A DNA stretch of 64,000 nucleotides from an uncultured archaeon (GTDB taxonomy: Archaea; Iainarchaeota; Iainarchaeia; Iainarchaeales; CAZILS01). This document shows, in pieces, positions 1 to 64,000 of the stretch. The DNA lies in NCBI GenBank assembly GCA_964540145.1, contig CAZILS010000003.1, positions 41,799 through 105,798 on the forward strand. Direction: 5' to 3'. The translations under genes were made by a program, and so were the position numbers. Position 1 is the first letter of the stretch; the number at the start of each line of letters is the position of its first letter. The notes beneath the pieces were generated by a model. The model was given only the letters and a program-made list of their open reading frames with translations, made no database searches and was not told the origin of the DNA.

Positions 1-1011
1 GAAACCTGCCAGACAATCTTCCTTGATTTTGCGAGGGTTTACAAAACCATGAGGCGGAATTTGCCCCTCGGGATAGCGCAGGCCGGAGCCTCTTTCAGAA
101 ATGAAATTTCCCCGAGGCAGAGTCTTCTCCGAGGGAGGGAGTTCGGCCAGATGGAAGTTGAAATCTTCTTCAACCCGAAGAAGATAGCTGACATAGAAAA
201 TTTCGATGATGTGAAAGACTACAGAATTAACCTCATGCTCCTGAATAAGGGGGAAGTGAAGCCCATCCGCTGCGAAGACGCCGTGAAAGATAAAATCGTT
301 TCGGGGAAGCTGGTTGCCTACTACCTCGCGAGGGTGCAGCAGCTTTATTCGAAGTACGGTGTGCCTGTTGAAAAAATGCGCTTCAGGGAATTGGACGGGG
401 AGGAAAGGGCATTCTACGCGAAGGAAACATGGGACTTCGAGGTTGAGATTGACCTTGGATGGATGGAGCTGATGGCATGCAATTACCGCACGGACTATGA
501 CCTTTCAGGCCACGCAAAGGTAAGCGGCCAGGATTTAAGTGTTGTTGAGGATGACGGGGGAAGGTTTGTTCCCCACATATTTGAGCTTTCGGCGGGAATA
601 GACCGCACTTTCTATGTCCTTCTTGACCTCGCATACCGGAAGGAAAAGAGAGGCCCCGATGAAAGGGTTTACCTCAGCCTAAGCCCGAGGATAGCGCCTT
701 ACCTTGTTGCGGTTTTCCCCCTTGTCAAGAAAGACGGTTTGAGGGAAAGGGCAAACGAAATCCTCTCCTCACTACAGGATTATGAGCTCGATGCATTCTA
801 TGATGAGAAGGGAAGCATCGGCAAGCGCTACGCAAGGGTCGATGAAATCGGGGTTCCTTATGTAGCCACAATAGACTACGACACCAAGAAGGACAATACC
901 GTTACTTTGAGGGACAGGGACAGCATGGGTCAGAAGAGGGTGAATGCCGAAGAGCTCCCCGGCCTGCTCTGGAAACTCAAGATGGGCAAAATTTTGTTCC
1001 AAAACATTTGA
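1..1011 (+). CDS. glyS: Glycyl-tRNA synthetase (alpha2, archaeal/eukaryal type), 5'-truncated by window edge
   Basis: Frame open from base 1 (ETCQTIF..); motif 2 FRNEISPRQSLLRGREFGQME, motif 3 ELSAGIDR, anticodon-binding domain GSIGKRYARVDEIG. Confidence 0.95.
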   Translation, partial: ETCQTIFLDFARVYKTMRRNLPLGIAQAGASFRNEISPRQSLLRGREFGQMEVEIFFNPKKIADIENFDDVKDYRINLMLLNKGEVKPIRCEDAVKDKIVSGKLVAYYLARVQQLYSKYGVPVEKMRFRELDGEERAFYAKETWDFEVEIDLGWMELMACNYRTDYDLSGHAKVSGQDLSVVEDDGGRFVPHIFELSAGIDRTFYVLLDLAYRKEKRGPDERVYLSLSPRIAPYLVAVFPLVKKDGLRERANEILSSLQDYELDAFYDEKGSIGKRYARVDEIGVPYVATIDYDTKKDNTVTLRDRDSMGQKRVNAEELPGLLWKLKMGKILFQNI

Positions 1012-1077
1012 AAACAAAGTCCTTTTGGGAACCCGAATTTGACAAAGTATAAATACAACCTTGCCCCAATTATCCTT

Positions 1078-1617
1078 ATGAGGAAGCTTCTCCCGATAGT
1101 TGCTGTTCTGCTTTTCGGCCTCGCGTTACTCTCCCCGAACCAGGGGGTCTTTTCATCCGGCGGGGGAAGCGTTTCCGAAAGCCCCGACGGCAATTTCGTG
1201 AGCGAAATAAGCCTTGCGGGAAACCCCGAGATAGAGGCCTGGGGCTATGAGGAAGGGATTGTAATCGGCCTCAGGTTCTCCGAAACAATGGAGATTAATG
1301 CCGCAACCTTTTACGGGGAGAGGGACTGGGCAATCTGCAGCAAGGAAAACCCCTGCTCAGACCACTTTTTCACAATGAACCACAAATTCTTCACACTGAG
1401 GGCGGAAGGCATCAAAAGCAAAACCTTCGTCATGGAGCTGGATGCAGACCGGATTGAGGAAACAGAGGAGGAGGTTTTTGCCGAGTTTGAAGTTTCCCCT
1501 GCTTTACCCCCCATAGGGTTCCACATCCTCTCAAAGGCAGGATGGGGCTTCGCACTAATAGGGATTCTCCTCGCAATCGCGCTCCTGGCGGCATGGTCCT
1601 CCCACACCGAAAAATAG
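1078..1617 (+). CDS. Hypothetical exported/membrane protein
   Basis: N-terminal signal-like hydrophobic stretch and C-terminal TM helix; ATG 1078 preferred over TTG 1039. Confidence 0.7.
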   Translation: MRKLLPIVAVLLFGLALLSPNQGVFSSGGGSVSESPDGNFVSEISLAGNPEIEAWGYEEGIVIGLRFSETMEINAATFYGERDWAICSKENPCSDHFFTMNHKFFTLRAEGIKSKTFVMELDADRIEETEEEVFAEFEVSPALPPIGFHILSKAGWGFALIGILLAIALLAAWSSHTEK

Positions 1618-1679
1618 CGCTTTCCCGCAAAATCCGAACATTTAAATTTCTCTTTGCCCAATAATGTATAGGAGATTAT

Positions 1680-2429
1680 ATGGCTATGAACAGGCATGCG
1701 CAGGTTCCAAAGAAGAAAACCTCCTCCCGCGGGAAGGACGGCCCGGAAAAGGAAGGCTCCGGCCGCTGGAAAGCGTTTGAACAAGCGGATTTTACCGTTG
1801 CAAAGAGCGATGATACTGCGGTGCGAAGGGTAGAGGCCCAACGCACAGGAAAGGTAATCCCGATAAAAAGCCGCGGGAAAGCTGTTGAAACCGAGGAGTT
1901 CAGGTGGGAACTTCCCGAAGCGCCGGGAGAAAAGGCAAAACCTAAGGCAAAAGTTCCTGCGCCTTCCGTAAGACCTGTTAGGCTTTCCCAAGTTTTTGAC
2001 AGGCTTCCCCGTGTGCTTAAGGAGGCAAGCACGCATTATGTTGATGCCCTCAACAAGGGCACTGCGGGAATCAGGGAAAAGAACCTTGCGTTGGCCGCAA
2101 TAGCCAAGAACCGGGGAGAATTGATTGTGGCGGAATACGCGGCAAAAGAGTATCCCCGCGCAAAACGGGTGCAGGCAATCTATGACCTAGAGAAGCTTGC
2201 CAAGGGCGGCAGCCTCAATGCGGTTGCGCACCTCAAGAATATTGCAATCTTCAGCGAAGACGCAATTGCCAGGAAAAGCGCCGCAATTTCATTGGAAAAT
2301 GTCGGAAATCCCCCCTCGATAAGGTCGCTGATGGAGGCCTATGCTGCGGCAAAGGCCCCTGCCGAGAAAGATTACATAAAGGGCGCGGCGCAGAGGGCAA
2401 TGGCCCGCCTAAAACGCAAAAAGCAGTAG
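1680..2429 (+). CDS. Hypothetical basic protein with HEAT-like C-terminal helices
   Basis: 249-aa ORF with GGAG upstream; Lys/Arg-rich N-terminus; ARKSAAISLENVG resembles a HEAT/PBS repeat. Confidence 0.65.
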   Translation: MAMNRHAQVPKKKTSSRGKDGPEKEGSGRWKAFEQADFTVAKSDDTAVRRVEAQRTGKVIPIKSRGKAVETEEFRWELPEAPGEKAKPKAKVPAPSVRPVRLSQVFDRLPRVLKEASTHYVDALNKGTAGIREKNLALAAIAKNRGELIVAEYAAKEYPRAKRVQAIYDLEKLAKGGSLNAVAHLKNIAIFSEDAIARKSAAISLENVGNPPSIRSLMEAYAAAKAPAEKDYIKGAAQRAMARLKRKKQ

Positions 2430-2494
2430 GGATTATATATTATTCCAAAACTCAATTAATTCTGGTTCCATGCGCAGTATGGGATAATTTTTGC

Positions 2495-2515
2495 CAACTT
2501 TTTTGAAAAAAGTTG
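2495..2515. repeat. Perfect inverted repeat CAACTTTTTT-G-AAAAAAGTTG
   Basis: 10-bp arms, 1-nt spacer, ends 1 nt before tRNA-Thr. Confidence 0.85.
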
Positions 2516-2516
2516 T

Positions 2517-2589
2517 GCCCTTGTAGCATAGTGGCTATTGCGGCTGATTCGTAATCAGCAGGTCGAGGGTTCGACTCCCTCCAAGGGCT
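2517..2589 (+). tRNA. tRNA-Thr(CGT)
   Basis: Acceptor GCCCTTG/CAAGGGC, anticodon arm GCTGA-TTCGTAA-TCAGC, T-loop TTCGACT; no CCA. Confidence 0.95.
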
Positions 2590-2596
2590 CTCAATA

Positions 2597-2775
2597 AATA
2601 TTCCCGTCCCACCGAACGAAGTGAGGGGGACACATATCGGTACAAGCCGGACCTGTCGGCTGGTTGCATTCGCAGAAAGCTGTGATGCTGAAACTTCTTG
2701 GGAAGCTCTGAATATTCCCGTCCCACCGAACGAAGTGAGGGGGACACATATCGGTACCGGCTGGACCTGTCAGCC
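2597..2775 (+). repeat. Two 65-nt structured direct repeats (2597-2661, 2711-2775) with a 49-nt spacer
   Basis: First 47 nt identical; 60/65 identical overall; the differences preserve a hairpin. Confidence 0.9.
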
Positions 2776-2781
2776 TTCGAC

Positions 2782-3555
2782 TTATTCCCTGAAATCGGGC
2801 TCCTTTTCTTGGCCTGTCAGCCTTCCCTTGGGAAGGGTTTTCATGCCTGTCATCTGCTCGAGAATCTCCTCCTTTGCGAGGAGCTCTGCCTGCCTCGATG
2901 TTCTCCTTTCCTCCATCCTTCTCTTCGCCTCTTCCTCCTCCTTCGCCCCGCCGAAGCAAACCCTCAGAATAAGCTCAAGCAAAACAACGAAGAGGACAAA
3001 CTTTCCCGCTGTAGGAATAACACCAATCATGACCATTATCCTGCTCAGCAAAATCCCCACGGAGAGGAAGGAGGGGTCTGTAAGGAAAATCGCGAGCAAG
3101 GCAAACGGCAGCATCTTAGCCAAATCCCTCGACAAATCTTCATGGTAATAGGCAAGTATCCTCGTTCCGGAAACAACGCTTATCGATATGAAAAGAATCG
3201 TGTCAAGCGGAATATTCTCCGTTAGGAGGAAAAGGAAAAACGAAAGCCCGATAAACCAGATGAATGAGTAAAGAGGGAAAAACAGAATATATTTCAGAAA
3301 GCCCGTAAGTATGCCGACCCGCCTTCGGACACCATACTTTTCCTCCATCTTTTTCTTAACGTCAAAAATATCCCTCTTTGCGAGGTTCCTGTAGAAGTTC
3401 CAGATGAGCACCGCATAAATCGTGATCCCGAAGGCCCACATCAGTATCTGCGGCGCAATCTCCGTAAATCCGGGGAAGTAAGTATGGAAGGAGGCAACAA
3501 CCCATCCGAAGCCCTGCTCCCTGAGGAAATCCCCGATAGGTTCGAAAACAGTCAT
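2782..3555 (-). CDS. Hypothetical multi-pass membrane protein
   Basis: Several TM segments and a charged C-tail; ATG 1 nt after the upstream stop. Confidence 0.75.
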   Translation of the reverse strand: MTVFEPIGDFLREQGFGWVVASFHTYFPGFTEIAPQILMWAFGITIYAVLIWNFYRNLAKRDIFDVKKKMEEKYGVRRRVGILTGFLKYILFFPLYSFIWFIGLSFFLFLLTENIPLDTILFISISVVSGTRILAYYHEDLSRDLAKMLPFALLAIFLTDPSFLSVGILLSRIMVMIGVIPTAGKFVLFVVLLELILRVCFGGAKEEEEAKRRMEERRTSRQAELLAKEEILEQMTGMKTLPKGRLTGQEKEPDFRE

Positions 3556-3556
3556 T

Positions 3557-5062
3557 CTAACCACTTGTTTGTATGTTAATGTTCTTTATAATTCTTCCTT
3601 GCGCAGGGGGAAACAACGGATCGTCGTATTTTACCATCACTTCACATGTCTTCAGGGTGTCTGCCTCCGCGGTTATTGGCGCCCTCACAGTGAACTCGAC
3701 TTCCTCGCTCGCCCCCGAGGAAATTCCGGGAAACTTCTTAACCGGAATTGAGAGCCAGTCGGTTCCGCACAGCGTAACAAGCTCGATGTTTTTTATCGCA
3801 AGATCTCCACTATTCTTCAGCTCAATACTCCCTGTTTTTTCCCCGTAAACCCCGGTCTCCGAATCCTTTCTCAGGGAATACGTGCTGCTTATCCCCCCCA
3901 CTTCCAAAGAAATCTCCGCCTCGTTGATGCTGAAACTAACCTCAAATTCCTTCTCCCAGTAAGCTGTTTTCAGCAGCACAATTCCCTTGACCTTATCCTC
4001 TTTCGCAGTCTGCGGTATGTTAACCTCGACCGTAAATGTCCTCGTTTCCCCCTGGGCTATCGAAGATATGGTTGAGGGGCCGGCCTTAATCCACTGCCTA
4101 ACCTCCTCGGGAACATTCCCCTCTTCATCTGTCGTTACCTGCCCCAAGGAAATCTCTATGTTTTCCATCGTGAAGTCATTTTTGTTCGTAATCTCAACAG
4201 TAGAGTGGGTGCTGCTTCCCGCATCAATATCCCTCAGGGCTGCCCTAGATGGGCTGATTTTTACATCCCTTGAATTAAACTCCATCAATGCATAATTCAC
4301 ATCTATCTCCGCATCCTTGTTGTCAAGCCCCTTTACCCTGATGCTTCCATTCTTCCCCTCCCCAATAAGCTTTCTGCTTATGTCCTCCTTAACCCTGGCC
4401 TGCAGGGTTATGGTTTCGCTCCCCCCCACCGGAACAGGGGCCTTCGCATACTCTATGGACATGTAATCCTCGCCAAGCGCTCCGGAAAAAACAAACTCAA
4501 CATCCCCTGCCCCGATTTCCCTGTCGCCTGTGTTCTGGATAAGGAGGTTCAAATTCCTGCTCTCCCCCGCAACAAACTTCTCCGGGAAATTATCGATGGA
4601 AATCTTGGCGTCAAAATCCTTCTCAAGCCTTATCTGCAGAGGCATATCGCCCTGCACAAGAACAGGAATGTTCCTTGTCTTGTATCCCTGCCTGCTCGCG
4701 GTTGCGGTATATTCTCCCGTTCTTAGCCGGACAGTGCTGTTCCCGCTCGCCGAAGCAACCACAGCCCCCGAACTGTCGGCTATCCTCACGCTCACAATCC
4801 CCAAAGGCTGCCCTTCGGTATCGCTTACCCCTATCTCAACATCCTTCACACTAAGCACGAGGAAATCATAGGCCATATAAGCCCCGCCAAGGAAAATAAG
4901 CAAGGCAACAATCACAACCCAATTTTCCTTCAGCATATCGAGGAGGCCATAAGCAAAGTCAAGAATATCCCCGCCTTCGCTTTCCCCATCGCCATCTCCC
5001 CCACCGGTGCCCGCATAAAGGCTGTATGGGGACCTTTCATCATCACCTGTGCCGCCATACAT
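3557..5062 (-). CDS. Membrane-anchored surface protein with Ig-like (CARDB/NPCBM-like) domains
   Basis: Single N-terminal TM; repeated beta-sandwich motifs (IQNTGD, ITNKND, LKNSGD). Confidence 0.75.
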   Translation of the reverse strand: MYGGTGDDERSPYSLYAGTGGGDGDGESEGGDILDFAYGLLDMLKENWVVIVALLIFLGGAYMAYDFLVLSVKDVEIGVSDTEGQPLGIVSVRIADSSGAVVASASGNSTVRLRTGEYTATASRQGYKTRNIPVLVQGDMPLQIRLEKDFDAKISIDNFPEKFVAGESRNLNLLIQNTGDREIGAGDVEFVFSGALGEDYMSIEYAKAPVPVGGSETITLQARVKEDISRKLIGEGKNGSIRVKGLDNKDAEIDVNYALMEFNSRDVKISPSRAALRDIDAGSSTHSTVEITNKNDFTMENIEISLGQVTTDEEGNVPEEVRQWIKAGPSTISSIAQGETRTFTVEVNIPQTAKEDKVKGIVLLKTAYWEKEFEVSFSINEAEISLEVGGISSTYSLRKDSETGVYGEKTGSIELKNSGDLAIKNIELVTLCGTDWLSIPVKKFPGISSGASEEVEFTVRAPITAEADTLKTCEVMVKYDDPLFPPAQGRIIKNINIQTSG

Positions 5063-5127
5063 TGGAATCTCCCCTATATAGGAAAAACTCTATTAAATAG
5101 TTTTGCCCTAAGTCATACGGTGTCCAT

Positions 5128-5541
5128 ATGCTGGCAAACGACGAAAAGTTCTTTATGGCAGTGCTTGCGGGCCTTGTCATAGTTGTGCTTGTGTTCATCT
5201 TCGCCCTTTCACAGGGAAGAACCCCGGAAACATTCACTGCGGTTTGGGTTGAGGAAAGCCCCTCCTCCACAATTGAAAACAAAGACTTCCCTTTCAAGTT
5301 TGCAATCCGGAGCAATGAGGCCAGTGAAACAACCTACACTTACAAGATTACTGCGGGCGAAAAGACAAGCCAAGGCACAGCAACTCTCCAACCCGGAGAA
5401 ACAAAAATAATCGAGAAAACAGTTTCCTTGTCGATGCCGCCTTTGGGCTATGACAAGAAGAAGGTGCAGATAGAAATTGAAAATCCGGGCAATGAAGAGC
5501 CCTACGAACTCTGGTTTTGGGTCAGGGTCTCGGAGAGCTGA
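5128..5541 (+). CDS. Small membrane-anchored Ig-like protein (DUF1616-like)
   Basis: N-terminal TM, then ETFTAVW..N-E..Y-Y..LWFWV beta domain. Confidence 0.6.
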   Translation: MLANDEKFFMAVLAGLVIVVLVFIFALSQGRTPETFTAVWVEESPSSTIENKDFPFKFAIRSNEASETTYTYKITAGEKTSQGTATLQPGETKIIEKTVSLSMPPLGYDKKKVQIEIENPGNEEPYELWFWVRVSES

Positions 5542-5977
5542 GAGAGTTCCTCGCAGCAGCCCTCATCCTCTCGGCAGAAAGCCTTGTCTCGCTCAAAACC
5601 TTTGCGACCGTCTCTTCCAGAACCGCCTGGTGCTCCCTGAACTCCATAGCGGCATTAAACTCAAAGCCGGGAAGCCGAAGCAAATTGCGCGCGGTCTCCT
5701 TCTCAATAATGTAATTGTTCCCAAGCTTTGTTATCGCAAGCTGCAAACCTATCTTCAATTCCTCGATTCCGGGCAGCCTCTCAACAGGCCTAAGCCTCTG
5801 CTCCCTTTCAACAACAGCAACCAGCCTCCTGATTTCTTCAAGTTCTGCCTTTGTTCTCCTCAAATTGTGCGAGAAAGGGACAACAGAATAGTCGCCCCAT
5901 GCCCTAAGGCCTATCCTTTCCTCGAGCCGGTTCACCGCGGCTATAATCTCATTTGAAACCTTTTCAATGCTGGGCAT
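5522..5977 (-). CDS. Hypothetical helical protein
   Basis: ORF fills the gap between neighbours; charged coiled-coil composition. Confidence 0.55.
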   Translation of the reverse strand: MPSIEKVSNEIIAAVNRLEERIGLRAWGDYSVVPFSHNLRRTKAELEEIRRLVAVVEREQRLRPVERLPGIEELKIGLQLAITKLGNNYIIEKETARNLLRLPGFEFNAAMEFREHQAVLEETVAKVLSETRLSAERMRAAARNSLSSPRP

Positions 5978-6034
5978 GCTCTCGCATATATCTGCGACAC
6001 TCAGAAATATAAATATGCGAGTCATAATCTTAAG

Positions 6035-7012
6035 GTGCTGATTTTCGACGATAAGGGCATCCGCATCTCCGATTCAGGGTCAACGATAGGCGTAGACACC
6101 TCGAAAGAGGATTTCGCGGTAATAACACATGCCCATTCCGACCATGCGAAGCTGAACGGGAAGGGAAGCTACCTTATGACCCCCGCAACAATGGACCTCC
6201 TTAACGGCCGCGGGGAAAAATCAGACATAAAGACAGCGGACTTCGGGAAAAAATACCGGCACGAAAATCTTGACATTTCCCTCCATAACGCGGGCCACAT
6301 TCTCGGCTCGTCTCAAGTCGTTGTTGAAGGCTCGAAGAAGGTCGTTGTCACAGCCGACTTCAAGTTCCAGGAGAATTCCGTACTGCCCGCGGCAAAGCCA
6401 ATCCCCTGCGACATTCTGCTTATGGAAACAACTTATGGCCTGCCGCACCACGCCTTTCCCCCGAGGAGCGAAACCTACTCGGAAATGGTCAAGTGGATTT
6501 CCGGGGAGCTTGCGAGGAAGAAGTTCATTGTGCTTGCGGGCTATGCGACAGGCAAGGCCCAGGAGCTAACGAAATTCTGCAACGACTTCATGGAAGAAAC
6601 ACCTCTTGTCCATGAAAAAATCTACGAGAACAACCTTACCTATGAGAAACACGGTGTTAAGCTTGGCCCCTGCCTAAAACTCGACCACAACCTCGAGCAG
6701 GCAAATATCCTGATAATGCCCCCTTCGCTAGTCAATCACCACGTGCTTGATGCTGTCTCCCACTCCCTGAACAAAGATGTTGTAAGCGCTTTTGCAAGCG
6801 GATGGAAGTTCGGGGGCTATACAAGGACATTTTCCCTTTCAGACCACGCAGACTTCGGCCAGCTCCTTCACTATGTGCAGGAAGCAAAGCCGAAATTGGT
6901 GCTCACGCACCACGGCTATGCAAAGGAGTTCGCAAGGCACGTTCATCGCAGGTTTGGCATACCCGCAAGGCCTCTGGGAAACGCCTCCCAGAAGACAATC
7001 CTGGAGTACTAA
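6035..7012 (+). CDS. MBL-fold (beta-CASP-like) nuclease
   Basis: THAHSDH, AGHILGS, METTYG, GKAQE, LSDHADF motifs. Confidence 0.9.
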   Translation: MLIFDDKGIRISDSGSTIGVDTSKEDFAVITHAHSDHAKLNGKGSYLMTPATMDLLNGRGEKSDIKTADFGKKYRHENLDISLHNAGHILGSSQVVVEGSKKVVVTADFKFQENSVLPAAKPIPCDILLMETTYGLPHHAFPPRSETYSEMVKWISGELARKKFIVLAGYATGKAQELTKFCNDFMEETPLVHEKIYENNLTYEKHGVKLGPCLKLDHNLEQANILIMPPSLVNHHVLDAVSHSLNKDVVSAFASGWKFGGYTRTFSLSDHADFGQLLHYVQEAKPKLVLTHHGYAKEFARHVHRRFGIPARPLGNASQKTILEY

Positions 7013-7056
7013 GCATAACCTTTTTATCGGTTCGACCCATATTCGCTGGGGAGAAG

Positions 7057-7980
7057 ATGCCAAAGCAGCTCGGACTAATAGGCCTTGGGAAGATGGGGTT
7101 TCCCGTTGCGGAAAACCTTCTCGAGAAAGGATTTGAGGTTGTAGCGACCGATGTGAATTCAGAAGCTGTTGAGAAGATAGCCGAGAAAGGGGCGGCAGGC
7201 ACAAGCTCGATAAATGAGCTTTCCGAAAATCTCCCGGAAACCCCAAAAGTGATTATTGTCCTTGTTCCTGCCGAAGTTGTTGGCAATGTCCTTGATGAGC
7301 TTTCCTTAACACTTTCCGAAGGGGACATAATCCTTGAATGCGGCAATTCATTTTATCGAGACTCGCAGGAACGGGCCAAGAAGCTGGCCGGGAAGGGAAT
7401 TGTGTTTATGGATGTGGGGATGAGCGGAGGGGTTTCAGGAGCAAGGCACGGCGCATGCCTGATGATAGGCGGCGAGAAGGCAGCCTTTGAAAAAGCAAAA
7501 CCTGTTTTTGAGGCACTTTCTAAAAATGGGTCCTGCCAATACCTGGGAAAGAGCGGCTCCGGGCATTTGGCCAAGGGCTACCACAACCTTGCGGAGTATG
7601 GCTGTCTCCAGTCTTTGGCTGAATCCCTTTCAACCCTGAACAGCATCTCGGATAAGGAAGGCCTAAACATAGAACTCCTAAAAGTGTGTGAAATATGGAA
7701 CAAGGGCAGCATTATTGAGTCAAGAATTTCAAGGGATGCGGAAACCGCCCTCAAGAACAACCCCTCCCTAGAAGGGATAAGCGGCTCTGTCACAGGCCAA
7801 ACCCGCAAGGAGATGGAAAAACTTGTTAAAATAGCTAATGATTATGGCGTTGAAGTTCCCTCCTGCGAAGCCGCGGTTAGGGCAAGGGCAGACTCCCGGA
7901 AAGCACCCACATTCGCGGGAAAGCTGACGAACGCAATAAGGAATGTTTTCGGGGGACATGCTGAATGGAAAAAGCGGTAA
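7057..7980 (+). CDS. gnd: 6-phosphogluconate dehydrogenase, short type
   Basis: GLIGLGKMG, ECGNS, DVGMSGGVSGARHG, GHLAKGYHN, C-terminal RNVFGGH. Confidence 0.9.
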   Translation: MPKQLGLIGLGKMGFPVAENLLEKGFEVVATDVNSEAVEKIAEKGAAGTSSINELSENLPETPKVIIVLVPAEVVGNVLDELSLTLSEGDIILECGNSFYRDSQERAKKLAGKGIVFMDVGMSGGVSGARHGACLMIGGEKAAFEKAKPVFEALSKNGSCQYLGKSGSGHLAKGYHNLAEYGCLQSLAESLSTLNSISDKEGLNIELLKVCEIWNKGSIIESRISRDAETALKNNPSLEGISGSVTGQTRKEMEKLVKIANDYGVEVPSCEAAVRARADSRKAPTFAGKLTNAIRNVFGGHAEWKKR

Positions 7981-9395
7981 TCGGCCTCGACATAGGGACT
8001 TCATCCGCAAAGGCAATGCTCTATGGCGAGCACTCGGGAATAATTCTTGAAGCCTCTGTTCCTATTGAAAAAGACGAAAAATCTCTTTCCGCGCCAAAGC
8101 TCCTTTCCGATATCACACATCTCCTCTCGGAGGTTTCCGCGGGCGTAACCAACTGCAAAATAGTTTCAGTTGGCCTCAGCACGATGTTCCCCACACTCCT
8201 CGCAGTCGGGAAAAATGGAAAACCGCTTACAAGGCTCATGCTCTGGAAGGACGACAGGGCCGGGCATATCCTTGACAGGAAAATTTCGCATCCCTCCCAC
8301 TCAAGGGAGCTGCACAAAAGGACAGGCTGCGTCGCACACGAATCCTACTCCCTTTGGAAAATACGCTGGCTGAAGGAACACCGGCCTGAAGTTTTCGAAA
8401 GAGCAGAGAAATTCATTTCCCTGCAGGAATACCTCACTCACGCCCTCACTGAAAAATATATCACATCAAAATCAGTTGCCTCAACTTCAGGAATGCTGAA
8501 TGCAAAAACCCTTGATTGGGACAAGTATGCGCTTTCCCTTGCCGGCATCCCCCGGGAAAAACTTTCGCCTTTGGCAAGCGCATTCCACACCGAGCAGATA
8601 ACAAACGAGGCCGCTGAAGAGACAGGCCTGCCGAGAAAAACATTAATCGCGCTTGGGACAGGTGACGGCCTTGCCGCCCACATCGGGAGCGGCTGCATGA
8701 GGGAGGGAAGGATGAGCATGAGCATGGGAACAACCTCCGCAATAAGGCTCGCCTCGAACAGAACTGTCCCAAAAAACAGCTTCATCTGGAGCTACTACCT
8801 TTCGAATGGAAAAAGAATAATGGGGAGCGCAATAAATGCGGGCGGCTCTTCCTTTGAATGGTTAAGGAAAAACTTCCACAATGGCAAAGAACTGCCCTAC
8901 GCCGCGCTTGACTCCGCTGCTTCAGAACTTCCTGCGGCAGGCCCGATTTTCCTCCCCTTCCACGACGGGGAAAGGGGCCCAGAATACAAGCGCGGGATGA
9001 AAGAACGGTTCTCATCTGTAAAGGATGATGACGATACCGCATCTCTTTACCGTTCTGTTGCGGAAGGGATTACGTTCAACCTTTACTCCTGCTACCTTCT
9101 TTTGGAGAAAGAAGGCGGAGTCCCTAAAGAAATAAGGGCAAGCGGCGGCTATTCAAATTCGGATTTCCTCATGCAGATGCAGTCGGACATCTTCAATCAA
9201 CAAATATCGGTTCCGCATGTGAAGGAGGCAAGTTCTTTGGGAGCGGCATTAATCGCAATGAAGCCGGCAGGCCTAATAAGAGATTTTTCATCCGCAAAAA
9301 TTCCGGTTGAGAAGGCCTATTCCCCCCGCAAGGGAATGCACGAAACCTACCTGAAGCGCTTTGCCCTTTACCGCAGGCTTTACCGCACGTTATAG
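7965..9395 (+). CDS. gntK: FGGY-family sugar kinase, probable gluconokinase
   Basis: GLDIGTSSAK, WKDDRA, GTGDG, GERGP, SGG motifs; overlaps gnd. Confidence 0.8.
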   Translation: MEKAVIGLDIGTSSAKAMLYGEHSGIILEASVPIEKDEKSLSAPKLLSDITHLLSEVSAGVTNCKIVSVGLSTMFPTLLAVGKNGKPLTRLMLWKDDRAGHILDRKISHPSHSRELHKRTGCVAHESYSLWKIRWLKEHRPEVFERAEKFISLQEYLTHALTEKYITSKSVASTSGMLNAKTLDWDKYALSLAGIPREKLSPLASAFHTEQITNEAAEETGLPRKTLIALGTGDGLAAHIGSGCMREGRMSMSMGTTSAIRLASNRTVPKNSFIWSYYLSNGKRIMGSAINAGGSSFEWLRKNFHNGKELPYAALDSAASELPAAGPIFLPFHDGERGPEYKRGMKERFSSVKDDDDTASLYRSVAEGITFNLYSCYLLLEKEGGVPKEIRASGGYSNSDFLMQMQSDIFNQQISVPHVKEASSLGAALIAMKPAGLIRDFSSAKIPVEKAYSPRKGMHETYLKRFALYRRLYRTL

Positions 9396-9438
9396 CCCTG
9401 GGGAAGCTATATAAATAACAATAAACTATTCCTATCCG

Positions 9439-11790
9439 ATGAGAGTAAGAACAATAATTGTCCTGTCGTTTATAGCGATGGTTGTTACCGGGGCTGTTAT
9501 CGGCGGCTTGTTTTCTTCCATGGCGATGGACGATATCCTGAAGGAGGATGTGGGCAGCAGGCTCCGGGCGCTTTCAGAGTCAAGGGCCAAGCACGTTGAA
9601 ACATTTATCGACCAGTCTCTGGAAAGGCTTAGCCTTGTTTCAAGCAGGACAAAACTCAGGCAGAGCCTGTGGGAATACCTGGGCAGGGGGGACCCCGCAG
9701 AACTGGATGCTGCGAGGGGCATCCTCGCGGATGCGAAAAGGTCTGTTCCGGATTTCACCGACATCACCATTGTGGGCGAGGACGGCAGGGCAATCGTTTC
9801 TACCTCGGCAGCCCTCGAAAGCAAGGACTACTCCCGGGAGGAATTCTTCGCAAGAGGCAGGGAGGAAGACGGGCTATACCTCCTCTCGGAAAATGGCGAG
9901 CCGACAATCTACCTTTCCGGGCCGCTTTACCTCGACAATAATTTCCTCGGCGTCATAATAATAACGGAGCCGGCAACAACGCTCTTCGCCATAACCCTTG
10001 ATGCAGCCGGCCTCGGCGAGACAGGGGAAACTTACCTCACCGACAGGGAAGGCTATTTGCTTACCCCATCCCGCTTCAAGGAAAACACCTTCCTCGTCCA
10101 GAAGGCTTCCGGAGAAAACTTCAGGGAGTGCATTGCGGGCTATGAGAAATATGGGAACCTGCCCGAGGCGCTTGCTCCGGATAAAGGGGCAGTTAGCAAT
10201 TTCGAGGATTACCGGGGGAAGGAGGTTATGGGCACCCACTCCTATGTGAGGCAGAACGAGTGGTGCATGCTTGCGGAGATAGACTATGCTGAGGCGGTCA
10301 GCGGAATAAAGGAGCGGCTTTTTTTCATAGCCCTGGTTTTTCTGGCGGTGTTCATAGCCGTGAGCACCGTCCTTGGCTATTGGATTTCCGGGAGAATAGC
10401 AGGGTCTTTGGAGGGGCTGACAAAGACAGTTGACGAGATAAGCAAGGGCAGGCTTGACATATCTATGAAGGGGAGCGGGATAACCGAAATACAGTCCCTG
10501 GCAAGGTCGCTTGAGAGGGTTCTTGCCAGCCTCAAGCTCGCTGTCCTGAAATCCGGAATTTCCAGGGAGGACCTTGAGCTGGGCGAGGCGATACAGGGGA
10601 GGATTGAGGCCGAGCGGAAGGCGCAGCAGTACCTCGACATCGTCGGCTCGATTATCGTTTCGCTTGACGAAAAGGGCAAGGTTTCGATGATAAACAAGAA
10701 GGGTGCGGAAATACTCGGCTATGCGCAGGAAGCCATTGTCGGCAAGGACTGGTTCGAGAATTTTTTGCCCCCAAAAATAAGGGACTGGACAAGGGATGCC
10801 TTCAACAAGGTAATTTCGGGCGAGGCAAAACTCGCCGAGTCCACTGAAAACCTTATCCTCACAAAGGGCGGCAGGGAAAGGCTCATCTCCTGGCACAGCA
10901 CCTTAATAAGGGGCTCGAGAGGCGCGATTATAGGGACGCTGGGCTCGGGCGAGGACATAACCGAGAAGAAGAAGGCGGAGCTTGCGATGCGGGAAAGCGA
11001 GGAAAAATACAGGAAGATTTTCGAGCTCTCCCCCGAGGGAATTGTGATGCTCGACAGGAAAGGCAGGATGTTTGCCCCGAACCCGAGGCTTGAGGATTGG
11101 ACAGGCTACACCCCGGGAGAGGTGAAGGGGAAGAGCGTTTTCAATGCGCCCTTCTTCTCCAATAGGAGCAAGGCGGTGATCGCGAAGAAGTTCATTGAGA
11201 GGATGGCGGGAAAGGAAGTTCCGCCCTACGAACTTGAGTTCCTCAAAAAGAGCGGGGGGGCAATCATAGGCGAGATTCGCGCAGCCCCGATAAGGAACGA
11301 AGAAGGAAAGATAACCCATGACCTTATCATGGTAACAAACGTAACCGGGGATAAGAAGAAAGAGAGGGAGAGGAGGGAAACCGAGAGGCTTTACAAAATG
11401 GTTCTTGACACATCAAGCGAGCTTATATATGTAGTTGATGCAAAGGGGAAATTCCATTACCACAATAATGCCTTTGAGAAAGTGCTGGGATACACGCACA
11501 AGGATGTGGAGGAGCTTAATGCCCTTAAGCTGCTGCACCCCGCAGACTACCCAAAGATACTGAAAATTGTGCCGAAGGTCATCAGTGGCGGAAAAAAAAT
11601 CGAGAATATCGAGTACAGGTACAGGAAAAAAGACGGAACCTATGCCCGGATTTCCTCCAATTTCGCCCCGATAAAGGATGAGAACGGAAAGAGGACACTA
11701 GGGGTTGGCATTTCAAGGGACATAACCGAGTACAGGGAAGAGAATTCAATTATTGGGAAAATGCCGAAAAACGCGAAAGGGAAAAAATAA
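9439..11790 (+). CDS. Membrane sensor TM-Cache-TM-HAMP-3xPAS without output domain
   Basis: Two TMs around an extracellular domain (GETGETYL..YRGKEV); HAMP; PAS/PAC ends EDITE, TNVT, RDITE; stop about 19 aa after the last PAC. Confidence 0.85.
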   Translation: MRVRTIIVLSFIAMVVTGAVIGGLFSSMAMDDILKEDVGSRLRALSESRAKHVETFIDQSLERLSLVSSRTKLRQSLWEYLGRGDPAELDAARGILADAKRSVPDFTDITIVGEDGRAIVSTSAALESKDYSREEFFARGREEDGLYLLSENGEPTIYLSGPLYLDNNFLGVIIITEPATTLFAITLDAAGLGETGETYLTDREGYLLTPSRFKENTFLVQKASGENFRECIAGYEKYGNLPEALAPDKGAVSNFEDYRGKEVMGTHSYVRQNEWCMLAEIDYAEAVSGIKERLFFIALVFLAVFIAVSTVLGYWISGRIAGSLEGLTKTVDEISKGRLDISMKGSGITEIQSLARSLERVLASLKLAVLKSGISREDLELGEAIQGRIEAERKAQQYLDIVGSIIVSLDEKGKVSMINKKGAEILGYAQEAIVGKDWFENFLPPKIRDWTRDAFNKVISGEAKLAESTENLILTKGGRERLISWHSTLIRGSRGAIIGTLGSGEDITEKKKAELAMRESEEKYRKIFELSPEGIVMLDRKGRMFAPNPRLEDWTGYTPGEVKGKSVFNAPFFSNRSKAVIAKKFIERMAGKEVPPYELEFLKKSGGAIIGEIRAAPIRNEEGKITHDLIMVTNVTGDKKKERERRETERLYKMVLDTSSELIYVVDAKGKFHYHNNAFEKVLGYTHKDVEELNALKLLHPADYPKILKIVPKVISGGKKIENIEYRYRKKDGTYARISSNFAPIKDENGKRTLGVGISRDITEYREENSIIGKMPKNAKGKK

Positions 11791-11814
11791 ATTAAGGTTT
11801 TCCCTATTTTACTT

Positions 11815-12510
11815 ATGAAACTTCCCGCACTTTATGAAACCCTCCGCAGGGAGTTCGGCCCGCAGTACTGGTGGCCCATCTATTCTTGCGGCAAGGGCAA
11901 ATGCATTTACAAACACCACAAGCGGTTAAGCGAGAACGAAATCTTCGAGATATCTGCGGGGGCTATCCTCACCCAGAACACCTCATGGACAAATGTGGAG
12001 AAGGCATTGCACAACCTCAAGGAAGAAAAGATACTTTCGGTAAAAGGCGTAGTTGAAGTGCACCCGAAAAGGCTCTCGAACCTTGTCCGGCCCGCCCGCT
12101 ACGGCTTCCATAAATCAAGGTACCTCAAGGCGTTTGCGAACCACGTCCTTGGCAATTACAAAGGCTCATCCAAAAAGATGTTCTCGAAAAAATATCCGCA
12201 GCTTCGCGAGGAGCTCCTTGCCCTCACGGGGATAGGAAATGAAACAGCGGACAGCATGCTCCTTTACGCGGGAAACAAGCCTGTTTTCGTGGTTGATGCC
12301 TACACAAAGCGAATCCTTGGGAGGGTTTACAGGCGCAGGTTTGACGATTATGATGCGCTGCAAAACTTTTGTGTTTCACAGCTTCCCAAATCAAAAAAAC
12401 TCTACAATGAGTTCCATGCGCTCCTCGTAGCGCAGGGCAACAAAGTCTGCAGGCCGAAGCCGAAGTGCGGGGAATGTGCGCTTGCCGGAAACTGCAAAAG
12501 CGCAGAATAG
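11815..12510 (+). CDS. Endonuclease III-like HhH-GPD glycosylase with FeS motif
   Basis: GAILTQNTSW, LTGIGNETAD, VVDAY, CRPKPKCGECALAGNC. Confidence 0.9.
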   Translation: MKLPALYETLRREFGPQYWWPIYSCGKGKCIYKHHKRLSENEIFEISAGAILTQNTSWTNVEKALHNLKEEKILSVKGVVEVHPKRLSNLVRPARYGFHKSRYLKAFANHVLGNYKGSSKKMFSKKYPQLREELLALTGIGNETADSMLLYAGNKPVFVVDAYTKRILGRVYRRRFDDYDALQNFCVSQLPKSKKLYNEFHALLVAQGNKVCRPKPKCGECALAGNCKSAE

Positions 12511-12563
12511 CCCCCCGGCGGCGCTACGCAAAGTATTTAAGGCAGAAGCCCGTTATACCCTGC

Positions 12564-13709
12564 ATGAAACTTAATCGCCTTTTGATTAGCGGTTTTCTTG
12601 CGATTTCTCTCCTTACCGCATTTATCGCCTATTTTGCGGTTGTGGCAAACCCAAACAAGCTTACGCCGCCGGAATTTTTCGTGATTGCGGGCAGCCTTAC
12701 CGTGGCGGCGCTGGTGATAGGAATATTCATTTCCGGGAGAATTTCCGGACCGATAAGAAAACTCACTTCCGACGTGGAACAAATAACCAAGGGAAAACTT
12801 GATATCCGGCTCGGGAGCAGCAACATAGATGAAATAAGGTCGCTTAACGAGTCCCTTGAGAGGATACTGGCAAGCCTCAAGCTCGCTGTCCTAAGGACAG
12901 GAGGGAAAAAAGAGGACTTTGCGATAGGGGAGGCGATACAGGCAAAACTGGAAGCAGAGGAAAAGTACAAAACACTGTTCAACAACGCCAAGGATGCCAT
13001 AATAATAGCGGACCCAAAAACAAAAAGATTAGTTGACGCAAACAAGGCAGCCGAAAAGCTAACCGGCTACGCAAGGGGGGAGCTTATCATGGTGAATGCC
13101 GATAAGTTGCATCCGGAAGACAGGATTAAGGAAACAATGGAGGGCTTTGAGAAGCAGGCAAAGGGCACAATCGACAGCGTAAATACGGAAGTCCTTACCA
13201 AAGGCGGGAAAAGAATCCCTGTTTCTATAAACAGCGCAAACATAAAACTCGGGGACAAGAGCCTCATACAGGGAATTTTCAGGGATGTGTCGGAGAGCGC
13301 AGCTATAGAGGGGGCTTTGCGCGAGAGTGAGGAAAAACACAGGATGATATTTGAGAATGCGAATGACATTATAATTTATGTGGATAAGGAGGGCAAAATC
13401 GCCGATGTGAACAAAAAGATTGAAACAATTTTGGGATACCGGAAGAAAGATATAGTTGGCGTGAGTTTTTCCAAGATAGGGGTTTTGCAGGCCAAAGTCC
13501 TGCCTAAGATAGTGAAGGTCTTTTCAACAGCCCTTGCGTCAGGCAAGGTTTTGCCGGTGGTTGACCTTGAATTAACCGCCAGGAACGGCGAGAAAATTCC
13601 CTTCGAGATAAGCGCCACGGCCATTGAGAAAGAAGGGAAAACAGAAGGGGTGCTGGCAATCCTGAGGGACTTAAGGGGGCGGAGCAAACCCGGGAAGAAA
13701 ATCGGATAG
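12564..13709 (+). CDS. Membrane sensor 2TM-HAMP-2xPAS without output domain
   Basis: Paralogous HAMP and linker to 9439..11790; ends RDLRGRSKPGKKIG. Confidence 0.85.
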   Translation: MKLNRLLISGFLAISLLTAFIAYFAVVANPNKLTPPEFFVIAGSLTVAALVIGIFISGRISGPIRKLTSDVEQITKGKLDIRLGSSNIDEIRSLNESLERILASLKLAVLRTGGKKEDFAIGEAIQAKLEAEEKYKTLFNNAKDAIIIADPKTKRLVDANKAAEKLTGYARGELIMVNADKLHPEDRIKETMEGFEKQAKGTIDSVNTEVLTKGGKRIPVSINSANIKLGDKSLIQGIFRDVSESAAIEGALRESEEKHRMIFENANDIIIYVDKEGKIADVNKKIETILGYRKKDIVGVSFSKIGVLQAKVLPKIVKVFSTALASGKVLPVVDLELTARNGEKIPFEISATAIEKEGKTEGVLAILRDLRGRSKPGKKIG

Positions 13710-13773
13710 GCGCTTTTCGCATCCCTAATAAACCTTTTTATACCCTTCCAGACTACCATATAAAGTGGATTGA

Positions 13774-15567
13774 ATGGCAAGGAGAACTCACTCGTGTGGG
13801 GAACTCACCGAGAAAAACGTGGGGAAGAAAACCCTTTTGCAGGGCTGGGTAGCCGGGAGAAGGGACCACGGAAACCTGATTTTTATAGACCTGAGGGACA
13901 GGGAAGGCATAACCCAGGTTGTGTTCAACCCGGAACGGACTCCGGGAATACACAAGGCAGCCCAGAAACTTAGGAACGAGTTTGTGGTAGAGATTGAAGG
14001 TTTGGTCACAAAAAGGCCTTCCGGAACCGAAAACAAGGACGTTGTAACAGGGCAGATAGAGGTTGTTGCAAAGCATTTGAACATACTGAACGAGGCGGAA
14101 ACCCCGCCGATAGAGGTAAGGGACAGGCTTCTTGCGAACGAGGAAACAAGGCTGAAATACCGCTACCTTGATTTGAGAAGGCCGGGCATGCAGCGCAACC
14201 TAATCGTTAGGCACAAGGTGATAAAGGCCATGAGGGACTACCTTGACCACGAGGGCTTTCTCGAGATTGAAACGCCCCTGCTGGCAAAGTCGACCCCCGA
14301 GGGCGCAAGGGATTACATAATTCCGGTGAGAACCTCTCCCGGAAAGTTTTTCGCCCTGCCCCAAAGCCCGCAGATATTCAAGCAGTTATTAATGGTTTCG
14401 GGCATGGACAAATACTTCCAGATTGCGAAGTGCTGCAGGGACGAGGACCTAAGGGCGGACAGGCAGCCGGAGTTCACCCAGCTTGACCTCGAAATGAGCT
14501 TTGTCGGTGAAGAGGACATTTACAGGGTTATAGAAGGCACAATGAAGGAGGTGATGGGCAAGACCTTCGGCATGAAGCTGAAAACCCCGTTCCCAAGGAT
14601 GGCCCACAAGGAATCAATGGAGAGGTACGGCGTTGACAAGCCAGACACCAGGTTTGGGATGGAGCTCTGCGACCTTACCGATGAACTGAAAGACTGCGAA
14701 CTAAAAATCTTCAAGGCGGCACTGCAGGAAGGCAAAGTCATAAAGGGGATACTTGTCAAGGGCGGGTCCGAGAAGTTCAGCGAGAAAGGCGTTGAAAAGC
14801 TTACGAAGTTTGTTCAGGTTTATAAGGCAAAAGGCCTTGTCAGCATACGCTTTTTGGAAGGAAACAAAATCAAGTCCTCTGTCGAAAAGTTCCTTGGCGA
14901 GAAGGATATCGAGGCTGTGCGGAAAAAGATGGGCGCAAAGCCAAGCGACCTTGTTTTGATAGTTGCCGACAAATACCCTGTTGCGAGCGAGTCCCTAGGC
15001 CAGCTCCGGAATCACCTTGGCAGGGAACTTGGGCTGGCAGACAACAAGAAGCTTAATTTTGTCTGGGTTACGGAATTCCCGTTCTTTGAATTTAACGAGG
15101 AAACGCAGTCCTACAATGCAACCCACCACCCATTCACATTCCCGCACATCGATGATATAGAATTCCTCAAGACAGGCCCTGAAAAGGTGAGAAGCAGGGC
15201 ATACGACCTTGTCCTAAACGGGGTTGAGCTGGGAAGCGGCAGCATCAGGATTCATAGGGCCGATATCCAGGAGAAGGTTTTTGATGCGCTCGGCCTTGCA
15301 AAGGATGAAATTGAGCTCAAGTTCGGCTTCCTTCTTGGGGCTTTCAAATACGGGGCACCTCCCCACGGAGGATTTGCGATAGGTCTTGACCGCTTTGTCA
15401 TGCTCCTTGCAGGCGCAGACTCCATACGGGAAGTAATAGCCTTCCCCAAAAACAAGGCCGGGGTCGCTTTGATGGAGAACGCGCCGAGCGAAGTTAGCGA
15501 CGAACAGTTGAACGAAGCCCACATAAAGCTCAATCTCCCTGAAGAAACCGAGCTAAAGAAGGAGTAA
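13774..15567 (+). CDS. aspS: Aspartyl-tRNA synthetase, bacterial type with GAD insertion, probably non-discriminating
   Basis: RTHSCGEL, RRDHG, STPEGARD, ALPQSPQ, RDEDLRADRQPEFTQ, YGAPPHGG; 597 aa. Confidence 0.95.
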   Translation: MARRTHSCGELTEKNVGKKTLLQGWVAGRRDHGNLIFIDLRDREGITQVVFNPERTPGIHKAAQKLRNEFVVEIEGLVTKRPSGTENKDVVTGQIEVVAKHLNILNEAETPPIEVRDRLLANEETRLKYRYLDLRRPGMQRNLIVRHKVIKAMRDYLDHEGFLEIETPLLAKSTPEGARDYIIPVRTSPGKFFALPQSPQIFKQLLMVSGMDKYFQIAKCCRDEDLRADRQPEFTQLDLEMSFVGEEDIYRVIEGTMKEVMGKTFGMKLKTPFPRMAHKESMERYGVDKPDTRFGMELCDLTDELKDCELKIFKAALQEGKVIKGILVKGGSEKFSEKGVEKLTKFVQVYKAKGLVSIRFLEGNKIKSSVEKFLGEKDIEAVRKKMGAKPSDLVLIVADKYPVASESLGQLRNHLGRELGLADNKKLNFVWVTEFPFFEFNEETQSYNATHHPFTFPHIDDIEFLKTGPEKVRSRAYDLVLNGVELGSGSIRIHRADIQEKVFDALGLAKDEIELKFGFLLGAFKYGAPPHGGFAIGLDRFVMLLAGADSIREVIAFPKNKAGVALMENAPSEVSDEQLNEAHIKLNLPEETELKKE

Positions 15568-15869
15568 TGATGCCCCCTGTGAAGATAGACAGGAAACTGC
15601 TTCTTGAGGTTGCGAAGAACGCCCGCCTCGAATTAACCGAGCAGGAAATTAAGGAGTTCCTTCCCCAACTGCAGGAAATCCTTGAAATTTTTGCCAAACT
15701 TGAGAAGGTTGATGTTAGAAAAGAACAGCCTTCATTCCAGCCCACAAAACTGAAGAACGTTATGAGGGAAGATTCTGTGGGGGAATGCCTTTCACAGGAG
15801 GAAGCGCTCTCAAACACACCCAAAACACACAGGGAGAACGGCTATTTCAAGGGCCCGAAGGTGGTGTGA
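15567..15869 (+). CDS. gatC: Asp/Glu-tRNA amidotransferase subunit C
   Basis: VAKNARL..NVMRED..ALSNTP..GYFKGPKV. Confidence 0.9.
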   Translation: MMPPVKIDRKLLLEVAKNARLELTEQEIKEFLPQLQEILEIFAKLEKVDVRKEQPSFQPTKLKNVMREDSVGECLSQEEALSNTPKTHRENGYFKGPKVV

Positions 15870-16552
15870 TGGAGGTTGTTTCCCATAGGGGCGCAGGCTG
15901 TCTTGAGCCCGAGAACACTTTGTGCGCAATAAGGAAGGGCATAGGGCTCGGCGCAGATTCTGTTGAGATAGATGTCCGCGCGACCAAGGACGGGAAATTG
16001 GTGCTGATGCACGACGCAACCCTTGAACGCACGACCAACGGCAGCGGAAAAATATCGGAAAAGACTTTCGATGAACTCAAGGAATTTGATGCCTGCAAGG
16101 GCGAGAAGATACCGTTGCTTTCGGAAGCCCTTGCCGAGGTGAAGGCAGCAGGCGCGAAAATCGAAGTCGAGATAAAGGCGCTTGGGATTGAGGAGGCTGT
16201 TGTCAGGGAAATCGAGGATGCGGGGATTGAGAATGATGCGCTTGTCATCTCTTTCTTTTACGATTCATTACTGAAGTGCAAGTCGATAAACTGTTCGCTC
16301 AGGACAGGGGTGATACTTTTCGCAAGGCCCGTGTCCCTGCTGCCCATACTGAAAGATGCGAAGGCCGATGTCCTCCACACGCACCTTGATTATGTCACGA
16401 AGGATATTGTTGGAGGGCTTTTGAAGGAAGGGATTTCGGTGAGATGCGGCGCGGTCAACACTGCCGAGAGTGTTTCCCTGGCGAAATCATTCGGCCTTGA
16501 GGCGGTAACAACCGACAGCCCCGACAAGATAATCCCGCTGGTGAAAGGATGA
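15869..16552 (+). CDS. Glycerophosphodiester phosphodiesterase
   Basis: HRGA..PENT, EIDV..TKDG..HD, EIK motifs. Confidence 0.9.
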   Translation: MEVVSHRGAGCLEPENTLCAIRKGIGLGADSVEIDVRATKDGKLVLMHDATLERTTNGSGKISEKTFDELKEFDACKGEKIPLLSEALAEVKAAGAKIEVEIKALGIEEAVVREIEDAGIENDALVISFFYDSLLKCKSINCSLRTGVILFARPVSLLPILKDAKADVLHTHLDYVTKDIVGGLLKEGISVRCGAVNTAESVSLAKSFGLEAVTTDSPDKIIPLVKG

Positions 16553-17982
16553 AGATAACAAACTTTGTCGGGGATGTGAGTTCAGGCAACATTTCTGTTG
16601 AGGAACACACCCGCAAGGTTATCGGCGAAATAAAAAAGCAAGACAAAAAGTATAATCATTTCAATTTGATAGCGGAAGAGCCTGCGATAAACCAGGCAAG
16701 GGAACTTGACAAGAGGATAAAGAAGGGGACTGCCAAGGGAAAGTTATTGGGCCTGCCTATTTCGGTTAAGGATTGCATCTGCGTCAAGGGAATGGAATCG
16801 AGGGCGGGCTCGAAAATACTTTCAGGCTACAAACCAACGTTTGATGCAACCCCTGTCCTTCGCGCAAGGGGGGAGGGTGCAATCATAATAGGAAAAACTT
16901 CGCAGGACGAGTTCGGCTTCGGAAGCTTTTCGGTTAATGCAGGCATAGGCTTTGAGAAGCCAAGGAACCCCCGCAACGAAGAAAGGGTTTGCGGGGGAAG
17001 TTCGGGGGGCGCGGCAGGCATAACCGCGCTTGCAAAATTCCCGCACCTCGCCTTTGGCCAGTCAACAGGCGGGAGTATCGTTGCCCCGGCCTCCTTCTGC
17101 GGGGTAACCGGCCTTTGCCCAACTTATGGCAGAATTTCAAGATACGGCCTCATGGACTATGCAAACTCCCTCGACAAGATAGGACCTATTGCAAAGAGTC
17201 CTGAAGAGGCAGCCCTGCTCCTGGAGGTTGCAGCAGGCTTTGACCACAGGGATTCAACATGCCTGCCCAACCCAGTCCCAAATTACACTAAATCCACGAA
17301 AAACAGCCCAAAAGGCCTGAAAATCGGCGTTGTAAAGGAATTCCTCAAGGGGGAGGCTGATTCTAAAATAACCGAAATAATGTGGGATAGCATCAAGAAT
17401 CTGGAGTCAAATGGCGTTAACTACGAGGAAATCTCCCTTCCTCTGAACGCAAAATACGGCATACCCGCCTACTACCTCATAGCGACGGCGGAGGCCAGCA
17501 CAAACATGGCAAAGTACTGCGGCATGCGCTATGGCGCCTCCTCCGAGCTTAAGGGAAACTTTGACGAGTACTTCACAAAGGTCCGCTCGGAGAACTTCGG
17601 GAAGGAAGCGAAGAGAAGGATAATGATAGGCACTTTTGCGAGGATGTCCGGTTTCAGGGATGCCTATTACCTCAAAGCCATGAAATTAAGGACAAGGCTG
17701 ATTAATGAATACAGGTCTGCGTTCAAGAAAGTTGATGCGCTCGCCAACCCAACCATGCCTGTCATCGCCCCTAAATTCTCGGAAACCGAAAAAATGAGCC
17801 CTGCCCAGGAATACGCAATGGACCTGATGACCTGCCCCGCCAATTTAGCAGGCCTTCCGCACATTTCGATTAACGCAGGCTCCCATAAAGGCATGCCTGT
17901 TGGCATAATGTTCACTGCCGACTTTTTGGGCGAGGAAAGGCTGCTTTCTTTGGGAAACGCCGCGGAGGTGCGGTTCAAATGA
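16549..17982 (+). CDS. gatA: Asp/Glu-tRNA amidotransferase subunit A
   Basis: Amidase signature VKD, GGSSGG, STGGS; KRRIMIGTF. Confidence 0.93.
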   Translation: MKITNFVGDVSSGNISVEEHTRKVIGEIKKQDKKYNHFNLIAEEPAINQARELDKRIKKGTAKGKLLGLPISVKDCICVKGMESRAGSKILSGYKPTFDATPVLRARGEGAIIIGKTSQDEFGFGSFSVNAGIGFEKPRNPRNEERVCGGSSGGAAGITALAKFPHLAFGQSTGGSIVAPASFCGVTGLCPTYGRISRYGLMDYANSLDKIGPIAKSPEEAALLLEVAAGFDHRDSTCLPNPVPNYTKSTKNSPKGLKIGVVKEFLKGEADSKITEIMWDSIKNLESNGVNYEEISLPLNAKYGIPAYYLIATAEASTNMAKYCGMRYGASSELKGNFDEYFTKVRSENFGKEAKRRIMIGTFARMSGFRDAYYLKAMKLRTRLINEYRSAFKKVDALANPTMPVIAPKFSETEKMSPAQEYAMDLMTCPANLAGLPHISINAGSHKGMPVGIMFTADFLGEERLLSLGNAAEVRFK

Positions 17983-18743
17983 ACGAGCTTGAGGTTGAGG
18001 TAAGGGCGGCGAAGGAAGCGGGAAAAATCCAGATGGAAAGCTTCGGCGGCCAGGTTTCCAGGGCGAGGAAAGATGACGGAACTTTCGTAAGCGAGGTGGA
18101 CAATAACTGCGAAGAGACAATTATTGGCATTATCAAATCGGAATTCCCGGAGAGCTCCTTTCTGGGGGAGGAAGGAGGGGAACAGGGCGAAGGGGAAAGA
18201 AAGTGGCTTATTGACCCCCTTGACGGCACCCATAATTACACAAGAGGCATACCTGTCTTTGCGGTTTCAATCGGGATGGAACTGAAGGGGGAGCTTCAGC
18301 TTGGGGTTTTACATTTCCCGGTTTATGGCTGGACCGCGGTTGCGGAGAAGGGCAAGGGCGCTTCTATAAACGGCAGGCTCCTGAAGGCAAGCGAAACCTC
18401 CGAGATATGCGAAGCCACAATCTACACCGCGGCCCAGAAAGCGCAAAGACAGGACGGAACATTTGATTACACAACAGGGAAGATTTTCCGGGAGGCGCAG
18501 GATACCAGAATTTTCGGGGCAATCGCTTTCGGCGGCCTTATGGTCGCGCAGGGAAGCTGCGATGCGGTGGTTGCCGCGAAGACAACCCCTTACGACATCG
18601 CCGCGCTTTCGGTCCTAGTCGAGGAGGCAGGGGGAAAGGTAACCTCAATTGACGGGGAGAAACCGCCTTACCTTGGCAACTGCATAATTTCGAACCGCGT
18701 TCTCCACGAAAAAATTGCAGCGGAGATGGAGGTGCCGAAATGA
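17979..18743 (+). CDS. Inositol monophosphatase family protein
   Basis: GEE, WLIDPLDGTHNY, YDIAA..EEAGG. Confidence 0.9.
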   Translation: MNELEVEVRAAKEAGKIQMESFGGQVSRARKDDGTFVSEVDNNCEETIIGIIKSEFPESSFLGEEGGEQGEGERKWLIDPLDGTHNYTRGIPVFAVSIGMELKGELQLGVLHFPVYGWTAVAEKGKGASINGRLLKASETSEICEATIYTAAQKAQRQDGTFDYTTGKIFREAQDTRIFGAIAFGGLMVAQGSCDAVVAAKTTPYDIAALSVLVEEAGGKVTSIDGEKPPYLGNCIISNRVLHEKIAAEMEVPK

Positions 18744-20143
18744 GCGGCAAGCCAATAATGGGCCTTGAAATCCATGTCCAGCTCGCTACCGAAAGCAAGC
18801 TCTTCTGCGGCTGCCCGACGAAAGCCCCCCAGGGAGAGCCGAACACAGCCTGCTGCGAGGTGTGTTTGGGAATGCCCGGGAGCAAGCCTGTCCTGAACAA
18901 GAAAGCAGTTGATTACGGCCTTATGATAGCCTTGGCACTGAACTGCGAAATAAACAGGGAGTTTTACTTTTCAAGAAAAACATACTTTTACCCCGACCTT
19001 GCGAAGGATTTCCAGATTACCCAATATGAGGTTCCTTTGGCGGTGAACGGATATGTCGAGCTTAATTCCGGAAAGAAAATAAGGATAACACGAGTCCATT
19101 TGGAGGAGGACCCTGCCGCACTGGTGCATGGTGAAGGCCTGGGAAAATCAGCCTACTCGCTTGTCGACTACAACCGGTCGGGAATACCCCTCGCGGAGAT
19201 TGTGACCGAACCCGACATAGAAAGTGCGGAGGAGGCACGCGAGTTCCTCGACCACCTCCTGAAAATCCTGAATTACATAGGAGTTTACAAATTAGGGGAG
19301 GGGGTGATGAAAGCAGACTCCAATGTTTCCATTGAGGGAAGTGAAAGGGTCGAGGTAAAGAATGTTTCCGGTTTCAGGGCGGTTGAGACAGCTTTGAACT
19401 ATGAGGTAAAAAGGCAGCAGCACATGCTCTCGAAAGGCGAGAAGATTTTGAGGGAAACAAGGCGTTTCGATGAGCAAAAGGGCAGTACAATGTCCCTTAG
19501 GAAGAAGGAGACTGAGGCAGATTATGGATATATCTTTGATTCGGACCTCACAACGGTCGAGATTGATGGCAACATGGTTAAGGAGGCAAGAGCCAAGCTC
19601 CCCGAACTGCACAAGGACAGGGCAAAGCGCCTTGCCAAGGAATACAGGATTTCAGATTATGATGCGAAGGTAATTTCTGCAGACCTTGAGCTGGGGCTGC
19701 TTTTTGAGGAGGCTGTTAAGGTTGATGTAAAGCTTGCAACAACCTTCCTTACAAGGGAGCTCCTTGCAATTCTCAACAGGGAGAACCTCTCCCTGAAGGA
19801 GGCGGAAGTAGATTCCGAAAAGATAATCGCACTGATGAAACTCCTTAAAGGGGGCAAGGTAACGGAAAAGAACGCAAAACTCGCCCTCGTCAAATACATT
19901 GCCGAAAAGAAAGACCCTGTGAAGTTCATTGAGAAGGAAGGCCTTGCCAAGGACCTTCGGGGCGGCGAGGTTGAGAACGCGGTTGAAACTTTCCTCAAGG
20001 AAAACCAAAAAGCAGCAGACGATTACAGGTCGGGGAATAAAACTGCGATGAATTTTATGGTAGGGCAGATTATGAGGCTGACCAAAGGAAAGGCAGAGCC
20101 GAGGGAAATACAGAGGCTGCTGGAAGGGAAGCTGGATGATTAA
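18740..20143 (+). CDS. gatB: Asp/Glu-tRNA amidotransferase subunit B
   Basis: GLEIHVQL..KLFC, RKTYFYPDL, HLEED, DYNRSG.PL.EIVTEPD, YqeY-like tail. Confidence 0.95.
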   Translation: MSGKPIMGLEIHVQLATESKLFCGCPTKAPQGEPNTACCEVCLGMPGSKPVLNKKAVDYGLMIALALNCEINREFYFSRKTYFYPDLAKDFQITQYEVPLAVNGYVELNSGKKIRITRVHLEEDPAALVHGEGLGKSAYSLVDYNRSGIPLAEIVTEPDIESAEEAREFLDHLLKILNYIGVYKLGEGVMKADSNVSIEGSERVEVKNVSGFRAVETALNYEVKRQQHMLSKGEKILRETRRFDEQKGSTMSLRKKETEADYGYIFDSDLTTVEIDGNMVKEARAKLPELHKDRAKRLAKEYRISDYDAKVISADLELGLLFEEAVKVDVKLATTFLTRELLAILNRENLSLKEAEVDSEKIIALMKLLKGGKVTEKNAKLALVKYIAEKKDPVKFIEKEGLAKDLRGGEVENAVETFLKENQKAADDYRSGNKTAMNFMVGQIMRLTKGKAEPREIQRLLEGKLDD

Positions 20144-20543
20144 GGAAATTCCCGTGAAAACCACTTTGCGAATACAACTAATCGATGTAACCTCCGAAGT
20201 TGAAAAAGCGGTTAAGGAAAGCGGCGTTAAGGGGGAGGGGGTATGCCTCGCCTTTGCCACCCATACGACAGCGGCAGTAACCATAAACGAGAACGCCGAC
20301 CCTGACGTCAAATCAGACATTCTCAAGAAGCTCAATGAAATGGTTCCTGAAAACGCAAACTATGCGCACAGCGAAGGCAACTCGGATGCCCACATAAAAT
20401 CATCCTTAATAGGCTGCTCGGAGCTAATCCCGATAAGCAACGGCAGCCTTGTTCTGGGCACATGGCAGGGAATAATTTTCTGCGAGTTCGACGGCCCGAG
20501 AAACAGGAAACTCCTAATACAAACAATCGAATCGCCGAAATAA
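20136..20543 (+). CDS. yjbQ: YjbQ/UPF0047 family protein
   Basis: HTTAAVTINENADPDV, GNSDAHIKS, LGTWQGI.FCEFDGPR. Confidence 0.9.
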   Translation: MIKEIPVKTTLRIQLIDVTSEVEKAVKESGVKGEGVCLAFATHTTAAVTINENADPDVKSDILKKLNEMVPENANYAHSEGNSDAHIKSSLIGCSELIPISNGSLVLGTWQGIIFCEFDGPRNRKLLIQTIESPK

Positions 20544-20780
20544 CGCCGAATTCGAAGACTGTACCAGGGCAACTATTGTACCAAAACCTATTTATAAATG
20601 GCAGGCGGCTATGTGTATAATGGGGAGTTCCGAAGGTACATTTAGCGTCCCCACCCAAGCCGCATGTCCCAATGGAACTCCGCCATTAGGCAACACGCAA
20701 TTCACCTCACGTTTTTGCATTTTTTTGTTGCCTATTTCCTTTTTATTTGTTTCAGGTATTATCCACAAGGAGGTTTAGTA

Positions 20781-21086
20781 ATGTCTTACCTATGGGATGT
20801 ATTCAGGCCCGCAATAACCGCCGCTGAAAGCGCCGATGTAATGACAAGGTCGGTCGTGCTCCTACTTGCGTTGGGGATGTTCTTGATTGCGATTCTCGCA
20901 TACCGCAAGAGCCCCTCCAAAAGGCTTTTGCTTATCGCGGGCGCGTTTTTCCTTTTCGCACTCAAGTCGGCGCTGAAGATAATCGATGTCTTCATCAGCC
21001 CGGGCATGTTCTTTGCGGACCCGTCAGACAATTTCTTTGAGATGGCGATACTATTAATGTTCTTCTTCGCCATTTTCAGGAAGTAG
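20781..21086 (+). CDS. Small 3-TM membrane protein
   Basis: AAGGAGGT SD upstream; hydrophobic helices. Confidence 0.7.
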   Translation: MSYLWDVFRPAITAAESADVMTRSVVLLLALGMFLIAILAYRKSPSKRLLLIAGAFFLFALKSALKIIDVFISPGMFFADPSDNFFEMAILLMFFFAIFRK

Positions 21087-21094
21087 GTGTTTCA

Positions 21095-21634
21095 ATGGAG
21101 CAGGATGATGCGCTTGGGCTTAGTGTGAGGAACAGGATTTACGGGGTTATCAAGAAGAGCCCCGGCCTTCACTTCAGGGAAATACAGAGAAGAACAGGCC
21201 TGGCTGTGGGCAGCCTTCAGTACCATCTCGATTGCCTTAAGCGCGCTCACTTAATCCGCACAGAGAAGGACGGGAAATTCACACGCTATTATTCGATAAG
21301 GGGAAAGCAGCTTGGGGAAGACACAAAGATAATGTCCCTGCTTAGGCAGGAAAGCGTTAGAAAGATTGTGCTCTTCCTGCTCACAAACAAACGCACAAAT
21401 AACCTCGCGATTGCAAAGGCCGCGGGCCTTGCCCCCTCGACAACATCATGGCACCTGGACAAGCTTAGCGAAGCCGGTTTGATAAAGAAAGTGAGGCGCG
21501 GCAGGAAAACTTTCTTCTACCTCCAGGAAAAAGACAGGGTTTCAGAGCTGCTCGCTTCCTACAGAAAGAGCTTCCTCGATGATATGGTGGATAACTTCGC
21601 CGATGTCTGGGATGAGCTCAGCGTTGAAAAGTAA
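21095..21634 (+). CDS. Double winged-helix transcriptional regulator
   Basis: PGLHFREIQRR..LQYHL and a second HTH STTSWHLDKL. Confidence 0.85.
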   Translation: MEQDDALGLSVRNRIYGVIKKSPGLHFREIQRRTGLAVGSLQYHLDCLKRAHLIRTEKDGKFTRYYSIRGKQLGEDTKIMSLLRQESVRKIVLFLLTNKRTNNLAIAKAAGLAPSTTSWHLDKLSEAGLIKKVRRGRKTFFYLQEKDRVSELLASYRKSFLDDMVDNFADVWDELSVEK

Positions 21635-21639
21635 TTTGC

Positions 21640-22830
21640 CTATTCCTTGGCCTGCGCAACCCCTTCGGCTATTGCAGCCTGCCTGACAGCCTCGCCAACC
21701 TTCTCGGCAACGCTCTTGTCGAGCGCAGGAGGTATAACCTGCTCTGCTGTAGGATTCTCAACACATGCCGCAATCGCCTTAGCAGCGGCAACCTTCATTT
21801 TCGGGGTAATCTTTTTGGCTTTCGCATCAAGCGCCCCCCTGAAGATTCCCGGGAATCCTAAAACGTTATTTATCTGGTTGGGGAAGTCGCTTCTCCCTGT
21901 GCCGACAACAGCAGCCCCGGCTTCCTTTGCCTTGCCGGGCATTATTTCGGGAACAGGGTTTGCCATAGCAAACACAATCGGGTTTGGCGCCATTCCCTTG
22001 ACCATCTCCTCGCTGACAATTCCCGGGGCAGAAAGGCCGATGAAAACATCCGCGCCTTTCATTGCATCCGCAAGGTTCCCGTCCTTATTCTCTTTGTTGG
22101 TAATCTTTGCAAGTTCCTGTTTGTAGGGATGCATATCAGTCCTGTTCTTGCTTATGATTCCCTTGCTGTCGCAGACAATGACGTTCTTTATGGGCTCGTA
22201 AGAAGCGTCCTCCACATCGACCCCGAGCAAAATTTTGCTGACAGCAACCCCTGCAGCCCCTGCCCCGGAAATAACAACCGTCATTTCTCCCATACTTTTG
22301 CCCGCAACCTTGGCGGCGTTTATCATTGCAGCCATAACCACAACCGCAGTCCCGTGCTGGTCGTCGTGCATAACAGGAATCCCTATATCCTGCAAAGCAT
22401 CCTCAATCTCGAAGCACCTTGGAGCAGAGATATCCTCCAAATTTATCCCCCCAAACGTGGGGACAAGCCACTTGACTATATTGATTATGTCCTGCGGCTC
22501 CCGGGTGTCCACGCAGATTGGAAAGGAATCAACACCTGCAAATTCCTTGAACAAAAGAGCTTTTCCTTCCATAACAGGCATAGCCCCCAAAGGCCCAATA
22601 TTCCCAAGCCCTAAAACAGCCGAACCGTCGCTCACAACAGCAACAGTCCTGCCCTTAATCGTGTAGTCATCCGCTTTTTCAGGGTGTTCAGCAACAAGCC
22701 TGCAAACATCCGCAACCCCCGGGGTGTATGCCATCGAGAGGTCTGCCTTTGTTTCCACCTTAACCTTGGAGATAACCTCCAATTTGCCCCTGTTTTTCAA
22801 GTGCATGTCCAAAGCGTCTTTATATTCCAT
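21640..22830 (-). CDS. NAD(P)-dependent malic enzyme
   Basis: AYTPGVA, VMEGKA, NLEDISAPRCF, HDDQHGTA, FAMANP, NQINN. Confidence 0.95.
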   Translation of the reverse strand: MEYKDALDMHLKNRGKLEVISKVKVETKADLSMAYTPGVADVCRLVAEHPEKADDYTIKGRTVAVVSDGSAVLGLGNIGPLGAMPVMEGKALLFKEFAGVDSFPICVDTREPQDIINIVKWLVPTFGGINLEDISAPRCFEIEDALQDIGIPVMHDDQHGTAVVVMAAMINAAKVAGKSMGEMTVVISGAGAAGVAVSKILLGVDVEDASYEPIKNVIVCDSKGIISKNRTDMHPYKQELAKITNKENKDGNLADAMKGADVFIGLSAPGIVSEEMVKGMAPNPIVFAMANPVPEIMPGKAKEAGAAVVGTGRSDFPNQINNVLGFPGIFRGALDAKAKKITPKMKVAAAKAIAACVENPTAEQVIPPALDKSVAEKVGEAVRQAAIAEGVAQAKE

Positions 22831-22890
22831 AATTGCTCACCTGCCAATTCTTTAACGAATTATTAAATAGTTAAGGGTAGTATTTAAAAC

Positions 22891-23676
22891 ATGAAGTTCG
22901 ATGAAGCCGTAAAATACATCCCTCTGGCAAAAGGGAGCATTTTAATTTGCCTTATCCTGGCGTTCTCGTATTTCTACCTTTCGGGTGGCTCCCACTATAT
23001 CCCCCAGGAAAGCCTGGCGGCGCTCTCTTTCAGCAAGTACGCCCCCCAAAACATAGTCTTCCACACCCTTATCCACACAGGCCTTTACCACCTCCTGGCA
23101 AACCTCGCAACCTTGTTCCTCTTCGCATTGGTTGTTGAACTTGCGCTTGGGGCTCTTGACGTTTTCATTATTTTCCTGGTTTCCGAGGTTCTGGCGGCCA
23201 TACTTTTCGTTTACCTCAACCCCAATGTCGCAATGGTCGGGGCGAGTGCGGGGATAAGCGGCCTTTTGGGCGCAGCCATGACAGCGAACCTGAAAAGGGC
23301 GCTTGCCGCGGTCCTCATAGCCGCGGTCCTTGTTCAATTTGTGCTAAGCCCCTTCCTCACAATAACCCTTGCGAACTATGCTGTCGGCACAGGAGAGAAG
23401 GCCATAACCCTTGACCGGGAGGTTAAGGACGCTGAAGCTTCCGGAGACCTTGAAAAGGCAGAGGAGAAGCGCACAGAGTTCGAGGGCGTTGTGAAAGAAT
23501 ACGGGGATTTCGAGAGCGGAAGGCAGTTTGAGGTGCAGACAAGCACCGATGCGTGGGTGCACGGCTATGGTGCTATTTTCGGCATACTCTATGTGTTCAT
23601 TTTCAGGCGCGAGAAGTTCAGGAACAGCCTGGAGCTCGTGCATTCCTTTCTGGGCAAGAGGCGGGAAATAGGATAG
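22891..23676 (+). CDS. Rhomboid intramembrane serine protease
   Basis: H..HLLAN, GASAG catalytic Ser, HGYGAIFG catalytic His. Confidence 0.85.
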   Translation: MKFDEAVKYIPLAKGSILICLILAFSYFYLSGGSHYIPQESLAALSFSKYAPQNIVFHTLIHTGLYHLLANLATLFLFALVVELALGALDVFIIFLVSEVLAAILFVYLNPNVAMVGASAGISGLLGAAMTANLKRALAAVLIAAVLVQFVLSPFLTITLANYAVGTGEKAITLDREVKDAEASGDLEKAEEKRTEFEGVVKEYGDFESGRQFEVQTSTDAWVHGYGAIFGILYVFIFRREKFRNSLELVHSFLGKRREIG

Positions 23677-23710
23677 GTATATATTCCTTAGCGGACAAAA
23701 ATCATAGAAT

Positions 23711-23786
23711 GGGCGGGTAGCTTAGCCTGGTTCGGAGCACCCGGCTGATAACCGGGAGGTCGGCGGTTCGAATCCGCCCCTGCCCA
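23711..23786 (+). tRNA. tRNA-Ile(GAT)
   Basis: GGGCGGG/CCTGCCC; anticodon arm CCCGG-CTGATAA-CCGGG; TTCGAAT. Confidence 0.95.
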
Positions 23787-23943
23787 AACCCCTCCCCAAA
23801 AGCCCGGATTAAGCCTTGCTTAACCGGCGCCTATCGGGTTTTGCCCAATCCGGGTTTGCGAATGTCCCGTGCCCGGCACGGATTGCCCTTCGCCGGTCGC
23901 AATTATTAATAAGCCCAAGCCCCCTAATTAATTATGCTTTGTT

Positions 23944-24016
23944 AGCCCCGTAGTGTAGCGGCCAAGCATACAGGGCTTTGGACCCTGTGACCTGAGTTCG
24001 AATCTCAGCGGGGCTA
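23944..24016 (+). tRNA. tRNA-Gln(TTG)
   Basis: AGCCCCG/CGGGGCT (A1-U72, typical of archaeal tRNA-Gln); CAGGG-CTTTGGA-CCCTG. Confidence 0.95.
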
Positions 24017-24057
24017 TACCCAACAATTATAAATCACCTTATACAATCCTTTTACAT

Positions 24058-24183
24058 ATGGGGATATCCAGCATCTACTCCAAAATCAAGAGCGAGAAGT
24101 CACAGGCCCAGAGTGCGCAGGAGAAGGACTGCCACACACTTATTATGCGGCCTATTGCGAAGCCAGACCGGAGGAAGGGATGA
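24058..24183 (+). CDS. Putative 41-aa small protein
   Basis: ATG about 25 nt after TTATAAA; stop 1 nt before the next ATG. Confidence 0.4.
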   Translation: MGISSIYSKIKSEKSQAQSAQEKDCHTLIMRPIAKPDRRKG

Positions 24184-24184
24184 T

Positions 24185-24316
24185 ATGGGCGAAGGAAAGT
24201 ACGATGAAACATGTTCGCTTTGCGGCGAGCCCCAGACCGATAAAAAATGGATGGGCCAGTACTGGCACAAGAAGTGCCTTAGGCAAATGAAGAAAAGTGC
24301 CAAGGGAATGGTTTGA
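24185..24316 (+). CDS. 43-aa zinc-finger microprotein (CxxC..HxxC)
   Basis: CSLC..WHKKC; purine-rich GGAGGAAGGG upstream. Confidence 0.7.
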   Translation: MGEGKYDETCSLCGEPQTDKKWMGQYWHKKCLRQMKKSAKGMV

Positions 24317-24322
24317 TTTCAT

Positions 24323-25684
24323 TTACGAAATAAGCACAACCTGGAAGTCCATGACATTGGTCCTAGTGTAGCCCGTCATTATAGCATCGCCAAGCCTATT
24401 AAAGAAAGTGTAGGTGTCATTGTTTTTCATTAACTTATCGTAATCAAGTTTCTTCGCCTTTGCCCTTGCAAATGAATTTGTGTCCGCGATTGCCCCTGCG
24501 GCAGGGCTTGCCCCGTCTATTCCGTCGCTCCCGACAGATGCAAACACAACATTTTCCATCTTCTCAAGCAGCGGCAGCGCAGCCATAACCATTTTGCTGT
24601 TCCTTCCCCCTTTCCCCCCGCCCTTAACTTCGACAGTGGTTTCCCCCCCTGCAAGCAGCATTATCGGTCTTGACACATTTTCCTCTGCCGCAACCTGCGC
24701 CTCCCTCAAAATCCTGCCGGCGGCTTTCCCCGCATCCCCACTCAGCCTGTTGGAGAAAATATTTGCGGATATGCCCCTTTTTTGCGCCTCCATCCTCATT
24801 CCCTCAAGCGCCTGTGCATTATTAAGGATTATGAAATTGGAAACCTTCCTGAAAAAAGGCTCATTCCCGCAGGGGGTATCTTCTATCTTTTTCAGCCCGC
24901 CGTTTTGGAGATGGGCCCTTACGCTTGCCGGAACCTTCTCCCAAATCCCATGCTGCCTTAGGACATTTTGCGCATCAATAAAAGTCGAGGAGTCGGGAAC
25001 TGTGGGACCTGACGCAATTGTTGAAAGGTCATCCCCGATAACATCGGAAACTATAAGTGTTACAACATGCGCAGGCGCCGCGGCCCGCGCAAGCCTCCCC
25101 CCCTTCACGAGGGAAACGTGCTTCCTAACTTTATTTATCTCGGTAATGGTTGCGGCAGACCTCACAAGCAGTTCGGTCATTTTTTGCTTGTCTTTCAGGG
25201 AGACTTTTCCGGGCGGGGCGCTCAGCAGCGCACTTCCCCCTCCGGAAATAAGGCAGAGCACAAGGTCATTTTCCTTGAGATTACTTACCAGCCCAACAAT
25301 TTTTTTTGTCCCATCAACGCCCGCCCGGTTCGGCACAGGGTGCGAGGCCTTCACAATCTTTATTCTCTTGGTCTTTGCACCTTCGACTGAATTTACAATC
25401 CCTTTCTTTATCTTGCCGCCCAAAATTTCCTCAACAGCTTCAGCCATAACTCCCGATGCCTTTCCCGCCCCTACAACATAAATGCCCCCCAGTTCCTTGA
25501 GGTTAAAAACCCTGTCTCTAACTTTCAGGAAACCCTTTTCGACAGAGAGTGCCTTCAAAACAGCAGCCTTTGCATCAGCGCTCTCAAACCCTTTCTCAAG
25601 AATCTCAAGCACTATTTTTCTCTGCGCCTCAAACCCCTTCGAGCCCTTTGCAATTTTCCCTAAATTGCTTATCTTAGTTGCCAT
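24323..25684 (-). CDS. Glycerate 2-kinase (MOFRL family)
   Basis: GAGKA, ASHPVP, ISGGGSAL, SDVIGD..IASGPT, GGETTV, GGRN, DGIDG, TNVMD. Confidence 0.93.
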   Translation of the reverse strand: MATKISNLGKIAKGSKGFEAQRKIVLEILEKGFESADAKAAVLKALSVEKGFLKVRDRVFNLKELGGIYVVGAGKASGVMAEAVEEILGGKIKKGIVNSVEGAKTKRIKIVKASHPVPNRAGVDGTKKIVGLVSNLKENDLVLCLISGGGSALLSAPPGKVSLKDKQKMTELLVRSAATITEINKVRKHVSLVKGGRLARAAAPAHVVTLIVSDVIGDDLSTIASGPTVPDSSTFIDAQNVLRQHGIWEKVPASVRAHLQNGGLKKIEDTPCGNEPFFRKVSNFIILNNAQALEGMRMEAQKRGISANIFSNRLSGDAGKAAGRILREAQVAAEENVSRPIMLLAGGETTVEVKGGGKGGRNSKMVMAALPLLEKMENVVFASVGSDGIDGASPAAGAIADTNSFARAKAKKLDYDKLMKNNDTYTFFNRLGDAIMTGYTRTNVMDFQVVLIS

Positions 25685-25755
25685 AATCACACTTCAGGCT
25701 TTGTACTAAGATTATGGAACACGGCTTTAAATAGTTATTTGAGCACTTTCTTGCT

Positions 25756-27153
25756 ATGTATGAGGACATTCTCCTTAAGGCTGCGAGCGACGAAATCGGC
25801 ATAAAAAAGGGCCTAAAAAACAGGATTTCAAAGCACAAAGGCCTTGCCCACCTTGTCATGATTGCGACAAAACCCGACATAATAAAGCAGGCGCCCCTGA
25901 TTAAGGAGCTCCTGGAACGGGATGAGTTTGTGGTAATAGGGCACACAAACCAGCACTATGATTGGGACCTTTCGCAGAGCTACCTTGAGGAGTTTGGGAT
26001 AGAGCCCGACTTCAATCTGAACATACGGGGGGATACTGCCGAGAAGCAGAGCCAGCTTATCTTCAGGCTTTCAAATGTGCTCAAGCTGTTCAGGAAAGAC
26101 GGCCTTACTTTAATCCCTTATCCCTACTCCGATACCCTGACCGCGAGCGCATCCGCAATCTCATGCTACCTAAACAGGTTTCCTGTTGCGCATGTCGAAG
26201 CAGGTTTGAGGACAATGACCCCGCAAAAGGAAATCTTCACGGGAATCCTAAAAGATAAAAAGTTCGATGTTTACGATTACTATGAAAGCCTGCAGAACTC
26301 GCAGTGGGAAAAAGGCTCCATAGAGCCGTTTCCCGAGCAGTTCAACAGCAGGTCGAGCGCGCCCTGCGCCGGAATCCACCTCGCCCCCACAAAATTGAAT
26401 GAAGAAAATCTCCTTTCGGAAGGCTACTACAAGGACAGGATTTTCACTGTTGGCAATACAATCTCTGATGCGATTGAAATTACCCATAAGAAAAAGTTCG
26501 AAAGCAAGTTCATGAAAGAGCATCCCGAACTCGAAGATAAGGAGATGATTCGCTTCTGCGTGCACCGAAGGGCGAATATCGGTTCCCTCCATCGTTTCAG
26601 GGCGATAATCGAAGGCATGGAGCAACTGGTGAAAGAAGGGAAGCAAATCCTTTTTGTCTCTTTGAGGGGGACGGAAGCAGCGCTTAACCACTACAAGCTA
26701 ATGGGCAAGGTAAAGGCCCTTGACAGAGAAAACAGGAATTTCGTTTACACAACGGTGCTTCCTTACCGCGAGGCGCTCGCGACCCTGGAGGCATGTTCTC
26801 TCGTCGTTACCGATTCCGGGGGAATACAGGAGGAAGCGAGCGTTACAGGAACGCCCTGCGCAACGGTTAGGTTCAATTCCGACAGGCCTGAATCGGTTAT
26901 CGCAGGAGCCAACATCCTCGCCCCTCCCATAGACAAGGGCATCTTCGCAAGGGTTGTGAAGGAAGCGTCCGAGAACACAAAGATAAACAAGAAAATGAGA
27001 AATGCAGGGAATCTCTATGGGAAGGGCGTGAGCGGGAAGATTGTCGATGCTGTAAAGAAAGTAACTTCCGAAGGGAAGATGATGCGTTTCGAGGAGAGCC
27101 GCATGGGCTTCTCAAAGCTTGGCTTCTGGGAGAAGGGCGGCATGGAGTGGTAG
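25756..27153 (+). CDS. wecB: UDP-N-acetylglucosamine 2-epimerase family protein
   Basis: ATKPDIIK, HTNQHYD, AHVEAGLR, HRRAN, TDSGGIQEEA. Confidence 0.88.
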   Translation: MYEDILLKAASDEIGIKKGLKNRISKHKGLAHLVMIATKPDIIKQAPLIKELLERDEFVVIGHTNQHYDWDLSQSYLEEFGIEPDFNLNIRGDTAEKQSQLIFRLSNVLKLFRKDGLTLIPYPYSDTLTASASAISCYLNRFPVAHVEAGLRTMTPQKEIFTGILKDKKFDVYDYYESLQNSQWEKGSIEPFPEQFNSRSSAPCAGIHLAPTKLNEENLLSEGYYKDRIFTVGNTISDAIEITHKKKFESKFMKEHPELEDKEMIRFCVHRRANIGSLHRFRAIIEGMEQLVKEGKQILFVSLRGTEAALNHYKLMGKVKALDRENRNFVYTTVLPYREALATLEACSLVVTDSGGIQEEASVTGTPCATVRFNSDRPESVIAGANILAPPIDKGIFARVVKEASENTKINKKMRNAGNLYGKGVSGKIVDAVKKVTSEGKMMRFEESRMGFSKLGFWEKGGMEW

Positions 27154-27154
27154 C

Positions 27155-28258
27155 ATGAAAATGCTGCTCGCAACCCACCATTTCCTCCCCTGCATAGGGG
27201 GCATAGAAAGCTATGTCAATGACGAGTGCCGTTACCTGAAAAAACACGGCATTGAAACAGAGGTTGTAACCCTGAACAAATGTTCAGAGTCCTCATTAGT
27301 GTTAAGCGCAGCAGAAACAATCGAGGGCATTCCCGTACACCGGGTTCCTTTCCTAAGACCTGGCCCCTTGGTTATCGCCCCCTCACTCCTCAAGTACGCA
27401 ATGAGGAAGGACATCGACGCAATCCATTGCCACGCAATGGGCTTCTTCCTCGATTTCCTTGTCCTTACAAAACCCCTGCACCGAAAAAAGATTTTCCTTT
27501 CCACAAACGGGGGAATATTCCACACAAGAAAATTGGGTTTCCTCAAGAAACTCTATTTCCGCACCTGGGCAAAACTCATCCTGAAAGGAGTTGACAAAAC
27601 AATCGCAATCTCGGAGAACGACCTCAAAACCTTCTCAACAATAACGCAGAACATAGAGCTTATCGAGGATTCATTCGACAGCGACAGGGTTAATTCACTC
27701 GGCCTGAGAGGCAAGGAGAAGAACAGCTTCCTTTTTGTAGGAAGGCTTTTCAGGAACAAAAGGGCGGACCTGCTCCTGAGGGCGTTCGCCGAACTGAAAC
27801 GCGAAAACCCCGATTTCAGGCTTTACTTGGTCGGGCCTGACTGGGGCGAGGAGAAAAAACTAAAGGAACTGGCGAAGGAGCTCGGTCTCGGAAAAAATGC
27901 CTCTTTCGAGGGGGGCAAGGACAGGGCATCACTGAACGCATACTACAACAAGTGTGAGTTTGTTGTCTCGGCCTCGGAGTACGAGGGATTTGGCATTTCA
28001 ATAATAGAATCGATGGCTGCGAGGTGCATCCCCGTGATAAATGACATTCCCACATTCAGGAACTTTGTTGAGCACGGAAAGAATGGTTACATAGCGGATT
28101 ACACAATGCCGACCAATGCCGCAAAAACACTCGCCGGGGCAATCGGCATTTCGCCTTCGCAAAGAAAGAAACTTTCCGAGGCAGCCCACAACTCCGTCCA
28201 GAAATATTCTTGGGAAACGGCAGCAAAAAAACTTGTCAGCCTTTTTTCGAAAAAATAA
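27155..28258 (+). CDS. Glycosyltransferase family 4
   Basis: GGIESY, FVGRL..KR, SEYEGFGISIIESMA. Confidence 0.9.
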   Translation: MKMLLATHHFLPCIGGIESYVNDECRYLKKHGIETEVVTLNKCSESSLVLSAAETIEGIPVHRVPFLRPGPLVIAPSLLKYAMRKDIDAIHCHAMGFFLDFLVLTKPLHRKKIFLSTNGGIFHTRKLGFLKKLYFRTWAKLILKGVDKTIAISENDLKTFSTITQNIELIEDSFDSDRVNSLGLRGKEKNSFLFVGRLFRNKRADLLLRAFAELKRENPDFRLYLVGPDWGEEKKLKELAKELGLGKNASFEGGKDRASLNAYYNKCEFVVSASEYEGFGISIIESMAARCIPVINDIPTFRNFVEHGKNGYIADYTMPTNAAKTLAGAIGISPSQRKKLSEAAHNSVQKYSWETAAKKLVSLFSKK

Positions 28259-29087
28259 CTTTAGGCAGCTCAAGAAGCAGCTCGCTCGCCAAAAACCCAT
28301 ACCCCTTCTTCTTAAGGAGAATATCGCCGGCCTTGCCGTTCACATAGGCAGCCGCGCACCCGGACTCAAACAGGCTATTTCCCAACGCAATGAACCCGGC
28401 GCAAAGCCCCGAGAGGATATCCCCGGTTCCGCCAACGCTCATGCCCTCGTTGCCTGTCCTGTTCACCCTAACCTTATTTCCATCAGAGATAACGTCAACC
28501 ATCCCTTTCAGGAGAATAACGCAATTCTTCCCTTTCGCGGCTTCCTTAACCAAATCAACATTCTTCTTCAGGGAATTGGATGCCTCTTTTCCGAAACAAA
28601 TTTCAAATTCTTTCGCATGCGGGGTAAGGAGAACCTCTCCATTGAAATTCATTCCCTTAACCGCCTTGATTGCATCTGCGTCTATAACCGCCGGAATTTT
28701 CAGGCCTTTAACGACAGCCCTCACAAATTTCTTCGTGCCGGCGCCCTGCCCCAGCCCGGGCCCTATAAGCACAGCATCAAATCCCTTTGAAAGTTTCAGC
28801 ACATCCTTAACATGCCTTTCCCCGAAAACTTTCCCTGAAAACTTTTTTGTTATCAGGTCAGGGCTCATGCAGTTTACAGCCCATGCGGCCTTTCCGGGAG
28901 CCGCAACAGTCACTAAATCAACCCCGCTCCTCAAGGATGCGAGCGCCGCATTTCCCGAAAGTGCGACAGCACCCACATAATCCTCGCTCCCCCCCACAAC
29001 AAGAACCTTCCCAAACTGCCCCTTGTGCGCGTCTTTTCTTCTCTTCTTCACGCACTTCCTTACATCGGCTGCACTTGTTGAAATCAT
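28236..29087 (-). CDS. nnrD: ADP-dependent NAD(P)H-hydrate dehydratase
   Basis: HKGQFGKVLVVGGS, IGPGLG, IDADA, TPHAKEF, GGTGDILSG. Confidence 0.92.
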   Translation of the reverse strand: MISTSAADVRKCVKKRRKDAHKGQFGKVLVVGGSEDYVGAVALSGNAALASLRSGVDLVTVAAPGKAAWAVNCMSPDLITKKFSGKVFGERHVKDVLKLSKGFDAVLIGPGLGQGAGTKKFVRAVVKGLKIPAVIDADAIKAVKGMNFNGEVLLTPHAKEFEICFGKEASNSLKKNVDLVKEAAKGKNCVILLKGMVDVISDGNKVRVNRTGNEGMSVGGTGDILSGLCAGFIALGNSLFESGCAAAYVNGKAGDILLKKKGYGFLASELLLELPKVIFSKKG

Positions 29088-30976
29088 CCTTTCATAACCT
29101 TCTCAATTTCTTTCCTAAGCAGGGCGCTTACCTCCCCGCCCGCAGCCTTCCCCCTAAGCTCCTTCATAACATCTCCCATCAGGGCGCCAATTGCGTGCAT
29201 TCCCTTCTCCTTCACCATTGCCTCGTTTTTTGAAACAACCCTTGCAACTACTTTTTCAACATCCTCACATCCTGCCTTCTCAATACCTATGCCCTTCACA
29301 ACTTCCTTGAGGCTTTTTTCCCGGGCTTTGCTCCACTCCCCCAAAACCTTAAGCGCAATGTCCTGCGTAATCTCCTTCTTTCTCATCGCCGCAAGCACAC
29401 CTTCGACCATCCTATCGTTTATGCGCTCAATGTTAACCCCTTCCCTGCGCAGCTGCACCAAACCCTCAAGAAGCAGAACCGCTGCCGTTGTTGGATTATG
29501 GCCTTCCCCGACAAGCCTTTCAAACAACAGGGCATGGTTGCTTAGCTTCATTTTCTCAGCCAAACCGGGGCTAAGATTAAACTTTGTTATGTATAAGTTC
29601 TTCCTCTCGTCTGCGCTTTTCGGCAAACTCTTCCTTATTTCTGCGAGCTTCCCCCCATCAATCTTGACATGCCCTAAATCTGTTTCAGGGTACATCCTTG
29701 CCGCCCCCGGCAAAGGCCTGCTGTACTCTGTGTTCCCGTTGTCCAAAGCGTTCCTTGTCTCCTCGGGAACCCCCTTCAACGCAACCCTGCACCTTTCCGC
29801 AACAACTGCCAATGCTTTTTTTGCCCTGTCCTCAGGAGCGCAGACCAAAACAAAGTTGTCATTCTCCCCAACCCCGAGCAATTTCTTAACACCCTCAATT
29901 TCCATAGGCGTTATTCCATATGCCGGGAGCTCATCCCCGTGAAAAATTCCCCGCAAACCGGCCCTTGCCTTGACATATGAAGCAAGCTCGCTTCCAAACC
30001 TTCTTCCCTCTTGCAACTCCTTCCCGAGCAAACCCGCGAAGCCGGCTATCTTTAAACCCAAAACAGAACTATTGTTCTTCAGCCCGTCCTTAAATATTTT
30101 GCATTCGGTGTTCGAAAAAATTTTCGCAAGGTCTTTTCCTTCCTCCGCAAGGCCTTTCCCTTTCACACCCCTCTTTGCCAACTCATCCTTAACCTCAAGC
30201 AGCTTAACCTGCCTTTCAACTTCTCTCCTGACATACTCCGGAATTAAATCAAGCTGCTGCACACCCTTTATCTCAACCCTTGCCCCCTGCGCAATAGAAA
30301 CATTCAAATCTTGCCTTATAGTCCCCAGGCCCCTCTTCGCCTTTCCCGTAATCCTGAACAGCCCCCCTATCTCCTTTGCAGCCTTTCCCGCATCTTCGGG
30401 GCTTTTTATGCCTGGGGCTGTTGCCAGCTCTATCAACGGAATCCCAAGCCTATCAAGCCTGTACGTAACCTCGCTTTCCTTCCTTTCCATCGGCCTTGCC
30501 GCATCCTCCTCAAGGGCAAGCCCCTGCACACCTATACTGCCTCCTTCGTAATCAAGAACCCCCCCTTCCGAAACAAGCATCGTCCTCTGGAAACCGCTTG
30601 TGTTAGAACCATCAATAACCTGCTTCCTCATGACAACAAGCTCATCAAGAATATGGGCCTTCAGCATGAGCGCAATCTGGAGAGTAACATCCAGGGCTTC
30701 GCTGTCCGCAGGCATCGGCGGCTCTTCATCCGCCTCTATCAAACAAGTGCTGTCGGAATAGCCCTCGTAGAAAAAAGTCTTGTTTTTTTTGAATGCTTCA
30801 AGCGCCGCTTTGTCAAACTCCCCAAGCTCTGAAGCGACAATCCTGAGTTTCCTGCTGAATTTCAGGCCGGGGGCATCATCTCTCAAAATAGAGGGGCACC
30901 GGCAAAACAGCTTCCCGGTATCGAGCTGCTGGTGCACTTCCAGGCCGCACTTTAGCCCCAGTTTCCCGTAATCCAT
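29084..30976 (-). CDS. gatE: Glu-tRNA(Gln) amidotransferase subunit E
   Basis: [53 protein letters not shown]. Confidence 0.97.
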
Positions 30977-31064
30977 GGAAATTCTCCCTGTTACCATTTG
31001 GCTGAAAAGGGTTTTTATAGTGTGGCATTTATCCCTTAAATCACTTTCTATTCATACTAGTATT

Positions 31065-31418
31065 ATGCTCGTTTCAAAACTCAAATCCAAAATCCACAGG
31101 GCAACTGTGACAGAGGCGGACCTTGATTATGTCGGCAGTATAACCATAGACCTTGCGCTGATGAATGCTGTCGGAATCGAGGAATATGAGAAAGTCCTTG
31201 TATCAAACATCACAAACGGAAACCGCCTCGAAACATATGTCCTTTCAGGCGAGGAGGGAAAGGGAACGATTTGCCTGAACGGGGCGGCAGCCCGCCTCTG
31301 CAAGAAAGGGGATTTGGTTATCATCATGGCGTTCGCCCTCTACTCCGAAGGTGAAGAATGCAGGCCAAAGATTGTTGTTGTGGATGAGAACAACAAGGCC
31401 AAGAAAATTGTAAGCTAG
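31065..31418 (+). CDS. panD: Aspartate 1-decarboxylase (pyruvoyl-dependent)
   Basis: [18 protein letters not shown] cleavage site, [15 protein letters not shown]. Confidence 0.93.
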
Positions 31419-31979
31419 TTATTTCATTTTTCCTAAAATCCGGCACATTTTGTCGATTGTCCGGTTCACGGTTTGCAGCCCTATTTCATCGTCCATCGCA
31501 GGAGCCTGCAGTATTCCCCCGAAGTGGTTGTCATCCCCCAAGGGAACCATTGAATGAATGTGCATAACCGCATGCATCCCCGCAACAACAAGTTCCTGCC
31601 CGCCGTTCCTGCTGTTCCCAACCGCAACCGCCCCCCCAACCTTGTCCCTTAAGAGAACGCCCTGCCTCCTGAAAAGAACAGACCTGTCCAAAAAACATTT
31701 CATCTGCCCGCTCATGTTCCCCATGTATGTGGGGCTAACCAGCAACAGGCCGTCCGCACTTTCAATCGTTTCAATCAATGAATTGAAATCATCGTTCTGC
31801 GAACATTTCTTCGCTTTTTTGCAGGCATCGCATGCGATGCAGGGCCCGACCTTCTTTTCGCCGAGCTTAATCACTTCCGCCTCAAAACCCCTTTCCCTAA
31901 TCCTCTTTTCGGAGTACGCGGCAATCTTCTCCGAGTTCTGCCCCTTCCGCGGGCTGCCTGAAACAATTACAATCCTCAC
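31419..31979 (-). CDS. Iron-sulfur flavoprotein / flavodoxin family
   Basis: SGSPR..NS, CIACDAC..C, SPTYMG, RNGGQE. Confidence 0.88.
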   Translation of the reverse strand: MRIVIVSGSPRKGQNSEKIAAYSEKRIRERGFEAEVIKLGEKKVGPCIACDACKKAKKCSQNDDFNSLIETIESADGLLLVSPTYMGNMSGQMKCFLDRSVLFRRQGVLLRDKVGGAVAVGNSRNGGQELVVAGMHAVMHIHSMVPLGDDNHFGGILQAPAMDDEIGLQTVNRTIDKMCRILGKMK

Positions 31980-32236
31980 TTTCCTTGCCTCCTCTTCCTT
32001 ATAACCTTAATCAGGAAATACAGTGCGGCAAACGCCCAGACAAGCTCCAGGGTAAGGAAGACAAGCGAGCCGATATCCCAAGCGTAAAACCCAAGCATGA
32101 GAGAACCGGCCAAATTAAGGCTGTTGAAGATGAATGTGTCCTTCCTGTACTGCTTCATGTGCTCAAGCACAAACGCAACAAGCAGCAGGAGCAACCCGGC
32201 AATCCCAACCCAAAGCGCATATATCTCAATCACCAC
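31976..32236 (-). CDS. Small membrane protein (CBU_0592-like)
   Basis: GLLLLLVAF..FNSLNLAGS..FLTLELVW; start codon uncertain. Confidence 0.7.
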   Translation of the reverse strand: MVIEIYALWVGIAGLLLLLVAFVLEHMKQYRKDTFIFNSLNLAGSLMLGFYAWDIGSLVFLTLELVWAFAALYFLIKVIRKRRQGK

Positions 32237-32237
32237 A

Positions 32238-33539
32238 TCACCACTCAAAAACACAGGGGTTTGAGCACTTTGTTATTTCCCCCCGAAGGTTCTCCGCAAA
32301 CATTTCCCTCGCCTTCGCCTTCCCGTAATTCCCAAGCAACCAGGCAAGCTTCACAAACGCAGTTTCAGGGAGCATGTCCTCGCCATAAACAACGCCCTGC
32401 TCCGCAACCTTCCTCAAATTGGTGTAGACCTTGTCGTTCACCCTCCCGTTCAGGCATTGCGAAGCCATCCCCACAACACAGCCTGCCTTGACAAGTTTCC
32501 CAATCGCCTTCACAAACTCATCCTTCTTCCCGATAGGGGTGTGGCCCAGGCCTGTGCCCTCGATCACAAGGCCCTTGTACTTTTGCATCCTGTAAAAGTC
32601 AATCATTTTTGTGCTTATCCCCGGGTGGAGTTTTACCATTCCGACCTTCTTCTCGAACTTTTCCATAAGCCTGAATTTCCCATTCGGTTTCCCTGGTTTC
32701 TTAACAAACTCTATTTTCCCCGTCTTGTAGTCTACCCTTGCAATCTCCCTGCTGTTGATTGCCTTGAACGCATCCCTTCTTGAGGTGTGCATCTTCCTTG
32801 TTTTTGTTCCAGGGAGTATTGAACAGTACTCATCCCCCGTATCTCCGTGCATGCAGGCCGCAACACCCGCAAAATCCGAGTCCGCGATGAACCTTGCCGC
32901 ACAAATCATATTCATGCCCGCATCGCTGCTCCCCCTATCGGTGCTTCTTTGCGCCCCAACCAGGAGGACAGGAACATCGACATTCTCAAGCATGAATGAA
33001 AGCATCGCCGCGCTGTATCCTAAAGTGTCTGTGCCGTGCCCGATGATAACCCCTTTGCAGCCTTTCTTGACCTCCTTGGCAACAGCCTTCGCAATCTGCG
33101 AGTAATCCCCAAGATCCATGTCCTCGGACATTTTGTTGAAGACAAGGGTTGTCCTGACATTTGCTATGTCTCCAATCTCCGGAAATATTGAGACAAGGTC
33201 TTCCGGCTCAAAGAAGCTGTTTACCGCCCCTGTTGCGTAGTCAACGCGGGAGGCGATTGTCCCCCCTGTATGCACAATTGCTATTTCAGGCAGCCCGGGC
33301 TTTTTTCTCAGCTTAACCGGCTTGGCCTTCCCAACTTTTTTCCCCTTGCCGAGCACGCTTACCGCAGTTATCTTCGAAACAGCAATCCCTGTGTTGTAGC
33401 CGCTCTTGAGCTTGAGGAACAATGATTCCTTTTCCTCGGAAGGAACAATGGTTCCCCTGAACACAGCCTTGCCGCACTCAACCTCGGCTTCCATGCCGAC
33501 TTTGAGGCCGTGCCTGTTCATAAATTTCCCGATGTCCAT
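32238..33539 (-). CDS. gatD: Glu-tRNA(Gln) amidotransferase subunit D
   Basis: LKLKSGYN, TGGTIASRVDY, HGTDT, QRSTDRGSSD, KMHTSRRDAF. Confidence 0.96.
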   Translation of the reverse strand: MDIGKFMNRHGLKVGMEAEVECGKAVFRGTIVPSEEKESLFLKLKSGYNTGIAVSKITAVSVLGKGKKVGKAKPVKLRKKPGLPEIAIVHTGGTIASRVDYATGAVNSFFEPEDLVSIFPEIGDIANVRTTLVFNKMSEDMDLGDYSQIAKAVAKEVKKGCKGVIIGHGTDTLGYSAAMLSFMLENVDVPVLLVGAQRSTDRGSSDAGMNMICAARFIADSDFAGVAACMHGDTGDEYCSILPGTKTRKMHTSRRDAFKAINSREIARVDYKTGKIEFVKKPGKPNGKFRLMEKFEKKVGMVKLHPGISTKMIDFYRMQKYKGLVIEGTGLGHTPIGKKDEFVKAIGKLVKAGCVVGMASQCLNGRVNDKVYTNLRKVAEQGVVYGEDMLPETAFVKLAWLLGNYGKAKAREMFAENLRGEITKCSNPCVFEW

Positions 33540-33577
33540 AAAACCAACCAAAATAAGCCCAAAATCCTTTAATTGTG

Positions 33578-35431
33578 TTATGCCCCCTTCAATATCTCCA
33601 TCCAGCCCAGTACCGCCGGCACATAGTCTTTTGTCTCGGAATAAGGCAGCCCTTCGAGGCTGCACTCCGCCATCGGCCTCCAGCTTTTCTTGCTCTTGTC
33701 GCTGCTTCCGGGCCCTGTGTTGTACGCCGCAATTGCCAGAGGCACAAGCCTTTCCTCATCGCACTGCCTTGTTTTCATAACCTTGTAATATTGCCTGAAG
33801 ATGTCCGCCCCGAGGGACGCATTTATGAAAGGGTCTGTCCGGTCGCTTTCCTTGATGCAGCCGGTGACAATGCCTTTCGCAGCCTGTGCCTGAACGTATT
33901 CCTTCACAGTAGGGTGGTTTGTGTTGCAGAAATGGTATGGCATAACCTGCATCAGACCGATGGCCCCGACATGGCTTTTTATGGTTTCGTTGAATGCGCT
34001 CTCCCTTGCCATTATACCCCTGATAAGGTCTGCATCCAGCCCCTTCCCCGAGGCAACCTGCTGTATCGCCTCTTCGTACTTTGCGGCCTTAGACAGCATT
34101 GCACTTTTGTTCAGGACATGCCCATCATAGAACTCTTGCACCTTGTCCTCCAAAAGAAAACCATTAATTGTAAGCCCGCCATAGCCGGTACTTATTGGAA
34201 TTTCCGGGTCCTGCTCTCCTCCCCCCTCAACACACTTCCCGTTTTCAAGTTTCTCGGTCACAGTATAGGCATAATCATTGCTCCCTATCATCAAGCCTTC
34301 AACTTCCCAATACTCCCACGCCGCGAGGCATTCTTCAGCAGTTTCGCAGTTAACACAGGCATGCTTCCTCCTGCACTTGTCCCCGAACTCCTCTGCTGCA
34401 AGTATCTGCGTTGCATAACACTCCCCGCTCCCTTCGCACACCCCGCCTATGGGACTGCCCCTGCTAGCGTAGGCATAATCCTTGTAGCCAAGCTCAAGTT
34501 CCTTGCCCCTCTCACTCCACCTCTCCAGGCACTCCCATCCGAATTCACAGCCCTCACACCCATAAATTTCCCTGCACTCCCCTTCCCTTTCCTCAATCCC
34601 CATGAACGAGGTTGCCTCACACCCCTCAGTTATGTGTGAAGCGCCCTTAACCCCAAACCTTACCGTCTCCTCTTCATAGCCGGCATCTACCCCTTCAACC
34701 CTCACCTCTGCCTCATATGTCCCGTTCTCGCCTATCCCCGGCTTAAACTCGAAAACCTCTGTTTCTTCCGGAAGGATAAGTTCCCTTACCTCAAGCAATG
34801 GATCTCCATACCTCATCCTTTCTTCAATCCCCGCCCTTACCTCTATCTTGTAAAGCAGGATTTCCGCCTGATAGGCGGCAGCAGTAGTGTTCCCTGTGTT
34901 CTTCACCCCAACCTTCAGCCCTGCCTCTTCCTTGCTTAAATCAAACTCCTCATCATAGCCAACCTCCACTATCCTCACCTGCGCAGGCTCTTCCCCCAGA
35001 TAAACCCTGCAGACATGCAAATTGAATTCAGGTATGCACCTTGCCGCACTTCTCACCTTTGACGCCTCCAGCACAACAAGGTTCCTGTTGGAAACAGCGA
35101 CCCTGCATTCCCCGTAAGCGCCGCATCTTTCAATGCCTCCACATTCATCAACAAGCCCTTCCAAACTGCAGCAAACCGAGGGGTTATTGCAGTGAAGGAT
35201 AACAGACCTCGCGGAGGTGTCGAAGAGCGAGGCATCCATTCCCAAATCCGATTTCAAATCAAGTGTGTAGGGAACATACTGGCCGGGGGTAAGCTCCGAG
35301 ATGCTCAGGCCCTCACCAATAGCCGCAACAGGGTCCTCCGCAGGAAAAAACATCGGCGCAACAAACGCCATGAAAATCCAAAGGAAAGCCGCAGCGGCAA
35401 CCGCATAAACAAGAAGCCGGAACGGATTCAT
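33578..35431 (-). CDS. Membrane-anchored Cys-rich protein with Ig-like domain and C-terminal lytic transglycosylase (SLT/GH23-like) domain
   Basis: N-terminal TM; VKNTGN CARDB-like segment; IMARES, GAIGLMQVMP, AAYNTGPG, ETKDYV. Confidence 0.88.
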   Translation of the reverse strand: MNPFRLLVYAVAAAAFLWIFMAFVAPMFFPAEDPVAAIGEGLSISELTPGQYVPYTLDLKSDLGMDASLFDTSARSVILHCNNPSVCCSLEGLVDECGGIERCGAYGECRVAVSNRNLVVLEASKVRSAARCIPEFNLHVCRVYLGEEPAQVRIVEVGYDEEFDLSKEEAGLKVGVKNTGNTTAAAYQAEILLYKIEVRAGIEERMRYGDPLLEVRELILPEETEVFEFKPGIGENGTYEAEVRVEGVDAGYEEETVRFGVKGASHITEGCEATSFMGIEEREGECREIYGCEGCEFGWECLERWSERGKELELGYKDYAYASRGSPIGGVCEGSGECYATQILAAEEFGDKCRRKHACVNCETAEECLAAWEYWEVEGLMIGSNDYAYTVTEKLENGKCVEGGGEQDPEIPISTGYGGLTINGFLLEDKVQEFYDGHVLNKSAMLSKAAKYEEAIQQVASGKGLDADLIRGIMARESAFNETIKSHVGAIGLMQVMPYHFCNTNHPTVKEYVQAQAAKGIVTGCIKESDRTDPFINASLGADIFRQYYKVMKTRQCDEERLVPLAIAAYNTGPGSSDKSKKSWRPMAECSLEGLPYSETKDYVPAVLGWMEILKGA

Positions 35432-35688
35432 TTTCTCCGCCCCCTTTTCGGCTGCCCAAACTCAAGCCTGACCTGCCAGATAAGCAGCTTCCTAAAAACA
35501 AAGCTCAGCGCAAAAAGCATAACCGAAATTAGGATATAGCTTTGCAGGTCCCCCACCTTATTGAACCAGTCCTTCTTTTCGAACGCCCAGTCGTTGAACA
35601 GCAGGATAAAGTAAGCAACGGCCCCGAGCGTTATCAGGAACAGGAAAATCTTTTCGGCGGTAATCAGCCAGCGCGCCATCCTCTTCAT
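35428..35688 (-). CDS. Small 2-TM membrane protein
   Basis: Stop overlaps the SLT start (ATGA); begins 2 nt after the ligase stop. Confidence 0.7.
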   Translation of the reverse strand: MKRMARWLITAEKIFLFLITLGAVAYFILLFNDWAFEKKDWFNKVGDLQSYILISVMLFALSFVFRKLLIWQVRLEFGQPKRGRRK

Positions 35689-35690
35689 TT

Positions 35691-37535
35691 TTACTCACCC
35701 ACCGATATGTGCTTCTGCGCCTTATACATTTTCTCTATCTCCTTAACTGTTGTTGCCTCTTCTGCTTTTCTGTCCTCCCTCAAAGAAACCATCCTCGGGA
35801 ACCTCAAAGCCAGGCCTTCCCCGGTTTTCTTTTTCCCCGCAGTGTGCATAGGGCTCTTTGTTATCTCATCCGCCTTCACCTCGACAACATACCTCGGCTC
35901 GACCCAGAAATCCGGCTTTATGGTAGAGTCATACCTCGCGGGCTTCTTCCCTGTTTTTATTTTCCCAAGGCCCTTCGCAAACTCCTTCATCTCCTCTTCG
36001 TTAAAGCCGCTGCCGATTTTAGCAATGGTTTTGAACCTGTCTTCCTTCGCGTCATAAACGCCTGTAAGCAATGCCCCCATCCCGAACTTTGCCCTCTGGC
36101 CTTTCCCTTTGTAATAGCCAAGGATTACGGCATCGACAGTGTCATCTAATTCTCCCTTATATGACCTCTTGAGCTTTATCCAGGCGAACTTCCTCGCCCC
36201 CGCAATATAGGGCGCATTCAAATCCTTTGCAATTATCCCCTCCAAGCCCTTTGCTATATTTTCCTCGAAGAAACTTTCAAGCTTTTCAGGGCTGTCGGTA
36301 ATTATGCTTTTTGTCGGCTCTATAACGTCTCCTTCCCCGATAACCTTGGTGATAAGCGCCCTGCGCTCGCTGAATTTCCCGGCCATCAAATTTTTCCCGT
36401 CAAGGTGCATGATATCGAAAATGAAAAGTTTGAGAGGAAACTCCTCCGACATTTTCTTAATTCCATGTTTCCTTTTCCGCTGTATAGTAACCTGAAAAGG
36501 ATGGAACTCCCCGCTCTGCTCGCTGTAGGCAAGCGCCTCCCCCTCGAGAATAGCCTCCTTCGCCTTTATCTGTTTCCTGACCGCTTCCACTAACTCGGGG
36601 AACATGCCTGTCATGTTCTCAGACCTTCTTGAGAAGACGGTAACCTCTTTCCCGAACTTGTGTATCTGCAGCCTGAAACCATCGTACTTGCTCTCGACAG
36701 CGCACTTTCCAATCTTCTTGATAATTTCCTCCGCACTCGGCAGCCTCTCCGCCAGGGTGGGCCTTATCGGTATCCCCGGGGTAATCTCAATCCGGTCCAG
36801 CCCTTTCAGCCCTTTTTCCTTGAGCCTCTCCGCAATCTCCCCAAGGTCTGAATGGATATTGTACTTTGCCTCAATCTGCCCCCTTGCAAAAAACTTGATT
36901 TTCCTGTTTAGTTCCTCTTCCCTCTTCTCCTCCTTTTTTTCCTTCAGCCCCTTTTCAAGTTCCTTGATTTTCCTCCTGTCCTTCTTCACCTCGTCAATGA
37001 GCATTATCGCAAACGCATCCATTATCGTCGGGTCTCCTGTCCCCAGCCTTAAATTTCCAAGCGGAACCCTGACGAGATACCTTGCCTCTTTTGGCGAGGC
37101 GCTGTTAAGCAGCTCGGCAAGCAATTTTATTTTCGTGTCCTGGCTTCCTCTCCCCTCGGTTTTCGCAATCTTCAGCAGGTTGGAAAAAACTTTCTCAAGG
37201 CCGAGCCGCTCCGAAAAAAGTGCCTTCTGTTTTTTGCTCCCCAAAACCTTCTCTGCGGCCAGGCCAAGGTCCCCCAACTCCTTGTACTCCCTGTCAATCT
37301 CCTCCCTCGAGTAGCCCCCAACCCTTGCAATCGCATCCTCGACAAAGTTCTCGCCCATCCCCACATCCAAACCTTCGTAATTCGGCCCCAATTTTCCCTG
37401 GCATAGGTACACCAGCCTCTTAACCTCGCTTGCCTCCGCCTCCCTGAACATTTCCGCAATTATGCCCGTCATGCCAAGCCTTGAGCTGGCCTGCTCTATC
37501 CTTTCAAAGTAGTCCGTTATAGCCGAGAACCTCAT
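35691..37535 (-). CDS. lig: ATP-dependent DNA ligase
   Basis: ESKYDGFRLQIH, EGIIAK, WIKLK, ALRFPR. Confidence 0.97.
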   Translation of the reverse strand: MRFSAITDYFERIEQASSRLGMTGIIAEMFREAEASEVKRLVYLCQGKLGPNYEGLDVGMGENFVEDAIARVGGYSREEIDREYKELGDLGLAAEKVLGSKKQKALFSERLGLEKVFSNLLKIAKTEGRGSQDTKIKLLAELLNSASPKEARYLVRVPLGNLRLGTGDPTIMDAFAIMLIDEVKKDRRKIKELEKGLKEKKEEKREEELNRKIKFFARGQIEAKYNIHSDLGEIAERLKEKGLKGLDRIEITPGIPIRPTLAERLPSAEEIIKKIGKCAVESKYDGFRLQIHKFGKEVTVFSRRSENMTGMFPELVEAVRKQIKAKEAILEGEALAYSEQSGEFHPFQVTIQRKRKHGIKKMSEEFPLKLFIFDIMHLDGKNLMAGKFSERRALITKVIGEGDVIEPTKSIITDSPEKLESFFEENIAKGLEGIIAKDLNAPYIAGARKFAWIKLKRSYKGELDDTVDAVILGYYKGKGQRAKFGMGALLTGVYDAKEDRFKTIAKIGSGFNEEEMKEFAKGLGKIKTGKKPARYDSTIKPDFWVEPRYVVEVKADEITKSPMHTAGKKKTGEGLALRFPRMVSLREDRKAEEATTVKEIEKMYKAQKHISVGE

Positions 37536-37774
37536 CCAAACCGGCTATATATTAGTTTTATTTAAATATAAGGATTAGCTTAAGGTTATATGAAGGTTAG
37601 GGAACCCCCGAAAAGCCCATAGGTGCAACATATATAAACCTTTAGAGCGCAAATAATTATGGATAGCATGGACAGAAGGGAGTGTCTTCCAGTACAGCAA
37701 TTTTTCTTTTAGATTTGTATACTCCCCGGAATGCGATTTTAATTCTTTTGGAAGAAATCTTTCTAATCCGTCAT

Positions 37775-37849
37775 GGGACATTGGTGTAGCCTGGCCTAGC
37801 ATTGTGGCTTTGGGAGCCTCCGACCCCGGTTCAAATCCGGGATGTCCCA
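37775..37849 (+). tRNA. tRNA-Pro(TGG)
   Basis: GGGACAT/ATGTCCC; GTGGC-TTTGGGA-GCCTC (one U-U mismatch); TTCAAAT. Confidence 0.92.
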
Positions 37850-37927
37850 ATCCGTCGCGCCCGGATGGTGCGTCGCCTATACTCTGCCCCCTTGGGCATT
37901 ATATAGGCGTGGCGGCTTCGCCGCATT
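37850..37927 (+). ncRNA. Putative structured tRNA-Pro trailer element, copy 1
   Basis: Three hairpins; 29/35 identity at the 5' end to 38774..38856 with pairing-preserving changes. Confidence 0.6.
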
Positions 37928-37943
37928 TTGGGAAGTGGTCTGC

Positions 37944-38615
37944 ATGAAGAAGGACTGGGATAACATATACAGGGAACACGGCAAGGTGCAGAAAGGGGTT
38001 TGGCCTTTCCTAAGCAGGAACCTTTTCCGCATCAAAAAGGGCGGCAATGTGCTTGACCTTGGCTGCGGGACAGGGCGGCATCTTCTCTACCTCGCGAAGA
38101 GGGGCTACCTCGCAACAGGGATGGATTTGTCTGTTTCGGGTCTTGAGCTTGCGGATTCGCACCTAAGGAAAAACGGCATTAACTGCGTTACCCTCGTGAA
38201 GGGCGACATGCGGAAGCTGCCCTTCCGGGACAAAACCTTCGATGCGGTTGTTTCGTGCTGGGTCATACACCACTCCACCCTGAAGGACTTCGGGAAAACG
38301 CTTCGTGAGGCCTGTAGGGTTCTCAAGAACAACGGGGTGTTCCTTGCGAATGTCCAATCGACCTCCCATTTTTGGTATGGGAAAGGCGAGGAGCTTGAGC
38401 CCAACACTTTCAGGGGCGAGGGCGAGGAGTACGATGTCCCGCACCATTATTTCGGCAGGGAGGAACTCACGGAGGGGCTGGTGAATGCGGGATTTTCAAT
38501 AGAAAAGATGCGCCACGCAAAGAGGATGACCAACACCTCGAAAACGACGGACTTAAAAATAATAAAGCGGCAAGGTATAATGGCGCACTGGGATTTCATT
38601 GCGGTTAAGAAATAG
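37944..38615 (+). CDS. Class I SAM-dependent methyltransferase
   Basis: VLDLGCGTGRH, GMDLS, GDMRKLPF..FDAV, RVLKNNG. Confidence 0.9.
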   Translation: MKKDWDNIYREHGKVQKGVWPFLSRNLFRIKKGGNVLDLGCGTGRHLLYLAKRGYLATGMDLSVSGLELADSHLRKNGINCVTLVKGDMRKLPFRDKTFDAVVSCWVIHHSTLKDFGKTLREACRVLKNNGVFLANVQSTSHFWYGKGEELEPNTFRGEGEEYDVPHHYFGREELTEGLVNAGFSIEKMRHAKRMTNTSKTTDLKIIKRQGIMAHWDFIAVKK

Positions 38616-38698
38616 TTCCATCCGGAGGATGGAAGTTCCATTGAACCCCTCCCTGCGGAGGGGTGAAATGGGACGGCGGTAAACGAGCCTTCGTTTAG

Positions 38699-38773
38699 GG
38701 GGGGGTAGTCTAGCCTGGACCAGGACTCTACCTTGGGGTGGTAGCAACCCGAGTTCAAATCTCGGCCCTCCCA
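38699..38773 (+). tRNA. tRNA-Pro(GGG)
   Basis: GGGGGGG/CCCTCCC; CTACC-TTGGGGT-GGTAG; CCGAG-TTCAAAT-CTCGG. Confidence 0.93.
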
Positions 38774-38856
38774 ATCTGTCACGCCCGGATAATGCGGGGC
38801 CTATACTCCGCTTTTGGCACAGTATAGGCCGAGCGTCCCCTTTCAGGGGACGCATT
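38774..38856 (+). ncRNA. Putative structured tRNA-Pro trailer element, copy 2
   Basis: Same three-hairpin layout as 37850..37927. Confidence 0.6.
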
Positions 38857-38908
38857 CACATTGGCTGGCGCACCCTTTTATAGGGGAAAAGCCATAGAGG
38901 ATACGAAA

Positions 38909-39706
38909 ATGAAAATAGGGTTCATAGGTTCGGGAAAGATGGCGGAAGCCCTGATTCGAAGCTTCCTGGACAGCGGCACCGCCGTAAAGGAAGAGATTTT
39001 CATTTCCGACAAATCCAAAGAAAGGCTCAACTTCCTTTCAAAGGAGCTAGGGGTTAACACAGCCTCAACTAATATTGAAGCTGTTGAGAGCGCCGACACA
39101 ATTTTCCTCTCTGTCAAGCCCCGGGATATGGAAACTGTGCTGAAGGAAATTTCAGGGAATGCAAAGGGAAAGCTGTTCATTTCAATAGCTGCGGGCATAA
39201 CGCTTTCATTCATTGAAAACTATTTGGAAAATGCGAAGGTTGTGAGGGTAATGCCCAACCTGAACATTCTGGTCGGGGAAGGGATTTCCTGTTACTCCTT
39301 GGGGAAGGGGTGCGGCAGAGATGATGAAAGTTCCGTTGGCAACCTGCTTGCAGTTGTTGGGAAAGTGATTAAGGTTGAGGAGAAGAAGCTTGATGCTGTT
39401 ACCGCCCTTTCCGGGTCGGGGCCTGCCTTCTATGCCCTGGTTATGGATGCATTTGCCAAGGCAGGCATTGAACAGGGCCTTAACAGCGAGGAAGCCTACC
39501 TCCTCGCGGAGCAGACCGCACTTGGAACAGCCAAGCTCCTCATGGTCCGGAAAATGGGGACAATGGAGCTTATCGATGCGGTTGCCTCTAAGGGAGGAAC
39601 GACCGAGGCAGGCCTTAACGCGCTTGACCAAACCGTTTTGAGAAAGGAAATTTCCAAGGCTGTTGCGGCAGCGAAGAAAAGAGCGGGGGAGCTCGGCAAT
39701 GGCTAG
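38909..39706 (+). CDS. proC: Pyrroline-5-carboxylate reductase
   Basis: IGFIGSGKM, SVKP, RVMPN, TALSGSGPA, SKGGTT. Confidence 0.95.
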   Translation: MKIGFIGSGKMAEALIRSFLDSGTAVKEEIFISDKSKERLNFLSKELGVNTASTNIEAVESADTIFLSVKPRDMETVLKEISGNAKGKLFISIAAGITLSFIENYLENAKVVRVMPNLNILVGEGISCYSLGKGCGRDDESSVGNLLAVVGKVIKVEEKKLDAVTALSGSGPAFYALVMDAFAKAGIEQGLNSEEAYLLAEQTALGTAKLLMVRKMGTMELIDAVASKGGTTEAGLNALDQTVLRKEISKAVAAAKKRAGELGNG

Positions 39707-40946
39707 CGTAAAGGCGCTTGCGGAGAGGGCAAAACAGGCATCCTATGAACTCATGCTTGCAACATCCGATGAGAAGAACAACGCATTGAAGAAAATAGCG
39801 GAAAAGCTGGTTGCAAACACCGGCGAAATCCTTGCGGAGAATGCGAAGGACGTCAATGCTGCCGAGGCGGCGGGAACAAAGGCATCCTTGGTTGACAGGC
39901 TCGCGCTTTCCAAGGAAAGGATTGAGGGCATGGCGAAGGACATTGAAGGGGTTATTGCCCTTGAGGACCCTGTCGGAACTGTGGTCGATGAAAGGGAACT
40001 TTACAACGGTTTGCGGCTTGAGAAGGCCAGGGTGCCTTTGGGAGTAGTCGGCATAATATACGAGAGCAGGCCCAACGTGACAATCGACGCAGCCGTGCTC
40101 TGTATAAAGGCGGGAAATCCCATTGTCCTTAGGGGAGGTTCCGATGCAATCAACTCAAACAGGGTTTTGGTTCGTGTTCTCAAGGATGGGCTGAAAGAGG
40201 CAGGCCTTTCGCAGGAAATTGTGCAGTTCATCGACTCGGCCGACAGGGAGAAAGTCGGGGAACTTCTTTCGCTGCACGGCTTGGTTGACGTCATTATCCC
40301 GAGGGGCAGCCGCACCCTGATAAATTTCGTTGTGCAAAACTCAAAAGTCCCTGTCATCGAGACAGGGGAAGGCAACTGCCACATCTATGTGGATGAGAAG
40401 GCGGATTTGGGCAAGGCATATCCCATAGTCATTAACGCAAAAACCCAGAGGCCCGGGGTGTGCAATGCGGTTGAGCACTTGCTTGTGCATAAGGGCGTTG
40501 CGGGAAACTTCCTTCCCGAGATGGCAAAAAAACTTTCCGGAAAGGGCGTTGAGGTACGAGGCTGCGAAAAAACAAGGAAGATTGTTTCAGGAATCAAGGA
40601 TGCGGGCGATGCCGATTGGGATGAGGAATACCTTGATTTGATAATCGGCATAAAGGTTGTTTCATCTTTGGATGAGGCGGTTAAACACATAAACAAATAC
40701 TCGACACACCACTCCGACGCTATACTTACCGAGGACAGGGAAAGCGCGGAGAGGTTTTTGAGGGGGGTGGACAGCGCCGCAGTCTATTCCAACGCCTCAA
40801 CAAGGTTTACCGACGGCGCTCAATTTGGCATGGGCGCGGAGATAGGCATAAGCACACAGAAGCTCCACGCCCGCGGGCCGATGGGCGTTAATGAGCTTAC
40901 CTCGGCAAAGTTTGTTATAAGGGGACAAGGGCAAATAAGGGAGTGA
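39699..40946 (+). CDS. proA: Gamma-glutamyl phosphate reductase
   Basis: PLGVVGIIYESRPNVT, GVCNA, NASTRFTDG, EIGISTQKLHARGP. Confidence 0.97.
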   Translation: MASVKALAERAKQASYELMLATSDEKNNALKKIAEKLVANTGEILAENAKDVNAAEAAGTKASLVDRLALSKERIEGMAKDIEGVIALEDPVGTVVDERELYNGLRLEKARVPLGVVGIIYESRPNVTIDAAVLCIKAGNPIVLRGGSDAINSNRVLVRVLKDGLKEAGLSQEIVQFIDSADREKVGELLSLHGLVDVIIPRGSRTLINFVVQNSKVPVIETGEGNCHIYVDEKADLGKAYPIVINAKTQRPGVCNAVEHLLVHKGVAGNFLPEMAKKLSGKGVEVRGCEKTRKIVSGIKDAGDADWDEEYLDLIIGIKVVSSLDEAVKHINKYSTHHSDAILTEDRESAERFLRGVDSAAVYSNASTRFTDGAQFGMGAEIGISTQKLHARGPMGVNELTSAKFVIRGQGQIRE

Positions 40947-40950
40947 GGCT

Positions 40951-41730
40951 GTGAAAAAGATAGAAAAAGCAAAAACAATAGTTGTCAAGATAGGAACCCA
41001 GGTTCTGATGGGAAAGAAAGGGATAGACCGCAGGCTGGTCAATAACCTCGCTTCCGAGGTTTCCTCGCTGCAGAAGAAAGGGCATAAGTTCGTGATTGTG
41101 ACTTCCGGGGCTGTGGGGATGGGCCTGGAGAGGCTCGGCAAGAAGAAAGCAAACTCCCTTAGCATGCAGCAGGCATCTGCGGCAATAGGCCAGAGCAGGC
41201 TTATGGGGGCATACGACAAGGCATTCGAAAAGCACAGGCAGCCTATAGCGCAAATCCTCCTTAGCAGTTACACTTTCGAGAACAAGGTTATGGCAAAAAA
41301 CCTCGGGGCAACGGTGAAAGAACTGATGAAGCTGAATGTTATCCCCATAATCAACGAGAACGATGCGGTCTCGACTGCGGAGCTCAGCACAGCCAAGGGA
41401 TTTTCGGACAATGACACCTTGGCTGCGCTTGTCGCTAAAAATTTCAGCGCCGACCTTTTGGTTGTGTTCACAAACGTAGATGGTTTGTATTCGGACGACC
41501 CCGTGAAAAATCCCGATGCGAGGAAAATAACCGAGGTGAGGGGCGTAGGGAACGTGATGAAGTACGCCTGCGGCGGGAAATCGGCTTTCGGCAGGGGCGG
41601 CTTCGGGTCAAAGCTCTGCGCAATCGGTTTCGTAAATAGAAAAGGCATACCCGCGGTTGTCTGCAGGCCCGGGAAGAACATTATAAAAGACATATTAAAG
41701 GGAAAGGAGATAGGAACGAGATTTATATAG
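40951..41730 (+). CDS. proB: Glutamate 5-kinase (no PUA domain)
   Basis: VVKIGT, VTSGAV, AAIGQ, INEND, SDND. Confidence 0.93.
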   Translation: MKKIEKAKTIVVKIGTQVLMGKKGIDRRLVNNLASEVSSLQKKGHKFVIVTSGAVGMGLERLGKKKANSLSMQQASAAIGQSRLMGAYDKAFEKHRQPIAQILLSSYTFENKVMAKNLGATVKELMKLNVIPIINENDAVSTAELSTAKGFSDNDTLAALVAKNFSADLLVVFTNVDGLYSDDPVKNPDARKITEVRGVGNVMKYACGGKSAFGRGGFGSKLCAIGFVNRKGIPAVVCRPGKNIIKDILKGKEIGTRFI

Positions 41731-41738
41731 GTGGAGAA

Positions 41739-43199
41739 ATGGCCGAGGAAAAAATAACCTTCAACATCGACAAGGAAAAGGATTTTTCCAACTGGTTCAC
41801 GGAAATAATAAAGGCTGCGGAGCTCGCGGATATCCGGTACAATGTAAAAGGCTTCCTTGTTTTTAGGGAGTGGTCGGTTTGGTCGATGGAGGCGATGTAC
41901 TCCCTTTATGAGAAGGCACTGCAGAGGAAAGGGCACAGGCCGATGTGGTTCCCTGCAGTAATCCCGGAAAGCAATTTCACGCTGGAGGGAGAGCATGTCG
42001 AGGGCTTCACCCCCGAGGTGTTCTGGATAACGGAGCACGGTGCGGGAGAAAAATTCGAGGAGAAGCTCGCTCTTCGGCCGACCTCTGAAACCGCAATGTA
42101 CAGGATGTACTCAACATGGATACGCTCCTACAACGATTTGCCGTTCAAGGCATACCAGCGCGCGCAGGTATGGAGATATGAGACAAAGGCCACAAGGCCT
42201 TTCCTAAGGGGCAGGGAATTCCATTGGATAGAGGCCCACGATGTTTTCGCAACTAAAGAAGATGCGGAGGCGCAGGTTCGCGAGGACATGCAGACTGCGG
42301 AGGAAATTATGCACCAAAAGTTCGGCATACCCTTCATATTTTTCGAGAGGCCCCAATGGGACAAGTTTCCGGGGGCAGAAAACACATATGGGGCAGACAC
42401 AATAACTCCGGGAGGGAGGGTTATCCAGCAGCCCTCAACACACCTGCTCGGGCAGAACTTCTCAAAGCCGTTCAATGTGAAGTTCGTTGACAAGGACGGG
42501 AAGGAGAAATTTGCGTATATCACATGCTATGGCCCCTGTATTTCGAGAATGTTTGCGAGTGTCATGGCAACCCACGGGGACAGCAAAGGCCTGAGGTTCC
42601 CGTTTGAGATTGCGCCCATGCAGGCCATCCTTGTTCCAATCGCTTTGAACAAGACAAAGAAGGGTTTGGAGAAGGCGAATGAACTGAAGGAAAAGCTTCT
42701 GGACGCGGGTTACAGGGCGGCGGTTGATGCAAGGGATTTAATGCCCGGAGAAAAGTTCTACCACTGGGAGATGAAGGGAGTTCCGATAAGGCTGGAGATC
42801 GGCCCAAAAGAGGTGGAGAAGAAACAGCTTACGGTTTACAGGCGCGACCTCGGCAAAAAGGAAACCATACCTGAGAAGAGCCTCCTTTCCTACATCGGGA
42901 AGGCCTCTGCCGAGATAACCGAAAACCTAAGGAATGAAGCCGACAAAAAATTCAAGAATGTCATTAAAGACGCAAAGACAAAGGCCGAGGTGAAGGAAAT
43001 CGTTTCAGGGAAGGGAATAGCGAGAATAAACTTCTGCACAACTTCACTTGAGGGGAAGGCCTGCGCCGAAACCATAGAGAAGGAAATCGGGGCCAAAGTC
43101 CGAGGCACAAGGATAGACAAGAAGGAAAAGGCGAATGGAAAATGTCTCTTCTGCGGAAAGAAGGCGAATGTTGTCGCATATGTGGCCAAGGAATATTAG
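41739..43199 (+). CDS. proS: Prolyl-tRNA synthetase (archaeal/eukaryal type)
   Basis: ALRPTSET, PFLRGREFHW.E.H, WEMKGVPIR.EIGP, C-terminal Zn domain ending in Y. Confidence 0.97.
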   Translation: MAEEKITFNIDKEKDFSNWFTEIIKAAELADIRYNVKGFLVFREWSVWSMEAMYSLYEKALQRKGHRPMWFPAVIPESNFTLEGEHVEGFTPEVFWITEHGAGEKFEEKLALRPTSETAMYRMYSTWIRSYNDLPFKAYQRAQVWRYETKATRPFLRGREFHWIEAHDVFATKEDAEAQVREDMQTAEEIMHQKFGIPFIFFERPQWDKFPGAENTYGADTITPGGRVIQQPSTHLLGQNFSKPFNVKFVDKDGKEKFAYITCYGPCISRMFASVMATHGDSKGLRFPFEIAPMQAILVPIALNKTKKGLEKANELKEKLLDAGYRAAVDARDLMPGEKFYHWEMKGVPIRLEIGPKEVEKKQLTVYRRDLGKKETIPEKSLLSYIGKASAEITENLRNEADKKFKNVIKDAKTKAEVKEIVSGKGIARINFCTTSLEGKACAETIEKEIGAKVRGTRIDKKEKANGKCLFCGKKANVVAYVAKEY

Positions 43200-43203
43200 C
43201 CGT

Positions 43204-43244
43204 TACTTGCGGCAGGCACGGCGCCTACATGCGGCAGGCGTGGC
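43204..43244. repeat. Imperfect 19-nt tandem repeat TAC(T/A)TGCGGCAGGC(AC/GT)GGC
   Basis: 43204-43222 and 43226-43244, 16/19 identical, between convergent proS and aroB. Confidence 0.7.
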
Positions 43245-43265
43245 CCGCCTTGGAGAGGTTCGCAT

Positions 43266-44372
43266 TCATCGGCACAGGTTCAGCGCTTTCAACACAACCT
43301 TATTATCGATGTAATCTGCGTAAGCTCCCCTGAAGCTTTTTACCTTTCCGATCCCCGAAAGCATGACAAACCTCGCCTTCCCTTTCTTCGCCTTCTTGTC
43401 AAGGGACATTGCCCTCAGTATCCGGGTGTTCCTTATTTCTTTGGGAACTTTTGCCCTAAGCCCGGCCTTTTTGAAAAGCGCCTCATACCTCTCAACCTCG
43501 CTTTCTTTGAGGTATTTTTTCATAACCCCGATTTTTCCCGCGGCAACACATCCTGCGGCAACAGCCTCGCCGTGCGCAACCCTGTAATTGCTTACCTGCT
43601 CAATCGCATGCCCTATGGTGTGGCCGTAGTTCAAAACTCTTCTCAATCCCTTCTCTTCAGGGTCTTTCTCGACAACCTTTCCCTTAATCTTTACATTCCG
43701 GCCGGCAACCTTAGCGAGCACTTTCATATCCCTCTTCAGGATTTTATCCATGTTCTTCTCAAGGTAATTGAAAAACTTTTTGTCCATGATAAGCGCATGC
43801 TTTATGCTCTCCGCCAGGCCGTTCCTCATCTCCCTGTCGGGAAGGCTTTTCAATGCGTTCATGCCCATGAACACAGCCTTCGGCTGCCAGAATGCCCCGG
43901 CCATGTTCTTGGCAAGGCCTGTATCTACTCCTGTCTTTCCCCCGACAGATGAGTCTGCCATTGCGAGCAGTGTTGTAGGAACCTGAACAAAAGGAATTCC
44001 CCTTGCGTAAGTAGCCGCAGTGAAACCGGCAAGGTCCCCTACAACCCCCCCTCCCAGGGCAACAACCGCACTATCCCTCCCATAGCCGTGCTTTGCCATG
44101 GCCTCGATAACCGCTTCGGCAGTCGCCAGTGTCTTTGACTTTTCCCCCGCCCTGAACACAAGGACATCGTTTTGCAGGCCTTTCCTGCCCATCTCTTTGG
44201 AGAACTTATCCGCATAAAGTTTTGCAACATTAGAATCAGTTATGACCGCATACTTCGAAGCCTTCATGTTCTTCTTTATCCATGCTGCGGCCTTCGCAAA
44301 AACATGCGTGTCTATAAAGATGTCATAGGAGAAATCCTTCACCGACTTTAGGGTTATCTTTCGTTTTATCAT
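43266..44372 (-). CDS. aroB: 3-dehydroquinate synthase (AroB family)
   Basis: GEKSK, LGGGVVGDL, PTTLLAMADSSVGGKT, LNYGHTIGHA, HGEAV. Confidence 0.92.
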   Translation of the reverse strand: MIKRKITLKSVKDFSYDIFIDTHVFAKAAAWIKKNMKASKYAVITDSNVAKLYADKFSKEMGRKGLQNDVLVFRAGEKSKTLATAEAVIEAMAKHGYGRDSAVVALGGGVVGDLAGFTAATYARGIPFVQVPTTLLAMADSSVGGKTGVDTGLAKNMAGAFWQPKAVFMGMNALKSLPDREMRNGLAESIKHALIMDKKFFNYLEKNMDKILKRDMKVLAKVAGRNVKIKGKVVEKDPEEKGLRRVLNYGHTIGHAIEQVSNYRVAHGEAVAAGCVAAGKIGVMKKYLKESEVERYEALFKKAGLRAKVPKEIRNTRILRAMSLDKKAKKGKARFVMLSGIGKVKSFRGAYADYIDNKVVLKALNLCR

Positions 44373-44434
44373 CCCTGAATCCGATATCCTATGAGCCGAA
44401 AACTATTTATTCAGGATTTCCCTTATTCTCCAGA

Positions 44435-46138
44435 ATGCGCCCCGCATTATTTATGGCTATTGCACTGCTGCTTGTTTCACACAGCGCTGTTTCCGCAAGC
44501 CTGTCAATAACCTCGCAGCCTGAACAGCCCTACTCAACCTCAACACAGCCGTATTCCCTTACCTCAATCCTTTCCCTCACAAACCTTTCATGCGAGGAAG
44601 GAAGCCAATACCGGCTGAGGGCAAATATCCCTGTTTGGTATTCGCAGCTCTCCCTAAGTGACATAAATGCCCACACCAAACAGGATGAAAACACTTTCGT
44701 TGCCGTAAAATGCGCAATCGACAACAGGCTCGTCAGCTGCTATGCTTATGAGGATGGCACTCCCCTCCTTGGCCTCAACAACATTTATGTTTCGTTCTCC
44801 CTTGAAACCGGCACAGGCGGAAATCCAATAAGAGAGGAACAATGGAGCGCAGACATCGAATGTGAATTTGGCTTGGAAAAGAACATCGAAACCCTTGCCG
44901 CAACCCTTTCTTTTGCATCGCCTTCAATAGAATTTTCAATCCCGGGGGGAGGGCAGGCATCGGGCACAATGGAGATAGAGGTCAATGAGCTGGAAGGAAT
45001 ACCGCACTACATTCGCTTTGCATTCGAACACCCCGAAACAACAATCCCGGAGCAGGCGGACTCAATAAGGCACAATGGGTGGAAGGCAAGCCTTGATTTG
45101 GAGGCCTTGCCCGAAGGCCCCCTAACAATTTACGCATACCCCTGCGACAACAAAATGAACTGCGGTTTGCCCATAGAGAAAGGAGTCGAGGTTGTGCATG
45201 TTGAGGAACCTCCTGAGACAGAGCCCGAAGAACCAACCGAACCAGCCGGTGAGAAAGCATCGGAAACCGGTGAAGTGCCTCCTGAAGAACCGGCTGAACC
45301 AGGCGAGGTTCCTGATTCCGGAAACAAAGCGCCGCAGATAGCAACCCTTTCAATTAACCTTGACGAAATATTCGACGGAAATGAGGTAAGGTTCCGCGCA
45401 GAAGTAATTGATGAAAACCCGCAAGCCCTAACCTATTCCTGGAACTTTGGGGACGGCACAGCCTCCGATGAGAAGGAGCCAACACACACCTACTCCCTCG
45501 GCAACACGGAAAGCGTTGAGGTGGATATTTCCCTCACGGTTTCGGACGGGGAGAAGGAAACAGCCTCGGAAATGACGGTTACAATCCTCCCGCTGCCTGC
45601 GGCAGCATCTCCCCCTGAAGGGAACAGGGAAGAAGAGCCGCCCCCCGGAGAAACCGAACCGCCCGCAGAAAGCGAGAAACCGTTATTTCAATTCTATTTC
45701 ACGGACATATTGGCAGGGGCAGCCCTTGCCGTTCTCGCTGTGCTTGCTTTCTTCGCATACCAAAACAGGGAGAGGGTTCTCACAGCACTGAAAAAAACGA
45801 AGGAAAAACTTTCCGGAGCGGGGAAGAAAATCGCATCCTCAATATCGGCTCTTGCCGCGAAAATAAAACTCCCAAAACCAAAAGAGAAACTTCCCGAAAC
45901 CGAACAGGCAAACCTCGGCAAATACGCCGAACTGAGAACAGAAACTGAAATTTCCTCAAGGCTCGACACAGGAATCTCAGGAAGCGAGCAGGAAGAAATC
46001 AAAAGGCTTGTCTTCCTGCTCAAGGGAAAGAGTAGGCGCTATTCCAGAGAGGAAATAACAACGGTTTTGCTCGGCGAGGGCTATTCCGAAAGGGTCGTTG
46101 AGAAGGTAGTGAATATCCTTTTCAGGAGGCCCGGATAA
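44435..46138 (+). CDS. Exported PKD-domain surface protein with Pro/Glu-rich linkers
   Basis: Signal peptide; YSWNFGDG..PTHTY PKD motif; TM near the C-terminus. Confidence 0.8.
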   Translation: MRPALFMAIALLLVSHSAVSASLSITSQPEQPYSTSTQPYSLTSILSLTNLSCEEGSQYRLRANIPVWYSQLSLSDINAHTKQDENTFVAVKCAIDNRLVSCYAYEDGTPLLGLNNIYVSFSLETGTGGNPIREEQWSADIECEFGLEKNIETLAATLSFASPSIEFSIPGGGQASGTMEIEVNELEGIPHYIRFAFEHPETTIPEQADSIRHNGWKASLDLEALPEGPLTIYAYPCDNKMNCGLPIEKGVEVVHVEEPPETEPEEPTEPAGEKASETGEVPPEEPAEPGEVPDSGNKAPQIATLSINLDEIFDGNEVRFRAEVIDENPQALTYSWNFGDGTASDEKEPTHTYSLGNTESVEVDISLTVSDGEKETASEMTVTILPLPAAASPPEGNREEEPPPGETEPPAESEKPLFQFYFTDILAGAALAVLAVLAFFAYQNRERVLTALKKTKEKLSGAGKKIASSISALAAKIKLPKPKEKLPETEQANLGKYAELRTETEISSRLDTGISGSEQEEIKRLVFLLKGKSRRYSREEITTVLLGEGYSERVVEKVVNILFRRPG

Positions 46139-46168
46139 CCTTAAATAAAAGAAAAGCCTATTTTATGC

Positions 46169-47230
46169 ATGCCCTGGCACGCAATTGATTCGATAGAGCC
46201 CTCAATAAACAAGACAAAGGAGTTCTTCAAAGGCCCGGGCTTATTTGCAAAATGGCTCAAGCTAAGCGTTCTTGTTTTCATCTTCTCCCTCTTTTCGGGC
46301 GGAGGAGGCGGAGGAGGCGGCAGTTACTCCGGCGGAGGAGGCGGAGGAGGCAGCGGCGCAGACAGCCCCGGTTTCAATGAACTCCCATCAAAAATCCAGG
46401 AATGGGTTGGTTCAATACCCGGGGAAACCTGGGCGATGGCAGGATTCCTTATCCTTATAGGCATAATAATAATTTTCCTTCTCGGAATTGTGTTTGCGAT
46501 TATACGGAACATGTGCTTCTTCTCAATCCTTGAGAGCATAAACCTCAATGATGCCAAAATATGGGCGTACTGGAAGAAGTTCTATGGCAAGTCGGTGTCC
46601 TTGATGCTTGTCCAGCTTGTATTTGGGATTATCTCCGGAATTTTGCTGTTGCTGATGGTCATTGCGGGGCTTTCGGTTTTTTTCGGGGTTTTCGGCATCC
46701 AAAGCTCGGTTCTTGGCGGCTTTTCCGGGATAGTTCTTGGTGTGACGGCGGCAATCCTGATACTGCTTGCCGCAATCCCATTACTCGTCGTAATGGCAAT
46801 TGCCAATTACGTCCTCGGGCAGTTCGCTTCTTACTGGATGTACGTGAAGGATATGTCCGCATGGCAGGCATTCAAGAAAAGCCTCTCCCTGGTTAAGTCA
46901 AATCTTTCCCAGGTAATTGTCCTTATCTTTACGCAGTTATTTTTGGGGATTATCCTTGCTGTCATTGCGGTAATCGCATTCCTCATAATTCTGCTGCCTG
47001 TTGCAATAATAGGAATTGCGCTTGCGATTATCCTTGTTCCTTTGATTAGTTCCTCGCCGGCGTTACTTATCCCAATCATACTCTTCGCAATAATCGGAAT
47101 CATTATCTTGTCCTTTGTGGTTACCTTCATCATTACGCCTGTGCATGTGTTCTTCTTCAACTATAACCTTCTTGTGCTTAGGAAGCTCCTCGGCATTGAG
47201 AAACCTGCGCCGAAAGGCGAGAAAAAGTAG
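46169..47230 (+). CDS. Multi-pass membrane protein with poly-Gly loop
   Basis: WLKL..GGGGGGG; many TM helices. Confidence 0.8.
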   Translation: MPWHAIDSIEPSINKTKEFFKGPGLFAKWLKLSVLVFIFSLFSGGGGGGGGSYSGGGGGGGSGADSPGFNELPSKIQEWVGSIPGETWAMAGFLILIGIIIIFLLGIVFAIIRNMCFFSILESINLNDAKIWAYWKKFYGKSVSLMLVQLVFGIISGILLLLMVIAGLSVFFGVFGIQSSVLGGFSGIVLGVTAAILILLAAIPLLVVMAIANYVLGQFASYWMYVKDMSAWQAFKKSLSLVKSNLSQVIVLIFTQLFLGIILAVIAVIAFLIILLPVAIIGIALAIILVPLISSSPALLIPIILFAIIGIIILSFVVTFIITPVHVFFFNYNLLVLRKLLGIEKPAPKGEKK

Positions 47231-47231
47231 C

Positions 47232-47909
47232 TCAGCGCGCCTTTTTTACATAATCCTTGAGTTCATTCACCGTTGTCGAGCAGCCCGCATACTTGAGCGC
47301 AAATAAAACAGCATCCATTGATTCCTTAGTGTGGGGGAGAGACGGTTCCAAATATCGCCCTTCGTAGGCCAGCCCCAGCACATCAACGCTTCGTATCACG
47401 GAGATGCCGTTGAACAGCTCCCTAAGCCGGTTCAAATGCTCCTTGTCAACCCCGATATTCGCGTGCATTCTTCTCCGCAAATGGCCCTTCATCTTATTCG
47501 GCTCCTCGACAATCAGCCTTGTGTTCCTCTCGTCTATCAGTATGGCCTTTGCGCCGACCTGCTTAACCAGGGCAAGCATCTCCGCCTCGCCCCTATGGAC
47601 AATCGTCAAAGGTTTTCCCCTGATGCTGAATATCCCATTTGCCATGTGAAGAATCTCTTCGGTAAGCGCCTTCGCCTCCCCGTCAAGATTGGCAACAGCC
47701 ATCCACCCCGACTTAACACACTCCCTGATTTTCACCGCATTAAGCTCAAACCTCTTTATCCTCAACGGCCTTGTAACAGACTCCTCGTAAACCCCCTGAG
47801 GGAGAATTATCGAAGCCTTTTCCTTCTTCGAAAAACGGTGAAGCACAGGGAGCATGCAGGTCATCCCCATCGAAATCAAACTGCTTGAATCAACAACAAT
47901 ATTCGCCAT
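47232..47909 (-). CDS. PIN-domain-like protein (DUF3368-like)
   Basis: VVDSSSLI, VYEES, HRGEAE.LAL, ILIDE acidic PIN pattern. Confidence 0.7.
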   Translation of the reverse strand: MANIVVDSSSLISMGMTCMLPVLHRFSKKEKASIILPQGVYEESVTRPLRIKRFELNAVKIRECVKSGWMAVANLDGEAKALTEEILHMANGIFSIRGKPLTIVHRGEAEMLALVKQVGAKAILIDERNTRLIVEEPNKMKGHLRRRMHANIGVDKEHLNRLRELFNGISVIRSVDVLGLAYEGRYLEPSLPHTKESMDAVLFALKYAGCSTTVNELKDYVKKAR

Positions 47910-47913
47910 TAAA

Positions 47914-48477
47914 TCACTTCCCCGCTTTCCGGTTCGCCTGCCTGAACTTCCTTATCCTGTCCATTATCCCAAGGTCGCTCCTCGCTTCCTCATGTATCTT
48001 TGTCCTGCCGATATATTCCATTACCTGGGCAGGGTTGGCATCTGTCAATGCCGCGGCCTGCCTCATGCTCATTCCGGAAGCATAGGCCCTTGAGGCCTGC
48101 TTGATCCTCGCCTTGTCGGATGTCTTCTGGACATATCTTCCCAAATAGTCGTCAACAGATGCAACGTTCTTCGCTATCCTTTCCAAATCCACCTTGAAAA
48201 TCCAGAACTTCGATTTTTCGAGGGAGGCTATCCCCTTTGCAATCGCATCGGAAATCGCCTTCTTAACCTTCGGCCACTTGGGGCTCTTCACAATATGCTC
48301 TTTGCTCTCTATCTTGAGCAAAGAATAGGCAATAACGGAAATCTCCGCCAGCACCCTGTCGTTTTCCACCGCAGCCTGCTCAATCATCTCGTTGCTGAAC
48401 TTCCTCAGCTCGACTTGTTGCTCCCTCTCAAAAAGCCTTCCCATGGTCTCCATTTTCTTGACAAGGTCGGTGTACAT
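47914..48477 (-). CDS. Hypothetical protein with C-terminal HTH-like motif
   Basis: YASGMSMRQAAALT..VMEYIG. Confidence 0.65.
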   Translation of the reverse strand: MYTDLVKKMETMGRLFEREQQVELRKFSNEMIEQAAVENDRVLAEISVIAYSLLKIESKEHIVKSPKWPKVKKAISDAIAKGIASLEKSKFWIFKVDLERIAKNVASVDDYLGRYVQKTSDKARIKQASRAYASGMSMRQAAALTDANPAQVMEYIGRTKIHEEARSDLGIMDRIRKFRQANRKAGK

Positions 48478-48503
48478 ATGCTATTAGAATGGGTTTGAGA
48501 TAT

Positions 48504-49208
48504 TTAAGGTTTCCTTTTTCCAAGTTCTTTTTTTAGCCCGCTGAACAGTGCCATTACCGCCCTTGCCTCCTTCTCGGTTGCCGGAGCCCTTCCCAGCAGC
48601 TCTCGGAAAGCGGTGTTCACAGCCTTCTTGTCCCTTACCCCCTCTGTGTTTCCGACAACAACATCAACCATCCCCAGAATCCTTCTTTTGCTATCCTCTG
48701 TCATGGGGGTGAATTTCGCATCCCGCTTCCTTGCCATTTCATAAACACAAATCGCAACAGCATGCCCTAAACTAAGTGCCTTGTACTCTCGCTTCGTGGG
48801 GATGTGCACAAGAAAATCACACTTTTCAAGCTGCTCGTTCTCCAAACCATTTTCCTCGGGCCCGAACAAGAGCAGTATCTTTGACTTGCCCCCTGCCGAA
48901 GGAAACCTCTCCGCAAATTCCGCAATGGAAAGAGCCTGCCTCCCCAATTTCCCGGGCTTCTTTGTTTTTGCGGAAGTCCCCACAACAAAATCAAATCCTT
49001 TCAAAGCCCTCCCGAGGCTCTTGTAGGTTTTTGCTTTCTTCAAAACAGGCAGCCCGTGCATCGCCCTGCTCCTCGCCTTCCCGGTTGTGGGGTTTGCCCT
49101 CGGCTCAATCAGCCTCAAATCATTGAAGCCAAAGTTAGCCATCGCCCTGCAGGCATAGCCTATATTTTCCTCGTATTTCGGTTTGTATAGCCCCACTGCC
49201 AGCGTCAT
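48504..49208 (-). CDS. SPOUT RNA methyltransferase, TrmJ-like
   Basis: ENIGYACRAMANFG, FGPEENGL, IPT..Y.ALSL.HAV. Confidence 0.9.
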   Translation of the reverse strand: MTLAVGLYKPKYEENIGYACRAMANFGFNDLRLIEPRANPTTGKARSRAMHGLPVLKKAKTYKSLGRALKGFDFVVGTSAKTKKPGKLGRQALSIAEFAERFPSAGGKSKILLLFGPEENGLENEQLEKCDFLVHIPTKREYKALSLGHAVAICVYEMARKRDAKFTPMTEDSKRRILGMVDVVVGNTEGVRDKKAVNTAFRELLGRAPATEKEARAVMALFSGLKKELGKRKP

Positions 49209-49255
49209 AAAATCCCAAAGTAAACCTTTTTATTATATAAAACGTAATAGAATAG

Positions 49256-50575
49256 ATGAAAAAGGAATATATTGCTTTTCTGTTGGCGTTTGTGATGGCA
49301 ATGCCGCTCTGCTCCGCCTATGACATCGGCGCCTTCATAAGCGTAGAGCACCATTTCATGCACGAAGGTGAAAAATACGAGCAGCCCACACTTAAAATAA
49401 CCTATAACGGTGAAAGCTATTGGGTAGTGCCTGTCCTTGCGGGAGAGGTTGTCCAGACCTATATCCCACTTAAGGCCGAGAGCAAGGGCTGGCAGGAGAG
49501 CAGGCCCGCCAACAGGGAGCTTTTTGAGGCAGCCGACATCTTGAGAAATTATGTTTCCGCGCAGAGAAACGCCTCACAGGCCGGAGGCTCAAGCTGGATA
49601 ATCACCGCAGGAAACCGGAGGATTGCGGACAGCCTCGCAGGTTTCCTCGCAAACGAAACCTATGAGCTTACAACCGTTGACACAACAATGGATGAAATGG
49701 ATATAAGCGGCCGGATAGCGGCTCTGAACTCAATGCTTGTTTCAATGAGCCTTTCGAGCAGCGAGCTTGCCATTTCAATGCAGGCTGCATTGAATGCCGA
49801 GGCAAAGTACAGGACAACGCCTGATGCTGAAGAAAGGGATTCAATCGGGGATACCTTTGAGGAGGTTTTCGACGGAATAGATTCCCTGGATGAAACCGCG
49901 AGGGAATACCTAAGCGAGCTGGACAAGTTAAAGAGGGACATTTCGGTCTCTGATTTAGACCCGGACACAAAGGCTTCGTTGCTGAAACTTACAGAGCCCC
50001 CTTCGGAATTCAATTTCATCGGCCAGTGGGCTATTTCCGGGAGCGGAATGCGCACGGTTATCGAGAACATTTATGCAACAACCGGCGCAAGGATAGACTC
50101 CCTTCTTGATGAGTTTGAGGGCAGGATAAAACTGGATCTCGCGAACGCCGCGATTTACAGGGAAGATGAAGAACTTAAAAACTTGGACAACAGCTTCACA
50201 AGCCTCAAGGCCGCGGCAGCCGCGATGCTCAACAGCGACATAAGAAACCTTTGGGCAAAGCAGGATGCCCTGAAGGAGCTTGAGTCAAACCTTTCCGACG
50301 CCGAAAAATACTATAAAAGGGCGGACTATGCCCTTGCAATAGAGTACGCGGACAAGGCGAAGAAGAACGCCAAGGCAGTTTACAACGGGGGAAAGGCGGA
50401 AGTAACAATTCCCCCGATCTTCAGCCAGGAGTTCATCTTCTGGGGTGTTGTAATTTTAATCGCTTTGTTGGTTATTGTGTATGTTGTGCAGAACCGGGAG
50501 AACCTTTTCGGGTTTGGCGGCAACGGGGGAGAGGAGGTTGAGTTAGGTGGCGGGTTCGGCGACAAAGGCATTTAG
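49256..50575 (+). CDS. Exported helical protein with C-terminal TM anchor
   Basis: Signal peptide, long coiled region, C-terminal TM. Confidence 0.75.
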   Translation: MKKEYIAFLLAFVMAMPLCSAYDIGAFISVEHHFMHEGEKYEQPTLKITYNGESYWVVPVLAGEVVQTYIPLKAESKGWQESRPANRELFEAADILRNYVSAQRNASQAGGSSWIITAGNRRIADSLAGFLANETYELTTVDTTMDEMDISGRIAALNSMLVSMSLSSSELAISMQAALNAEAKYRTTPDAEERDSIGDTFEEVFDGIDSLDETAREYLSELDKLKRDISVSDLDPDTKASLLKLTEPPSEFNFIGQWAISGSGMRTVIENIYATTGARIDSLLDEFEGRIKLDLANAAIYREDEELKNLDNSFTSLKAAAAAMLNSDIRNLWAKQDALKELESNLSDAEKYYKRADYALAIEYADKAKKNAKAVYNGGKAEVTIPPIFSQEFIFWGVVILIALLVIVYVVQNRENLFGFGGNGGEEVELGGGFGDKGI

Positions 50576-51476
50576 TATAATATTCCTGGTTATTATGGCC
50601 TGTTCATCGGTTTCTGCGCAGGCATTTGTCTCGATAGCTCCGAAAGGCCAGGCCGATGTTGAGCTTTACCCCTACGAGGTTGCGGCCTTTGAGATAAGGG
50701 TGATAAACAACTCGGAGCAGCCAATCAATAATTTTTACCTCCATGTTTACGTTGATAGCGAGCTTGCGATAGTAGAGAAGGAAGGAGAGGTAACTGAAAA
50801 GACAATGGTTGTTTCCGAGCTTGTTCCGGGCAGGGAAGAGGTAAGAGAAGTTACAATCAAGGCTTTGCAGTACGGCCCCGAGCAGCTTAAGATAAGCCTC
50901 GATTACGGAGTTGAGAAATACACCCACGCGATAAGCACCTTCTTGTCTGTCAAGAAAAATCCCGTGGGGATAAACGCAAGGCCCAACAAGACTGCGATAA
51001 GCCCCGGGGAAGATGGTGCAATAATCCTCGATATAACAAACACGAGCACCACTGCTTTGGAAAATGTCGAGGCCCGGCTTATGGTTCCGGAAGGAATGGA
51101 ATCGCTCACGGATAAGTTCTCTATCCCGAGCCTCGAACCGCGGCAGTCTTTCATGAACAAGGAGTTCGGCTTCATTGCAGAGTCAACAACAACCGGAAAA
51201 AAGACACTTGTGTTGGAAGTGAAATACACCGACAAGAAAGGCCGGCACACAATAAGCAGGGAGTTCTCGATTGATGTCCAGAACCGCGCGCAATACCTTC
51301 TCATCCTTGTCTTTGCGATTATCGTCCTTGCGTCGGTAAGCTATCTGCTAAGGCAGAGGCAGAAACCCGCACTGCAGACCGAAGGCCTGAAAATCCACGA
51401 GATAAAACCCCTGCCTGTCGAAGAGGGGAAGAAGGCAGCTCCCCCCGAAGATAAACAGGCCCGGAAAAAGGCCTAG
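50547..51476 (+). CDS. Surface protein with Ig-like domains (S-layer/COG1361-like)
   Basis: Signal peptide, ITNTS..LENV beta-sandwich, C-terminal TM. Confidence 0.7.
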   Translation: MAGSATKAFSIIFLVIMACSSVSAQAFVSIAPKGQADVELYPYEVAAFEIRVINNSEQPINNFYLHVYVDSELAIVEKEGEVTEKTMVVSELVPGREEVREVTIKALQYGPEQLKISLDYGVEKYTHAISTFLSVKKNPVGINARPNKTAISPGEDGAIILDITNTSTTALENVEARLMVPEGMESLTDKFSIPSLEPRQSFMNKEFGFIAESTTTGKKTLVLEVKYTDKKGRHTISREFSIDVQNRAQYLLILVFAIIVLASVSYLLRQRQKPALQTEGLKIHEIKPLPVEEGKKAAPPEDKQARKKA

Positions 51477-52543
51477 GCGTAAACCTCTATTATGTCCCCG
51501 TCCTTGAGGACATAGCCCCTTGAAACCCTTTGGCCGGGAAATTTGCTGCTGCCCCAAACCTTCACATACTTCAGCCTCTGCGCGAATTCCTTATGGAGCT
51601 TCTCAACTGCAACCGCAGCGGTCTCCCCCTCCTTGAGGATTAGGGGGGCGTCCTTCCTTACCTCTTCCCCCGGCTTCTTGGTGAATATCCTTATCCTGCC
51701 GAGCATCGAGAATATCCTTTTCCTTATGTTTTTCGGGAGTTCCTTCCTCATGTCAAGTATAAGCGCTTTCCTGTAAACAAGCCTGTTGTCAAGGACCTCG
51801 ACAAACTTGTCAAGGTTCTTCACCTCCTCCCCTATAACAACATTTGCATTTGGCATCCCGCAGCTTTTCAGGAAGTTCTCTATTTCCTCCTCCTTGATTT
51901 TGAGGTGCGGTTTTCCGGAGATGGTTACTCCCTTAAATTCCGACGGCCTTATGCTGATTTTCGGCTTTTCCCTGTTAAGGATAATTCCCGCCTTCTCAAG
52001 TTCTTTCTTGACAAGCTGCTCCTCTCCAGCAGGATCTTCCCGCACAGTAAGCACAATTGCATCGGCATTCCTTATAATGGAAAGCAGCTGTATCCCATCC
52101 GCCCTGCCCCTGGAACTTCCCTCAATGATTGCGGGAATCTCAACCAGCTGGACCAGGGCTCCGCCGTAACCCATCATCCCCGCGACAGGCCTCTTTGTGG
52201 TGAAGGGGTAGGGCGCAACCTCAACTTCCGCATCTGTCAGTGCTTTAAGCAGGGTGCTCTTGCCGGAGTTTGGCGCCCCCACAACCGCAACCTGCCCTGC
52301 CCCCTCCTTCTTTATGTTTATGCTCGGGGCAGCCCCCTTTTTCGCCTGCGTTTTTTGCCTCTCAATTTTGCTCTTGAGCGAGGCAATCTTCCTGCTTATT
52401 TCCGCCCTTAACTTTTCCGCCCCTTTGTGCGAGGGCGCGGTCGACCTCATTTCCTCAAGCGCGGCAAGCTTCTCAATGGGCGTTTGCGCAGCCTCATATT
52501 TGTCCTTTGCCTTTAGGAATTCGAAATCCGGGTTTATTGGCAT
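51473..52543 (-). CDS. DRG/OBG-family GTPase with TGS domain
   Basis: GAPNSGKST, YPFTT, KVWGSSKFPGQRV..L.DGDI. Confidence 0.92.
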   Translation of the reverse strand: MPINPDFEFLKAKDKYEAAQTPIEKLAALEEMRSTAPSHKGAEKLRAEISRKIASLKSKIERQKTQAKKGAAPSINIKKEGAGQVAVVGAPNSGKSTLLKALTDAEVEVAPYPFTTKRPVAGMMGYGGALVQLVEIPAIIEGSSRGRADGIQLLSIIRNADAIVLTVREDPAGEEQLVKKELEKAGIILNREKPKISIRPSEFKGVTISGKPHLKIKEEEIENFLKSCGMPNANVVIGEEVKNLDKFVEVLDNRLVYRKALILDMRKELPKNIRKRIFSMLGRIRIFTKKPGEEVRKDAPLILKEGETAAVAVEKLHKEFAQRLKYVKVWGSSKFPGQRVSRGYVLKDGDIIEVYA

Positions 52544-52568
52544 GGTAAATCAGTAGCAGAAAAAGGAT

Positions 52569-53762
52569 TTAAGAACAACCGCCCAGCTCGGGGTGCAGAG
52601 TACACATCGCCATCCTGAATTCCTCTATTCTAAGCTCATATTTACAGTCAATCACAATAAGCGGAACCCCCCTTACCCTGAAAAGGTCCGCAGTGTTCAC
52701 CATCGGCTGCTTTTTTTCACCTATGGTTTTCTTGCACTCGAAAAACACATTGAGGTCCATCGCCTTGCTTTGCCCTGCAGTTATGATAGCTTTGTTGACA
52801 ATGATTGCGTCAAGCGGCTTAAGGAAGTACCTGCTAGCTGAGCAAGCCTGTATTTCCTCCTCTGTCGCGTTCCCGTCCCCTGTCAGGTCGCAGTAGATGT
52901 CAACAACCGCATCCTGCATCTCAGGGAATGCTCCGGCTTCCTGCGCACAAAGATAGCTGTCGATTGCCGCCTCGGTGTTCGTGGCGCCATATACCGGCAG
53001 CATAGCCATTGTGTATGCCGGCATCGGCACATACCTGTATTCCACATTAACCTCGTCCCCAAAATCATTCCAGATTCCTTCGATGAGGGACTTGTTTGTT
53101 ATGCATGCCAGGCTGTACGGTTCGCAGAAAACAATTACCGAGGGCTTCTCCTCCACGGAACAGGTCGCATCCGGGTTTTCAAGGTACATAATCGGGAAAA
53201 AAGCGCCCTCAATCAGGTTGGATTCCGGAACCACATACCTGTCGGTGCGCATAGCGCTCCGGAGCGCGACCGAAAGCCGTTCCATCCCCTCGGTTGTCTT
53301 TACGAGAAGTTCGGGAACAACAGTGTTGATATCAATAAGAACCGCCGGCACAAAAGGTATCTTGTATTTTGAGGCAAGCATCTGCCCGGCAGGGCTGCCC
53401 GTCTCAATCTCTGTCACAGTGTATTCAATATTGTTCTGTGAAAGGAACGTCAGCAGGGTTGTGCTTTTTTCGCAGACCGGGCACTCGTCGGAATAGAGCA
53501 CTATCGCGTTAACCGGCCCAACGTCCACTGTCTGCCCCGGGCCATTATCCCCTGTAATGGGAGGCTCCCCCTGGGAAGGCGGAGATAAAACCGTGAAAAT
53601 CGCATATCCCCCCACCAATCCTAAGATAACAAGCAAAACAACCAAATACACCGGAACCCCGTGCACAACGTTAACTTTGGCTTTAGCCGCGGCTTTGGCA
53701 CCCTGCCCCGAAGCGGAACCCCTGTCTGCGGAGCCTGCTGTGGCTATTTTTTCTTTTTCCAT
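52569..53762 (-). CDS. Membrane-anchored thioredoxin/DsbA-like protein
   Basis: TM, CPVC motif, VP cis-Pro loops in two Trx-like domains. Confidence 0.65.
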   Translation of the reverse strand: MEKEKIATAGSADRGSASGQGAKAAAKAKVNVVHGVPVYLVVLLVILGLVGGYAIFTVLSPPSQGEPPITGDNGPGQTVDVGPVNAIVLYSDECPVCEKSTTLLTFLSQNNIEYTVTEIETGSPAGQMLASKYKIPFVPAVLIDINTVVPELLVKTTEGMERLSVALRSAMRTDRYVVPESNLIEGAFFPIMYLENPDATCSVEEKPSVIVFCEPYSLACITNKSLIEGIWNDFGDEVNVEYRYVPMPAYTMAMLPVYGATNTEAAIDSYLCAQEAGAFPEMQDAVVDIYCDLTGDGNATEEEIQACSASRYFLKPLDAIIVNKAIITAGQSKAMDLNVFFECKKTIGEKKQPMVNTADLFRVRGVPLIVIDCKYELRIEEFRMAMCTLHPELGGCS

Positions 53763-53828
53763 GGCTAAGAAAAGGTTGATAACCTTTAAATATATTTTTG
53801 CATGGAATTTGAGTGGGTCCGGGGACTT

Positions 53829-54302
53829 ATGACAACCCTAACTTTGTTTTTGATCGGCCTGGTCGTGGCATTCCTCATGGGAAACGCCGGGCTTTACCTC
53901 TATGATAGAAAGTTGAGCGGTTCAGGAGCCAACGGCAAGGCCCCCGAAGGGCAGACAATGCTAAGCCAGCCCATCTTCGGAAACCTGGCAAGGGATTGTT
54001 CTGTGAACGGCATTTCAAGGAATTCACAAGCAGCCGCACCTGCAACAGCGGAGGAAAAGCTGAGGATAGCGACAGTAAGGCTTGACCGCCTCGAAAAACT
54101 TCTTCTGAACAACGGCAATTCAATCCTTGCGTACAACCTCAAGGACAAACTGAGGGACCTTGACAATTTTAGGGCAAACACTGTTGTCGAAATGAAGGCG
54201 ATAAAAGAAATAATTTCCGAGATTAAGCCCGCAACGAAAGGCAAGGACGACCTCAGTACCAAGGAAATGCACAAGATAATTTACCGGTCAAGAACAGCGT
54301 GA
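53829..54302 (+). CDS. Hypothetical membrane-anchored coiled-coil protein
   Basis: N-terminal TM followed by coiled coil. Confidence 0.6.
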   Translation: MTTLTLFLIGLVVAFLMGNAGLYLYDRKLSGSGANGKAPEGQTMLSQPIFGNLARDCSVNGISRNSQAAAPATAEEKLRIATVRLDRLEKLLLNNGNSILAYNLKDKLRDLDNFRANTVVEMKAIKEIISEIKPATKGKDDLSTKEMHKIIYRSRTA

Positions 54303-54344
54303 AGCTTATTTTAATTTCCCTACAGAATATTGCCGGGTGTTTTA

Positions 54345-54920
54345 ATGGCGGTTATAGGGGAGATGGCAATTGACTGCCCGCAGTGCGGGGCGAAAGCCCG
54401 GGTTATTGAAAGCGAGGAAGAAATTCCCCACTTCGGCAAGGTCTTAATCAGCGCGATGAACTGCACCAAGTGCGGCTACAAGCTCAACGATGTTATGTGC
54501 GTCGATATGAACAAGCCGAAAGAATACAGCGTAAGCATCCGCAACGAGAAAGGTCTAAGGGTTAAGGTTGTGAAGAGCAGCTCCGCAACAGTGAAGATTC
54601 CCGAGCTGGGCGTTACCATAGAGCCGGGGCCCATAGCGCAAGGATATATCTCAAATGCCGAGGGAGTCCTCGACAGGGTTGAAGGGGTTGTCCGGTCGGT
54701 CATCAATTCCAAGGATGCGGGGGAGGCAAACGAGAAGGCTTTGGCGGAGAAGGAATTGAGAAGGGTGAAGGACGCGCGCAACGGCAAGCTTCCATTCACC
54801 TTGAAAATCCTTGACCCTTTTGGAAATTCAGCCTTGATTGGCAGGGGCGTTAACTCAAGGCTGCTGAAGGAAGATGAGCTCAAGAAGCTGAAGAAGAACA
54901 TAGAGATTATTTCTCTTTAG
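54345..54920 (+). CDS. ZPR1 zinc-finger protein
   Basis: CPQC..IPHFG..CTKCGY, IPELG.IEPGP, DPFGNS. Confidence 0.92.
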   Translation: MAVIGEMAIDCPQCGAKARVIESEEEIPHFGKVLISAMNCTKCGYKLNDVMCVDMNKPKEYSVSIRNEKGLRVKVVKSSSATVKIPELGVTIEPGPIAQGYISNAEGVLDRVEGVVRSVINSKDAGEANEKALAEKELRRVKDARNGKLPFTLKILDPFGNSALIGRGVNSRLLKEDELKKLKKNIEIISL

Positions 54921-55590
54921 TCCGCCAGGTTTTCCTGCTGTTTTTGTCCCCTGAAATATCCCTTGTTTTTTTCGCTATGACGCTTGCGGCCCCGATTACA
55001 GGCACCTTGTCATCGCCCTTAACCACAAACTCAACGCCTTTCATGGAGCTGTTTAAGGGCTGCCCATCTATCCTTATTACGGCGTTTTCGCCCAAATCGG
55101 CGAATATCCTGCCTATATTGGCTATGATTTTGGCCTCTATCCCATTCAGGGTTAAACCCCTCTCCCTTGCCCTGTCCACCTCTTCCGAATTGAGTGAAAC
55201 AGTTACATTTGCCAGGGACAGGGCGGTTGCGAGCCTGTATTTCTCATCCAGTTTCCTTGCCTTCTTGCTGTCCCTGAGCTCCCTAAGCTCATCTTTATTC
55301 CCCAGCACAGCGCAAACCACGAAGGGCCCTGTTCTTTCGCCCCGCCCGGTCTCATCAATTCCGATAATGTGCTCTTCATCATTTTTCAAGGCCTCCAGGA
55401 CAAGGTGCTTTACATTTTCTTCATCCCTGCCCTGAATAACCACCTTCCCCGAATTGTAAAGGGTGACACCGGAGCTTCCTATCCTAACCCGTAATGCCTC
55501 GTACTCGGTTGCGGTTCCAAGGTTCTCAAAAGAGGAAAGGAACTTCTTCGCTTCCTTCACCTCCCCGGAAAAGTTCAGCGAAATGCTCAT
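54907..55590 (-). CDS. Ribonuclease HII/HIII-family protein with TBP-like N-terminal domain
   Basis: TLYNSGKVVIQG; IGIDETGRG..GP; DSK; AASVIAK. Confidence 0.8.
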   Translation of the reverse strand: MSISLNFSGEVKEAKKFLSSFENLGTATEYEALRVRIGSSGVTLYNSGKVVIQGRDEENVKHLVLEALKNDEEHIIGIDETGRGERTGPFVVCAVLGNKDELRELRDSKKARKLDEKYRLATALSLANVTVSLNSEEVDRARERGLTLNGIEAKIIANIGRIFADLGENAVIRIDGQPLNSSMKGVEFVVKGDDKVPVIGAASVIAKKTRDISGDKNSRKTWRTKEK

Positions 55591-55616
55591 CCCCCAATAA
55601 GGCCCAATGTGGTTAA

Positions 55617-56162
55617 TTAAGGTTTTCCTGCCCTGAAAACAACCAATTCCTCAAAGAAGAGTTTCTCCCTTGCAACAATCTCAAACTCCAGCCCCGACTT
55701 TCCCAATATTTTTTCGGTTTTCCCAATTCCGTTCAGCGAGCTCTGTAAAAAATAGCAAACCCCTTTTTCGTTAAGGTGTTTTGGAAGCTCCTTCAAAAAC
55801 CTGTCAAGAACTTCCCTTCCCCCTTCCCCGCCATCCAAGTCCCTGTACTTTATCCCTTTGCTTGGAACGTAAGGCGGGTTGAAAATTACCGAGTCAAATT
55901 TCTCGGGAACATTTGAAAACAAATCGCTCTGCCTGAACTCAATATTCTTTATTTTTGATTTTTCAGTTTCTTTTTCCGCAAGCCCGAGCGCCTTCCCATT
56001 CACATCAACAGCAACAACTTTCCCCGCGCCCTTCTTCACAGCCTCTTTCGCCAGGAAACCTGTCCCGGTTCCCATATCAAGGACATTTGCGCCCTTCGGA
56101 ATTTCCAGGGCGGAGGCCAGCAGCAGTGAATCCTCTCTCGGGGCGTAAACCTCTTTCTCCAT
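55617..56162 (-). CDS. HemK2/MTQ2 family protein methyltransferase
   Basis: VYAPREDS, LDMGTGTG, FNPPY, GGEGGRE. Confidence 0.92.
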   Translation of the reverse strand: MEKEVYAPREDSLLLASALEIPKGANVLDMGTGTGFLAKEAVKKGAGKVVAVDVNGKALGLAEKETEKSKIKNIEFRQSDLFSNVPEKFDSVIFNPPYVPSKGIKYRDLDGGEGGREVLDRFLKELPKHLNEKGVCYFLQSSLNGIGKTEKILGKSGLEFEIVAREKLFFEELVVFRAGKP

Positions 56163-56166
56163 TAAA

Positions 56167-56574
56167 CTACTGTTCCCCGAAAATATCTTTTACCTTTCCC
56201 CACGCCATCTTCTCTATGCCGAAGGCTGCCTCTTTATCGGGAATTATAAAATAGGCCTTCCATCCCATGCCCCTGTCAAACGCAACCCTTATTCTCCTGT
56301 GCCCGTCCAAAAGAATCATCTTTCCCGCTTTGAACATCACAATTACCGGAGTTGAATATCCGTGCTTCAGCGCCGTGCTTATCCGCCTCATCTTCAGGCC
56401 GGCGGTTGCCTCAATCCCCTCTCCGGGGCAGGTGTAGGTAATCTCCTTCACATCTTCCCTGCCAAGTTCCCTCTGCTCCGCCAAGAAACCGATTTCCGGA
56501 TACAATTTCCTGTAATAGTCGAGGAATTTCTTGAGCAGCTTCTTCTCCTCATGCTGTGAAACAAGCCCTGTCAT
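56167..56574 (-). CDS. Stand-alone ParB/sulfiredoxin-fold protein
   Basis: PVIV..ILLDGHRR motif. Confidence 0.7.
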   Translation of the reverse strand: MTGLVSQHEEKKLLKKFLDYYRKLYPEIGFLAEQRELGREDVKEITYTCPGEGIEATAGLKMRRISTALKHGYSTPVIVMFKAGKMILLDGHRRIRVAFDRGMGWKAYFIIPDKEAAFGIEKMAWGKVKDIFGEQ

Positions 56575-56606
56575 CGCAACTATAACCTCTTTTCACCTAA
56601 TTAAAA

Positions 56607-57146
56607 CTATCCCCGCAATGCCCCCGCCGATTCCCGAAAGGAATACATCCTGCTTGTGCGCAGCCTTCCGTCATCGTACTTTTCAATCATCTTTCCGCGG
56701 TACTCTGCCCCAAGCTTCTCCATGAGCCTTATCGATTTTTTATTGCCTATGTCGATTCTCGCGCCGACAAGCCGTAGCTTCAGTTCGGAAAAGGCAAAAT
56801 CAAGGAGCTCCCTCAACGCTTCCTCCATGTAGCCCTTTCCCCTGTGCTCTCTCCCCAGCATAAAGCCAAGCTCGGCAAAACCCCTTTCCGCATCAACCTG
56901 CATAACCGCGCATGCCCCGATAAGCAAATTATCCTCTTTCCTAACCAACGCAAAGTGGAAGGCACTCCCCGCGCCCCTCTCTTTTTCGCACTTGGCAATG
57001 AACTCGGCTGCATCTTTTTCCCCATAGGGAAAGGGTATGTTGGTGAAGCGGTGCATCTCCTCGCTGTTGCAGATTGGAATAAGTGCCCCGCTATCCCCAC
57101 TTTCAAAGTGCCTCAGCACCAATCTCCCGGTTTCGAGCCTAACCAT
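56607..57146 (-). CDS. GNAT acetyltransferase (RimJ/RimL-like)
   Basis: LETGRLVLR, AELGF..HRGKGY, N..S..LMEKLG. Confidence 0.9.
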   Translation of the reverse strand: MVRLETGRLVLRHFESGDSGALIPICNSEEMHRFTNIPFPYGEKDAAEFIAKCEKERGAGSAFHFALVRKEDNLLIGACAVMQVDAERGFAELGFMLGREHRGKGYMEEALRELLDFAFSELKLRLVGARIDIGNKKSIRLMEKLGAEYRGKMIEKYDDGRLRTSRMYSFRESAGALRG

Positions 57147-57181
57147 ACTTTAATTGGACTGCCAACTCTTTTAACCCTTAT

Positions 57182-57559
57182 TTATTCTTTTTTCCAGAGG
57201 CCATGCACAGTGCAGTACTCCCTCGCAACCACATTCTCTGCGCTTATCTCAAACCCGGCTTCGGGCTTCTCACCGGGCTTCAGGAATTTCCTGCAGAGTT
57301 TCCCGTCGGCAATTACCTCAATGAACTCTATGAAGTGCTTTTCTTCCATAGGGTGCGGAACTTTCCCGACCTTAACAAGGATTCCTTTCCCGGTTTTTTC
57401 GACAACAGGCAAATGCTTCTCGTTCCCTTCTTCCCGCGTTTTTTCGGCAAGAAGTTCCATCGGCTTCCCGCAGCAGACAAGCTCCCCCTGCCCTGTGTGC
57501 ATAACCTCGACTATGTTCCCGCAGACCCCGCACTTATATATCTCATTCAGCCTTGTCAT
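57182..57559 (-). CDS. dfx: Desulfoferrodoxin (2Fe superoxide reductase)
   Basis: [33 protein letters not shown]. Confidence 0.95.
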
Positions 57560-58077
57560 TTTGCTCCCCTCTCTGCCGAAAGCCCAAGGTGGTCTTTTTC
57601 AACCTCGACAAACGCCCCGAATATCTGCCTGACCCTCGGGTTCTTTGCCTCGGCCTCGGCTTTGCGGTAGAACTCTATTGCCCTTGTTTCCCTGGCGTGC
57701 GAGTCATTCAAATCCTCCATATAGCCGGCGGAGCAGGTATCCTTTCCCTCGGGAACCTTGTCCAGCTTCAGTATCTTTTTCCACACCGAGGCATGCTCTG
57801 CCTCGACCTTCGCGAGCGCCTTGAACAGCTTCTGCCCCTCAAGCTCCTTGACCTTCCCGGCTGCGCAGAAGTAAAAGGCGGCGTTGCCCACCTCAACTTC
57901 CAAAGCATGCTCGACATTCTTCCTGTCCTGCTCATTCAGCTCGACATCAAACTCGGCTTTCGCATCCTTAAACTCTTTTATGAACTTCCCTTTTGCGCCG
58001 CAGAACGGGCAGTTGTCCGGGGCGCCATCCCCTATGTAAGGATCCCCGCAAATTTCGCATCTCCACAATTTTGACAT
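57556..58077 (-). CDS. Rubredoxin-ferritin fusion (reverse rubrerythrin-like)
   Basis: WRCEICG..CPFCG followed by EAEH and EKDH diiron motifs. Confidence 0.88.
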
Positions 58078-58086
58078 TCCATCCCC

Positions 58087-58671
58087 TCAGTATTCTTCGC
58101 ACCGTTTTTCGAAATAATCCTTCGGGTGCGAGCATGAAGGGCATTTCACAGGGGGCTCCTTGCCTTTGTGAAGGTAGCCGCATTTCCTGCACGCCCACTC
58201 TGTTTCAGATTCCCTCTCGAAAAAAGTGCCTTCCTCAACAAGCGCAAGAAGTTTTTTGTACCGTTCCTCGTGGTGTGTCTCCGCCTTCGCAATCGATTTT
58301 AGCCTTGCGGCGATATCCTTGCGGCCTTCCTGCTCCGCAACCTCCGCAAATTCGGGATACATTTTTGTGTGCTCATAATTTTCGCCTGCTGCAGCAGCCT
58401 CCAAATTCTCCTGGGTTGTGCCGAGCGTATAGGGCACCTCCGCCTCGACATTTATTTTCGGGTTTCCGCCGTTGCCCTTCTCAGTGAGCTCATTGATTAG
58501 CCTGAACAGCCATTTTGCGTGCTCCCTCTCCTGCTCCGCGGTTTCCAGAAACACAGCAGCCACCTGCTCATAGCCTTCCTTCTGCGCAGCCTTTGCGTAA
58601 ATAGTGTACCTGTTCCTTGCCTGGCTTTCGCCGATAAAAGCCTTCGCCAGGTTCTCAATTGTTTTCTCCAT
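58087..58671 (-). CDS. rbr: Rubrerythrin
   Basis: [35 protein letters not shown]. Confidence 0.95.
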
Positions 58672-58737
58672 AAAATCCCCCCTGATTGTGAACAATAAAA
58701 ATAAACTCCCGAAAAAACCAAACAACCTTTTCCATGT

Positions 58738-58773
58738 TTACTGCGGCGGCCCGCCGCAACATCCGCTTCCCAT
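58738..58773 (-). CDS. Putative 11-aa leader peptide MGSGCCGGPPQ
   Basis: AGGAGG 7 nt before ATG; first ORF after a TATA-like TTTTTAAA. Confidence 0.5.
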   Translation of the reverse strand: MGSGCCGGPPQ

Positions 58774-58820
58774 AATCAAGCCTCCTTTTGTGGATAATTA
58801 CTAAGTTTTTACACCTTTAA

Positions 58821-58834
58821 AAAAGTATACTTTT
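58821..58834. promoter_or_regulatory. Perfect palindrome AAAAGTATACTTTT, putative operator
   Basis: 14-bp palindrome overlapping the putative TATA/BRE of the rbr operon. Confidence 0.5.
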
Positions 58835-58935
58835 CGGAGGGAAATATCCCTTATTTCCCCCGGGCCTTTATAAAGCAACCATTATATATTTGTCCCAAAA
58901 CAATTAATATATGCGAAGAGGAATCTTTTTTTGAG

Positions 58936-61314
58936 GTGAGCATTTTCCGGGCGGGCAATAAAATAGGCAGGATAGGCGCCAAGGTACTGGCATTTGACGG
59001 AGGGATGGGAACGCTCCTTAGCGAGGCTTTGGGGGGAAAGCCGTTCCAGAGCGCCGAACTAGTCCTCTCAAAGCCGGAGCTGATTGAGAAAATCCACAGG
59101 GAGTATGTGGAGGCAGGCTCGCAGATTATCGGGACAAACACCTTCTCCGCAAACCCGCTAAAACTCGCCGAAATAGGCCTTGAAAAAAAGTGCATTGAGA
59201 TTAATGAAAAAGCGGTTGAGATTGCGAGGAACGCGGCAGGCGGCAAGGATGTCCTTGTTGCGGCATCCATTGGCCCTTTGGGGAAATGGATAAAGCCTCT
59301 TGGCGATTTGGAATTTGAGGCTGCTGTCAGGGCATTCAGGGAGCAGATAGCGGGCCTCGAGAAAGCGGATTTTCTTTTGTTTGAAACTTTCACAGACCTG
59401 AAGGAGGCGAAGGCAGCAGCTATCGCCGCAAAGGAAGCGGCCTCCCTGCCTTTCGCAATCTCATTTTCATTCGAGGGAGGAACCCTCCCAACCGGCTCCT
59501 CCCCGGAATGCTGCGCTGTGCTTGCAGAAGCCGTAGGGGCCTTCATGACCGGGGTTAATTGCGGCTCCTCGCCCGCGGACGTAATCGCGGCGGCAGAGAA
59601 ATACTCGAAGAGCTGCAACCTGCCTATCCTCGCCTACCCGAACGCAGGCCTGCCCAAACTTGTTGAAGGCAAAACCGTTTTCTCTGAAACAGCGGAAGGG
59701 TTTGCGGGATATGCGGAAAGGCTGCTCAAGGCAGGGGTTTCTGTTATCGGGGGCTGCTGCGGCTCCACCCCCGAACACATTGCCTCTGTCGTAAAAACAG
59801 TCGGTGGAAAAGATGTCGAAAAAAGAAAGAAGCTTGAAAACCCGGTTTTCTCCTCACGGACAAAAGTTGTCTATATGGATAAGCCGCTTGCGGTCGGCGA
59901 AAACATAAACCCTTCCGGGAAGAAGGACCTTACCGCAGAAATCAAGGAAGGCAAAACTTCGCTCCTCCAGAAGATGGCAATTGAGGAGGAGAGGAACGGC
60001 ACAGACCTCATTGATGTGAATGTCTCCGTTGTCAACCACACGGACAGGGATTTCCTCAACAGGGCGGTAACTGCTGTAAGCTCTGTTGCCGCATGCCCCA
60101 TAAGCATAGACTCCCCCGATTCAAATTCACTTGAAAAGGCGCTGCGCGAGTACTGCGGCAAGCCTCTCCTGAACAGCGTTAACGGGACAAAGGAAAGTTT
60201 GGAAGAAATTTTGCCTCTCGCGGCAAAGTACGGCGCCAACATAGTTGCGCTCTGCCTCGACGATTCAGGGGTTCCAAAAGACTGGGAGAAAAGGATAGAG
60301 ATAGGAAAGAAGATTGTGAAAGAAGCCGAGAATGCGGGAATTCCGAAGAAAGACATTTTCGTTGACGCAATAACCCTGACAATCGCAACAGGCAAAGAAA
60401 ACGCAAAGAACACTTTGCTTGCGGTCAGGGCCTGCCAGGAAAACGGCTGGCACACGATTTTGGGGGTTAGCAACATCTCCATGGGCCTGCCTGAAAGGAG
60501 GAAGATAAACGTTGAGTTCCTCGCAAGGGCTTTGGAGGCAGGCCTCGACCTCGCAATTGTCGATGCCTTCGACCCGCTCTCCCTCGACCTTGTGCACGGC
60601 GCGGCAAACCTGGAAGGGATAGGCTCCATAGAAGAAACTTCCAAGGAGCTGTTCAGGCCAAAGGTTGCTTTGGATGAAGATGCTCCCATTGAGGAGCAGC
60701 TCGGAAAGGTCATTGAATTTGGTTTGGAGGAAGACGCTGAAAAGGTTGTCAGGAAAGCCCTTGCCCGGAAAGTTGATCCCCTCGAGATAAGCTCGGCCCT
60801 GATTGAGGGCATGAATAAAGTCGGGAAGAAGTTCAAGCGCAACGAGATTTTCCTCCCGAGTGTTTTGCTTTCAGCAAACTCCATGAAAATTTCGCAGAGC
60901 CTAATCAAGCCCTACCTCAAAAAAGCAGGTCCTAAAACCGGAAAGAAAATCCTGTTCTGCACGGTTGAAGGGGATATCCATGACATAGGCAAGGGCATAG
61001 TCATCTCTTTGCTCGAAAGCAACGGCTTCGAGGTAATTGACCTTGGCAAGGACATTTCAGCAGAGGAGATTGTCGAGGCCGCAAAGAAGCACAGCCCCAG
61101 CATTGTGTGCATGAGCAGCCTCATGACAACAACAATAGAGGAGATGCCGAAGGCAATAAAGGCTCTTAAAGATAATGGGCTAAAGATTCCTGTGATGGTA
61201 GGCGGGGCTGTCGTTACGGAAGAGTACGCCGGGCAGATTGGCGCAGAATACGGAAGCGATGCCCTTGACGCCGTTGAAGAAGTAAACAAAATATTCAGGA
61301 TGTGGAAGAAATGA
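58936..61314 (+). CDS. metH: Cobalamin-dependent methionine synthase lacking the AdoMet reactivation domain
   Basis: DGGMGT, GVNC, GGCCG (Zn); GENINPSG pterin domain; GDIHDIGK B12 motif; start uncertain. Confidence 0.92.
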   Translation: MSIFRAGNKIGRIGAKVLAFDGGMGTLLSEALGGKPFQSAELVLSKPELIEKIHREYVEAGSQIIGTNTFSANPLKLAEIGLEKKCIEINEKAVEIARNAAGGKDVLVAASIGPLGKWIKPLGDLEFEAAVRAFREQIAGLEKADFLLFETFTDLKEAKAAAIAAKEAASLPFAISFSFEGGTLPTGSSPECCAVLAEAVGAFMTGVNCGSSPADVIAAAEKYSKSCNLPILAYPNAGLPKLVEGKTVFSETAEGFAGYAERLLKAGVSVIGGCCGSTPEHIASVVKTVGGKDVEKRKKLENPVFSSRTKVVYMDKPLAVGENINPSGKKDLTAEIKEGKTSLLQKMAIEEERNGTDLIDVNVSVVNHTDRDFLNRAVTAVSSVAACPISIDSPDSNSLEKALREYCGKPLLNSVNGTKESLEEILPLAAKYGANIVALCLDDSGVPKDWEKRIEIGKKIVKEAENAGIPKKDIFVDAITLTIATGKENAKNTLLAVRACQENGWHTILGVSNISMGLPERRKINVEFLARALEAGLDLAIVDAFDPLSLDLVHGAANLEGIGSIEETSKELFRPKVALDEDAPIEEQLGKVIEFGLEEDAEKVVRKALARKVDPLEISSALIEGMNKVGKKFKRNEIFLPSVLLSANSMKISQSLIKPYLKKAGPKTGKKILFCTVEGDIHDIGKGIVISLLESNGFEVIDLGKDISAEEIVEAAKKHSPSIVCMSSLMTTTIEEMPKAIKALKDNGLKIPVMVGGAVVTEEYAGQIGAEYGSDALDAVEEVNKIFRMWKK

Positions 61315-62171
61315 CAAACACTTTCAAGGATAAGTTCCTTTCGGCAGAGGATGCAGTGAATACAATAGAGTTAGTCCCCCCAAAAGGCACAGACCTGAAG
61401 CCGTTGCTTGAGAAAGCAGGGAAGCTGAGGGAGTACGCTTCCGCAATAAACATACCTTCCAATCCGATGAGTGCGCTGAAGGCAGGGGCTCTCGGAGTTT
61501 GCTGCGTGCTTAAGCAGCAGGGCTTTGAGCCGATAATGCATTTGACCTGCAAGGACAAGAACAGGCTTGCTGTGCAGTCGGAGGCCATTGCGGCAGATAT
61601 GCTCGGAGTCAAGAATATCCTCGCCCTTACCGGGGACCCTCCCCAGATAGGCGAGCAGCCGGAGGCGAAGGAAGTGAACGACTTCAACAGCTACGATTTG
61701 ATAAAGTCCATTGCCTCGATGAACAAGGGAAAGGACATTATGGGGAACGAGCTTAAGGGAAAGACCGGCATTTTCATAGGCGCAGCCCTAAGCCCCGAAC
61801 AGATAAAGGACAATCCCGACTTTGTCAAGGCAAAGCTGAAGTCCGGAGCAGATTTCTTCCAGACCCAGCCTGTCTATGATATTGATTTCTGCAAACAATT
61901 CCTTGCGGAGGCAGGGAGCGACTCCAAGAAGATTTTGATAGGCGTTCTCCCCCTGAAGAGCGCGAAGACCGCCCATTACTTCAATGACAAAGTCCCCGGA
62001 ATAACAGTTCCGAAAGATTTGATTTCGAGAATAGAATCCGCAGCCAACCCCCAAAAAGAGGGGATTGCACTCGCGAAGGAATTCATCTCGGAGCTGAAAG
62101 GGAAGTGTGCGGGCATCCACCTGATGCCGGTAGGAAACGAGGAAGCTGTTCCCGAACTTTTGGGAAAATAG
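61311..62171 (+). CDS. metF: Methylenetetrahydrofolate reductase
   Basis: ELVPPK, HLTCKDKNR, LALTGD, GADFFQTQPVYD; ATGA overlap with metH. Confidence 0.92.
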   Translation: MTNTFKDKFLSAEDAVNTIELVPPKGTDLKPLLEKAGKLREYASAINIPSNPMSALKAGALGVCCVLKQQGFEPIMHLTCKDKNRLAVQSEAIAADMLGVKNILALTGDPPQIGEQPEAKEVNDFNSYDLIKSIASMNKGKDIMGNELKGKTGIFIGAALSPEQIKDNPDFVKAKLKSGADFFQTQPVYDIDFCKQFLAEAGSDSKKILIGVLPLKSAKTAHYFNDKVPGITVPKDLISRIESAANPQKEGIALAKEFISELKGKCAGIHLMPVGNEEAVPELLGK

Positions 62172-62789
62172 TCACGCTTTAATCAGCACAGCCCTGGCAG
62201 GCGCGCCGTCGCAGTCAATTTTTAGAGGGAAACCTGCAAATACATACTCGCCTTCATCAGCTTCCTTCAAATTCAGCCCTTCAAAAACAACCATATTATT
62301 TACAAGGAGTTGATGAACAGAATCCTCATCCGAGTTGAATTTCTGAATGCTGAGATAATCAAAACCAACAGCCTTCACCCCCATCCCAACCAAATGCTTG
62401 GCAGCACTCTCCTTGATGTGGGCAAAGCCCTCCCTGAACTTTTCATATCCCTTCAGTGAGTTCTCTGTTTTCAGCAAAATTATTTCATCCTTTCGGATAT
62501 CAAGCCCTTCCAGATGCTCCGCCTTAATTTCATTCCCAACCTTAGTAAGGTCGAGAACCCTGCACTTGCCATAGCAGCTTTCAAGGGGAACCTCAAGTGC
62601 GGACTTCCCCCTCTCTTTGATGTGCAGTTCGGAATCAATATGGGTGCCGGCGTGGCTGCCGAAGCTAAGAAGGGTTTCATTAGTTTTCTGCGCAGGGATA
62701 TTTGCGTACTTCGAAAGTTTGGGCGCAGGATTGCCCGGATATACGGGCATTCCTTCCTTCACTTCCATAGATATGTCGATTATTTTCAT
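62172..62789 (-). CDS. Cyclase family protein (KynB-like)
   Basis: HAGTHID, VGFDYLS, EGL, DGAPARAV. Confidence 0.9.
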   Translation of the reverse strand: MKIIDISMEVKEGMPVYPGNPAPKLSKYANIPAQKTNETLLSFGSHAGTHIDSELHIKERGKSALEVPLESCYGKCRVLDLTKVGNEIKAEHLEGLDIRKDEIILLKTENSLKGYEKFREGFAHIKESAAKHLVGMGVKAVGFDYLSIQKFNSDEDSVHQLLVNNMVVFEGLNLKEADEGEYVFAGFPLKIDCDGAPARAVLIKA

Positions 62790-62793
62790 TTTG

Positions 62794-63561
62794 CTAAATC
62801 CTTTCTATAGTCGGGCTGCCCGGCCTGTGCTTCAGCCCAAGTTTCCTCAGGAGCGCATCAACATTCTTTTTTCCGCCGAGCGCCTTGGAAAGGTGGGGAT
62901 AGGTGAACCTTATTGTTCCCTGCACAGGAACCTTCTTCCCGTCTTTCACCGCTTCTTTCGGGGTGTAGATGCCGCCAACAAGGCTTATTCCCTTGCCGTG
63001 CTCTTTCATTACGGCCTTTTCGTGCCTCTTGAAATCCCTGTCCTTGGAGGCTTTGCTTAGCTGGAGGAACACATTGAATTCCTCAAGCGCCATCCTGAAA
63101 TCCTCGGACTCCATGAATTCCCCGTATCCTTTCTTGCCTTTCGATTTCCTAATTGCGTAGAGGAATGGCGTGTAAAGGCCGAGGTCCCGGTTTACCTCTT
63201 TGTAGGCGGAGCCCATCGCCCTGTCCTTCAGGAATTTGGCTCTCGATTCCCCCTTCCTGGCTGCATTGAGCAGGTTGTGGGTAAGTTTCATTCCGCCGCA
63301 GCCCTCGTCATGCCCTATAACCGAAAGGTGCGTGCCGGGATGGTCTTTGTGGAAGCCGAGCTCCATCTTGCTCCTCATGTCCGGGGTATCGTGGAACTTG
63401 TTGCCCGCGTTCTCGTGGCCGTATGACCCCATTACCGAGTGGACTATTTCCGAAGGAACGCCCTTTTTTTTCATGGCGTTTGCGATGAACACGCCCTTCA
63501 CCCTCCTGTCTGTGCAGAAAATCTTCGTTCCGGAATGGACTCCGTGATGCGCTTTAGCCAT
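62794..63561 (-). CDS. Divergent beta-class carbonic anhydrase-like protein
   Basis: CTDRR (CxDxR), ENAGN, VIGHDEGCGG, EFNVFLQL, VGGIY. Confidence 0.65.
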   Translation of the reverse strand: MAKAHHGVHSGTKIFCTDRRVKGVFIANAMKKKGVPSEIVHSVMGSYGHENAGNKFHDTPDMRSKMELGFHKDHPGTHLSVIGHDEGCGGMKLTHNLLNAARKGESRAKFLKDRAMGSAYKEVNRDLGLYTPFLYAIRKSKGKKGYGEFMESEDFRMALEEFNVFLQLSKASKDRDFKRHEKAVMKEHGKGISLVGGIYTPKEAVKDGKKVPVQGTIRFTYPHLSKALGGKKNVDALLRKLGLKHRPGSPTIERI

Positions 63562-63609
63562 TTGACCGCCTCCTTTTCAAATAAGGTGGCTGGGAAAGAT
63601 TTTTATTCA

Positions 63610-63899
63610 TTACTTGCCGGCGGCAGGCGGGGCGCTTAGCGGGCAGCAGAACTTGTAGAGGTTGTATGCCACAATCAGGTATGCAATCGTCCTCACAACT
63701 ATGAGGCTCTCGACAAGGGAGTCCTTCATCCCCAACAGGGTGAATAAGTGCGAAACCCCGAACAGCGCAAAGGCAACACCTATCAGGAGGGCTGTGTCCT
63801 GTTGCGCTTCTTATGGTAGCCGAGAGAGCCCAACACGAGTATCGCCGCGCACAGCACGAGGTTTATCGCGCTTATCGGGTCCCAAATAAACTCAACCAT
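63610..63899 (-). pseudogene. Frameshifted small 3-TM membrane protein
   Basis: MVEFIWDP..GYHKKRNR continues in another frame as TALLIGVAFALFGVSH..GK*; 290 nt, 2 extra nt at GGACACAGCC (~63795). Confidence 0.65.
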
Positions 63900-64000
63900 T
63901 TCCAAGTTAATGGCTAGCCCTGTATTTATTTGTATCGTCCATGGGCCGCTTGGTATAAGGGAAGGCGGCATGTGCGAAACGGACAGGAACCTGCCGAAGT

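Follow-up and report, generated by a model that had tools for sequence, protein, structure and literature searches.

Giant proteins of DPANN archaea that resemble murein transglycosylases were reportedly first noted by Rinke in 2013 and by Castelle in 2015, and to our knowledge it has yet to be established which hosts most DPANN archaea have and how they live. In bacteria, wall hydrolases may be associated with membranes or machines, as are MltG, SpoIID/SpoIIP and the VirB1/PrgK-type enzymes of secretion systems, and family-1 lytic transglycosylases carry the motifs E-S, GLMQ and AYNxG and a C-terminal SET..Y. That the murein transglycosylases of DPANN archaea are used on bacteria is a published hypothesis, as set out in the relevant sections of two papers (Castelle 2021, Vigneron 2022; PMC8204110, PMC9723730). 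Moreover, a later study reports experiments in which bacteria were killed by peptidoglycan hydrolases of archaea, for example Halalkalibacterium halodurans by the M23 proteins of Halogranum salarium (Strock et al. 2025, PMC12352652).

The window considered here is a 64,000-nucleotide stretch of DNA from the genome of a DPANN-type archaeon (about 1 Mb; 68% complete). One gene within it encodes a 617-aa protein that the first-pass annotation had read as an archaeal surface protein with an intact lytic transglycosylase (SLT) domain directed at bacteria. That idea was supported by the present analysis but is not new, because murein hydrolases of archaea, including DPANN archaea, have already been published. 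The novelty implied for it was too generous, since SLT domains are found in 60 of the 196 genomes of the order and the hypothesis is in print in the sections cited (PMC8204110, PMC9723730). The features of the locus, all on the minus strand, are as follows.

29084 to 30997, minus strand: GatE, a neighboring core gene.
32238 to 33539, minus strand: gatD, the downstream neighbor (Pfam Asparaginase and GatD_N).
33578 to 35431, minus strand: the whole SLT gene, a 617-aa open reading frame (ORF) with an ATG start, comprising the N-terminal module, a second Cys-rich domain, a linker and the SLT head.
33581 to 34099, minus strand: SLT/GH23 lytic transglycosylase head, aa 445 to 617 (Pfam PF01464 and alignment with Slt70).
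34001 to 34003, minus strand: GAG codon encoding Glu477, a residue predicted to be the catalytic acid/base and aligned with Glu478 of Slt70 chain 1qsa_A.
34100 to 34216, minus strand: linker, aa 406 to 444, between the second copy of domain C and the SLT head, with no domain assigned.
34217 to 34639, minus strand: domain C, two tandem Cys-rich copies, aa 265 to 336 and 337 to 405, with six Cys each.
34640 to 34990, minus strand: domain B, aa 148 to 264, an Ig-like beta sandwich, possibly of CARDB type (VIA-align fold match).
34991 to 35344, minus strand: domain A, aa 30 to 147, alpha+beta, with 8 Cys (pLDDT 90.7 when folded alone).
35348 to 35425, minus strand: N-terminal membrane anchor, aa 3 to 28 (model helix; alignment consensus FKLLVxAIxAxAL).
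35428 to 35688, minus strand: tm86, an 86-aa protein with two transmembrane (TM) segments and candidate partner (ATGA overlap, translationally coupled).
35691 to 37535, minus strand: ATP-dependent DNA ligase, the upstream neighbor (Pfam DNA_ligase_A_N/M/C).

As far as the giant DPANN murein-like transglycosylases are described in the cited text (fam00969, PMC8204110), they and the 617-aa protein are alike as surface proteins that bear an SLT domain of bacterial type and are proposed to act on bacterial walls; however, the giants reach about 3000 aa, whereas the protein described here has 617 aa and lacks the large multidomain scaffold. It is built on a different, conserved, membrane-anchored module of 330 aa that usually stands alone, and its gene occupies a fixed core-genome position after DNA ligase. 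The link to proteins of the fam00969 type lies only in the SLT head, whose relative is the SLT domain of a 2727-aa ORF from the same order (genome G017).

A profile search bore out the assignment of the head. Pfam SLT (PF01464) matched aa 455 to 583 with an E value of 1.2e-18 and 67.2 bits, well above the curated cutoff of 21.3, and the same domain scored 70.5 bits in a whole-genome Pfam scan. Its best solved relative was E. coli Slt70 (1qsa), with an E value of 8e-8 over aa 452 to 610 in the HMMER alignment. The motifs listed in the first-pass annotation were all recovered (ARES at 475 to 478, GLMQ at 492 to 495, AAYNTG at 568 to 573 and SETKDYV at 598 to 604), and all of them align with the E-S, GLMQ, AYNxG and SET..YV motifs of Slt70. 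Glu477-Ser478 aligned with Glu478-Ser479 of Slt70, in which we take Glu478 to be the catalytic residue. Judged from these alignments, the fold of the head is most likely that of family 1 (Slt70-like). Unlike Slt70, the 617-aa protein has no superhelical U/L domain, possesses an N-terminal anchor, belongs to a murein-free organism and has GLMQ and AYN motifs that are set apart by a Cys-bearing insert of some 20 residues. The closest SLT relative, the C-terminal SLT domain of the 2727-aa ORF of G017, shares this insert and is 33 to 39% identical to the head. A word-indexed protein search returned 4 matches for the whole protein and 1 for aa 1 to 335, and for aa 425 to 617 it returned only the protein itself and a relative, P0002, at E ≤ 1e-8; this search was too blunt because the relatives are too divergent to share 5-mers, and a profile search was therefore needed. 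A scan of contigs yielded only two weak SLT matches, one at 41% across 51 aa and one at 26% across 167 aa, both in MAGs of Anaerolineaceae and both too weak to name that family as the donor of the head.

The TM anchor and the Cys-rich, Ig-like stalk proposed earlier held up as well. The sole hydrophobic segment lies at about aa 3 to 32, and the AlphaFold model of aa 1 to 335 (pLDDT 92.5) contains a helix at 3 to 28 and an Ig sandwich at 148 to 264. The protein has 24 Cys, which fall in even-numbered groups per domain, a pattern that fits an exported ectodomain. The long N-terminal helix had suggested a type IV pilin-like reading with a class III signal peptide, that is, a short charged leader ending in Gly or Ala directly before a hydrophobic helix; this reading was rejected, as the consensus xxxxFKLLVxAIxA, judged by eye over 27 sequences, has no conserved Gly or Ala before the helix. 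In VIA-align searches domain B matched the CARDB domain 3idu at Z 11.3, a score that ties with those of many other Ig-like sandwiches, and domain III of HAP2/Fsx1 at Z 12 to 13; Pfam CARDB (PF07705) matched 10 of the 27 module sequences (best E value, 2.9e-5) but not the 617-aa protein itself. Searches with the fold of the whole module gave match lists filled by the Ig domain. Domain A, searched alone, is a confidently modeled domain with no clear match among solved structures (best VIA-align Z, 3.9; best Foldseek E value, 0.24), and its region of the module alignment contains the invariant residues C81, R131, C132, C141, G146 and P149. The two copies of domain C gave a local self-alignment score of 108 with all six Cys in register; relatives have a single copy, in which C271, C292, C295 and C301 are invariant.

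The N-terminal region of about 330 aa is an uncatalogued module and is the new part of the finding. Profile searches (E ≤ 1e-10) located it in 160 of the 215 genomes of the phylum and in 51 of the 58 high-quality genomes, mostly as a single copy, and an ESM Atlas search with aa 1 to 335 gave no usable match. Among the best 150 of 953 library matches, the module was always N-terminal, and 114 of these 150 proteins (about three-quarters) bear no head, so that the module usually occurs alone. Since most module proteins lack a head, this chassis must have a function of its own. The module adjoins DNA ligase in 22 of 27 loci, and in most loci checked the order is DNA ligase, a small two-TM protein and the module. 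Here, the tm86 ORF starts 2 nt past the ligase stop and overlaps the start codon of the SLT gene by 4 nt (ATGA). Of 25 loci, 19 encode a tm86 homologue upstream of the module, and the tm86 family is present in 168 of the 215 genomes of the phylum, with the same gaps as the module at the level of families. This kept adjacency and shared presence and absence argue for the earlier suggestion that the two-TM protein is a candidate partner. A complex prediction for tm86 with aa 1 to 150 of the module, run without controls, scored 0.00 against a mark of 0.32 and speaks neither for nor against binding.

A small TM protein beside a muralytic enzyme also recalls a lysis cassette, and look-alikes of the SLT part found with a language model (ESM Atlas) were generic bacterial and viral SLT clusters only. 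We therefore considered the possibility that a bacterial or viral fragment had been misjoined to archaeal DNA or that the locus is the holin-endolysin cassette of an integrated virus. The phage cassette was rejected: the flanks are ligase and gatD rather than viral genes, and the distribution is not sporadic, with the module in 160 and tm86 in 168 of the 215 genomes. Indeed, the run of archaeal core genes on one strand noted in the first-pass annotation stood, with ligase, GatD and GatE all on the minus strand. The longest gatD ORF spans 32238 to 33665 (minus strand), but homologues align only from aa 43 on, and its true start is probably Met43, so that a real overlap of gatD with the SLT gene is absent. 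The worry about contamination or misassembly was likewise countered. The reading frame runs unbroken, its first 330 aa fall within the archaeal module family, and in GC content and codon usage the SLT part is like the adjoining core genes. A 71-kb contig from run X1 (second assembler, possibly the source sample) crossed the region with 0 differences, and a 619-nt contig from run X2 (another sample of the same study) was identical over 34063 to 34681 (aa 250 to 456), thereby crossing the boundary between stalk and SLT domain. Run X3 yielded small pieces only. Moreover, P0002, a full-length relative of 620 aa on another contig, is 81% identical, and the same fusion is present in G013, G025 and G039. 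An artifact of either kind is thus extremely improbable.

Of the best 150 relatives, 36 exceed 400 aa, and in these we counted heads at Pfam cutoffs. Murein hydrolase heads exceeded the cutoff in 16 of the 36. Single heads were SLT (5 members), M23 (4), NlpC/P60 (3) and Amidase_3 (1), and the two-headed members combined SLT with M23, Amidase_3 with NlpC/P60 and Amidase_3 with M23 (1 each). VWA heads were found in 4 of the 36, with 1 more below the cutoff, one further long member gave a subthreshold match to GH73, and 14 of the 36 had extensions without an assignable domain. NCBIfam found nothing in 8 unassigned C-terminal extensions; a PDB sequence search found no match for the extension of P0029 and a weak match to Autolysin E (GH73; E value, 0.015) for that of P0011. 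At named loci, heads were SLT in G013, G025 and G039, M23 in G011 and G015 and NlpC/P60 in G035. On these domain assignments, SLT is one of several interchangeable heads that different members have acquired, the others being M23, NlpC/P60, Amidase_3, probably GH73, and VWA. A FastTree module tree, weakly supported in that 63 of its 145 inner branches are open, required at least three changes each for M23 and NlpC/P60 on its well-supported branches and was compatible with a single origin of the SLT heads. The module-borne SLT heads form three sequence groups that are alike only at the motif, and the Glu-Ser pair is kept in 7 of 7 aligned domains. No wall-binding domain was found by Pfam in the 617-aa protein or in 27 modules.

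The bonds of murein that are cut differ among SLT, M23, NlpC/P60 and Amidase_3, and the last of these depends on the MurNAc-L-Ala link. The presence of M23, NlpC/P60 and Amidase_3 on orthologous anchors of relatives, in an order that all but lacks SEDS, indirectly supports bacterial peptidoglycan as the target, as had been proposed earlier. Pseudomurein was ruled out as the substrate on established chemistry: N-acetyltalosaminuronic acid has neither a C6 hydroxyl for the 1,6-anhydro ring nor a lactyl-L-Ala link. An adhesin is another way to read the protein, with the SLT head merely binding bacterial glycan strands, chitin or another GlcNAc polymer and with catalysis irrelevant or lost. VWA adhesion domains occupy the same position in other members, one domain of the stalk is an Ig sandwich that may be of CARDB type, and Castelle et al. 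describe proteins that "bind and degrade" (PMC8204110). However, the Glu-Ser pair and the other three motifs have been kept here and in all 7 module-borne SLT domains aligned, despite deep divergence, and the peptide-bond-specific heads in the same slot point to murein and not to chitin. Binding without catalysis is, in our judgment, improbable.

If the archaeon made a murein-like polymer, an anchored hydrolase could instead remodel its own wall during growth or division, as membrane-bound transglycosylases do in bacteria, and a conserved, mostly single-copy core-genome gene among housekeeping genes would suit such an autolysin. The search for murein synthesis covered SEDS and Mur_ligase_M. 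SEDS exceeded the cutoff in 1 of the 196 genomes of the order, and that match was a 77-aa fragment. A Mur_ligase_M homologue was found in 96 of the 196, the source genome included, which would favor an autolysin; however, it is almost always a single copy, whereas murein synthesis needs four Mur ligases, and the same search also gave matches in two murein-free control archaea, M. jannaschii and H. volcanii. The predominance of headless orthologues is also ill suited to an essential autolysin, and we regard this role as highly improbable.

The enzyme might also allow an auxotrophic cell to feed on free sacculi or on wall remains of dead bacteria, without any particular partner. In favor of this, DPANN archaea have small genomes and depend on other organisms, a range of heads would lend itself to full digestion, and dead-cell peptidoglycan has been proposed as an amino acid source for Pacearchaeota (PMC11537232). 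Against this, a genome usually holds one copy of the module with at most one or two heads and not a digestive set, and a tethered enzyme is poorly suited to a dispersed substrate. Furthermore, no M23, NlpC/P60, Amidase_3, AnmK or LdcA-type peptidase was found in the source genome (68% complete), so that anhydro-muropeptides would have no visible route of use there. Such scavenging is unlikely, though less so than the other alternatives.

The SLT protein is probably a contact-dependent surface enzyme that opens bacterial walls. On this reading, it is a type II membrane protein whose single N-terminal helix anchors it in the membrane of a small archaeon of DPANN type, and the disulfide-rich stalk, consisting of domain A, the Ig domain of possible CARDB type and the two Cys-rich domains, would hold the lytic transglycosylase in an extracellular position. 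The enzyme is predicted to be active, and in bacterial peptidoglycan it would most likely cleave between MurNAc and GlcNAc, Glu477 serving as the acid/base. Being tethered, it would therefore act only on the bacterial wall that the archaeon touches, and at that spot it may open the sacculus, or hold on to it, whether the bacterium is a host, prey or neighbor. The stalk and the coupled two-TM protein together may form a lineage-wide cell-surface chassis with exchangeable heads. The logic would be the same as in MltG, SpoIID/SpoIIP and the VirB1/PrgK-type enzymes, in which a membrane-held hydrolase cuts only where a machine or a contact needs a gap. Those enzymes, however, cut the wall of their producer, whereas the producer of the archaeal SLT protein has none; therefore, the wall that is cut must be that of another cell. 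The SLT gene has no secretion-system genes next to it. One point against a contact-dependent wall-opening enzyme is that, in an intact diderm bacterium, the sacculus lies beyond the reach of a tethered enzyme without help. The headless majority of module proteins, the long members with unassigned extensions and the lack of a known wall-binding domain count against it as well.

Compared with the hydrolases of Strock et al. 2025, as given in the cited text (PMC12352652), the module family is alike in its murein hydrolase domains, domain shuffling and patchy catalytic heads. The proteins of that study are secreted and often plasmid borne, whereas the 617-aa protein is predicted to be membrane tethered, on a chromosomal, lineage-wide chassis. 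The survey, as described there, required a known wall-binding domain and would miss the module family, which has none in Pfam (PMC12352652). Archaeal peptidoglycan hydrolases are thus probably undercounted, because surveys that need a wall-binding domain pass over such proteins.

More speculatively, the two-TM protein and the N-terminal module might constitute the core host-contact apparatus of the phylum, with bacteria rather than other archaea as partners and with the murein hydrolase and VWA heads as determinants of host range. Heads might then pass between this chassis and the giant surface proteins, in a tentative analogy to the exchange of tail lysins and receptor-binding tips among phages. 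Equally tentatively, domain A could have a new fold and serve either to dock the apparatus in the envelope of the archaeon or to recognize the surface of the partner. The 617-aa protein, or its 190-aa head, offers a small expressible target compared with giants of 2000 to 3000 aa. That a near-universal, single-copy surface protein has repeatedly gained cutters specific to murein provides comparative evidence that these archaea have physical dealings with bacteria.

The 617-aa SLT protein is encoded in the following setting, in which window positions are used throughout.

33578-35431, minus strand: SLT gene, a 617-aa ORF
35428-35688, minus strand: tm86, an 86-aa ORF with two transmembrane segments
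32238-33665, minus strand: longest ORF of gatD, with a GTG start and an 88-nt overlap with the SLT gene
31976-32254, minus strand: 92-aa hydrophobic ORF, flanked by an FMN reductase gene and gatD; its sole Pfam match, to Ycf66_N, is weak (E 0.005, under the cut-off)
37774-37850 and 38699-38773, plus strand: tRNA-Pro genes (UGG, GGG) just upstream of the ligase gene, with a methyltransferase-like ORF between them

The DNA ligase gene and gatD/gatE flank the SLT gene closely on the same strand; tm86 starts 2 nt past the ligase stop codon and ends in a TGA that overlaps the SLT start codon, ATG. Homologues of gatD align from Met43 (nt 33539) onward only, so that the true gatD start is probably this codon, 39 nt past the end of the SLT gene. 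Pfam assigned aa 455 to 583 to the SLT lytic transglycosylase domain (E 1.2e-18; 67.2 bits, with the cut-off at 21.3). The top NCBIfam matches, to flagellar-assembly lytic transglycosylase and Slt70-type murein transglycosylase models, scored far under the full-length cut-offs, as expected because the match covers one domain only. The best solved relative was Escherichia coli Slt70 (E 8e-8), of which Glu478-Ser479 aligned in sequence with Glu477-Ser478 of the SLT protein, and the GLMQ, AAYNxGPG, and SET..YV motifs were likewise aligned. A single hydrophobic segment is located at the N terminus. Of the 24 cysteines, the first ectodomain has 8, each of the two tandem Cys-rich repeats has 6, and the SLT part has 4. 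Together with the modelled Ig sandwich described below, these results agree with the first-pass annotation, which had described an intact SLT domain with its hallmark motifs (including the catalytic Glu) with a membrane anchor and a Cys-rich, Ig-like stalk.

The same annotation had taken the run of archaeal core genes to argue against contamination, and both the tight same-strand setting and the absence of contamination or misassembly held. The GC content of the SLT part (0.528, versus 0.504 for the window) and its codon usage agree with the adjacent core genes, and a 620-aa relative with 81% identity and identical architecture is encoded on a separate contig. A 71-kb contig from another assembler, possibly from the source sample, covers the region with 0 differences, and a second sample of the same study yielded a 619-nt contig with no mismatch over aa 250 to 456, a stretch that spans the boundary between stalk and SLT domain. 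On these grounds, the SLT gene is not an artefact. The genome (994 kb in 21 contigs, 68% complete; related genomes, 0.3 to 1.5 Mb) holds one SLT domain. Across the order, Pfam SLT was found in 60 of 196 genomes (58 above the cut-off; 18 of the 55 high-quality genomes), in ORFs of about 200 to 3466 aa, and thus the domain is common in this archaeal order.

More interest attaches to the N-terminal two thirds of the protein. With the whole SLT protein as the query, matches were obtained in 34 of 41 related genomes, nearly always confined to aa 1 to 330 and mostly in ORFs of 310 to 350 aa. At 27 loci picked by match to the whole protein, this N-terminal module adjoins the ligase gene in 22, and the gene after it is gatD or a PP-loop gene (Dph6-like, judged by eye). 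Combining BLAST (13/27) with position (16/25), we found tm86 homologues immediately upstream of the module at 19 of 25 loci. A profile of the 27 modules matched 160 of the 215 genomes of the phylum at E ≤ 1e-10, mostly in single copy (51 of 58 high-quality genomes), and a 19-sequence tm86 profile matched 168 of 215 (53 of 58). Neither profile matched any genome of two families, f31 (0/7 genomes for each) and f3 (0/22 for each). Of the 30 best tm86 places, 28 adjoin a module (coordinates compared by eye), one is on another contig, and one is in a genome without a module match. In a search of 1.84 billion representative proteins, matches to this module profile numbered 953 at E ≤ 1e-3, 275 at E ≤ 1e-10, and 187 at E ≤ 1e-30; the module is N-terminal in all of the best 150 of the 953.

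Some lineages depart from this arrangement. In family f27, two or three module copies are present in G084 to G087 and G076, and ORFs of 1150 to 1441 aa occur in G078, G080, G084, and G085, with tm86 on other contigs; representatives of these long ORFs (P0094, P0123, P0136) bear VWA and integrin-like domains. Genome G018 has four separate short matches to module pieces (ORFs of 118 to 614 aa), which may reflect fragmentation, paralogues, or pseudogenes. Outside the order, the tm86-like matches in 8 genomes of the same-class families f34 and f35 were weak (E 1e-5 to 1e-9), and no module was found in these genomes at E ≤ 1e-10.

The module was modelled with AlphaFold from the 27-sequence alignment (pLDDT 92.5), giving the following predicted parts.

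aa 3-28: membrane helix
aa 34-47: second helix
to about aa 147: domain A, alpha+beta
aa 148-264: domain B, Ig sandwich
after domain B: domain C, small and Cys-rich, present in two copies in the SLT protein

In searches with the whole module model, fold matches were confined to domain B, which resembled CARDB 3idu (Z 11.3), HAP2/Fsx1 domain III (Z 12 to 13), and many other Ig-like sandwiches; with so many different partners, its predicted fold is generic. CARDB was matched in Pfam by 10 of the 27 modules. Domain A folded alone (pLDDT 90.7) gave no clear match in fold searches (best VIA-align Z, 3.9; best Foldseek E, 0.24).

Most family members are headless (114 of the best 150), and the C-terminal domains, or heads, of the 36 members longer than 400 aa differ.

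Pfam heads among the 36 members longer than 400 aa of the 150 best family members
SLT: 5/36
SLT + M23: 1/36
M23: 4/36
NlpC/P60: 3/36
Amidase_3: 1/36
Amidase_3 + NlpC/P60: 1/36
Amidase_3 + M23: 1/36
GH73 glucosaminidase, sub-threshold (a 30%-identical relative has a weak Autolysin E match): 1/36
VWA above cut-off: 4/36
VWA under cut-off: 1/36
No assignable domain (one with an extra CARDB): 14/36

Heads are therefore swapped on a module that is conserved in sequence, architecture, and synteny. Three members carry two heads on one anchor (P0095, SLT + M23; P0018, Amidase_3 + NlpC/P60; P0028, Amidase_3 + M23), a layout like that of bifunctional autolysins and phage endolysins. At genome loci, SLT heads occur in G000 (the genome of the window), G013, G025, and G039, at all four of which, a small number, tm86 is directly upstream. 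M23 heads occur in G011 (locus L007) and G015 (L049) and an NlpC/P60 head in G035 (L034), where tm86 lies elsewhere in the genome; G019, G027, and G003 have extensions without an assigned domain, and 18 members stand alone.

The SLT heads fall into three sequence groups (the SLT protein, P0002, and P0095; P0014 and P0016; P0006 and P0048), between which likeness is seen only near the catalytic motif (E values of 1e-4 to 1e-8 against a database of ten sequences). When 148 modules were placed on a FastTree tree, all head labels taken together required 15 changes against a possible minimum of 9, and none of 200 label shuffles was as low. Well-supported branches of this tree, which is weakly supported overall, imply that M23 and NlpC/P60 each changed at least 3 times; the SLT heads may have a single origin on it. 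The three SLT groups and the changes on the tree suggest that heads were gained more than once. The nearest relative of the SLT head is the C-terminal SLT of a 2727-aa ORF in G017 (33 to 39% identity; E 1e-24 to 1e-32), with which it shares a Cys-bearing insert. A weaker relative is in a 2735-aa ORF of G053, and no others were found at E ≤ 1e-8 in the 215 genomes. This kinship indicates that heads have probably moved between giant surface proteins and the small module chassis.

We then considered whose wall might be cleaved. Only one of the order's 196 genomes had a SEDS polymerase match above the cut-off, and this was a 77-aa fragment. A Mur-ligase-like gene was present in 96 of 196, almost always in single copy; the same search also matched M. 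jannaschii and H. volcanii, included as controls that lack murein. Therefore, as judged from SEDS and Mur ligases, there is no sign that the order has murein of its own. The FtsW/RodA fragment shares a small contig, C25 of G060, with a sequence that strongly matches Mur ligase (E 3.5e-32), and this contig looks like a bacterial contaminant in that bin. SLT, Amidase_3, M23, and NlpC/P60 enzymes cleave the glycan, the MurNAc-L-Ala amide, or the peptide of bacterial murein. With chitin or pseudomurein as the target, the alternation of these hydrolases in one slot would be hard to explain. Searches of the 68%-complete genome yielded no additional murein hydrolase and neither AnmK nor an LdcA-type peptidase, which lends no support to a pathway for feeding on anhydro-muropeptides. 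We propose that the SLT protein, with its predicted topology and activity, would be held on a surface chassis shared across the lineage and would cleave murein on contact; its target would be the wall of a bacterium touched by the archaeon. Since VWA adhesion domains are also among the heads, the headless modules are taken to function in contact between cells.

The bacterial-wall role put forward in the first-pass annotation is thus supported; its novelty is not, as comparable proposals have been published. Castelle et al. (2021, PMC8204110) describe large extracellular murein-like transglycosylase proteins of up to 3000 aa in Woesearchaeota and Pacearchaeota, propose that these attach to bacterial walls, and credit earlier cases to Rinke 2013 and Castelle 2015. 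Vigneron et al. (2022, PMC9723730) report five Woesearchaeota MAGs with GH23 and suggest predation. The idea recurs in PMC10936187 and PMC11537232. Strock et al. (2025, PMC12352652) surveyed 3706 archaeal genomes, found modular peptidoglycan hydrolases in 175, and demonstrate killing of a bacterium; their survey, as presented there, required a known wall-binding domain, whereas the module family has none. No description of the module or its head swapping was found in the literature passages searched. The SLT protein therefore adds to the DPANN murein hydrolases, and its mount is a previously uncatalogued, phylum-wide chassis.

Follow-up and report, generated by a model that had tools for sequence, protein, structure and literature searches.

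The stretch of DNA analysed here (the window) spans 64,000 nt of a contig from an uncultured archaeon of the Iainarchaeota, whose assembly comprises 994 kb on 21 contigs and is 68% complete. It carries two tRNA-Pro genes, neither of which encodes CCA, and each is followed by an element of ~80 nt whose first base is the position after the discriminator. The features of these two loci, in window coordinates and with hairpins numbered P1 to P3 from the 5' end, are as follows:

37775-37849, + strand: tRNA-Pro(UGG) (Rfam tRNA model, 49.5 bits; ARAGORN call at 37774-37850)
37850-37929, + strand: element copy 1, sense 3' trailer of tRNA-Pro(UGG)
37850-37872, + strand: core of copy 1 (P1 hairpin, then GGU and GCG)
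37850-37854/37862-37866, + strand: P1 of copy 1, with a 7-nt loop
37858-37860 (loop) with 37870-37872, + strand: proposed pseudoknot of copy 1
37874-37881/37902-37909, + strand: P2 of copy 1, read from the sequence
37912-37916/37920-37924, + strand: P3 of copy 1, read from the sequence
37926-37929, + strand: T-run (TTTT) of copy 1, 3' of P3
38699-38773, + strand: tRNA-Pro(GGG) (Rfam tRNA model, 52.3 bits; also called by ARAGORN)
38774-38854, + strand: element copy 2, sense 3' trailer of tRNA-Pro(GGG)
38774-38796, + strand: core of copy 2
38774-38778/38786-38790, + strand: P1 of copy 2, with one G-U pair
38782-38784 (loop) with 38794-38796, + strand: proposed pseudoknot of copy 2
38798-38807/38821-38830, + strand: P2 of copy 2, read from the sequence
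38833-38840/38846-38853, + strand: P3 of copy 2, read from the sequence

Structurally, both trailer elements share one layout, in which a 5-bp/7-nt hairpin (P1) is followed by a short linker with GCG and by the hairpins P2 and P3, and across their 5'-most 35 nt the two copies are identical at 29 positions when aligned. The original prediction for this locus had described the start at discriminator+1, this degree of identity, the P1/P2/P3 layout and a C-G/G-C swap at the base of P2, all of which hold against the tRNA calls, the alignment and the sequence, and it was also right that no known Rfam family covers the elements: in a search of 37600-39000 (E≤10) the tRNA model alone passes, five non-tRNA matches (E 0.06-8.4) fall far under their gathering scores, and nine further copy-bearing loci gave no match at gathering. 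Compared with dinucleotide shuffles, copies 1 and 2 fold with z-scores of −4.0 and −4.1 (none of 200 shuffles matches them), their reverse complements fold equally well (z −4.3 and −5.2), and the minimum-free-energy fold of copy 1 adopts another register that lacks support from the wider family. Downstream, proC (38909-39706) lies 3' of copy 2. The sequence TTATATA is present at 37899-37905 within copy 1, 39 nt upstream of the ATG of a methyltransferase gene at 37944, and as a guess this insert may have been co-opted as the promoter of that gene.

Across the wider family, each element opens with a conserved 23-nt core in which a 5-bp stem closes a 7-nt loop (consensus UCACGUC) and is followed by a 3-nt linker and RCG, the last of which is complementary to positions 4-6 of the P1 loop. 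We built a covariance model on this core (R1, cut-off E≤0.01), against which copies 1 and 2 score 32.9 and 26.6 bits, respectively, with E 1.8e-5 and 8.7e-4 in the genome search. After the core come a variable hairpin, P2, and often a third hairpin within a GCUCG...CUCGCA frame; nearly every copy, however different in sequence, has a hairpin next to the core, and the 45 nt 3' of the core have a mean fold z-score of −2.5 (76 copies).

The outer two pairs of P1 vary with pairing kept (AU, CG, GC, UA), a pairing that is built into R1, the model that gathered the copies. Pair 11:21, by comparison, is not encoded in R1, and there 78 full-length R1 hits carry UA (51), CG (23), UG (3), UU (1) and CA (0). 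In an alignment of 79 copies (41 distinct rows, with two of the 79 added by hand), 97.6% of the cells pair and seven of the eight pairs change on both sides. Counted over the 41 distinct rows, the pseudoknot helix is 98.4% paired, with pair 9:23 being CG in 38 and GC in 2, and pair 11:21 being UA in 25, CG in 12, UG in 3 and another combination in 1. None of 500 shuffles attains any measure of core covariation and sliding the partners abolishes the signal, although the copies share descent and such shuffle tests therefore overstate their independence. The core thus combines what characterises an H-type pseudoknot, namely a loop that pairs with a downstream strand, with support from covariation, and this predicted pairing between the first hairpin loop and the linker is new in the present analysis. 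Judged from sequence, the loop-linker helix could form either as a pseudoknot alongside P1 or as an alternative that replaces P1, and either in RNA or in single-stranded DNA. Folding energies of the two strands are lower for the sense strand in 28 copies and for the antisense strand in 46 (Wilcoxon p 0.04) and thus show no preference for the sense strand, with 132 G-U pairs in sense versus 83 in antisense.

Two variant copies are also found in the window, both antisense and 3' of tRNA-Thr(CGT) (2517-2590):

2597-2660, − strand: variant copy, antisense to tRNA-Thr(CGT) and 7 nt downstream of it
2639-2661, − strand: core of this variant copy (loop ACAGGUC; linker ending in ACC)
2711-2775, − strand: second variant copy, antisense

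The first is a weak match to R1 (15.3 bits, E 0.15), and the second is 94% identical to it over 64 nt, the two forming a 64-nt repeat family (D1). Between them, the second copy carries a compensating change in P1 (C-G to U-A), and in both another pair of the proposed pseudoknot helix is switched from C-G to G-C.

Phylogenetically, the element family is present in a subset of Iainarchaeota-type DPANN genomes. With ≤2 mismatches allowed, a 21-nt core pattern is found in 10 of the 41 related genomes searched, with about 62 matches listed versus one in the reversed control, and R1 found matches in 23 of 151 genomes of the order, leaving 128 with none at E≤0.01. Copy number is highest in genomes with 37, 18, 16, 12 and 12 R1 matches, while the source genome has 7, copies 1 and 2 included. 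Across at least 12 families of this order the core is nearly invariant, and a sample drawn across the phylum brought in no new families, with 0 of 11 genomes matching in f33-f37. Pattern scans of the whole collection are full of chance matches in GC-rich bacteria and phages and are thus uninformative; among the matches listed in the contig scan, archaeal titles include Candidatus Iainarchaeum, and 21 viral-contig matches look like chance, with the outer P1 pairs in only 5 of the 21 and no following hairpin seen.

With respect to siting, we examined 78 copies with flanks, a sample of loci chosen around matches that omits four copies of the source genome. No tRNA lies within 60 nt of 43 of these copies, 28 are joined to a tRNA, and the remaining seven are within 200 nt of a tRNA but arranged differently. 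Twelve copies lie in sense directly after the 3' end of a tRNA (gap mostly ≤2 nt), six lie antisense with P1 against the 5' end, five have P1 against an antisense tRNA fragment that runs from the T-loop to the 3' end, and five sit inside tRNA introns (four antisense, one sense). Thirteen tRNA specificities other than Pro carry the element (Gly, Arg, Thr, Tyr, Leu, Val, Lys, Ala, Met, Ile, Cys, Asp and Gln). Among 50 non-tRNA copies, 16 follow a long co-directional open frame, and in nine of those 16 the stop codon is −2 to +3 nt from P1; gene orientation was taken from open frames in short flanks, a crude measure that gave no call for 22 of the 50. Whatever the arrangement, the junction is tight at the P1 end and loose at the other, and T-runs follow many copies.

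The source genome repeats this picture on a small scale. Its third tRNA-Pro (CGG, contig C5) has an unrelated trailer without the element, as seen in a comparison of the trailers of all 35 ARAGORN calls, while tRNA-Gly(GCC) has the element as a trailer at discriminator+1. One copy (C3:24999) is not near any called tRNA, and another lies beside tRNA-Leu(UAG), where it adjoins an orphan duplicate of that tRNA's 3' end. Since a loosened scan of this genome returned 10 hits against 14 in a reversed-genome control, we accepted only hits with downstream hairpins. Several tRNA genes contain introns of 93-120 nt; those of tRNA-Arg(CCT), tRNA-Gly(GCC) and tRNA-Thr(UGU) begin with P1 and the linker and continue with P2 and P3, and that of tRNA-Tyr is filled by an antisense element. 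Taking a bulge-helix-bulge (BHB) tRNA intron to lie between tRNA exons, with 3-nt bulges and a 4-bp central helix at the splice sites, the Arg and Gly members belong to this class, whereas the window copies are located after a complete tRNA. By eye, the BHB of tRNA-Arg(CCT) consists of CUCC/GGAG, bulges UA|C and AG|A and an inner helix GCCG/CGGC, and that of tRNA-Gly(GCC) of UUGC/GCGA and an inner helix AGCC/GGUU. In both introns, again by eye, the 5' strand of P1 pairs with a distal second copy of its partner to give the canonical BHB, and because P1 thus shares a strand with the inner helix, P1 and the splice-competent fold are mutually exclusive there. RNase Z (above its family cut-off), EndA and RtcB are all encoded in this genome.

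Evidence for mobility comes from orthologous sites and flanking sequences. Three orthologous sites were compared among members of one genus that share 70-75% DNA identity. At the first (L068), one genome has an insert of ~80 nt flanked by a 20-nt direct repeat, and two congeners have the site empty, uninterrupted and with a single copy of the 20 nt. At the second (L062) the flanking repeat is 46 nt long; two congeners have an empty site and the repeat only once, a further one has the repeat twice but no insert, and another carries a longer variant insert. At the third, the insert is absent in three congeners, one of which carries a copy in the trailer of an adjacent tRNA-Ala. More broadly, 11 of 77 copies have a flanking direct repeat that scores above the 99th percentile of controls, with one end 0-3 nt from P1 and a second occurrence after the element; two of the 11 reflect no more than tandem tRNA paralogues, leaving target duplications in 9 of 77, with lengths of 12 to 46 nt; the orphan tRNA 3' ends belong to these P1-adjoining repeats. 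For 54 of 77 copies the nearest neighbour of the P2 region comes from the same genome, versus 14% expected. The two window copies have no detectable target duplication in the flanking-repeat test, so that the case for their mobility comes from family membership and from element-free relatives: the closest relatives of tRNA-Pro(UGG) (93% and 92% identical) have T-run trailers without the element and tRNA-Pro(GGG) ~25 nt downstream, and relatives' tRNA-Pro(UGG) genes mostly have plain T-rich trailers, with a clear element copy in only one other genome.

Searches for a mobilising enzyme identified none. The copy-richest genome (97% complete, 37 matches) has no match to a Y1 transposase, the TnpB domain, RVT_1 or Cas1. 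Across the element-bearing genomes tested, the Y1 transposase PF01797 had no match in G000, G015 and G011 and matched only in G041 and G094, the TnpB domain PF07282 was absent from G015, G094 and G000, and RVT_1 was absent in four of five. Tyrosine recombinases are present everywhere and are thus uninformative in this respect. The left flanks of copies share no common motif. An IS200/IS605-derived element or an omega-RNA, which would come with TnpA/TnpB and sit 3' of a fixed tetra- or pentanucleotide without duplicating its target, was rejected on the absence of PF07282, the missing left-flank motif and the presence of target duplications. The original prediction had also suggested a MITE that targets tRNA-Pro ends, of which the small mobile insertion survives but not the Pro specificity, and the MITE class itself was rejected, as delimited copies do not end in inverted repeats and the duplications, at 12-46 nt, are not of fixed length; to our knowledge, duplications of such variable length are the product of no known transposase class. 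Among structured RNAs and recombination sites, HDV-like, hatchet and pistol ribozymes do not fit by eye to their consensus features, nor do a K-turn or C/D box, a tRNA-like arm or an integron attC site, and the Rfam searches returned nothing but tRNA.

Starting from what is directly observed (family membership, dispersal, presence and absence at orthologous sites, target duplications and core covariation), we conclude that the tRNA-Pro trailer motifs probably belong to a lineage-restricted insertion family, spreading within genomes, whose members are small (about 50-115 nt), rich in hairpins and without genes. Such elements would persist where RNA is discarded, that is, in tRNA trailers, 5' leaders and BHB introns and just past stop codons. 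The window copies would be co-transcribed with their tRNA-Pro and removed at the discriminator by tRNase Z, with the P3 hairpin and TTTT of copy 1 probably marking the end of the tRNA-Pro(UGG) transcript, and intron copies would be removed by EndA and RtcB. We infer that neither window copy senses proline.

Some of the same evidence could be read as a host function. If the core pseudoknot and hairpins were kept as a host-functional module of RNA metabolism, they could mark boundaries or processing sites beside mature RNA ends, shield against exonucleases or supply a terminator hairpin, and their spread would be secondary, a reading that overlaps with that of a mobile repeat, as for bacterial REP elements. 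The strong conservation of the core across those 12 or more families fits this, as do the T-runs after many copies, the placement of P1 0-2 nt from tRNA ends in most tRNA-joined copies and −2 to +3 nt from a stop codon in 9 of the 50 non-tRNA copies, and the use of its 5' strand as the BHB inner helix in the Arg and Gly introns. Yet copies lie both along and against the host transcript, congeners have empty orthologous sites, the closest tRNA-Pro relatives manage without the element and R1 at E≤0.01 matches nothing in 128 of the order's 151 genomes; we regard a host module as unlikely.

Mobility itself could alternatively have been conferred by an integrase, in which case the copies would be gene-less scars of tyrosine-integrase elements in tRNA genes, the repeats would be attL/attR and the hairpins an attP remnant. 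The anticodon loop, the T-loop and the tRNA 3' end are reportedly the classic sublocations of integrases, orphan tRNA 3' ends (from the T-loop onward) abut P1 in 5 of 78 copies, and some element-rich genomes encode tyrosine recombinases in addition to the XerA-like one, with one located ~630 nt from a copy. Against this, the repeat-flanked element also occurs at protein-gene junctions where the repeat sequences are unrelated, such that an integrase would need a matching attP for each target; moreover, inserts measure merely 50-115 nt, the 68% complete source genome has a single recombinase match and the window copies lack a flanking repeat, all of which makes this origin very unlikely.

A SINE-like route, in which trailer RNA released by tRNase Z and starting at P1 is copied back at staggered nicks, would account for master-like copies at discriminator+1, for duplications that vary from 12 to 46 nt and for a P1 5' end that is always complete, with a precise junction, beside a loose 3' end. 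Target-primed insertion usually leaves the opposite pattern of ends, though, and RVT_1 is absent in four of the five element-bearing genomes tested, no 5'-truncated copies were seen and delimited inserts have no A- or U-rich 3' tail, so we give retroposition very little credence. The weakest explanation is that of the original prediction, a proline-specific device, whether cis-regulator or processed sRNA, linked to tRNA-Pro and the pro genes, which could appeal to the element at two of the three tRNA-Pro genes, to proC 3' of copy 2 and to copies 1 and 2 being mutually closest or joint-closest relatives, but which has next to no probability left, given that the third tRNA-Pro is without the element, that copies lie at many unrelated loci (a finding that the prediction itself had named as evidence against it), including 13 other tRNA specificities and protein-gene ends rather than the single pathway or amino acid expected of a T-box-like or riboswitch-like regulator, that relatives' tRNA-Pro adjoins proC (after tRNA-Pro(GGG) in one relative) or proS (in others) with no element in between, whereby the linkage to proline belongs to the tRNA genes and not to the element, and that the proposed switch helix of TGCG with a terminal CGCA shows no covariation (A-variant copies carry CGCA in 21 cases versus CGTA in one), its variable position covarying with the P1 loop instead.

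Within the favoured reading of a spreading, gene-less insertion family, we also consider how intron copies might have arisen. Tentatively, and with less than even confidence, we posit an active element, itself without protein genes, that gives rise to a spliceable intron when it lands in an anticodon loop, where its first hairpin strand can re-pair with a downstream copy of its partner and so form the inner helix of a BHB. If this were true, the family would represent a directly observable route of archaeal tRNA intron gain, the conserved 5' pseudoknot would be the handle of a mobilisation system, and tRNase Z, EndA and RtcB would possibly define the element's ends.

Among known systems, REP/BIME/REPIN sequences and Rickettsia palindromic elements are short, hairpin-forming, gene-less repeats present in tens of copies at tolerated or intergenic sites, and together with MITEs they are functional analogues of the present element. 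It resembles REP/REPIN and Rickettsia palindromic elements in being modular and in the likeness of copies within one genome. Unlike REP/REPIN, which are mobilised by a cognate RAYT (a Y1 transposase), it occurs without PF01797 in three of five genomes, the richest included, and it further differs in its 12-46-nt target duplications and in the service of some copies as tRNA introns; instead of a simple palindrome it has a conserved, asymmetric 5' core that probably forms a pseudoknot. With MITEs it shares the character of small non-autonomous insertions, target-site duplications and presence/absence polymorphism, but delimited copies have no terminal inverted repeats, duplication length is not fixed and no parent IS was found. 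Our searches of the literature on archaeal and DPANN tRNA introns, repeats, transposition and trailers found no published description of this element. For annotation, this matters in that covarying motifs of this kind resemble riboswitches and sRNAs and thus risk being misread as gene-specific regulators.

The nearest published phenomenon is the sequence-related tRNA introns of Thermoproteales, where near-identical intervening sequences occur in different tRNA genes at BHB junctions (Fujishima et al. 2010, as summarised in PMC4090602); that review leaves the mechanism of their spread unexplained and considers it likely to act at the DNA level. Our family is alike in having related intron sequences in different tRNA genes and BHB junctions, yet it also occurs outside exons (in trailers and leaders and past protein genes), lies in either orientation, shows target duplications as well as empty sites, and belongs to a DPANN lineage; the window copies are trailers and not introns. 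A second model, from Caldiarchaeum, links a 1.8-kb recombinase-encoding mobile element to tRNA disruption and intron gain (Sugahara et al. 2012, PMC3293823); the likeness lies in intron gain and stray tRNA fragments tied to a mobile element at a tRNA locus, and the difference in an element that here is <120 nt and encodes nothing. This family bears on the question of how archaea acquire tRNA introns, and a 2026 preprint on Asgard archaea still treats the route of intron arrival as open. As one family supplies intron bodies, trailers and leaders, and free insertions with duplications and empty sites, the question becomes testable by comparative genomics of closely related DPANN populations. The element is worth following for its occurrence as both intron and insertion and for the covariation in its 5' core, and a repeat present behind tRNA genes, behind protein genes and within tRNA introns may reveal how tRNA introns come about.

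Copy 1 of the element (37850..37929, plus strand), which follows tRNA-Pro(UGG), lies ahead of a gene recognised by its Pfam match:

37944-38615, class I SAM methyltransferase gene (Methyltransf_11, E 1.6e-26)

Part of the P2 3' strand of this copy reads TTATATA (37899-37905) and stands 39 nt upstream of the likely methyltransferase start, and the promoter of the gene may have been donated by the insert. Downstream of tRNA-Pro(GGG), proC is found both in the window (tRNA gene and proC together spanning 38699-39706) and in one relative, and in several other relatives this tRNA gene is followed by what we take, from an N-terminal sequence recognised by eye, to be the start of a prolyl-tRNA synthetase gene (loci compared in the relatives: L092, L095, L103 and L107). 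The association of tRNA-Pro with proline genes would be a neighbourhood conserved independently of the element.

Elsewhere in the window, two variant copies lie antisense on the 3' side of tRNA-Thr(CGT) (2517-2590):

2597-2660, minus strand, variant element copy
2711-2775, minus strand, variant element copy

These are 94% identical to one another, and in both the loop is altered to ACAGGUC (consensus UCACGUC), with the linker altered to match (ACC). tRNA-Ile(GAU) and tRNA-Gln(UUG) are separated by 155 nt (23788-23942) that are rich in GC and hairpins. This spacer includes a GCCTATC-like segment similar to P2 of element copies in the same genome, but no core match was found in it.

Further arrangements were seen in other genomes. 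At one locus (L056, G048:C22:400-2046), the element region occurs twice, 165 nt each time, in direct orientation and 724 nt apart, with a 112-aa ORF and a small ORF on the opposite strand between the copies, an arrangement that resembles a small cassette with the element at either side. The 144-nt intron of a tRNA-Ala(CGC) gene (L006, G040:C44) opens with a degenerate sense core and closes with an antisense core, so that its two ends are complementary over ~20 nt. In G011 (L044, contig C1), a tRNA-Arg(CCT) gene has a 68-nt intron with a degenerate P1 and a P2 similar to that of other copies in this genome, and the 5' end of the tRNA is directly adjoined by an antisense element copy; together, the intron and the antisense copy suggest within-genome homogenisation or re-insertion.

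Outside the window, G000, an element-bearing DPANN genome, encodes a reverse transcriptase match (RVT_1, E 1.2e-38) immediately 5' of a Cas1 match (E 1.4e-84), and this region (C8:11836-13358) appears to hold a CRISPR adaptation module of the RT-associated kind.
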